Shown piece after piece: positions 1 through 24,893 of a stretch of 24,893 nucleotides of DNA. Numbering within the stretch: position 1 is the stretch's first letter; every line of letters begins with the position of its first letter. Source of the DNA: an uncultured Candidatus Peribacteria bacterium (GTDB lineage Bacteria > Patescibacteriota > Gracilibacteria > Peribacterales > Peribacteraceae). The notes beneath the pieces were generated by a model. It did no database searches. It saw only the letters and a program-made list of their open reading frames with translations, and was not told where the DNA came from. Where the stretch lies: NCBI GenBank assembly GCA_964645805.1, contig CAZYBL010000002.1, positions 1-24,893 on the forward strand, read 5' to 3'. The position numbers and the translations under genes were made by a program.

Positions 1-66
1 AGATAAGTTATGGTTTCAGGTGTTTGATTTTATGCGTTTCATTTTTCAGACTAGGTTTTTAATATG

Positions 67-90
67 TATTATAGTTGCGCAACTATTATA
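67..90. promoter_or_regulatory. palindromic operator-like site
   Basis: Perfect 16-bp palindrome ATAGTTGCGCAACTAT (71-86), extended by TAT/ATA after one mismatch, in AT-rich intergenic DNA. Confidence 0.5.
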
Positions 91-125
91 TTAATCATTT
101 AATCTTTTAAATCCTATAAATCAAG

Positions 126-308
126 GTTAATGACCTACTCCCCGCACTAACGTGCGGGGTTTCTTGGCGTGTCATGAGAATTCAAAGATAAGTTGATAGA
201 TATTGTGGTTGAGGCTTTGAATTCTCATGCTGTAATCGTAGCACGACGAGGCGTCGTGCTACGACAAAGGCACAATTCATCCCCGGACTTACGTCCGGGG
301 TTCTCTTG
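126..308 (+). mobile_element. non-autonomous IS200/IS605-like element (PATE/MITE-like)
   Basis: Two same-orientation subterminal hairpins: TGACCTACT-CCCCGCAC-taac-GTGCGGGG-TTTCTT (140-159) and CAATTCAT-CCCCGGAC-ttac-GTCCGGGG-TTCTCTT (281-300). These resemble IS200/IS605-family ends. No transposase lies between them. Confidence 0.6.
238..262. repeat. REP-like palindrome with GTAG ends
   Basis: GTAGCACGACG-agg-CGTCGTGCTAC, a perfect 11-bp stem; both strands start with GTAG, as in RAYT-associated REPs. Confidence 0.7.
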
Positions 309-312
309 AAGG

Positions 313-348
313 AGAAAAGACGCCACGGTGAGGTTAGACCGCGGCGTC
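313..348 (-). terminator. intrinsic terminator of the 386-586 gene
   Basis: Minus strand GACGCCGCGGT-8nt-ACCGTGGCGTC (one G:U) followed by TTTTCT. Confidence 0.7.
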
Positions 349-385
349 AACGAGGGGCTTCGGAGGCCCCTACGGAGGTTGTTGG

Positions 386-586
386 CTATTTTTCTTTAGC
401 ACTCTTGTAACCTGTCCCCCAAAAGAGGACAAAGGCAAGTGCTATGAGAATCATCGCACCAAGAATGCTGAACTGGATGAGCGGATGGGACGTGAAGTCC
501 AGCATCCAAACAAATAGGCTATCGTCATGAGGACGATTGAACCATAATCCAGCCCACCATTCGTAAAGTCCGAAATAATCGTTCAT
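386..586 (-). CDS. small membrane protein (66 aa, one C-terminal TM helix, basic tail)
   Basis: ATG at 586 preceded by GGAG. Hydrophobic stretch LIQFSILGAMILIALAFVLFW, then KSAKEK. Has its own promoter and terminator. Confidence 0.65.
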   Translation of the reverse strand: MNDYFGLYEWWAGLWFNRPHDDSLFVWMLDFTSHPLIQFSILGAMILIALAFVLFWGTGYKSAKEK

Positions 587-704
587 GGTAAACTCCAATC
601 TTCCATGAAGCCAACTAAGCCCCTACCCGTTCGGCTCTGCCAGAACTAAAAAATAGGAGCAGTTGTTGGCTCTTTTGTGATATGATGTGTAAAAGAACCC
701 ATAC

Positions 705-732
705 ATTCTAGACCAATTTAGCTATTTGTCAA
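705..732 (-). promoter_or_regulatory. sigma70-type promoter
   Basis: Minus strand TTGACA-N16-TAGAAT. Confidence 0.65.
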
Positions 733-747
733 TCCCCTATTTCTCCC

Positions 748-1323
748 ATGAAAATCGTGTCTAAAGCGGTAATTGCAGGCATTGACGAGGCTGGAAGGGG
801 CGCAATTGCAGGCCCAGTCGTGGCTGGAGCATGCATACTTCCCAGAAAAAAAGACCTCCCCTCCTTTATTAAAGACTCAAAACTACTAAGTCCCAAGGAA
901 CGCGAAACAGCCTTCAAATGGATCAAAGACAACTGTAGTTGGGGCGTAGGAATAGTCACCGCCTGCGAAATTGATAAACTTAGGATCCTTGATGCAACCG
1001 AAAAGGCAATGCAAAGAGCTGTAGCTTCACTTTCAAAACAAACCAAGCCTACTTATCTTCTTGTAGATGGTAGAGATAAGTTCTGGTTCGATTACCCTCA
1101 CAGTTCAATAATCGATGGTGATGAAACTGAACCTTGTATTGCAGCTGCTTCGATTGTTGCAAAGGTAACACGCGATCGGATCATGCTTAAGCATGAAGAA
1201 ATATTTCCGCAATACGACTTTAAATGTAACAAAGGATACGGAACTCCTGAGCATTTTGATTTGGTAAAATCTAGAGGTCCCAGTGTTATTCACCGGCAGA
1301 CTTTTTTGCATATCAACAATTAA
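748..1323 (+). CDS. rnhB: ribonuclease HII
   Basis: Motifs GIDEAGRG, DSK, VDG, IAAASIVAKVTRD, NKGYGT.EH and HRQTF. Confidence 0.97.
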   Translation: MKIVSKAVIAGIDEAGRGAIAGPVVAGACILPRKKDLPSFIKDSKLLSPKERETAFKWIKDNCSWGVGIVTACEIDKLRILDATEKAMQRAVASLSKQTKPTYLLVDGRDKFWFDYPHSSIIDGDETEPCIAAASIVAKVTRDRIMLKHEEIFPQYDFKCNKGYGTPEHFDLVKSRGPSVIHRQTFLHINN

Positions 1324-1352
1324 CAATTAACAATTAACAGTTGACAGTTAAC
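1315..1352 (+). repeat. heptamer tandem array (AACAATT)3-AACAGTT-GACAGTT
   Basis: Five 7-nt units; the array supplies the last codons and TAA of rnhB. Confidence 0.9.
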
Positions 1353-1355
1353 TAA

Positions 1356-2151
1356 CTAATCTTTGTTACGTTTTTTAAAAACAATCAACAAAATTAATCC
1401 GACAATAATAATTGGAATCGTTAATAGTTGTCCCCTACTCATCATCACAACTCCAAAATCGAATGTTCCGTAAGGTTGTTCACGGAAGTACTCAACGACA
1501 TATCGCAGCAGCCCATACATTATCAAAAACAATGCAAAACCCTTTCCAGTCGATTGTCCTACAGACCCGTAGGGGCGACTGTACATACATTGTACATACA
1601 CCCGCAACAATCAAGTTCTTGAGTATTGCGTAAATTTGAGTCGGATGCCTGAGCCCTTCTACATCGGGAAAAGACATAGCCCACGGCAAAGTAGATTCAA
1701 TTCCATAAAGCTCACCGTTAATCAGATTCCCCACTCTGCCAAGTGCAAGGCCTAAAGCAACTGGCACTACAATTACATCTAACAGATCCAACAGATTGAT
1801 TTTTTGTTTCCTTGCAAACAACCAAAGAGCTAAACCTACTCCTATGAATCCTCCATGCGACGACATTCCCCCTTGCCAAACCTTGATTATTTCCAACGGA
1901 TTTGAAAGATAAAAGGTAGGCTCATAAAATAATACAAAACCAAGCCTGCCCCCAACAATCACTCCAATAACTCCCCAAGCAAGCAAAGTTGACCACGCAT
2001 CACGACTCAGAGAAAGACCTCTCCACTTCTGAATTTTCGGAAGCAAATACCAAGCTAATAGAAATGCTGCTAAATACATTAGTCCGTACCAGTGGATTGG
2101 GAATCCTGCGATTGTCAGAGCGATGGTTCTGCTTGGGAATAATTCAATCAT
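1356..2151 (-). pseudogene. lgt: prolipoprotein diacylglyceryl transferase, frameshifted near 1560-1605
   Basis: The N-part (1492-2151) has HWYGLMY, GGRLGFVLFY, GGMSSHGG, LGRVGNLINGELYG and HPTQIY. The C-part (FALFLIMYGLLRYVVEYFREQ...SRGQLL) is in the +1 frame (ORF 1356-1610). Confidence 0.9.
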
Positions 2152-3575
2152 TAGAATTTGGGTTTACATATCACTTTCAGAATTGGAGCCCCTTCAACTT
2201 CTTCAAGACAAGGATCATTCAAAAACCCGCTTACATGTTCACCATAATAATTATAGAAGAGGTTTGATGTCACAAAATAAAGTGGCCTTTCCGGAATCGA
2301 TGAAATGAGTACGAAGCGATCTGCATTCGAACCATACAATAACTTCTCCCAATCTTCATAATCCCACGTTGGAAAATCAAAAAGACCTGGTCCACCGACA
2401 TATAAATTCGGAAGCCAACCCAAAGCCCATGTAGCAGAATTATTCTCTAACGCAATAATCTTTGCATCCTCTTCCACGAATTCTGGAATAGTTGCAATCA
2501 CATTAAGCTCATCTTCGGATATCCTTGGAACCCATCTAAACATCGGTGGATAAGACCAAACCAACTGGATAGCAACCAAAACCACAATAATACTCTTCCC
2601 AAAATTACGACTTTTCCTCCACAAAACTAATAAAGCTATGGCAGCAAATGGCATTAAGAAGAAGTCAAACTGTAGGAAGAATCTTCTGTAAAAAACTAAT
2701 TTTAATGCGATAAAAACAAAGCAGATGAAAGGCGCGATCAACCAAACCGAGAATCTTTCACGCCTTATCCTTTGGATCCATCCTAATAAACCAAGTGCAA
2801 GTATCACTGTTCTGTGTTCAACATAATACATTGCCTCCGGGAAATGGCCTGATGGTGCACTCTCCCCCCTCAAAAGGAATATGGATTTGAAAGGAGCCCA
2901 GAAGGCTCGAAAAAATATTGGCGCATACCAGACTAAACCTAACGCTGCCACTGCAGCAAATGCCAAAGTCCACTTTCTAAACTGGGGATCTCTCCAACCA
3001 GTTCTAAAATGCAATATCCACCAGGCAATTAGTGTCAATCCGAGGATCAATCCAGTTTGATTGTGGCTTAATATTGTTAATGCACCAAATGGAATCATCC
3101 ACAAAGATCTTCTCTCGAAAAAATGAAAAGTGAGTATAAGGAATAGAAGTGCCAAATACGTCTTCCAATACATTTGTGCAAATCCATCAAAGTATGCAAT
3201 GGAAAAAATGCCCATCAACAATATAAGAATTCCAACTGACCTCCCTTCACGCTTGGCGAAGATCCATGCATATACTCCAAGTAGCCCTACTACAAACACA
3301 CTCCATATCCAGCCTAAGAACCAACTGACCGGAACTCCAAGTTTCATTAGCACGCTTCCTATCAAAAATAATCCATAAGGATATTCCTGCGCCCAAGGGC
3401 GTAGTTCTGGAAGCGAGGGAAACGCTTGAGAGTATTTGATAAACAAATACCTGTACATCCCAGGGTCATATCCAAGCGGGAGATTAAAGGCGAAGATGGG
3501 GTAGAGGAATTTTGCGAGTAGTAAAACTACAAGAATAGCCAAAAAGATATTACATTTAACCTTCTTCACAACCAT
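2151..3575 (-). CDS. polytopic membrane protein, probable GT-C-fold glycosyltransferase
   Basis: About 11-13 hydrophobic segments. First extracytoplasmic loop GYDPGMY has a GT-C-like Asp, and there is a soluble C-terminal domain. The stop overlaps the lgt start (TAATG). Confidence 0.6.
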   Translation of the reverse strand: MVVKKVKCNIFLAILVVLLLAKFLYPIFAFNLPLGYDPGMYRYLFIKYSQAFPSLPELRPWAQEYPYGLFLIGSVLMKLGVPVSWFLGWIWSVFVVGLLGVYAWIFAKREGRSVGILILLMGIFSIAYFDGFAQMYWKTYLALLFLILTFHFFERRSLWMIPFGALTILSHNQTGLILGLTLIAWWILHFRTGWRDPQFRKWTLAFAAVAALGLVWYAPIFFRAFWAPFKSIFLLRGESAPSGHFPEAMYYVEHRTVILALGLLGWIQRIRRERFSVWLIAPFICFVFIALKLVFYRRFFLQFDFFLMPFAAIALLVLWRKSRNFGKSIIVVLVAIQLVWSYPPMFRWVPRISEDELNVIATIPEFVEEDAKIIALENNSATWALGWLPNLYVGGPGLFDFPTWDYEDWEKLLYGSNADRFVLISSIPERPLYFVTSNLFYNYYGEHVSGFLNDPCLEEVEGAPILKVICKPKF

Positions 3576-3583
3576 AGGATACC

Positions 3584-4438
3584 CTAAATCCTCACCGCCT
3601 CAATAATTAATCTCTGTCTAGTTGATCCTACTGGATAACATGTTATGAGCTTAAGTAAACTCAAATCAGATTGCTGAGCTAGAATCATTGTATCATTCGC
3701 ATCAACGACTTTTGTGTTAGATATTTTGTAGCTAACTATCGATCCCCCACCGACAATGTTTATAACATCACCAACTTCAAGCTCAGGAAGCTTGGCAAAC
3801 AAATGACCAAAGTCACTTTCTTCCGCCCTTTCATGTGGAGGGCTTGAGTGTCCTGCAATAATCAAAGACCCATCTATACCAGGAGCAGATGAATGTGGAT
3901 AAGCGGTTGCGCCATGCAAAAGACCGACTTGCATTTGTTCTTCGAGCAGATCCCACTGTTTTGCATTCCAATATTTATTACTCGGAAGCATTACTGGTGC
4001 ACGAACCGAAATTCGCGGAATTGAAACCGATAGCCATCTTTTAATCTCCCATTGGCTTAATTCACTATCAATCTGACTGGTTTTTGCAACTTTCAGCACA
4101 GCTTCTGCCGTGCTCTGTTTATTAGATGGACTTACTTGTACTAACTCCGGCTCTGAAACTTTTTCCAGATCTTCTACCAAATCAATTTTAAAAGCCGGAT
4201 GAGGTTCCTCTTCTTTGATAAAAACCTCTTGCACCGGCTCTATTATTTTAAATGCTACGTTCTGTAATAATTCCTCTGGTTCTTTTGTAGACTCTATTTC
4301 CTCCTCATCAAGCAAAACCGATTCTGCAGTGTATTCTTTTACCTCCAATGACACAATATGAGACCAAATTGCCAATGAGACTGTTGCTATAAACCATGCA
4401 AAAACTATCGCAATTATCTGTTTTTTTCTTTGTGTCAT
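3584..4438 (-). CDS. sortase family protein
   Basis: N-terminal TM anchor; IAGHSS (catalytic His), LKLITCYPVGS (TC motif) and the downstream Arg in RQRLII. Confidence 0.9.
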   Translation of the reverse strand: MTQRKKQIIAIVFAWFIATVSLAIWSHIVSLEVKEYTAESVLLDEEEIESTKEPEELLQNVAFKIIEPVQEVFIKEEEPHPAFKIDLVEDLEKVSEPELVQVSPSNKQSTAEAVLKVAKTSQIDSELSQWEIKRWLSVSIPRISVRAPVMLPSNKYWNAKQWDLLEEQMQVGLLHGATAYPHSSAPGIDGSLIIAGHSSPPHERAEESDFGHLFAKLPELEVGDVINIVGGGSIVSYKISNTKVVDANDTMILAQQSDLSLLKLITCYPVGSTRQRLIIEAVRI

Positions 4439-4446
4439 TATATGTT

Positions 4447-4475
4447 ATTATAGCATATTTTGATATATTTGACAA
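4447..4475 (-). promoter_or_regulatory. promoter for near-leaderless sortase mRNA
   Basis: TTGTCA-N17-TATAAT with TGc extended -10; ATG 8 nt downstream. Confidence 0.6.
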
Positions 4476-4746
4476 TTATGACCATATTTTGCATTTATTT
4501 GCCTTTTCATAGATCTCAACATCTTACTTCCTCATAATTGTTCCCCCCATACCTGAAACCATTTTTGTCCCTAGTTTAAGCCAAAAAGTAGATTGAGCAA
4601 AAAGTTTATACAAAATATTGTATTGACGGTGTTTTCTGTCTGACACATTATTAAGTAGCGCCCCACCCACCAACAGCTTCCCACCCCTGGGGGGGAGGGT
4701 GTATCTAGATGTATCGATAACCCCGCATCAACCACCCATCAAAACA

Positions 4747-5766
4747 ATGCTAATCCTCGCCATAGAAACCTCCTGCGACGAAACATCCGCTGCCATCGTA
4801 AAAGATGGACGAAAAGTCCTAAGCAACGTAATTGCAAGCTCAAAAGAAGCATTTTCAAATTCTGGCGGCGTAATCCCTGAGCAAGCAGCAAGACAACAGG
4901 TTAGGTGTGTGCTACCTGTAATCAATCAGGCACTCAAAGAAGCCAACATTACCAAAGATGATATTGACGCAATTGCAGTTACCAAAGGCCCGGGGCTCCT
5001 GGTCTCATTAATAGTAGGAACAACTGTTGCCAGAACTCTTTCCTCCATTTGGAAAAAACCACTGATTGGAATTCACCATACACTCGGTCATCTAAGTTCT
5101 ACATGGCTGGAAGTTGACGAAGAAATCGAGTTTCCAATCATCACCCTTTCTGCATCCGGAGGACATACGGATCTTTGGTTAAGAGAATCTCATACAAAAG
5201 GAAAACTCCTGGGACGAACCAGAGACGATGCAGCAGGTGAGGCTTTTGATAAGGGGGCTCAACTTCTTGGCCTCCCCTACCCCGGTGGTCCGGCAATTTC
5301 CGAAGCCGCAAACAAAGGTAATTTGGATGCATTTGAATTCCCAATTCCCATGCACAATGAAGAGTCACTGGATTTCAGTTTTTCCGGTCTTAAAACATCA
5401 CTCAAATACCTAATTCGTGATCTTGGAAAAGGTGACGATTGTCAATTGTCGAATGTAGCAGCTGCATATCAACATGCAATTTGCAGACATCTTTCTGAAC
5501 GCATAAAACTAGCAGTCAATAATTATCCCGAGATTGAAGAAGTTCATCTAGTCGGAGGAGTATCGGCCAACATTCATCTGCGAAAAATGGTAGAGGATTC
5601 AATTGCTCCGATAAAACTTAGAACACCTGTCAAAACCATCTACTGTACAGACCATGCTGCGATGATTGGAGCTGCTGCATTCTTTTTACATCAAGAAACA
5701 GGTGAGATTGCATTTGAAGAATTTGAGACGGTTGCATCTATGCCACTAAAAGAAGCTCTCATTTAG
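4747..5766 (+). CDS. tsaD: tRNA N6-threonylcarbamoyltransferase
   Basis: MLILAIETSCDETS, GPGL, HHTLGH, ASGGHT, TRDDAAGEAFDK, GLPYPGGP, FSFSGLKT, GGVSAN and CTDHAAMIG. ATG at 4747 preferred over GTG at 4699. Confidence 0.97.
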   Translation: MLILAIETSCDETSAAIVKDGRKVLSNVIASSKEAFSNSGGVIPEQAARQQVRCVLPVINQALKEANITKDDIDAIAVTKGPGLLVSLIVGTTVARTLSSIWKKPLIGIHHTLGHLSSTWLEVDEEIEFPIITLSASGGHTDLWLRESHTKGKLLGRTRDDAAGEAFDKGAQLLGLPYPGGPAISEAANKGNLDAFEFPIPMHNEESLDFSFSGLKTSLKYLIRDLGKGDDCQLSNVAAAYQHAICRHLSERIKLAVNNYPEIEEVHLVGGVSANIHLRKMVEDSIAPIKLRTPVKTIYCTDHAAMIGAAAFFLHQETGEIAFEEFETVASMPLKEALI

Positions 5767-5855
5767 AAAGCACTCAAGGCCGGCAAAAGCGCTGCCCCAA
5801 TAATTGCTAGTGCCCCCAACATTGCTACCACTCTAACGACTGTTTTTTGCTTCAT
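5763..5855 (-). CDS. small membrane peptide, 30 aa (not in the ORF track)
   Basis: MKQKTVVRVVAMLGALAIIGAALLPALSAF*: basic N-terminus plus one TM helix. It fills the gap after the PKD gene, and its stop overlaps the tsaD stop. Confidence 0.6.
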   Translation of the reverse strand: MKQKTVVRVVAMLGALAIIGAALLPALSAF

Positions 5856-5881
5856 AAAGGGATAAAAAATGTATAAATATT

Positions 5882-7906
5882 TTATTCTGCAGTTATAGTA
5901 ATTACCTTCTCGCTTCCAGTTCCAACAGCATCCTCAATACTTAGCTTAACACGATATGTTCCAGGTTCCTCAAATACATGTATCGGATTCTTCTCGTCAG
6001 ACTGAGCACCATCACCAAAGTCCCACTCAATACTTATAGGATTACCAGTCGTACATGACATATCGAAGCTTACTCCAAGTGGAGCCTTGCCAGATGTTCT
6101 ACTTGGGAACGCACACGCATCAAGTACAGGTGCACGTATTACTATCGTACGCTCTGCATCAAACTGTTTACCACTAGTTGTGTACGCAGTTAGTTTAACC
6201 TTAAATGTTCCTGGCTCTTCGAACAAATGCTCAACCAAAGCTCCACGCTGTTGAGGGCCACTCGAAATAGCATCCTCATCACCAAACACCCATTCAAATC
6301 CGGATATTTCCTCATCTCTAATAATTGTCTCGGATGCATCAAACCGAACAAGCAATGGTGCAGTTCCACCTTCAGGACTCATATGTATCGTCACTTCCGA
6401 CGCAGGTGGATCAACTGATAATGTAATTGGATGCCTTAAGACCTTTCATTTTGGATCTTCCGCAATCAACGTAATGTCATAATGACCAGGTCTTCTGTAA
6501 ATTGCCTGCAATTCGTTTTCTAGTGAACCTACACTTGTTGCACCTGGTGCTTCCCATCTGAATTCGATAAGCGGAGTTGAAGTCCTGGCAGCAATATTAA
6601 CAGTCAGTGGAACCTCGCCTTTGATTCTGTTTTGTTTTACTTACGGCTTGCCATCAAATTTCAAATCTTTCAAAACAAGCGGATCGACTATGCGTACAGC
6701 AGTATTCAGCTCAGCAATTCCCCCATCCTCTGCGTGAACGCGAACAGTAACCTGGTAAGTTCCTCTCTTATGGAATGTATGCCCGACTGTTTGTCCCCTT
6801 TTCTTTTTCGTTCCATCTCCAAATTCCCATATTACATCTCCAACAGGTACCTCGGTTTCAACTTTAAATTTTGTTCCAAAGGGAGCAGGACCAACCAGAT
6901 TATCCGGCTCAGTCTTTATCTCTACAGGAAATGGTGGCGGTTGAGGTTCGAAGATTTCAATCTCCCTTTCATACTTCTTTTGGGTTTGATTATCCAGCTT
7001 AACAATCGCAATAACTTTCACCTTTCCTGTCCTAAGATATGTGTGTACCGCATCAGGCAAATCCGAAACACTGTCCATTATTCCATCATCATCAAAATCC
7101 CACTGCACTTCTCTGATTAATCCAAGGTCATCAACCAAAGATTCGACGCTAAATTTTATTGGTTCATCAACCCCAGGATGCATTGGTGAATACGAAAACA
7201 CCTCTTGTGGAATAACAATCTGACGATTGATTGCTCTTATTCCACCATTGTTCAATTCCATTACTACACTTACAACGTATACTCCTTGCCTATCGAAAAT
7301 AGCAGTTGCCTCTGGTACCGTGGTCCGATCGTTTTCCTCACCATCACTATCAAAATCCCACGAGTATTCCCTTACTCCTATCCCCCTCTTATTCAAAACC
7401 TCTGCAGCTGAAGCAACACTGAATGTTATAGAAAGAGGAGCAACCATTTGGCTCTGATCAACTGGATCAACAATATTTACTACCAAAGGAGGTTCTTTCA
7501 TAGTGAGAACCGGCACAAGCATCGAAATAATTATTCCCGGAGCTACAAATCCCAAAACTCTTAGTGAGCCCATTATTCTCCTATTTGAATCAACACCCTT
7601 TCTAAATAATCTCTTAATAAAAAGGAGTGCGAACAAGAGCAAAACCACAATACCTCCAACAGCACTCATCACCCCCGGCTTAAGCAAGACATCAAACTTA
7701 TCAGAAGTATTAGGGAAAATACTTATCAGGAAAAAACACCAACCCAGATATGCTATATAGGGAACGCTGACTAGAACCAGCAATGCACTCTTCATTTTTT
7801 TGCGCGAATCCTCAGGAACACTTGCACGTGCCTCTTGAGTGGTAGCTGGAGCACTTAAAAGGCTATCAACCGATGGCCTTTGTTCCGGCTTCTTGTTGTC
7901 CGGCAT
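5882..7906 (-). pseudogene. membrane-anchored PKD-repeat protein, one reading frame with two internal stops
   Basis: ORFs 6641-7906 and 5882-6394 are in the same frame. The intervening sequence translates as a PKD-like repeat (WEAPG...IYRRPGHYDITLIAED) with TAA at 6641-6643 and TGA at 6446-6448. WDFGDG/WDFDDDG PKD motifs occur throughout. Confidence 0.8.
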
Positions 7907-7933
7907 GTAAAGAAGGGTTACAAGGAAAACAAA

Positions 7934-8882
7934 TCAAGGAGTTACTCCTATTATCTCCTCTATAATAGCATTTTCCAAGTCATTTGGGAGTGGTGATTCA
8001 ATTTTTTTTAGTTTAGTGTCACCCATAGAGCCAATTATGTTTTCTAATGATAAAGGTGCCGCATCAGATGGGGCTTCTATACTTGATATTTCATTCTCAA
8101 AGAACACTATAGTGAAAGAAAGGGCCAGCTTCGAGGCTTCAGAAATGCCAAACGGAGCAATAGTCCATCTTATCTTGGAAATCTGAAATGATTCTGCATC
8201 TACCCACAATTCACCTCTTGCCTCCATTTCTTCAACCAAATTGATGATCTCCTCTTTGTCATGATTTGAATTGGACTCCAGAGCCAAAACATCCAAATAT
8301 GCTTTAAGCTTCTCTTGATCTAACACTATCTCGTAACGGTAGGCCCTCCTGTTATTAACAAAATCAAATCCATTATCCGATTACTTGTGATTGGGCTCTA
8401 ATGAGTTGAGGGTCTGGTGCGATTGCTGTCTCTGGTTTAGACACGTCTTTCAAAGGTATCCTCCACCATTTATTCAGTATCGGTTCGATAATCATTGGCA
8501 TTGTAAGCGGATGGAGTGGATTGCTATCGGCTCTCAAAAATTTTATAAACGGATCGCTGGATTTAAGAAGTACGAAATCACTTTCTAATTGGAAAAGTGT
8601 GGTTTCATCATCAATTGGTAATCTGGCATTGGTATTGATTTTCCCTTTTACAGACTCGCCACCGTTTAAATAAAATCCATTGATCTTCGCAGTTCCACTC
8701 ACACCATGCTCACCATCTGTATCAAATACATATGTACCATCAACCATAAACTGCGCTTCTTTTCTATCCTTATTTGCTTTGACTGCTCTCTCCATAACTT
8801 CTTCTACAGAGAGTCGTTCAACCTGTTCACATGAGGACAAAAAGATGACACTGCATATTCCAAGGACTAGGAGCTTTTTCAT
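7934..8882 (-). pseudogene. putative lipoprotein, frameshifted near 8370-8385
   Basis: Lipobox LSSC after MKKLL (ATG 8882). The frame stops at 8373, but the +1 frame continues DNGFDFVNNRRAYRYEIVLDQEKL into ORF 7934-8326. Confidence 0.7.
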
Positions 8883-8904
8883 AGGACGAGAGTATGCCAT
8901 TCCA

Positions 8905-8957
8905 ACAATCAACTATCAACCAACTAGTTAATTGTTAACTGTTAATTGTTAATTGTT
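8905..8957 (-). repeat. heptamer tandem array (AACAATT/AACAGTT, then AGTTGAT units)
   Basis: Minus strand AACAATT-AACAATT-AACAGTT-AACAATT-AAC; it includes the stop of the 8949-10001 gene. Confidence 0.85.
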
Positions 8958-10001
8958 GTATCTCCCCCTAATAACCTCAGCCTCTATATCAGCAGGCTCA
9001 TCAACTACAAATTTGATTGTTCTCCTCCTACTCGCACGTATATCTGCACGCAAAGTCATAAGCCTCTCGTGATTTTTCCTAATTATCAAAGGAGGATCAA
9101 ATACAATTCGAACTCGGTCTCCTTCCAGATATCGAGAAGTTTTGCTTCCAGGCAACCACAAATTATGCAAATCTTTGTTACGCGCAGAACCTTCGTTGGT
9201 CATTGTTATCGCACGAATCTTGTGATCGTCTTTCTCGTCTGCTCTTAGAATGAACCTGGCAACGGTTCTTCTAGGCCCATAAGTTACTCTTCTAAGTAAT
9301 TTTAAATATTCAACAGATATTTCCCCAACTTCCTCCCCACCAACCGATACCGTCGCAGCTTCGGCACCACACTGGCCGGCTTCTGTAGACGAAAACCTGG
9401 AACCCATCATATATAATCCTCTACTTCCACATTCCAGTCGATCGGAATCCACTTCCTCCTCTTCCGAAGTAGCCCTTGAGCTTTTCTCAAATATTTTTAT
9501 GTCTGTTGCTGATGAAACAATATCATCGGCTGACTGAAGTACAATCCTGTGCTCCCCTGCATTCTGTGCGCTTGCGTAGAAATCTGCGTAAATCATAATG
9601 GTCTTCTCTTCACAAGCTGGAATTGTGAATGACCTTACCCTGAGTCTGATCCGCCCATCCCTTCTATTAAGCCTATGCATACCAGAAAGCCTGGTTTGAT
9701 CATGCATTGCATAGATGTACTTAATATCTCTGTAATTCCCCATCCCCTTCCTCTTTAAAGCTAATGACTTTAGTGAAACATCGCTTCCACCACATCTTGC
9801 CTTGAATTTAAGCTCCAACATATTCACCCTATTTGCACCCGGTGGAACGGTGCCCCCCGCCTTTGGAACAACTGTAACATCAAGTGATGAGTGGTGTTCG
9901 GTAGTCCTGATCTCACGATAGGTCTGCGGCGGCCTTAGGTCCGGGGTATTCGTAACCTGGAAATGGTGGAGGTAGTAGGCGAGGATGAGCGAAGAGACCA
10001 T
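8949..10001 (-). CDS. hypothetical secreted/surface protein
   Basis: 350-aa ORF with a hydrophobic N-terminus and two beta-rich repeat-like domains (RVNMLELKFKARCG; RTVARFILRAD). TATAAT lies 6 nt before the ATG. Confidence 0.8.
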   Translation of the reverse strand: MVSSLILAYYLHHFQVTNTPDLRPPQTYREIRTTEHHSSLDVTVVPKAGGTVPPGANRVNMLELKFKARCGGSDVSLKSLALKRKGMGNYRDIKYIYAMHDQTRLSGMHRLNRRDGRIRLRVRSFTIPACEEKTIMIYADFYASAQNAGEHRIVLQSADDIVSSATDIKIFEKSSRATSEEEEVDSDRLECGSRGLYMMGSRFSSTEAGQCGAEAATVSVGGEEVGEISVEYLKLLRRVTYGPRRTVARFILRADEKDDHKIRAITMTNEGSARNKDLHNLWLPGSKTSRYLEGDRVRIVFDPPLIIRKNHERLMTLRADIRASRRRTIKFVVDEPADIEAEVIRGRYNN

Positions 10002-10033
10002 GTTTACATTATATAGTTGATGATGTTAATTAG

Positions 10034-10113
10034 GGTTTGCTGGTTTTTGGTTTTTGGTTTTTGGTTCTACTGCGCTACTGCGCTTAAAAACCAAAAACTA
10101 ATAACCAAAAACT
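10034..10113. repeat. inverted pair of heptamer arrays (TGGTTTT)n / (AAAAACC)n
   Basis: Left arm 10034-10067, spacer TACTGCGC x2, right arm 10085-10113. Confidence 0.9.
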
Positions 10114-10122
10114 CATCGGGGA

Positions 10123-10974
10123 CTACCAGCTTCCTCCGGCCCCCCCTCCCCCAAACGACCCTCCTCCAAATCCCCCACCTCCTCTTCCACCACCAAAACC
10201 TCCTCCCCAACCGCTGGAGCCTCCGTCGCCTCTCCACTTTTTAATCTTCTTGTAATGTTTGGAAACCATGTAATCAAAAACCAGGCCAATCAAAGTTATA
10301 ACCGGAATCGAAAGCCACCAACCAAAAGCCATAGTCATAATAATTCCGGCAACTGCTCCAAACACTCCACCCAGCCACCAGGATTTTGTCCTACCAAGAA
10401 GAGCTACAAAGAAATCTAATATTATCAAAAGCCAGAAAAACGCCCAGATCATCCAAAATCCAAACACACTCCCTTTGTTCGAACTGTACCTATCAGCCGT
10501 GTACTCACCACCGATATGTTTTTTAATTGCCTCAATGCCCGACATAAGACCATTGAAATAATCCCCTTCTCTGAATGCAGGAACAATCTCGGTATCAATA
10601 ATTCCTTTCGCAACTATATCGGGCACTGCACCCTCTAATCCATAGCCAGTCGCGAGGAAGAGATCGCGATCTTGGTATGAAACTAAAATTAAAATCCCAT
10701 TGTCTTTTTCTTTCTGACCAACCCCCCAAGCGCGCCCCACTTCAAACGCAGTATCTGCAATCGGTTCACCTTCCAGAGTTTCTATGATAAGCACTGCAAT
10801 CTCATTCGAAGTTTCATCCTCATAAGCACTGAGCATTGTCTCCATAATCTGCTCCTGGTCTTTATCAAGCATCCCCGCTTCATCTGTGACGAAGCCGTCA
10901 TTAGGAGGAATTGAGAAAGCTTGAGCTGTTGATAGAACTAAGAATGATGCGAGTAAGATACTTCTCATAAACAT
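10123..10974 (-). CDS. TPM domain protein
   Basis: Signal peptide, FVTDEAGML, EIAVLII, GVGQKEKDNGILILV, ATGYGLEGAVPD, two TM helices and a Gly-rich tail ending GGAGGSW; adjacent to lemA. Confidence 0.92.
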   Translation of the reverse strand: MFMRSILLASFLVLSTAQAFSIPPNDGFVTDEAGMLDKDQEQIMETMLSAYEDETSNEIAVLIIETLEGEPIADTAFEVGRAWGVGQKEKDNGILILVSYQDRDLFLATGYGLEGAVPDIVAKGIIDTEIVPAFREGDYFNGLMSGIEAIKKHIGGEYTADRYSSNKGSVFGFWMIWAFFWLLIILDFFVALLGRTKSWWLGGVFGAVAGIIMTMAFGWWLSIPVITLIGLVFDYMVSKHYKKIKKWRGDGGSSGWGGGFGGGRGGGGFGGGSFGGGGAGGSW

Positions 10975-10978
10975 AAGC

Positions 10979-11003
10979 AACCAAAAACCAAAAACTAAAA
11001 ACT
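10979..11003. repeat. heptamer array (AAAACCA/AAAACTA)
   Basis: Three to four units overlapping the lemA stop. Confidence 0.75.
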
Positions 11004-11555
11004 TACATCAGGTACCTCATCTGATCCCTCCTCCGCCTCAAAGAAACTTTCCGGACTGAAGCCGAAGATCCTTGCAAGAAGAAGCCCCGGGAATCTCTTA
11101 ACCTTTACATTGAACATCCTGACTGACTCATTAAAGTCCCGCCTTGCAACAGCTACTCTATTTTCAGTCCCTTCAAGCTGAGCCATTAAGTCACGATACG
11201 CTTGGGTGGCTTGTAGCTGAGGATAGTTTTCGAATGTCAGTAACAACCTGGCTAATGCTGAGTCCATACCCTGCGCAGCTTCGATCTTAGATCCCCTATC
11301 CCCCGCTCCCATCCACTTGGTCCTAGCTTCTGTAACTGCAATGAATGTTCCTTGCTCAAACTCTGCAGCTCCTTTGACGGTGCTTACTAAATTAGGAATC
11401 AGATCAGCCCGCCTCTGATACTGCGTCTCAACTTGTGCCCACTGAGCGTCTACAGTTTCTTTGGCAGAAACAAATCCATTGTAACCAGTCCAGATCCAAA
11501 GAGCTCCGATTACAACAACCGCCAATACAATTATTAGTGATGTTTTGGATTTCAT
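10995..11555 (-). CDS. lemA: LemA family protein
   Basis: N-terminal TM, YNGFV, QYQRRADLIPNLV, ENYPQL, QLEGTENRVAVARRDFN. Confidence 0.95.
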   Translation of the reverse strand: MKSKTSLIIVLAVVVIGALWIWTGYNGFVSAKETVDAQWAQVETQYQRRADLIPNLVSTVKGAAEFEQGTFIAVTEARTKWMGAGDRGSKIEAAQGMDSALARLLLTFENYPQLQATQAYRDLMAQLEGTENRVAVARRDFNESVRMFNVKVKRFPGLLLARIFGFSPESFFEAEEGSDEVPDVSF

Positions 11556-11556
11556 G

Positions 11557-11659
11557 AAGTGAAAAGTTAAAAGTTAAAAGTGAAAAGTTAATAACAAAGT
11601 TAACAACATTGATAGTGTAGCAAATCACTATTCACTATTCACTATTAACTATTCATTTT
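11557..11659. repeat. inverted pair of heptamer arrays (AAGTKAA)n / (TCACTAT)n
   Basis: Left arm 11557-11603 and right arm 11625-11659; the reverse complement of the right unit (AGTGAAT) nearly matches the left unit (AGTGAAA/AGTTAAA). Confidence 0.9.
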
Positions 11660-11891
11660 ATTGTACCCTAGACACTGTCCAACGAGTATCAGCTACAACT
11701 GCAGTTACACCCTCATCAAGCTGATGTACCCCTTCTGTAAGACCACTTTCACGATCACCAGTTTCCGCCTCTCTCTTTTCTCTCTCCCTTTTAAGCTCAC
11801 GCATCCTCCTGTCAAAACTATCTGAATCTACAACTGTCATTGGACGATCGCCTATCGTATGGCCTGCGTTTTCCTTGTGAAAATCCTTCAT
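11658..11891 (-). CDS. hypothetical protein (77 aa)
   Basis: ATG at 11891 lies 7 nt after TTGACT-N16-GATACT; charged helical segment RRMRELKREREKRE. Confidence 0.55.
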   Translation of the reverse strand: MKDFHKENAGHTIGDRPMTVVDSDSFDRRMRELKREREKREAETGDRESGLTEGVHQLDEGVTAVVADTRWTVSRVQ

Positions 11892-11947
11892 GCGCCCGAG
11901 TATCGTTATTTTTTGTGACAAGTCAAATATTTTTGAAAGGAAAGTTG

Positions 11948-12047
11948 GCTTCCTCCTCTCCCCCAACCCCCTCTCCAACGGAGAGGAGGCCTATTAAATA
12001 AGCTCCCCTTCCTCCCTCGGAGGAAGGGGCTGGGGGATGGAGGAAGC
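11948..12047. repeat. inverted REP doublet (REPIN/BIME-like)
   Basis: Unit A is GCTTCCTCCTCTCCCCCAACCCC-CTCTCC-aac-GGAGAGG. Unit B reverse-complemented is GCTTCCTCCATCCCCCAGCCCC-TTCCTCC-gag-GGAGGAAGGGG. The units are separated by a 13-nt AT spacer. Confidence 0.8.
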
Positions 12048-12096
12048 TTAAACACTCTAGCCATAAGAGTATTTATTGGAATAACATAGAGCACAT

Positions 12097-12160
12097 CGGG
12101 GTGTAGCTTCAGCCTTCGCTCCTCGACAAGCTCGGAGCTACGGCCGACAAGCAGTTGGCT
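12097..12160 (+). pseudogene. 5' fragment of tRNA-Pro interrupted by a 43-nt palindromic insert
   Basis: CGGGGTGTAGCT (12097-12108) + insert + CAGTTGGCT (12152-12160) matches the first 21 nt of the downstream tRNA-Pro with one mismatch. Confidence 0.7.
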
Positions 12161-12180
12161 TTCCATTATCATAGATACAT

Positions 12181-12257
12181 CGGGATGTAGCTCAGTTGGC
12201 TAGAGTGCGTCGTTCGGGACGACGAGGTCATCGGTTCAAGTCCGATCATCCCGACCA
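12181..12257 (+). tRNA. tRNA-Pro (anticodon CGG)
   Basis: Acceptor CGGGATG/CATCCCG, anticodon arm CGTCG-ttCGGga-CGACG, GGTTCAAGTCC T-loop and encoded CCA. Confidence 0.97.
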
Positions 12258-12295
12258 GTTCAGACAAAAGGATCAAACCCAACTATAAAGCACGA

Positions 12296-12324
12296 TTGAC
12301 TCCTCTCCCCTTTTATTGTACTCT
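12296..12324 (+). promoter_or_regulatory. sigma70-type promoter
   Basis: TTGACT-N17-TACTCT upstream of the 12419 gene. Confidence 0.5.
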
Positions 12325-12418
12325 TCACTAGTAGTTCCTTTTACCCGCTAAACTTAGTAAAGAGCGTAAGACACAGTTTAGCAATGTTTCACGTCACCCT
12401 TTCACGGGAGGAAATGTC

Positions 12419-12991
12419 ATGAAGGTGTTCACTACTGGACAGGTCGCGAAGATCTGCAAAGTGGCCCCGCGGACGGTCGGCAAGTGGTTCGACTCGGGCC
12501 GACTGAAGGGGTACCGAATCCCCGGCAGCCAAGACCGCCGTATTCCAAGGGAATACCTGATCAAGTTCCTGAAGGAACACGGTATGCCCCTTGGCGACCT
12601 CGAAGACGAGTGTATGGCCAAGGTGCTGCTCGTGGCTCAGGACCAGGTTTTGATCGAGGACCTGAAGCGCGAACTGCCGCCCGAAAGGTCCTTCAAGGTC
12701 GCGGTCGCAGCCAGCGGCTTCGAGTGCGGGATTCAGGCCGAGAGCTTTCACCCGGACTGTATCATCATCGACTTCAGTATCGGGAAGATCGAAGCATTGC
12801 AGATTTGCCAGAATCTGCGCAAGAACATGGACTTCACCGAGACGATCATCGTCGCGCTGCTGCCCGACGACGGCCAACCGATGAGCTTCGATCGGTCCGC
12901 GATCAACGAAACGTTCAAGAAGCCGTTCGACGCGAGGTTGCTCGCGGAGCGCCTACGGACGCTGATCGGCGCGACAAAGGAACTGGTCTGA
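12419..12991 (+). CDS. excisionase/MerR-like HTH + atypical receiver-domain regulator
   Basis: N-terminal FTTGQVAKICKVAPRTVGKWFDSGRLKGYRIPGSQDRRIPRE winged HTH. C-terminal REC-like fold (PDCIIID, FKKPF). GGAGG SD; about 60% GC by eye. Confidence 0.9.
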   Translation: MKVFTTGQVAKICKVAPRTVGKWFDSGRLKGYRIPGSQDRRIPREYLIKFLKEHGMPLGDLEDECMAKVLLVAQDQVLIEDLKRELPPERSFKVAVAASGFECGIQAESFHPDCIIIDFSIGKIEALQICQNLRKNMDFTETIIVALLPDDGQPMSFDRSAINETFKKPFDARLLAERLRTLIGATKELV

Positions 12992-13024
12992 TTCGGGAAT
13001 CTGGCAACCTGAATTGGACAAATC

Positions 13025-13060
13025 AAGCCCTGCTGCAGCCAATGCAACAGGGCTTTTCTT
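13025..13060 (+). terminator. intrinsic terminator
   Basis: AAGCCCTG-c-TGCA-gccaa-TGCA-a-CAGGGCTT followed by TTCTT. Confidence 0.8.
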
Positions 13061-13072
13061 ATATTGTCTGAA

Positions 13073-13153
13073 CCACGGATTACACGGATGGCACGGATTT
13101 CACGGATAACTTTATCAGTGAAATCAGCGTATAAAAAATCAGCGTAATTAGCG
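13073..13153. repeat. 9-nt-period inverted repeat element
   Basis: CACGGAT at 13074, 13083, 13092 and 13101 (exact 9-nt period), then near-complementary ATCAGTG/ATCAGCG/ATCAGCG/ATTAGCG at 13114, 13123, 13138 and 13147. Confidence 0.85.
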
Positions 13154-13161
13154 TCTCACTA

Positions 13162-13189
13162 TTGACATCCAAACTCATTCCACTACAAT
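13162..13189 (+). promoter_or_regulatory. sigma70-type promoter of the Ile-leader operon
   Basis: TTGACA-N16-TACAAT; leader ATG 10 nt downstream. Confidence 0.75.
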
Positions 13190-13199
13190 CCCCACAGAA

Positions 13200-13247
13200 A
13201 TGATCCAGAAATCAATCATTATCAGCATTATTATTAGCCCACGCTAG
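13200..13247 (+). CDS. Ile-rich attenuator leader peptide MIQKSIIISIIISPR
   Basis: 7 Ile in 15 codons, in two runs of three; lies between the promoter and alternative hairpins. Confidence 0.75.
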   Translation: MIQKSIIISIIISPR

Positions 13248-13305
13248 CGCGAGGAGGTAATACTGACTGATAAATTATCACCCCGCGCAAAGCGGGTTTT
13301 TGTTT
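13239..13305 (+). promoter_or_regulatory. transcription attenuator (Ile)
   Basis: 1:2 is CC-a-CGC/GCG-a-GG (13239-13254). The 2:3 antiterminator pairs 13247-13261 with 13274-13288 (13 of 15 pairs). The 3:4 terminator is CCCGC-gcaaa-GCGGG followed by TTTTTGTTT. Confidence 0.75.
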
Positions 13306-13322
13306 ATATTCCCCAAATTACC

Positions 13323-13517
13323 ATGGTAGAAGAAGAAACAGATGTTTGTTTAGATACTGCACCAACGGCAGAAACTGATAAACAACCTTGTAGCACTGAG
13401 GTAGGAAGACTGCGGTCTGAAGCAAAGGGTCAGGTCGTCATTGTAAATGTCTTCCCAGTTCCACCAACCGATTCTGACGCGAATACAGGAGGTTTTTTTG
13501 ATGAATCAGAAATGTAA
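13323..13517 (+). CDS. hypothetical protein (64 aa, acidic)
   Basis: First ATG after the attenuator; no recognisable motif. Confidence 0.45.
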   Translation: MVEEETDVCLDTAPTAETDKQPCSTEVGRLRSEAKGQVVIVNVFPVPPTDSDANTGGFFDESEM

Positions 13518-13551
13518 TCTTTGCTGATTTTATTACTTATTCCCATTTATC

Positions 13552-13968
13552 ATGGCACCCAACGAAAACTTACAACTCAGATTCTCAGGCAATTCGCATG
13601 CTTATTATAAAGTTGATGATAATGGTAGGACTATCGAATTATCTGTACAAAAACCACGTCAAATGACAGATGAAGCTGCAAAAGAAATAAGAACTATGGT
13701 TTTTGAGCCTTTACTAACTCAAATTACTTCATTGCCTCCTAATTCAGATCCTGGCTCTGCTCACTTTACACCAGAGATAAGAGTTAGTTTGCCAGGTGAT
13801 TATACTAGTTTCACTAAATCAGGAAGATGTATTGAAAGAGTTCGTGATGATATTGAAGTTCAATTAAACAATTGCCCTAATGCTAACGGTTCAGCGGAAT
13901 CAGTTCTCGATCCAATCAGGCACAGATTAGATAAATGGTTAAGAGTCACAGAAGCGCTTAATTTATGA
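13552..13968 (+). CDS. hypothetical protein (138 aa)
   Basis: Open frame with host-like composition; no recognisable family. Confidence 0.7.
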   Translation: MAPNENLQLRFSGNSHAYYKVDDNGRTIELSVQKPRQMTDEAAKEIRTMVFEPLLTQITSLPPNSDPGSAHFTPEIRVSLPGDYTSFTKSGRCIERVRDDIEVQLNNCPNANGSAESVLDPIRHRLDKWLRVTEALNL

Positions 13969-14246
13969 AATACTTGGCTTCTATAAGCCATTTATCATAC
14001 CTAGTTGAACAAATATTGTATACAAGAATCACCCCTCATTTGTACACTCTTATTTACATTAATCCCCTTCCCAACTACCCCACTTTCATTCTCTCCAAAT
14101 CCCCATTTCCCCACCCAAAAATCGACCTATTCAAGCTGAACACAAAATTTAGTCAAGTGTAGCCAGAAACCGCTTTGGTAAGCTGTAAAGTCCCTAATCT
14201 ACCCCAAAGATTCTATAGTAATATCGTGAAACAGATATCACATCAA

Positions 14247-14333
14247 ATGCCGATTGAGCTTGTTTGGAGCCACGCTCTGCTGATAGCTTCGTTCACTCTG
14301 ATACTTGTGATGAGTGTGCCGACGATTGGATAA
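14247..14333 (+). CDS. small hydrophobic peptide, 28 aa (not in the ORF track)
   Basis: MPIELVWSHALLIASFTLILVMSVPTIG*; the stop is followed directly by a heptamer array, as for many real genes here. Confidence 0.4.
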   Translation: MPIELVWSHALLIASFTLILVMSVPTIG

Positions 14334-14339
14334 GAATGA

Positions 14340-14418
14340 AGTCAAAGGTCGAAGGTCAAATGTCCAAAGTCTTTCGACTTTTGACTTTTGACCAAACCTC
14401 CGACTTTAGACCTTAGAC
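14340..14418. repeat. inverted heptamer arrays (RGTCRAA)n / (GACTTTT)n
   Basis: AGTCAAA-GGTCGAA-GGTCAAA-TGTCCAA-AGTC, then GACTTTT-GACTTTT-GACC and GACTTTA-GACCTTA-GAC. Confidence 0.85.
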
Positions 14419-14423
14419 ACGTC

Positions 14424-14452
14424 TTGCAATAACCCCCCACCAGGCGTAATCT
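14424..14452 (+). promoter_or_regulatory. sigma70-type promoter of the serA-like leader
   Basis: TTGCAA-N17-TAATCT; GTG 7 nt downstream (leaderless geometry). Confidence 0.55.
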
Positions 14453-14459
14453 CTGTACA

Positions 14460-14519
14460 GTGAACACCGCCTACATCCTCAACTGCTCCCCCATTGCCTC
14501 TTGTACATCAAGAGGGTGA
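14460..14519 (+). CDS. Cys/Ser-containing attenuator leader peptide MNTAYILNCSPIASCTSRG
   Basis: GTG start, 19 codons with C-S and S-C-T-S; the TGA lies inside attenuator segment 2. Confidence 0.65.
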   Translation: MNTAYILNCSPIASCTSRG

Positions 14520-14573
14520 GCTTTTGAACATTTGTAAACAATTTCACCCTCGACAAACGCGCGAGGTTTTTTT
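14497..14573 (+). promoter_or_regulatory. transcription attenuator (Ser/Cys)
   Basis: 1:2 CCTCTTG/CAAGAGG (14497-14503/14509-14515, perfect 7 bp). 2:3 GAGGGTGA/TCACCCTC (14512-14519/14544-14551, perfect 8 bp). 3:4 CCTCG/CGAGG (14548-14552/14562-14566) followed by T7. Confidence 0.8.
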
Positions 14574-14602
14574 ATATTTATTTCCTTTTCCCAAATTACA
14601 TT

Positions 14603-15982
14603 ATGAACAGAGCACCAACATATTTAGGAGACTTGATGGCAGACCCAGATGGTCGGCCACACCAGGACAGCGCACTCATTGTTGCAACTGGCAAAGATAT
14701 GAGTGTACAAGCGATGAGAGATAGATTGGAGAATCTTCCTGTTATAGTAACTGACAACGATGACATGAAACCAACAGACGAACCTGGATTTCAGATAAGT
14801 GTGGCTGCTGTTAGAAGTGAAAATAAATTCCAAAATAATGAAACATTCCAGCTTCACCCCAAACTATTTGGTATAGCACGAGCTGGTAATGGAACAGATA
14901 ATCTCACCTCATCAAAAGATGATCCACCAGAATACCCAGAGGCAGATGCAAACAATGTACTTATTCTTAATGCACCAGAAGGAAGTAGAAATGGAGTTGC
15001 AGAAATGGCATTGGCACATACCTTAACTGCTCTTAAAAATATTTCGCGCTCAACTGATGCCTATCAAGAAAGCGAATGGCTGAGAAAAGATCCGGCAGTT
15101 GCACCAAGAGAAATGCGAGAATTAACTGTTGGAGTATTAGGCTCAGGAGGTATAGGGCAGAAGTTTATGCAAATGTGCGCTGCATTAGGTACAACAGAAT
15201 TTTATCATTATGACAGAGTAACAAAAGGAGACATTCAAGTTGGAACAGATTCATCCGGTAAACCAGTTTATGCAAAACAGAAAGATATTGATTATGTAAT
15301 TGGCAAATGCGATGTGGTTAGTATTCACACCGGAGGAAAAGAGATGCTTATTAGCCCAGACGAGATCGCAAAGATGAAACGGGGAGGAGTCTTGATAAAC
15401 ACATCAAGAGCAAACAACATGGATTATGATGCTGCTTCCCAGGCTGCGATCAAAGGAGATATATTCTTTGGTGTCGACGTTTCTCCTTTTGAAAAGAATG
15501 ATGAAAAATTCGAGGAAGAAACTGTGAAACTGTTACAAGAAGCGGCACGAGCAAACCGTGCAACCATTACTCATCATCAATCTGCAAATAGCCCAATTGC
15601 GAAATCTGAAGTACTTGATGATACGGCAGACAGAATCAGGCATTTGATCGAAATTGGAACCCCATTAGGTGCGAAATTACCCCTAAATCTTCGTAACCCC
15701 AGTGAGGTAAGCATCGGAAGAAGGTCGGAGCCCGGTATTCGTCTAGTTGCAACCCATCCGGACAAAGATGGAGCTCATCATCAAATAACAGGTATTCTAA
15801 CAGACCAACATATCAGCTTCGGAAATTGCATTACAGTTGGTGATGGAAACAACGACAGCAAGATCGCTCAAAGTATTATTGATTTACCAAGTACAGTTAC
15901 CAGCGAAGGTGCAATCAAAGTTATGGAAGAAATAAAACGATTAAATTCTGCTGGCCGTGTCCGGCTTCTTGTCTGGGGTTAA
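14603..15982 (+). CDS. D-isomer 2-hydroxyacid dehydrogenase, SerA (D-3-phosphoglycerate dehydrogenase)-like, with ACT-like C-terminus
   Basis: VRSE, IARAGNGTDNL, NAPEGSRNGVAE, GVLGSGGIG (NAD), CDVVSIH, LINTSRA, GVDVSPFE and THHQSANS. The C-terminal LVATHPDKDG...ITGIL is ACT-like. The protein is divergent, so no symbol is assigned. Confidence 0.8.
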   Translation: MNRAPTYLGDLMADPDGRPHQDSALIVATGKDMSVQAMRDRLENLPVIVTDNDDMKPTDEPGFQISVAAVRSENKFQNNETFQLHPKLFGIARAGNGTDNLTSSKDDPPEYPEADANNVLILNAPEGSRNGVAEMALAHTLTALKNISRSTDAYQESEWLRKDPAVAPREMRELTVGVLGSGGIGQKFMQMCAALGTTEFYHYDRVTKGDIQVGTDSSGKPVYAKQKDIDYVIGKCDVVSIHTGGKEMLISPDEIAKMKRGGVLINTSRANNMDYDAASQAAIKGDIFFGVDVSPFEKNDEKFEEETVKLLQEAARANRATITHHQSANSPIAKSEVLDDTADRIRHLIEIGTPLGAKLPLNLRNPSEVSIGRRSEPGIRLVATHPDKDGAHHQITGILTDQHISFGNCITVGDGNNDSKIAQSIIDLPSTVTSEGAIKVMEEIKRLNSAGRVRLLVWG

Positions 15983-16495
15983 TCACCTCTTAACCCTCCT
16001 CATCACCCCCTCAGCAAGCTTAACTCCGGAATACGCCGGATTCCCGTCATCCTGCTCGAGTGTTATATGAACTATATTTAGATTTCTTATATCCATCTCG
16101 TCACTGAACAGTACCTGATGACGTGTGTCACCAAAATGGTTTACCAGATGCCCTATTGGGATCAATGCTGCTTCGTCCTCGGTTGTAATCCAAGCCTCAT
16201 AAAACGACCCATCATCTGCAGTGTTAATATTTAACTGCACTGTAATTTCCGAAGTTCCATCTTCATACATATGTCCCTGCACAACTCCATTAGCAGGAAC
16301 CTCGGAAGCAGAGTTCATAGCCCCATATGCAAACCACTTTTCTTTTCCGTGATCCAAGTGGACTATTTTGCCTTTGCCCGGCATCACATACCTAAATGCC
16401 TCTTCACCAATGGGAGGATCTTCAACTGCTATTGAATCATCTTTGCCGCAGCTTAAAAGTATCAATGGAGCAATGAGAATTAGTAACTTTTTCAT
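15983..16495 (-). CDS. putative lipoprotein with RskA-C-terminal-like domain
   Basis: MKKLL...LLSC lipobox; FYEAWI...IPIGHL...HITLEQDDGNPAYSG resembles the anti-sigma-K C-terminal domain pattern. Confidence 0.7.
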   Translation of the reverse strand: MKKLLILIAPLILLSCGKDDSIAVEDPPIGEEAFRYVMPGKGKIVHLDHGKEKWFAYGAMNSASEVPANGVVQGHMYEDGTSEITVQLNINTADDGSFYEAWITTEDEAALIPIGHLVNHFGDTRHQVLFSDEMDIRNLNIVHITLEQDDGNPAYSGVKLAEGVMRRVKR

Positions 16496-16511
16496 AGAAT
16501 CAAATTCTAAA

Positions 16512-16539
16512 GAAACTAAAAACCAAAAACCAGAAACCA
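16512..16539. repeat. heptamer array (RAAACYA)4
   Basis: GAAACTA-AAAACCA-AAAACCA-GAAACCA in the gene junction. Confidence 0.8.
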
Positions 16540-16549
16540 ATCAACTTTT

Positions 16550-18532
16550 TTACCACAAGTACCCCAGCCTCCTCGCCTTCACCCTACCCCTTTCCAAAGT
16601 AGCATGATGATCTGCTCGTGCTGCGAGGACCTCATACTGAGGCTTGTATCTCCTCGTACTCATCTCCGCATATCTGTTCGCCAAATCAATCACATCCTCA
16701 ACATTAGGAGACAGTGCTATGTAATGAGAATTTCTCTCGATTGCATCCACATATTTCTTCATCATTTCTATACTCCCATCTTTAACCTCCTTAAGCTCAT
16801 CCCACATACTCGCATCGATCATTAATTCGACCTTTGAGCGCATAATCCCGAAATCGTTGTACATTCCGCCTTTCATAAGAGCTTCGTCATAAGTCATCAA
16901 CGCATCTTCAACTAACCTCTGTGAGCGCAAGATATCTGCTTCCATTTTGCTTCCGCGATAATCCTCACTATTAAGATTTTGGTAATCCTGAACCGCACTT
17001 TTTGCCTCTTCTAAGCGCTTAAGGTCGTACAATATTTTTGCTCTACTTAGATGCATGTCTCTGCTAAGTATCTGCGGTGATGCGCTCTTATACCATCCTA
17101 GAGCCTGCTCAAGATTACCTTTAGCCTCACCATGTCTTCCAAAGGAGCTTAGAACCATTCCCTGTCCTTCCATTATTGCTATCCCAAGTACTATAGTCGC
17201 TAAAGTAACCTCAAAAGTCCGTACTAATCTTTTATTCACTATTCGAGCTTTCCCCCATTTAATTTCTGCAGATAGCATCCCAAGAAGCATCCAAAACAAA
17301 AGTCCTATAGATACAAATTGGAGATTAAAATCTATCAAGCTATGAGCAATTAAGCCTGCAATTGCAATCATTATTAATCCCTGCCTCTCATTACTTAAAT
17401 TCAATTTGAATTGTTTAACACTCTTTATAAATATAACTGCTAATAAGAATACAAAAAGTATCGTAGCAATCCATCCCCTCTCCACTACGTACTTAAGAAG
17501 TACATTATGAGCATGATCCGAAGTAGCTCTAACATCATTTTGTAATCTCGGTTGAACGAACCTGAAACTATATGGCCCCCAACCGAAAAGCGGTCTTTCT
17601 AAACTAAGTGAAAATGACTGCCTCCAGAATGAAGCACGTTCAGAAATTGATGACGCTCCTTCTGCAGATGTAAACGTTGCTTTTTCGGAAACGGATTGAA
17701 CCGGGAAGTATTGTGACCTAATTGCGTTCGCTCCTGAAAAGAAAACAATTGAAACTAAAACTGTAATTCCGATTTTAACAAGCGAATCTTTCCATGGGAA
17801 TGAATTTTTCTTCCAGTGTTTTTTACCTATCCACAATCCCCATAAAACTAACTGACCCGCGAATGCAATTAACGCTCCACGTGAAAAACTTAGTAACAAA
17901 AAGGAAATTAGAATTCCCAGTACTAAGTATCTTACAAACATCTGAGCTCTTCGTTTTTCCTGCAATGCCCAAAGAGCAATTAGCGGCCAGGATACTAAAA
18001 GCCAATCCGCCCAGGCATTCGGCCAGTAGTCTGTGTGAAATCTGTGATCGAAAAATGTCCCGACAAATCTATTTACCGGCTGGAAAATGTAAACGAATAA
18101 TCCGATTAGTCCTGCGATCAGCGTTGCAATAACAATTGCATCCAAAAAACTTGAGAAGTACTTATTACTCCCTCTGGCTTTAAGCCTTCTAAATGCCCAG
18201 AAGAAAATTAGAGCGAAACAGGAGGTCCTAAAGACTTCATCAAGCCCGTAATTAAGAGTTGAAGAAAAAGCGAAACTCAAGAAAGTCCAAACTACAAATG
18301 CAATTACAGGCAGCCAGACTATGAGTGGAATCGGATCTTTTTTAGGCCTGGTCCGCCAATAAATATACGTACACATCCACGCCAAAATCGTCAGCAACCA
18401 CGTAGTTTCTAAGCTCTTCCCCCCCTTCCAGATAAGGGCGAATATTAGGAATCCAAGAACGGTTCTTTCTACTATCTTTTCCCAAGGGTACGAGGGGATC
18501 TTTTCTAATCTCTTAATAAAAGATGAAAGCAT
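16550..18532 (-). CDS. O-antigen ligase (Wzy_C)-family membrane protein with C-terminal TPR-like region
   Basis: About 12 TM segments; SFSRGALIA, ERASFW, RPLFGWG, DHAHN..L...VERG, AHSLIDFNL; helical repeat C-terminus. Confidence 0.88.
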   Translation of the reverse strand: MLSSFIKRLEKIPSYPWEKIVERTVLGFLIFALIWKGGKSLETTWLLTILAWMCTYIYWRTRPKKDPIPLIVWLPVIAFVVWTFLSFAFSSTLNYGLDEVFRTSCFALIFFWAFRRLKARGSNKYFSSFLDAIVIATLIAGLIGLFVYIFQPVNRFVGTFFDHRFHTDYWPNAWADWLLVSWPLIALWALQEKRRAQMFVRYLVLGILISFLLLSFSRGALIAFAGQLVLWGLWIGKKHWKKNSFPWKDSLVKIGITVLVSIVFFSGANAIRSQYFPVQSVSEKATFTSAEGASSISERASFWRQSFSLSLERPLFGWGPYSFRFVQPRLQNDVRATSDHAHNVLLKYVVERGWIATILFVFLLAVIFIKSVKQFKLNLSNERQGLIMIAIAGLIAHSLIDFNLQFVSIGLLFWMLLGMLSAEIKWGKARIVNKRLVRTFEVTLATIVLGIAIMEGQGMVLSSFGRHGEAKGNLEQALGWYKSASPQILSRDMHLSRAKILYDLKRLEEAKSAVQDYQNLNSEDYRGSKMEADILRSQRLVEDALMTYDEALMKGGMYNDFGIMRSKVELMIDASMWDELKEVKDGSIEMMKKYVDAIERNSHYIALSPNVEDVIDLANRYAEMSTRRYKPQYEVLAARADHHATLERGRVKARRLGYLW

Positions 18533-18685
18533 GCAGGGATATGATTGCACAATTTAAAGATCTTTGTAAGTTTTCTCGTGTTTTCAAAGATAAATACCTG
18601 CAAAATATTAACTAACTCGCCTAAAAATCGATTTCCGATTATTTCACTCATGTTTAAAGATTTTTGGAAAGTTTGTAAAAATCAT

Positions 18686-18844
18686 TCATGATTTATTCTC
18701 CTCATTTTCTATTTCCCCTAACATCCTAATCATATCATCAAGACTAATCCCTTTTCCATTATTGTCACGATCCGCATCGAATAGAACTTCTTCATTCGCA
18801 TGCTTGATAATTTTTCGCCTGTTATTTTTAAGCCTCTTATTCAT
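18686..18844 (-). CDS. small protein, 52 aa (not in the ORF track)
   Basis: MNKRLKNNRRKIIKHANEEVLFDADRDNNGKGISLDDMIRMLGEIENEENKS*; TATACT lies upstream; divergent from tRNA-Leu. Confidence 0.5.
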   Translation of the reverse strand: MNKRLKNNRRKIIKHANEEVLFDADRDNNGKGISLDDMIRMLGEIENEENKS

Positions 18845-18876
18845 TTTTAAGATCTAGAAGTAGTATAAGGATATTA

Positions 18877-18904
18877 TTGCACAAAACGTCTTTAATTGTA
18901 TACT
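18877..18904 (+). promoter_or_regulatory. tRNA-Leu promoter
   Basis: TTGCAC-N16-TATACT, 13 nt before the tRNA. Confidence 0.7.
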
Positions 18905-18917
18905 TTTAAGGCTTTTT

Positions 18918-19004
18918 GCCGTGATGGCGGAACTGGTATACGCGCACGCTTCAGAAGCGTGTTCTCATAAGAGATTGTGGGTTCGACTCCCACTCACGGC
19001 ACCA
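18918..19004 (+). tRNA. tRNA-Leu (anticodon CAG)
   Basis: Acceptor GCCGTGA/TCACGGC, anticodon arm CACGC-ttCAGaa-GCGTG, long variable arm, GGTTCGACTCC and CCA. Confidence 0.97.
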
Positions 19005-19056
19005 TAAAATACATATTATTCTTGCAAAATAGCTTTTCATATAATAGAAGTACAAT

Positions 19057-19440
19057 ATGGACAAAATACGTGAGCACGCGCTCCACAATGAAACAGTAGT
19101 TCTACTTGGCAGTATTGAGCACTTGTCTAAAGCGCAAAATAGCAAAACTCTGAACCCAGAAGTTCACACACTTGTAGATCATAGATCAAGTGTACTTAGT
19201 TCTTTACAAATCATAAAAACTGGGACGAGATACGAGTTATCTGATGAAACATGTGCCCAGCTTCTCGAAATCGTTGAAGACGCACTTACTTGGTTTCCAA
19301 TAGATGGAGATAAATTTGTACCAGTACCTGAAGAGAAACTACAGCAACTGCATACCGCAATCCAATTATCAAAACTATTTGCGCCTAAAGGTGAAGTTGG
19401 CGACACTACAAAAGGATTAAAATATAAACCTTGGGATTAA
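19057..19440 (+). CDS. hypothetical protein (127 aa)
   Basis: Open frame immediately after tRNA-Leu; no recognisable motif. Confidence 0.7.
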   Translation: MDKIREHALHNETVVLLGSIEHLSKAQNSKTLNPEVHTLVDHRSSVLSSLQIIKTGTRYELSDETCAQLLEIVEDALTWFPIDGDKFVPVPEEKLQQLHTAIQLSKLFAPKGEVGDTTKGLKYKPWD

Positions 19441-19441
19441 C

Positions 19442-20134
19442 TCAATTAACCTCAATCCCCTGCTTGATAGCCTCAAACATCTGGTACCACTCAATTATAA
19501 GAGGGTTTGAGTTTCCGAGTATTTCATAATGATGGAACTTAGAAAATATCCTCATGTTCTCCCCTGTTTCTGCCTGCTGTATCCAGACTAATTCCTCTCC
19601 GCAATTATCCGTATCGGTATGGAAGTAATCCGGAAATGTTTCCATCATCTTATCTTTATCGGCCTTTAGATTTACAACAACCTGATATATCTTTCCTTCA
19701 TGTTCCGGATAGAAGACTAATATGCGCTCAAAAGTTACATCACAAACTTCGAACCTTCCAAAGACAATCCCTTCCCTCGCATTTAATTCTCCCAAAGATA
19801 CAACTTGCTCTGATGCCTCTTCTTCGAAATCAAGTCCAGGTCCTTTCTCGCCTTTTTCCAGAGCTTCCATCACAGATTCAGCCATATTCCGCGAATACAA
19901 TCCCCCTTCAGCCAAGTTTTCAACGTCCTCATGAGTTATTGTTAGAGTCAAAAAATCACTTGTACCTATTCCTCCTTCTTCAAACTTTACACTTTCAGGT
20001 ACAAAGAAGTTCACACCTATGGTTTCATTAGCAAAGTAATCCCCTTTAACCTGAATTTCCTCAGTCTTGTCGTCTTCTGCAGGTGCGCAGCCTACGAGGA
20101 TAATTAAACTTGTGAGAGTGAGGAGTTTTTTCAT
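19442..20134 (-). CDS. putative lipoprotein
   Basis: MKKLLTLTSLIILVGC lipobox (ATG 20134); acidic extracytoplasmic domain. Confidence 0.8.
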   Translation of the reverse strand: MKKLLTLTSLIILVGCAPAEDDKTEEIQVKGDYFANETIGVNFFVPESVKFEEGGIGTSDFLTLTITHEDVENLAEGGLYSRNMAESVMEALEKGEKGPGLDFEEEASEQVVSLGELNAREGIVFGRFEVCDVTFERILVFYPEHEGKIYQVVVNLKADKDKMMETFPDYFHTDTDNCGEELVWIQQAETGENMRIFSKFHHYEILGNSNPLIIEWYQMFEAIKQGIEVN

Positions 20135-20174
20135 AGTGGTGGGAGGATATAGGAAAACCTGACATGTTGTAATG

Positions 20175-20207
20175 CAATTAATCAATTAATTGATTAATGG
20201 ATTAATT
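20175..20207. repeat. palindromic 8-bp-period site, copy 1
   Basis: CAATTAAT-CAATTAAT-TGATTAAT-GGATTAAT; perfect palindrome 20177-20198. Confidence 0.85.
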
Positions 20208-20231
20208 ACCCTAATCCATAAACACATTGGT

Positions 20232-20531
20232 TTACTTCAGCATTTTTTTTGTGCCCTCATCAGCTTTTGATACCCACTGTTCAACTTTATCAACTGTTGA
20301 TTTGCCAATATGTAAATCACTTATAATCTTGGTTTGAGGCTCACCATTTAATATTCTCTTCGCAGCCTTTATTCTTCTTACAACCATAACTTTCTCACTT
20401 GGTAACAATGCTCCAGCAAAGAATCTCGCTAACTCTTCAGTTGATGATGCAGACATGCATGTTTCCCAGAATTCTTTACCAAGTAACTTGTATTTTTTTG
20501 GAGTAAGCCTGCGATAGTCAATTTTACCCAT
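20232..20531 (-). CDS. TrpR-like (YerC/YecD-type) HTH protein
   Basis: ELARFFAGALLPSEKVMVVRRIKAAKRILNGEPQTKIISDLHIGKSTVDKVEQW fits the Trp-repressor-like pattern. ATG at 20531 lies 8 nt after TTGCAA-N17-TATGGT. Confidence 0.8.
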   Translation of the reverse strand: MGKIDYRRLTPKKYKLLGKEFWETCMSASSTEELARFFAGALLPSEKVMVVRRIKAAKRILNGEPQTKIISDLHIGKSTVDKVEQWVSKADEGTKKMLK

Positions 20532-20579
20532 GGTGATCGACCATACACCTATACAATGCTGTTTGCAAGCTTTCATATA

Positions 20580-20607
20580 TCAATTAATCAATTAATTGAT
20601 TAATTGA
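20580..20607. repeat. palindromic 8-bp-period site, copy 2
   Basis: TCAATTAATCAATT/AATTGATTAATTGA, a perfect 28-bp palindrome; 24 bp are identical to copy 1. Confidence 0.85.
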
Positions 20608-20628
20608 ATAGACATTTTGGCTAACTAT

Positions 20629-20668
20629 AAAAGAAAACCCAGCCCCAGTTGCAAGCAACCGGGGCTGG
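20629..20668 (-). terminator. intrinsic terminator
   Basis: Minus strand CCAGCCCCGGTTGC-tt-GCAACTGGGGCTGG followed by GTTTTCTTT. Confidence 0.85.
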
Positions 20669-20688
20669 ATAACGCTGTTCCTTCGTCA

Positions 20689-21315
20689 TCACTCTTCCCT
20701 CTTGAGCAAACGATCAAGTTCTCTTTGAACATCTGGACTATCGTAGGGATTTCTTCTAGGTCTCATCAGACACAGTAATGCGACTATCACCGGGATGGCT
20801 ATGAGGAGAAGAATGGATACGATTACGAGAATGCATATCAACCACATTGGCATCTTATTCTCCTCCTCTTTGGACTCCTCCGTTTCTGGTTCTACAACAA
20901 CTTCTGCATTCCCATGCGGGATAGCGGTTACTTTGCTCCCACTATCAGAATCCGTGAAAGTGTATGCCTCCTCCTTCGCCTCTTCAACCTGATCTTTCGA
21001 AGGCCTGAGCACCTTTTTTTCTTCCGGCGGCTCTGCGCTTCCTTCTGTCGGAATAGCTTTGAGCTTCCCATCTTCTTGAATGATTACAGCCTGCTTGCCC
21101 AAAGGAACATCCTCCAAGGCATTCAGAATGTTATTCAAGTTATCGCTTAGGACCGGTTCTTTGGTCGGATCCTTGGCATCCGCAGCAGCGGCCACCGGTG
21201 GATCGGAGGGTTTTTCGGCTTCCTGTCCATCGCATCTCGATATCAAGATCAAGAAAGCTATGAACACAGTAGCCACAATCCAAAACTTCCTGTCAAAGTA
21301 CTTTTGATCACTCAT
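20689..21315 (-). CDS. hypothetical membrane protein (N- and C-terminal TM, low-complexity acidic middle)
   Basis: AGGAG SD, two hydrophobic segments, tandem TGA TGA stops; about 50% GC. Confidence 0.8.
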   Translation of the reverse strand: MSDQKYFDRKFWIVATVFIAFLILISRCDGQEAEKPSDPPVAAAADAKDPTKEPVLSDNLNNILNALEDVPLGKQAVIIQEDGKLKAIPTEGSAEPPEEKKVLRPSKDQVEEAKEEAYTFTDSDSGSKVTAIPHGNAEVVVEPETEESKEEENKMPMWLICILVIVSILLLIAIPVIVALLCLMRPRRNPYDSPDVQRELDRLLKREE

Positions 21316-21428
21316 GACACATCTCCTGTAACGAAAAAGATCGATCGTAACTTAACTTAAACAGCGTTTATCCTGTCTAGCTACAAGCCAGCAGGAGATT
21401 CATACTATTCCTACGAGATTTTTATTTC

Positions 21429-21462
21429 AAGAAAAGCCGGCCCCGCGTCTGCGGGACCAGCT
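21429..21462 (-). terminator. intrinsic terminator
   Basis: Minus strand AGCTGGTCCCGC-agac-GCGGGGCCGGCT followed by TTTCTT. Confidence 0.8.
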
Positions 21463-21480
21463 CCTGACACCAAAACGGCG

Positions 21481-21861
21481 TCATTCTTGTGGTGGTTTCG
21501 AATTCGCCTCCTGCTCTTTCAGCAGATCAAGTTCGGTCTGGACTTCCCTGAGAGCCTCCTTGAATTCGTCAACGGTTGCGTAGACATCGGGCAATTGCTC
21601 GTCATGCAGTTTAGGGACATTCTCCCTCAGTACAGGTAGCTCCTGACGAAGAACTGCGAGACTTTTGTTGATTTTCACGAGCGGATCTTCTTCGACTTGA
21701 GCCGCCGCAGCCTGATTGAAGTCCTCCGTCTTTGTAGCCGATTCATCCAGGCGATGAAGTGCCTTAAAAAATAATAAGACAATCACCACTGCGAACAATG
21801 AATACACAAGCACCTTTATCCGTAAAGGCATTTCACGATTCGGTTTTAGATCTTCGCTCAT
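21481..21861 (-). CDS. hypothetical membrane-anchored coiled-coil protein
   Basis: N-terminal TM (VLVYSLFAVVIVLLFF) and a heptad-like C-terminus; about 50% GC. Confidence 0.75.
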   Translation of the reverse strand: MSEDLKPNREMPLRIKVLVYSLFAVVIVLLFFKALHRLDESATKTEDFNQAAAAQVEEDPLVKINKSLAVLRQELPVLRENVPKLHDEQLPDVYATVDEFKEALREVQTELDLLKEQEANSKPPQE

Positions 21862-21983
21862 CTGTCACTACCCCTTTTCATGAGAAAGAGCGCTTCACGC
21901 TCCGAAAAAACAAAAATCGAAACTCACTGATAAAACCATACGTGAGCTTAATTTAAATTTCTACGGATTTTTGAATTTCTTTC

Positions 21984-22011
21984 TTGACTCTTCCTCTTAG
22001 CACTCTAAAAT
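21984..22011 (+). promoter_or_regulatory. groESL promoter
   Basis: TTGACT-N16-TAAAAT, overlapped by CIRCE. Confidence 0.75.
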
Positions 22012-22023
22012 TGCGACTGCTAA
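21997..22023. promoter_or_regulatory. CIRCE element (HrcA operator)
   Basis: TTAGCACTC-N9-GACTGCTAA, one mismatch to the consensus TTAGCACTC-N9-GAGTGCTAA. Confidence 0.92.
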
Positions 22024-22037
22024 CTAACCCCAAAAAT

Positions 22038-22367
22038 ATGCCAGATATCCCTAAGCTCGCAGTAAATATAGAACCACTCGGAGACCGGGTAGTAATAATG
22101 CCCCTGGAAACCGAGGAAGTCACAGCCTCCGGAATAGTCATCCCGGATACCGCCAGCAAAGAAAAACCATCCGAAGGAGTGGTTATTGCAATCGGTAAAG
22201 GCGGTGTTGGAAAAGATTGCGCTAACCCGTCCGAATTCCTCAAGGTCGGTGACAAGGTATTATTCGGAAAGTACGCCGGCGATGACGTTAAGCTTAAGTC
22301 TAAAGATGGCAAGGATGTCGAAGTGAAAGTATTGCATTTGGATTCAGTACTTGGCAAAGTTATTTAA
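22038..22367 (+). CDS. groES: co-chaperonin GroES
   Basis: [46 protein letters not shown]; ATG at 22038. Confidence 0.97.
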
Positions 22368-22385
22368 CTCCTACCCCCTCATCCA

Positions 22386-22406
22386 ACACGGGCGAGACGC
22401 CCGTGT
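22386..22406. repeat. REP-like palindrome
   Basis: ACACGGGCG-aga-CGCCCGTGT, a perfect 9-bp stem in the groES-groEL spacer. Confidence 0.7.
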
Positions 22407-22440
22407 CACATTTCCCACCACCTCCTCCCACCCTACGTCA

Positions 22441-22475
22441 TTTAATTTTCAATTATCAATTATCAATTTTCCATT
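22441..22475. repeat. heptamer array (WTYMATT)5
   Basis: TTTAATT-TTCAATT-ATCAATT-ATCAATT-TTCCATT, ending 8 nt before the groEL ATG. Confidence 0.8.
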
Positions 22476-22483
22476 TTACTACT

Positions 22484-24112
22484 ATGGCTAAGCAACTATT
22501 ATTCTCCACCGACGCCCGCGAAAAAATATTCGAAGGGGTAGTCCAACTAACCAATGCAGTTAAATCCACAATGGGTCCCAAAGGACGCAATGCGGTTATC
22601 GAAAAGAAGTTCGGTGCTCCTACCGTGACCAAAGATGGAGTTTCTGTAGCAAAAGAAGTTGAACTGGAAGATCCATTTGAGAATACTGGCGCTCAGCTGG
22701 TACGTGAAGCTGCAACTAAAACTAATGATGCAGCAGGTGATGGAACCACGACTGCAACAGTACTCGCTTACGCGATAATGGAAGAAGGACTTAAACATGT
22801 AAGTTCCGGAGTGAATGCGATTTCTATGAAGCGTGGAATTGATAAAGCTGTTAAAGCAATTGTTGAAAAGCTTGAGGATATGAAACAGGATGTTTCTAAA
22901 AAGGAGGAGTATGCAGCAGTTGCAAACATATCCGCTCAAGACCCGGAGGTTGGTGACACAATTGCAGAAGTTATTGAACAAGCCGGCAAAGACGGAGTTG
23001 TAACAGTCGAAGCAGGGCAAACTTTGGGGCTTGAGAAAGAATACGTAGAAGGAATGCAATTTGATAACGGCTATATCTCACCTTACTTTGTAACTGATAC
23101 TGCAAAAATGGAAGCAGTGTTCGAGAGTCCTTACATACTGATTACTGATAATAAGATTGGATCAATTCAGGATATTCTTCCGCTACTTGAAGGACTTGCA
23201 CAAAAAGGAAAGAAGGAAATAGTTATCATCGCTGAGAACGTAGAAGGTGAAGCATTAGCTACACTCGTTGTGAATAAACTAAGAGGGACCTTCGTGGCGC
23301 TTGCAGTTAAAGCACCTGCGTTTGGTGATAGAAGGAAAGAGATGCTAAAAGACATCGCAGCTCTGACCGGTGGAAGAGTGATTTCGGAGGAAGTCGGTCT
23401 TAAGCTCGAAAACGCCACAGTCGAAGATCTTGGAACTGCCAGAAGAGTAGTTGCCGACAAAGACAATTGTTTAATTGTCGACGGCGGTGGTAATAAGGAT
23501 GATATTGAAGCGCGAATTGGACAGATCAAATCGCAACTAGAAACAACTTCGTCTGACTTCGATAAAGAGAAACTACAAGAGCGTCTCGCTAAGCTTTCCG
23601 GTGGTGTTGCGGTAATCAAAGTAGGAGCAGCAACCGAAGTTGAGCAGAAAGAGAAACAACATAGAGTAGAAGATGCTCTCCAAGCAACACGCGCGGCCGC
23701 TGAGGAAGGAATTGTTCCCGGCGGAGGAACTGCTTACATCCGCGCTCTTGACGCTCTAGATAAAGTCAAAACAGATGATGAAGATGAAGCAATTGGAGTG
23801 GACATCGTAAAGAACGCACTCTCTGCTCCAACCAAAACGATTGCGGAGAATGCTGGAATTGCAGGTGATGTAGTACTGGATAAAGTCAAGAAAGAGAAGG
23901 GCAGCGTTGGTTATAACGTGCTGACTGATAAGTATGAGGATCTGGTTAAGGCAATGGTAATTGATCCTAAGAAAGTTACCAGGTCAGCACTAGAGAACGC
24001 TGCATCCGTTGCATCAATGTTTCTGACTTTGGAGGTTGCGATAACGGAGATCCCCAAAGAAGAACCTGCGATGCCAGCGATGCCGGATGGAGGAATGGGG
24101 GGGATGATGTAG
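22484..24112 (+). CDS. groEL: chaperonin GroEL
   Basis: [68 protein letters not shown] and a GGM tail. Confidence 0.99.
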
Positions 24113-24134
24113 GATGACAGTTGATAGAATTTTG

Positions 24135-24173
24135 AAAACCAGAGCAGCCCTTCGTGGCTGCGAGGGTTTTCTT
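24135..24173 (+). terminator. groESL terminator
   Basis: AAAACC-aga-GCAGCC-cttcgt-GGCTGC-gag-GGTTTT followed by CTT. Confidence 0.7.
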
Positions 24174-24185
24174 ATTATATTTGGG

Positions 24186-24233
24186 CCTCGCACCCGCGGT
24201 TTTGTTTTTTGCCCCTCGCGCCCGCGAAGGGGC
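24186..24233. repeat. REP-like palindrome(s) upstream of RAYT
   Basis: Hairpin GCCCC-TCGCG-cc-CGCGA-a-GGGGC (24211-24233), plus a partial direct copy CCTCGCACCCGCG (24186-24198). Confidence 0.6.
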
Positions 24234-24263
24234 GCTCTGGTTATATGATATAATTATCGACTT

Positions 24264-24695
24264 ATGACTCAGAGACATCGAATACAAAACGAGGCCCTAA
24301 TGCTTATCACAACAAATACTATTAATTCTGAACCATATTTCGGTAACGATGCATATGCTAGAGAAGCAATAGAATCCCTCTACAGAATTAGAAAAATATA
24401 TCCGTTTTATTTATATGAATTCGTAATAATGCCTGATCATATTCATTTGTTTATGAAAGTAAATAAGCCATACACAATATCAAAAATTATGAATGTATAT
24501 AAATCAGGACTCACATTTAATATTGGTATTAAAAAATTGTGGCAAGCTCGATTCGATATTCGGATCGTGAAAGATGCAAATAATGTCATTCAATATATTC
24601 ACATGAATCCAGTCAAAGCAGAATTAGTTAGTAAACCCGAAGACTATCCTTGGTCATCAGCCTCAGGAAAATGGGATACTGATCATCTAAATTAA
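24264..24695 (+). mobile_element. REP-associated tyrosine transposase (RAYT, Y1/IS200-like HUH)
   Basis: LITTNT, FVIMPDHIH (HUH), LWQARFDIR, YIHMNPVKAELV..PEDYPWSS; TGaTATAAT lies 9 nt before the ATG. Confidence 0.92.
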
Positions 24696-24892
24696 TTATT
24701 ATCCTCCTTCTTCAAAACAATAACCTCCCCCCTCCTAACCTCATTTTTCAACATATAATCCGCAAGCCTATTCTCAATCGTATCAACTATCGTTCTCCTC
24801 ATCTCACGTGCTCCAAACTCTGCACTATATCCTTTCTCAACCAAATCATCCAAGACATCAGATTCTAACCTGAGCTCAATCCCCCTTTTCTT
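24692..24892 (-). CDS. Clp/Hsp100 ATPase, C-terminal D2-small domain (partial, runs off the window)
   Basis: Frame from 24892 reads KKRGIELRLESDVLDDLVEKGYSAEFGAREMRRTIVDTIENRLADYML...*, with the GY...FGAR..RR.I sensor-2 motif. Confidence 0.88.
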   Translation of the reverse strand, partial: KKRGIELRLESDVLDDLVEKGYSAEFGAREMRRTIVDTIENRLADYMLKNEVRRGEVIVLKKEDNN

Positions 24893-24893
24893 T

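Follow-up and report, generated by a model that had tools for sequence, protein, structure and literature searches.

Organisation of the locus

The window, by which we mean the whole stretch of DNA that was analysed, is one entire 24.9-kb contig of a 1.34-Mb genome that is 95% complete (denoted G000 where it is compared with its relatives). A preliminary description of this DNA had attributed it to the CPR, correctly, as the source names of relatives' proteins place the genome in Candidatus Peribacteria/Peribacteraceae within Patescibacteria. The following features make up the locus:

13162..13189, + strand: sigma-70-type promoter, TTGACA, 16-nt spacer and TACAAT, matching the consensus at 11 of 12 positions
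13200..13247, + strand: leader ORF MIQKSIIISIIISPR with stop codon TAG, an ORF kept in 34/34 relatives examined
13219..13273, + strand: predicted 1:2 hairpin (anti-antiterminator), 13219-13235 paired with 13256-13273, -16.8 kcal/mol by folding
13247..13288, + strand: predicted antiterminator (2:3), 13247-13261 paired with 13274-13288, 13 pairs, -15.4 kcal/mol
13282..13305, + strand: predicted intrinsic terminator (3:4), CCCGC-GCAAA-GCGGG followed by TTTTTGTTT, -10.0 kcal/mol
13323..13517, + strand: 64-aa ORF, unsupported as a gene, with no Pfam match and no relative
13552..13968, + strand: probably the regulated gene, encoding a 138-aa protein of unknown function whose homologues lie behind the attenuator

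The first five of these, from the promoter to the terminator, had all been named in the preliminary description and were recovered at these positions. None of the listed RNA runs checked for the locus gave a match; it is contained only in low-depth marine DNA contigs, which are interrupted between 13246 and 13376, and two metatranscriptomes from the same study yielded zero contigs.

Several further features were noted in the surrounding DNA. Between a tRNA-Pro gene and the attenuator lies a gene of 58% GC (12419-12991) encoding an HTH_17 and a receiver domain, which is missing from the syntenic locus of G007, the closest relative; it is not a binning artefact, since an independent Logan contig covers 12200-13246 without mismatch. 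The 9-nt CACGGATNN repeats and their flank at 13055-13125 belong to a multi-copy repeat family, with many copies, often as inverted pairs, in G000, G001, G002 and G006. Downstream, a conserved block at 14136-14333, without a match in Rfam, combines a separate promoter-like site with an sORF that starts at GTG and encodes a hydrophobic peptide of 35 aa (14226-14333, MKQISHQMPIELVWSHALLIASFTLILVMSVPTIG); G007, G179, G184, G021, G193 and G177 encode the same peptide downstream of their attenuator loci. A non-coding RNA was considered for 14105-14333 and rejected in favour of the 35-aa sORF, because the peptide is conserved and every indel is a multiple of three. A SerA-like 2-hydroxyacid dehydrogenase of 459 aa (14603-15982) follows, with no counterpart at the syntenic G007 locus.

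Promoter and leader ORF

The -35 box TTGACA occupies 13162-13167 and the -10 box TACAAT 13184-13189, with the leader ATG 10 nt past the latter. Thirty related promoters were checked; all carry TTGAC at -35, 28 have the 16-nt spacer, and 6-11 nt, with a mode of 10, separate the -10 box from the leader start codon. As the -10 box ends this close to the start codon, the leader message would be leaderless, or nearly so, throughout the family; a 5' UTR of approximately 3-4 nt is predicted for the window, and the family range is 0-5 nt from the predicted 5' end. No Shine-Dalgarno sequence lies upstream of the ATG at 13200, and the near-leaderless start without a Shine-Dalgarno sequence that had been proposed for the window alone proves to be a feature of the whole family.

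The window leader runs from the ATG at 13200 to the TAG at 13245-13247 and comprises 15 codons, seven of them for isoleucine (13203, 13215-13223 and 13227-13235). In the 34 relatives the leaders have 15-20 codons with 3-7 Ile, which makes up 29% of residues and is written with both ATT (94 codons) and ATC (80 codons); by composition isoleucine alone, and not Val or Leu, would be sensed. The remaining two frames of the leader region at the 34 loci encode no more than one Ile and are usually interrupted by stops. Variation within the genus is synonymous at Arg4 (AGA, AGG, CGG or CGA) and Ser5 (TCA, TCC or TCT), and leader indels are multiples of three. What the 34 leaders retain is only their Ile richness and where the stop codon lies, the remaining residues varying freely. 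A short ORF rich in codons for the regulatory amino acid is therefore present in the window and in the 34 relatives, and it behaves as would be expected of a translated sensor, translation being assumed.

Alternative RNA pairings

The 116-nt leader region folds with a z-score of -2.8 against dinucleotide shuffles, and its unconstrained fold consists of a long 1:2 hairpin and a GC-rich terminator hairpin. Segment 1 of the 1:2 hairpin is the run of Ile codons at 13219-13235, and an inner stem (13239-13244 with 13249-13254) forms within it. The 3' strand of the antiterminator includes the 5' arm of the terminator, so that the two helices are mutually exclusive. The terminator hairpin itself (13282-13296, followed by the U-tract TTTTTGTTT) has a stem of just 5 bp; a GC hairpin with a U-tract is found in 33/34 relatives. 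In silico, then, a terminator lies ahead of the structural gene, together with a mutually exclusive antiterminator and an upstream segment that can sequester it.

The effect of a translating ribosome was simulated by barring pairing over an interval that begins 15 nt before the A-site codon and ends 11 nt after it. When Ile codons 8-12 occupy the A site, the antiterminator replaces the terminator in the predicted fold; when the stop codon does so the terminator is back, and the untranslated RNA forms the terminator too. The same sequence of terminator, antiterminator and terminator was obtained for 5/6 members of the genus and for most of seven other genera, the exceptions being G006 and G129, in which stronger terminators persist in the minimum-energy fold. 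The preliminary description had likened the geometry to that of the classical thr/ilv attenuators, with a stalled ribosome freeing segment 2 and a ribosome at the stop codon covering it; the masking folds and the alternative pairings agree with both statements, in so far as such modelling can speak for the RNA.

Compensatory changes between genera are seen in the outer helix of the antiterminator, where GGCG(U)G pairs with CGCGCC, CUGGCG with CGCCAG, UUCGCG with CGCGAA and CUCGGCG with CGCCGAG. The core helix is 92.6% paired over 35 sequences, with GC-to-CG swaps in six. In an alignment of these 35 related sequences, fitted to the covariance model described below, 84% of the cells that should pair do so, compared with 75% in shuffles, and 0/500 shuffles reach the observed value; controls in which the pairing was slid gave 27-51%. 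Duplexes formed with a sequence's own partner were better than those formed with the partner from another genome, with p of 0.023 for 2:3 and 1e-4 for 1:2. As the sequences tested are related, this covariation supports the structure but does not prove it.

The sequence GAGGAGG (13251-13257), at or just past the leader stop, resembles a Shine-Dalgarno motif, and AGGAGG-like motifs are kept at this place in nearly all leaders. It could be supposed that the motif serves a downstream frame, with the hairpins controlling translation by sequestering it, and in the window the 64-aa ORF shares its frame with a CTG at 13263. However, the motif is a strand of the antiterminator, partnered by CCUUCC- or CUCUCC-type sequences, a hairpin with a U-tract is always found downstream, and no conserved start codon or open frame follows it (the frame in G003 is open for only 16 codons). 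We therefore regard control of translation by this route as extremely improbable, and a switch between terminator and antiterminator remains the preferred reading of these pairings.

Conservation across the Peribacteraceae

Composition alone is weak evidence for an element of this kind, because a loose scan of the G000 genome for short ORFs rich in a single amino acid and followed by a T-run yields 118 matches. Conservation, in contrast, appears decisive against a chance origin. A DNA search of 40 relatives identified the 116-nt leader in five further genomes of the genus, none of which carries the 138-aa protein as judged by the same search. At the syntenic locus of G007 the leader is 89% identical to that of the window, compared with 66-76% for the flanking coding genes, and the two sequences differ in the first codons of the leader and in loops. 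A degenerate pattern matched 13/200 genomes of the family, whereas a reversed control pattern matched 0/200, and a covariance model, R1, was built from 13 sequences. R1 has matches in 50/151 Peribacteraceae genomes, representing 31/84 genera, with one copy per genome except for a tandem pair in G059. The element is thus not peculiar to one genome but a conserved leader spread over 31 genera. Among 135 other genomes of the class there was a single R1 match, with leader MTARQIIISIITPSLRGSR, ahead of an HMGL-like gene. No known leader, riboswitch or sRNA family was found in Rfam, either at the gathering threshold or with E up to 10 on 13000-13600.

The second copy in G059 (L121, 975-1080, minus strand) is degenerate, with neither its own promoter nor a canonical start, and sits between a 141-aa orphan ORF and ilvA.

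Genes behind the predicted attenuator

As the preliminary description had proposed, relatives were searched for the leader and for the genes that follow it, and the conserved leader proved to be followed either by cimA or ilvA or by orphans. The genes behind the terminator are distributed as follows:

14 of 34 loci: citramalate synthase or a close HMGL-like gene
8/34 loci: IlvA-like threonine dehydratase, in two of them after an intervening orphan ORF
12/34 loci, window included: orphan ORFs only

2-Oxobutyrate, and through it isoleucine, can be reached by way of either of two entry enzymes, CimA or IlvA, and the frequency of these as targets ties the element to this amino acid. An Ile-branch entry gene lies behind it in 22/34 loci, so that the controlled gene would supply the sensed amino acid there; for the window, whose two ORFs gave no Pfam or fold match, no such role is seen. 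Assignment of cimA was made with TIGR00977, which gave 495 bits in G001, 476 in G002 and 445 in G006, and IlvA was found in G003. The original claim that the targets are not ilv/thr enzymes holds for the window, while in most relatives they are ordinary enzymes of entry into the isoleucine pathway. In a separate scan of genomes for CimA, matches outside the family came only from distant phyla, those from Planctomycetota being the best at 44-47% identity (L035-L114), and no additional leaders were obtained.

The genes of unknown function in the window were both said to be controlled by the attenuator; this stands for the 138-aa ORF and not for that of 64 aa, to which nothing in relatives corresponds. 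Neither has a match in Pfam. An exhaustive search of 1.8 billion representatives returned three homologues of the 138-aa protein, P0018 (40% identity), P0021 and P0022, its remaining matches being spurious hits to repetitive proteins. In G007 a 239-aa ORF aligns with the 138-aa protein over its C-terminal half, for example EIRVSLPGDY against DIRVAFPGKY. The attenuator directly precedes each of the four detectable homologues, which makes five of five lineages when the window is included, and these lineages span approximately 40-60% GC. The attenuators at three metagenomic contigs score 68, 37 and 37 bits with R1 and have the leaders MHPQTAISSIIIIPR, MRSRSAIIGSIIIRRLGARR and (M)KRHNIISSIIIRPRLA. 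At these contigs, L146, L148 and L149, the gene of this family begins 19-22 nt past the U-tract of the terminator, which leaves no room for a second promoter, and no promoter-like site was found between the terminator and the 138-aa gene in the window. Together these associations indicate that the 138-aa ORF is a real gene of a narrow family. Its AlphaFold model, of moderate confidence (pLDDT 68.7, pTM 0.63), has three strands, a helix, four strands and a helix, and Foldseek searches of the PDB and the AFDB clusters gave no fold match, with TM of 0.35 or less.

The ATG of the 64-aa ORF occupies the place that the start of the 138-aa family takes in L146, L148 and L149. This ORF shows no similarity to any ORF of relatives and falls within approximately 229 extra nt that are missing from the other loci of the 138-aa family and are flanked by similar 20-nt junctions (13305-13326 and 13529-13555). 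A similar pyrimidine-rich junction, TTCCC..A.TTA..ATG, occurs three times in the window, at 13305-13326, 13529-13555 and 14577-14602, preceding the 64-aa ORF, the 138-aa ORF and the SerA-like gene, respectively; it may be a motif of the translation-initiation region or the trace of a duplication.

Considering that cimA or ilvA follows the element in most relatives and that G000 has neither gene, the attenuator could be a relic in the lineage of G000 and G007, where unrelated DNA has replaced the original target and the element no longer has an adaptive role. The locus is indeed variable, with the HTH-receiver and SerA-like genes missing in G007, and the orphans of different genera are not detectably related: all-against-all blastp and phmmer comparisons and two profile searches linked only those of G000 with G007 and of G023 with G193. 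Against this, the leader is better conserved between G000 and G007 than the genes around it, with changes confined to loops and N-terminal codons; the 138-aa family keeps its place behind the attenuator in five diverged lineages across this range of GC content; and tblastn with three CimA proteins revealed no remnant of cimA in 13323-14600. A relic is accordingly, in our view, an unlikely explanation, and an attenuator still in use by the 138-aa family is preferred.

A leucine leader and the pathway context

G000 contains a second predicted attenuator, on contig C34 at approximately 4660-4866 (L115), which provides an analogue. Its layout comprises TTGACA, TAGAAT, 12 nt to the ATG, the leader MHKRSLLLGLLELLLTAEGGLRA (4707-4778) and a terminator, followed by leuA, identified as 2-isopropylmalate synthase (NF002086, 509 bits). 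It resembles the isoleucine leader in promoter arrangement and general plan, with MHKRS ahead of a run of the sensed residue, and its switch behaves in the same way in silico, but it would sense leucine and has an ordinary leuA as target.

This analogue also bears on a third alternative, that the element is not a sensor, its product being instead a hydrophobic micro-peptide with a function of its own or a small RNA that ends at the terminator. Promoter, short ORF and terminator do form a self-contained unit of approximately 105 nt, and the core I-I-S-I-I-I is strongly conserved. Conservation of the peptide is nevertheless limited to the Ile richness and stop position noted above, and the hydrophobic core of eight residues is too short for a membrane span. 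Neither a peptide nor a small RNA would account for an antiterminator that overlaps the terminator and covaries, for downstream genes that lack a separate promoter and begin approximately 20 nt past the U-tract, for the linkage to Ile-branch enzymes in 22/34 loci, or for a leucine counterpart placed ahead of leuA. We consider this explanation very unlikely compared with that of a sensor.

CPR/Patescibacteria are described as unable to make most amino acids. The branched-chain genes present in G000 are leuA and a partial ilvD; there is no detectable cimA, ilvA, ilvB, ilvC, leuB, leuC or class IV aminotransferase in this 95% complete genome. In five relatives that are 95-99% complete, ilvB, ilvC and leuC are also missing, and among these G001, G006 and G210 have cimA and the single-contig genome G187 has ilvA. 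The entry enzymes therefore stand alone, as the Peribacteraceae examined that carry attenuator-controlled cimA or ilvA have no detectable ilvB, ilvC or leuC. The genomes considered here are G001, G006, G007, G187, G210 and G000. Because the surrounding pathway is largely missing, the attenuator is not simply feedback on a complete pathway. Peribacteria have been described as making few amino acids (PMC4736985), and G000 and its relatives agree with this.

Proposed mechanism

What the analysis establishes are the elements in the sequence and how they are conserved, the bias in leader codons, the alternative pairings and the association with particular genes; from these we infer where transcription starts, that the leader is translated, that transcription terminates and that the switch responds to isoleucine. 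The element is, with high probability, a classical ribosome-mediated leader-peptide transcription attenuator sensing charged tRNA-Ile, and the downstream genes would most likely be switched on when isoleucine is short. The isoleucine-sensing ribosomal attenuator of the preliminary description thus emerges as the best-supported reading, on the strength of conservation across 31 genera, synonymous Ile, Arg and Ser codons, compensatory changes and the presence of cimA or ilvA at 22/34 loci.

Transcription would begin only a few bases upstream of the leader ATG (13200), and the leader would be translated as a leaderless or nearly leaderless message. With Ile-tRNA plentiful, the ribosome would reach the TAG at 13245 and cover segment 2 (13247-13261), allowing the terminator (13282-13296 and the U-tract) to form and transcription to end. 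Termination is also predicted when the leader is not translated, since segment 1, containing the Ile codons, then pairs with segment 2. When Ile-tRNA is scarce, the ribosome would stall on Ile codons 8-12 and mask segment 1, and the freed segment 2 could pair with 13274-13288, including the 5' arm of the terminator, giving read-through into the downstream genes. The presumed target is the 138-aa family in G000 and its nearest relatives, and cimA or ilvA in most other Peribacteraceae.

A broader proposal would make the element a general sensor of isoleucine starvation that drives single entry enzymes (CimA, IlvA) as well as lineage-specific orphans such as the 138-aa family. In these host-dependent bacteria such proteins could serve scavenging or an exchange of metabolites with the host. 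We offer this tentatively, as a possibility that we consider doubtful. If true, citramalate or 2-oxobutyrate might be exported for a partner to finish, which would be an example of host exchange.

Relation to known attenuators

The mechanism proposed here is a textbook one, and the interest of this solidly supported conserved element lies mainly in the taxon in which it occurs and in its orphan targets. To our knowledge almost nothing is known about nutrient sensing in CPR/Patescibacteria, and the open-access literature yielded no report of leader-peptide attenuation in this group or at citramalate synthase. An isoleucine sensor that can be read from sequence would offer a handle on the genes that uncultured CPR cells switch on when starved, and it flags the orphan 138-aa family and the stand-alone cimA and ilvA genes as candidates for a starvation response. 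As the promoter is near the E. coli consensus, the switch lends itself to a standard reporter assay.

The closest parallels in organisation are the enterobacterial ilvGMEDA (leader ilvL), ilvBN (ivbL) and thr (thrL) attenuators, whose features are well established. Like these, the Peribacteraceae element has a short leader ORF rich in regulatory codons, mutually exclusive 1:2, 2:3 and 3:4 pairings, a terminator before the structural gene and a segment 2 that would be masked by a ribosome at the stop codon. It differs from them in having no sequence or Rfam similarity (E up to 10), in a leader that lacks a Shine-Dalgarno sequence and has a predicted 5' UTR of 0-5 nt, and in its apparent sensing of Ile alone, without Val or Leu. 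Its targets are also different, being single genes (cimA, ilvA or orphans) with the rest of the pathway missing.

Leaderless attenuators are found in the Actinobacteria, where the ilvBNC and leuA leaders of Corynebacterium glutamicum encode leaderless or nearly leaderless leader peptides and control branched-chain genes through a terminator/antiterminator switch. The likeness to the Peribacteraceae element lies in the predicted leaderless start and the classical switch. The element described here belongs to another phylum, and its targets include cimA and orphan proteins.

Follow-up and report, generated by a model that had tools for sequence, protein, structure and literature searches.

The DNA immediately upstream of a SerA-like gene in an uncultured Candidatus Peribacteria bacterium very likely encodes a genuine ribosome-driven transcription attenuator, and one of a type not described before. 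We consider it real because roughly one in four Peribacteraceae genomes retains the element, with compensating changes. Its design appears to be that of the trp, his and thr attenuators, built around a leaderless leader-peptide gene on which a lingering ribosome would most likely report scarcity of Ser-tRNA or Cys-tRNA; this complete reading is the one we favor, with slightly more confidence than doubt. The stretch analyzed, referred to below as the window, comprises 24,893 nucleotides (contig CAZYBL010000002.1, positions 1 to 24,893 of the forward strand). All features lie on the forward strand unless stated otherwise.

Anatomy of the element and its locus

The element begins with a predicted promoter (14424–14452), in which a −35 hexamer TTGCAA (14424–14429) and a −10 hexamer TAATCT (14447–14452) are separated by a 17-nt spacer. 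It is followed by a short ORF (sORF, 14460–14519) of 19 codons (MNTAYILNCSPIASCTSRG) that starts with GTG (14460–14462) and ends with TGA (14517–14519). Since the start codon lies only 7 nt past the −10 box, the leader mRNA is probably leaderless. The encoded peptide has two Cys (positions 9 and 15) and three Ser residues, without a run of identical codons. Its core, TAC ATC CTC AAC TGC TCC CCC (Tyr 5 to Pro 11, 14472–14492), is near-invariant among 53 leaders and contains the candidate sensor codons TGC for Cys 9 (14484–14486) and TCC for Ser 10 (14487–14489). The same nucleotides provide the 5′ strand of a long-range anti-antiterminator, as the minimum free energy (MFE) structure pairs them with 14514–14536.

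The initial annotation had proposed three mutually exclusive helices of 7 bp, 8 bp and 5 bp plus a T7 tract, a leaderless GTG sORF with Cys-Ser at codons 9 and 10, and a sORF stop codon within the second segment. The helices were reproduced base for base. Segment 1, CCTCTTG (14497–14503), forms seven perfect pairs with CAAGAGG (14509–14515). The latter is part of segment 2, CAAGAGGGTGAG (14509–14520), which includes the sORF stop codon and can pair with either segment 1 or segment 3. In the second case, GAGGGTGA (14512–14519) and TCACCCTC (14545–14552) form eight perfect pairs and one G-U. Segment 3, TTCACCCTCG (14544–14553), is common to the antiterminator and the terminator; its CCTCG (14549–14553) forms a 5-bp helix with CGAGG (14562–14566) that is directly followed by T7 (14567–14573), so that segment 4 with its T-tract (14562–14573) completes a predicted intrinsic terminator. 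The 3′ flank of segment 2 (GAGC..TTGA..TGTA, 14518–14537) pairs back onto the 5′ coding core in the MFE structure and thereby aids the anti-antiterminator. The whole element is compact (about 110 nt), and the window leader has an MFE of −28.8 kcal/mol compared to −19.8 ± 3.05 for shuffled sequences (z = −2.94). The sORF itself is present as proposed, its leaderless nature is indicated by the promoter spacing in 52 leaders, and all 53 have their stop codon within or close to segment 2.

A pyrimidine-rich spacer (14574–14602) separates the terminator from the controlled gene. It contains CCCAAATTAC (14590–14599), which also occurs in an Ile-type attenuator nearby (13312–13321). There is no Shine–Dalgarno (SD) sequence before the ATG at 14603; SD motifs are not enriched genome-wide, so their absence is normal here. 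The gene (14603–15982) encodes a 459-aa D-2-hydroxyacid dehydrogenase of SerA-type architecture with an ACT domain (Pfam PF02826, 3.7e-23). Upstream of the leader lies sORF-A (14226–14333), encoding a hydrophobic peptide of 35 aa (MKQISHQMPIELVWSHALLIASFTLILVMSVPTIG) and detected by tblastn 5′ of 21 of the first 28 leaders. On the other side, a convergent gene on the reverse strand (15983–16540) encodes an RskA_C-like lipoprotein, which 140 of the 200 family genomes carry in one copy. It is the conserved right neighbor of a variable gene slot, and synteny holds in most loci, running from sORF-A through the leader and the variable gene to the convergent RskA_C-like gene.

From this anatomy we infer the following course of events. 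Transcription would begin at or beside the GTG at 14460. If the leader were left untranslated, segment 2 and its 3′ flank would be taken up by segment 1 and the conserved 5′ core. This would leave segment 3 available for the 3:4 hairpin, and RNA polymerase would halt at the T7 tract. A ribosome reaching the stop codon inside segment 2 would lead to the same termination outcome. If the ribosomal A site lingered at about codons 5–15, the footprint would occlude segment 1 together with the 5′ core. With segment 2 released to pair with segment 3 (about −16 versus −6 kcal/mol), the terminator would be blocked and transcription would run on into the SerA-like gene. The most likely cause of the lingering would be a shortage of Ser-tRNA and/or Cys-tRNA, given that this stretch contains the invariant Cys9-Ser10-Pro11 and a Ser/Cys-rich run; the conserved nascent peptide and the slowness of the Ser-Pro step may assist.

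Conservation and the predicted RNA switch

A pattern search detected the element, once per genome, in 53 of 200 Peribacteraceae genomes representing 23 of 84 genera, and a reversed-pattern control across the same family gave no matches. Given this recurrence and the empty control, the element is not a chance fold. When the whole 1.34-Mb genome was scanned for such an architecture, only three sites were returned. Among GTDB species-representative contigs there were 14 matches, all of them in Peribacteria/Peregrinibacteria MAGs, in unclassified Patescibacteria or bacterial MAGs, or in one contig labeled "Kiritimatiellales", the leader of which is identical to that of a genome in the window's own genus. 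Sequencing runs containing the locus were all DNA, and four RNA-labeled runs from the same studies placed no reads on it.

Individual features of the leader are conserved as well. In 52 homologous leaders the promoter has TTG at −35 to −33 and a TAnnnT ending at −7/−8 relative to the start codon, with a GTG or ATG start 6–8 nt past the conserved −10 box. All of 40 homologues have an open frame of 18–26 codons, with stops at nt 54–78, and synonymous variation is seen at the wobble positions of Ala 4, Ser 10, Pro 11 and Ser 14. Across the 53 leaders, segment 2 begins at nt 50–60, the stop codon falls −4 to +23 nt from its start, and a hairpin with a T-run is invariably found 95–134 nt from the start codon. 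In relatives, analogous complementary blocks (GACGTA, TTGAG, GAGC) lie 3′ of segment 2.

Four identical contigs carried no comparative information, and a search of 5.8 billion proteins returned only one close homologue (53% identity). MAFFT alignments, either of whole leaders or of segment-2-anchored pieces, misaligned segment 2. Therefore, in place of a covariance model, we used duplex and partition-function calculations on each sequence, with shuffle and swap controls. With 5 bp and −5.9 kcal/mol, the window's terminator has a weak stem, which counts against the model; the 2:3 duplex reaches −15.9 kcal/mol. The 2:3 duplex is the stronger of the two in 52 of 53 leaders; likewise, in 52 of 53 the antiterminator and terminator share at least four nucleotides and are thus mutually exclusive. 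In equilibrium folding of the 53 leaders, the mean probability of the terminator was 0.71 for the free RNA, 0.21 when nt 1–43 were masked as a stand-in for a ribosome at codons 9–11, and 0.87 when a ribosome was placed on the stop codon. The predicted fold flips to antitermination within a mask window of 25–57 nt. Shuffling of the 5′ 43 nt lowered the terminator probability from 0.76 to 0.52, compared to 0.72 for shuffles of the middle region. The clean three-phase pattern emerged from equilibrium folding in only 29 of the 53 leaders.

Segments 2, 3 and 4 covary across the 53 distinct copies. Segment 3 occurs as CACCCUC, CCCCGCC, CGCCCCUG, CACCCGC or GCCUCCU, and segments 2 and 4 match each of these types. 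In a swap test, cognate duplexes averaged −17.1 kcal/mol versus −12.6 kcal/mol for non-cognate ones (0 of 10,000 permutations). Some relatives build an equivalent 1:2 hairpin from a different sequence, for example CTGGTC/GACCAG in L004 and L045. Moreover, AGAGGGTG of segment 2 is read in one frame in L004 and in another in the window, and is thus conserved as RNA. The element had initially been proposed to be a terminator-type attenuator, with conserved Cys/Ser codons and covarying helices to be looked for upstream of homologues. Conservation and three-way compensating changes in 53 leaders strongly support the assignment, and both the near-invariant Cys9-Ser10 and the swap test agree with that expectation.

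The signal and competing explanations

Codons 8–18 of the leaders consist of 39.8% Ser and 19.3% Cys. Relatives have one to four Cys codons in the leader, and CCC appears in only a few. This composition makes Ser/Cys sensing, as claimed in the initial annotation, plausible. On the other hand, Tyr 5, Val/Ile 6, Leu 7 and Pro 11 are conserved as strongly as Cys 9 and Ser 10, across synonymous changes. Simple codon sensing does not require this, which counts against the Ser/Cys reading, as does the small number of Cys (two) and Ser (three) codons in the window leader.

Sister attenuators speak for it. The same lineage has an Ile-rich leader (13162–13322 in the window) and a Lys-rich one (G000:C34:9078). 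In relatives, citramalate synthase (468 bits, above the cut-off) or IlvA follows the Ile-rich leaders, and an aspartokinase-like gene follows the Lys-rich one. Since these leaders match first-step enzymes, sensing of Ser/Cys by the leader studied here becomes more plausible. The sister elements share its promoter-to-start spacing, terminator/antiterminator layout and pyrimidine-rich post-terminator spacer, with CCCAAATTAC in common with the Ile type. They differ from it in that their peptides, variable at the N-terminus, consist of classical codon runs and their targets are recognizable in relatives.

The proposed match between sensor and target is weaker than was claimed. The best PDB match of the 459-aa protein is 3k5p, with the alignment extending through the ACT domain and the catalytic Arg, Glu and His aligned; judged by sequence, architecture and these residues fit a type II phosphoglycerate dehydrogenase (PGDH). 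However, the protein scores far below the SerA equivalog cut-offs, with 97.9 bits versus 454 for NCBIfam PGDH TIGR01327 and 89.6 versus 404 for PRK11790. In the 95%-complete genome, neither SerC nor a PALP-fold enzyme such as CysK was found, and SerB had no convincing match (best 26 bits). Furthermore, a SerA-like gene follows only 13 of the 53 leaders. The remaining 40 precede small, unrelated, uncharacterized proteins that gave no Pfam family and no usable ESM Atlas neighbors, and the downstream genes of the 53 leaders fall into 22 clusters. One such family, 'FW', has a conserved core and is likely coding, but its Ka/Ks of about 0.5 was obtained at saturation.

The same hardware might instead be triggered by the conserved nascent peptide, M-N-x-A-Y-V/I-L-x-C-S-P, acting as a ribosome arrest peptide that responds to a small molecule or to the general state of translation. 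We regard this as possible, at perhaps a one-in-several chance. Tyr 5 (39 of 40 leaders), Leu 7 (40 of 40; CTC, CTT or CTA), Cys 9, Ser 10 and Pro 11 are all maintained despite synonymous codon changes, whereas residue 8 varies among N, S, F, H and A. The conserved block terminates in Pro, as do many arrest motifs, and the downstream genes are diverse. Because the N-termini of the sister Ile leaders are variable, this N-terminal conservation is peculiar to the Ser/Cys leader. Yet RNA pairing of the same nucleotides explains part of the conservation, 11 residues barely fill the exit tunnel, the strong Ser/Cys bias of the tail would not be needed for arrest, and the sister leaders resemble plain codon sensors with matching targets.

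An extension of this idea, which we hold just as tentatively, is that the 11–15 residues M-N-x-A-Y-V/I-L-x-C-S-P-x-S-S-C constitute a new arrest module, with which, in combination with a leaderless mRNA and an intrinsic terminator, an amino-acid-auxotrophic CPR symbiont would sense a host-supplied metabolite (Cys, Ser or another) and switch on the gene in the hypervariable slot. If true, the attenuator would have outlived its original biosynthetic gene and been reused as a general sensor of starvation or host state.

It is unlikely that a real attenuator has as its conserved output, in place of the SerA-like enzyme, whichever gene fills the hypervariable slot and/or antisense transcription into the convergent RskA_C-like gene. 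The synteny of the locus and the 22 downstream clusters fit such an output, as do downstream ORFs that reach into the convergent gene at its 3′ end. However, leaders located away from the RskA_C-like gene (in G187 and G182) still precede a SerA-like gene, and SerA-like genes are the commonest target.

Less probable still is an independent small gene, encoding a peptide or an RNA of about 110 nt, with the SerA-like gene transcribed from its own promoter (TCGACA-17-TATATT, 14550–14578) overlapping the terminator. The promoter scan did score TCGACA/TATATT at 10 of 12 matches, most copies have a −10-like TAnnnT after the T-run, and the peptide is conserved while the downstream genes vary. But the putative −35 falls within segment 3 and the loop, where the sequence covaries for structure and does not keep a TTGACA-like motif. 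An antiterminator would be needless in such a gene, yet 2:3 beats 3:4 in 52 of 53 leaders and covaries. In addition, the element is always positioned 13–60 nt 5′ of a co-oriented ORF.

Finally, a leader working independently of translation, either riboswitch-like or with a protein- or tRNA-binding 5′ site that flips the same terminator and antiterminator, is very improbable: the nucleotide invariance of TAC-RTC-CTC...TGC-TC exceeds coding need, but conservation extends to the start codon, the open frame, the position of the stop in segment 2 and the codon-periodic variation at wobble positions, and the short RNA (about 107 nt) offers no conserved aptamer structure apart from the switch helices. 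Rfam covariance models gave no match at the gathering threshold for the window and none even at E ≤ 1 for 13100–14700; since no Rfam family was found, T-box, riboswitch and known-leader readings were dropped. We also rejected a RiPP precursor (the peptide has only 18–26 aa, modification genes are not found nearby, the C-terminal part is RNA-constrained and its frame differs between genomes) and an alternative genetic code with TGA as sense, because long ORFs are intact under table 11.

Relation to known attenuators

To our knowledge, gene regulation in CPR/Patescibacteria is almost uncharted, and we know of no description of Ser/Cys as an attenuator specificity. A full-text literature search returned no report of leader-peptide attenuation in CPR/Patescibacteria, and Ser/Cys was not among the attenuator specificities described there. 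A Ser/Cys-type terminator attenuator, if true, would be a new specificity. More broadly, Peribacteraceae appear to apply the classical attenuation logic on predicted leaderless mRNAs in at least three flavors, Ser/Cys, Ile and Lys, preceding first-step enzymes of the ACT-domain type (for the Ser/Cys type, SerA-like in 13 of 53). Such attenuators offer a sequence-level handle on which amino acids are monitored by reduced symbionts. The element of about 110 nt, defined by comparison, is directly testable in coupled transcription-translation. That the leader persists upstream of rapidly evolving orphan genes also raises the question of how regulatory modules are recycled during genome reduction.

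As with TnaC, SpeFL and ErmBL/ErmCL, a conserved short peptide ending in Pro is found here in a leader that would control downstream expression. Unlike in those systems, the C-terminal part is Ser/Cys-biased in composition and not sequence-specific, and both arrest and ligand are hypothetical. TnaC and SpeFL act via Rho and not via an intrinsic terminator.

In mycobacteria, polycysteine leaderless sORFs that form a Cys 'ribulon' are reported to control downstream genes in cis by stalling the ribosome and refolding the RNA (Canestrari et al., bioRxiv 10.1101/834739). The Peribacteria element is similar in having a leaderless AUG/GUG sORF with Cys codons that is predicted to act in cis. It differs in that the switch is an intrinsic terminator with no SD to unmask, the window leader has two separated Cys codons and no poly-Cys tract, and the targets in Peribacteria are not recognizable Cys-metabolism genes.

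The classical ribosome-mediated attenuators are trpL, hisL, pheL, thrL, leuL and ilvL of Enterobacteria. In contrast to these, the leader described here is predicted to be leaderless, without an SD, and has a Ser/Cys codon bias together with a conserved N-terminal peptide; the first 30 nt contribute to its anti-antiterminator through a long-range pairing, the downstream gene is variable and the element resides in a CPR bacterium. What it shares with them is the basic design: a short leader ORF enriched in particular codons, alternative 1:2, 2:3 and 3:4 helices, a terminating ribosome that would cover segment 2, and an intrinsic terminator placed just 5′ of a first-step biosynthetic gene of the feedback type, with an ACT domain.

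Leader architecture and distribution

The elements that the initial annotation had claimed for the leader (GTG-initiated small ORF with Cys9-Ser10, three helices and T7) were all found where it had placed them on the forward strand. A -35 box, TTGCAA (14424-14429), is separated by a 17-nt spacer from a -10 box, TAATCT (14447-14452), both as read in the sequence. The small ORF (sORF) starts with GTG at 14460, 7 nt past the -10 box, and encodes MNTAYILNCSPIASCTSRG (14460-14519), with the Cys9-Ser10 codons at 14484-14489 and the TGA stop codon at 14517-14519. The anti-antiterminator helix 1:2 (14497-14503 with 14509-14515) has 7 bp, the antiterminator helix 2:3 (14512-14519 with 14545-14552) has 8 bp plus one G-U, and the terminator helix 3:4 (14549-14553 with 14562-14566) has 5 bp, with T7 next; the ATG of the SerA-like gene lies downstream, at 14603. 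The minimum free energy of the 151-nt leader is -28.8 kcal/mol versus -19.8 ± 3.05 in dinucleotide shuffles (z = -2.94). When the whole 1.34-Mb genome was scanned for a promoter followed after 4-10 nt by a start codon, then an 8-32-codon sORF, a hairpin with five or more T and, no further than 60 nt away, an ORF, just three sites came up, two of them inside the window.

The single close homologue of the 459-aa SerA-like protein (53% identity) has this leader in front of its gene as well: an sORF of 19 codons, MNGAYVLNCSPWSSCSPRG, that shows synonymous differences, then a hairpin and T6. In two genomes of the window's genus the leader precedes a SerA-like gene just 30% identical. A peptide-level DNA pattern matched 17 of the 200 genomes of the family Peribacteraceae (reversed control, 0) and yielded 17 matches in JGI metagenomes. 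It also gave 14 among contigs of GTDB species representatives: Peribacteria or Peregrinibacteria MAGs, unclassified Patescibacteria or bacterial MAGs, and one 'Kiritimatiellales' contig, whose leader is identical to that of a genome from the window's own genus. Since this pattern imposes the peptide, we also sampled, independently of it, DNA flanking the convergent, single-copy RskA_C-like gene in 40 further genomes, and 12 of these carry diverged leaders (e.g., MIGSYVLFCSPVSSCSLSLRVRLCVV). A relaxed pattern modelled on the latter matched 53 of the 200 genomes, which belong to 23 of 84 genera, with a single copy in each (control, 0). The whole comparative set comprised 53 distinct leaders. Upstream regions were compared for Cys/Ser codons and covarying helices, and both turned out to be conserved across the leader family.

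The predicted switch

All 53 leaders have a hairpin with a T-run, ending 95-134 nt past the start codon. The best duplex that the middle region forms with the 5′ arm of the terminator beats the terminator in 52 of them (mean -17.9 versus -10.0 kcal/mol), and in 52 of 53 it uses at least four nucleotides in common with it. Segment 3 occurs as CACCCUC, CCCCGCC, CGCCCCUG, CACCCGC, GCCUCCU and other types, each matched by segments 2 and 4. When partners were swapped, cognate pairs averaged -17.1 and non-cognate pairs -12.6 kcal/mol, and the observed value was not reached in any of 10,000 permutations; relatedness inflates this test, but the changes span at least eight distinct sequence types. The block AGAGGGTG lies in another reading frame at locus L004 than in the window and is therefore conserved as RNA, not peptide.

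Progressive 5′ masking with partition-function folding showed that the terminator forms in unmasked RNA, is lost at 25-57 masked nt and returns beyond about 57 nt. Across the 53 leaders, mean terminator probability is 0.71 for free RNA, 0.21 and 0.19 with nt 1-43 and 1-49 masked, and 0.87 with a ribosome at the stop codon. Among the first 28 leaders, shuffling the middle region gave 0.72 with 43 nt masked, and the probability for free RNA fell from 0.76 to 0.52 once the first 43 nt were shuffled. In this folding model, the latter drop points to an anti-antiterminator comprising more than helix 1:2. We consider it very probable that the leader is a real attenuator, for which we infer the start site, termination and stalling.

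Leader translation and the sensed amino acids

Promoter elements stand at a fixed distance from the start codon (TTG at -35 to -33, TAnnnT ending at -7/-8), which predicts a leaderless mRNA. Shine-Dalgarno sequences are not enriched in the window's genome (7% of long-ORF starts versus 11% background), so initiation without them seems to be the norm, and the lack of one ahead of the downstream gene is unremarkable. This genome also shows a depletion of G close to start codons. In all 40 leaders compared, the sORF frame stays open for 18 codons or more and ends at nt 54-78. All or most synonymous codons occur at Ala4, Ser10, Pro11 and Ser14, and Leu7 is CTC, CTT or CTA. The stop codon, said initially to lie in segment 2, does fall within the 2:3 pairing in the window; in every one of the 53 leaders it lies between -4 and +23 nt relative to the base where pairing of segment 2 begins, so that a terminating ribosome would always cover this segment.

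Of 40 leaders, 39 have Cys9, 38 have Ser10 and 39 have Ser14. Ser makes up 39.8% and Cys 19.3% of codons 8-18, with stretches of SSSSS or CCC in some relatives, and these codons lie within the antitermination window computed by the folding model (A-site codons about 5-15). Leader Ser codons comprise 174 TCN versus 23 AGY; TCN is reported as the serine-starvation-sensitive class in Bacillus subtilis (eLife 2013;2:e01501), which may not apply in Peribacteria.

The proposed Ser/Cys sensing is thus favored by codon bias, two near-invariant residues and the sister leaders described below. On the other hand, the window's leader has only two Cys and three Ser, and Tyr5, Val/Ile6, Leu7 and Pro11 are conserved as strongly as Cys9 and Ser10, whereas N-termini of Ile leaders are free. 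The main rival, an arrest-peptide variant, appears unlikely to us. The coding core UAC-RUC-CUC...UGC-UC additionally pairs with blocks immediately 3′ of segment 2, which explains some invariant wobble positions. The full statement, an attenuator reporting Ser- and/or Cys-tRNA supply, has in our view a somewhat better than even chance of being correct.

An Ile-rich leader of the same design lies at 13162-13322 in the window (ATG 13200; peptide MIQKSIIISIIISPR; terminator about 13283-13302). Its relatives, e.g., MKRSIIIRSIIITRAPRR, directly precede citramalate synthase (L108 and L112; TIGR00977, 468 bits versus a cut-off of 450) or IlvA-type threonine ammonia-lyase (L087 and L106; about 390 bits). 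A Lys-rich, attenuator-like leader, MQHLSSTKKMKKTSQKGR, with a hairpin and T6 (elsewhere in the window's genome, at G000:C34:9078, equivalent to L125, about 1579-1712), precedes a divergent gene for a 553-aa aspartokinase-like protein, which scores best against the model for lysine-sensitive aspartokinase 3 (63.6 bits versus a cut-off of 455). The Peribacteria lineage does, therefore, pair leader composition with first-step enzymes, and these sister elements are the strongest indirect support for Ser/Cys sensing.

Two ORFs behind the window's Ile leader (13323-13517 and 13552-13968) are orphans, and where they lie the neighboring locus L031 carries citramalate synthase, which looks like a replacement of the biosynthetic gene in the window. 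The contig of the Lys-rich leader also has a LeuA/CimA-like gene (4882-6213) and a second 2-hydroxyacid dehydrogenase (7947-8498).

Controlled gene, neighborhood and known systems

Contigs with the element are titled Candidatus Peribacteria, Peribacteraceae or Peregrinibacteria, and thus belong to a CPR lineage, with the standard code in use. The controlled gene (14603-15982) encodes a 459-aa D-2-hydroxyacid dehydrogenase (PF02826, 3.7e-23). Its top NCBIfam models are phosphoglycerate dehydrogenases (97.9 bits versus an equivalog cut-off of 454), and the alignment with its best solved relative, the ACT-domain enzyme 3k5p, reaches the C-terminus, with catalytic Arg, Glu and His aligned. 'SerA-like' is therefore a fair label for architecture, not a function call.

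Of the proposed match between sensor and target, this architecture stands; however, a SerA-like gene follows only 13 of the 53 leaders. In addition, the window's genome (1.34 Mb in 222 contigs; completeness 95%) yielded neither SerC nor any PALP-fold enzyme (CysK, IlvA, ThrC), and no more than 26 bits for SerB. Across the family, 13 of the 200 genomes have a SerC-like gene, none of them from the window's genus. Twelve leaders precede an 'FW' family (80-116 aa), and the remainder about 20 other small families or orphans; the small families and orphans had no Pfam or Atlas match. In two genomes (G187 and G182) the leader lies away from its usual neighbors and the SerA-like gene is still next. 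The window's genome has three seryl-tRNA synthetase genes above the curated cut-off (C152:453-1694, C12:9756-11027, C19:5092-6345); CysRS (C4:9390-10842) and SHMT (C6:20124-21244) are each two adjacent frames, which may reflect a frameshift, assembly error or pseudogene.

The slot between the leader and the RskA_C-like gene holds 22 gene clusters among 53 genomes. Two SerA-like types, about 30% identical, occupy it behind near-identical leaders and flanks (the window's type in L031, the other in L002, equivalent to L048), which suggests cassette replacement. Upstream, a conserved 35-aa hydrophobic ORF, sORF-A (14226-14333; MKQISHQMPIELVWSHALLIASFTLILVMSVPTIG), starts with GTG a few nt past a -10-like TATAGT; among the first 28 loci, 21 have it 40-400 nt before the leader. 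Further upstream, TGAACACAAAATTTAGTCAAGT (14138-14160), conserved in L031, L002 and L004, may be an operator, as it resembles TGTACA-spacer-TGTACA palindromes at the same place in L098, L106 and L107. The stretch from sORF-A to the leader promoter contains units of the GTCAAAGG/GACTTTTGAC type arranged as an imperfect inverted repeat (14340-14400), probably a repeat element or the terminator of sORF-A; L031-type relatives have a GGGTC..GACCC hairpin with T7 in its place.

Rfam contains no family matching the leader. The initial annotation knew of no Ser/Cys attenuator for serA and of none in CPR, and neither was described in the literature covered by our full-text search. The leader falls outside the class of mycobacterial Cys sORFs, whose action is on ribosome-binding sites (10.1101/834739). 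Mechanistically, it belongs with classical leader-peptide attenuators, from which it differs in its predicted leaderless start, codon bias, conserved N-terminal peptide, long-range anti-antiterminator, host lineage and variable target.
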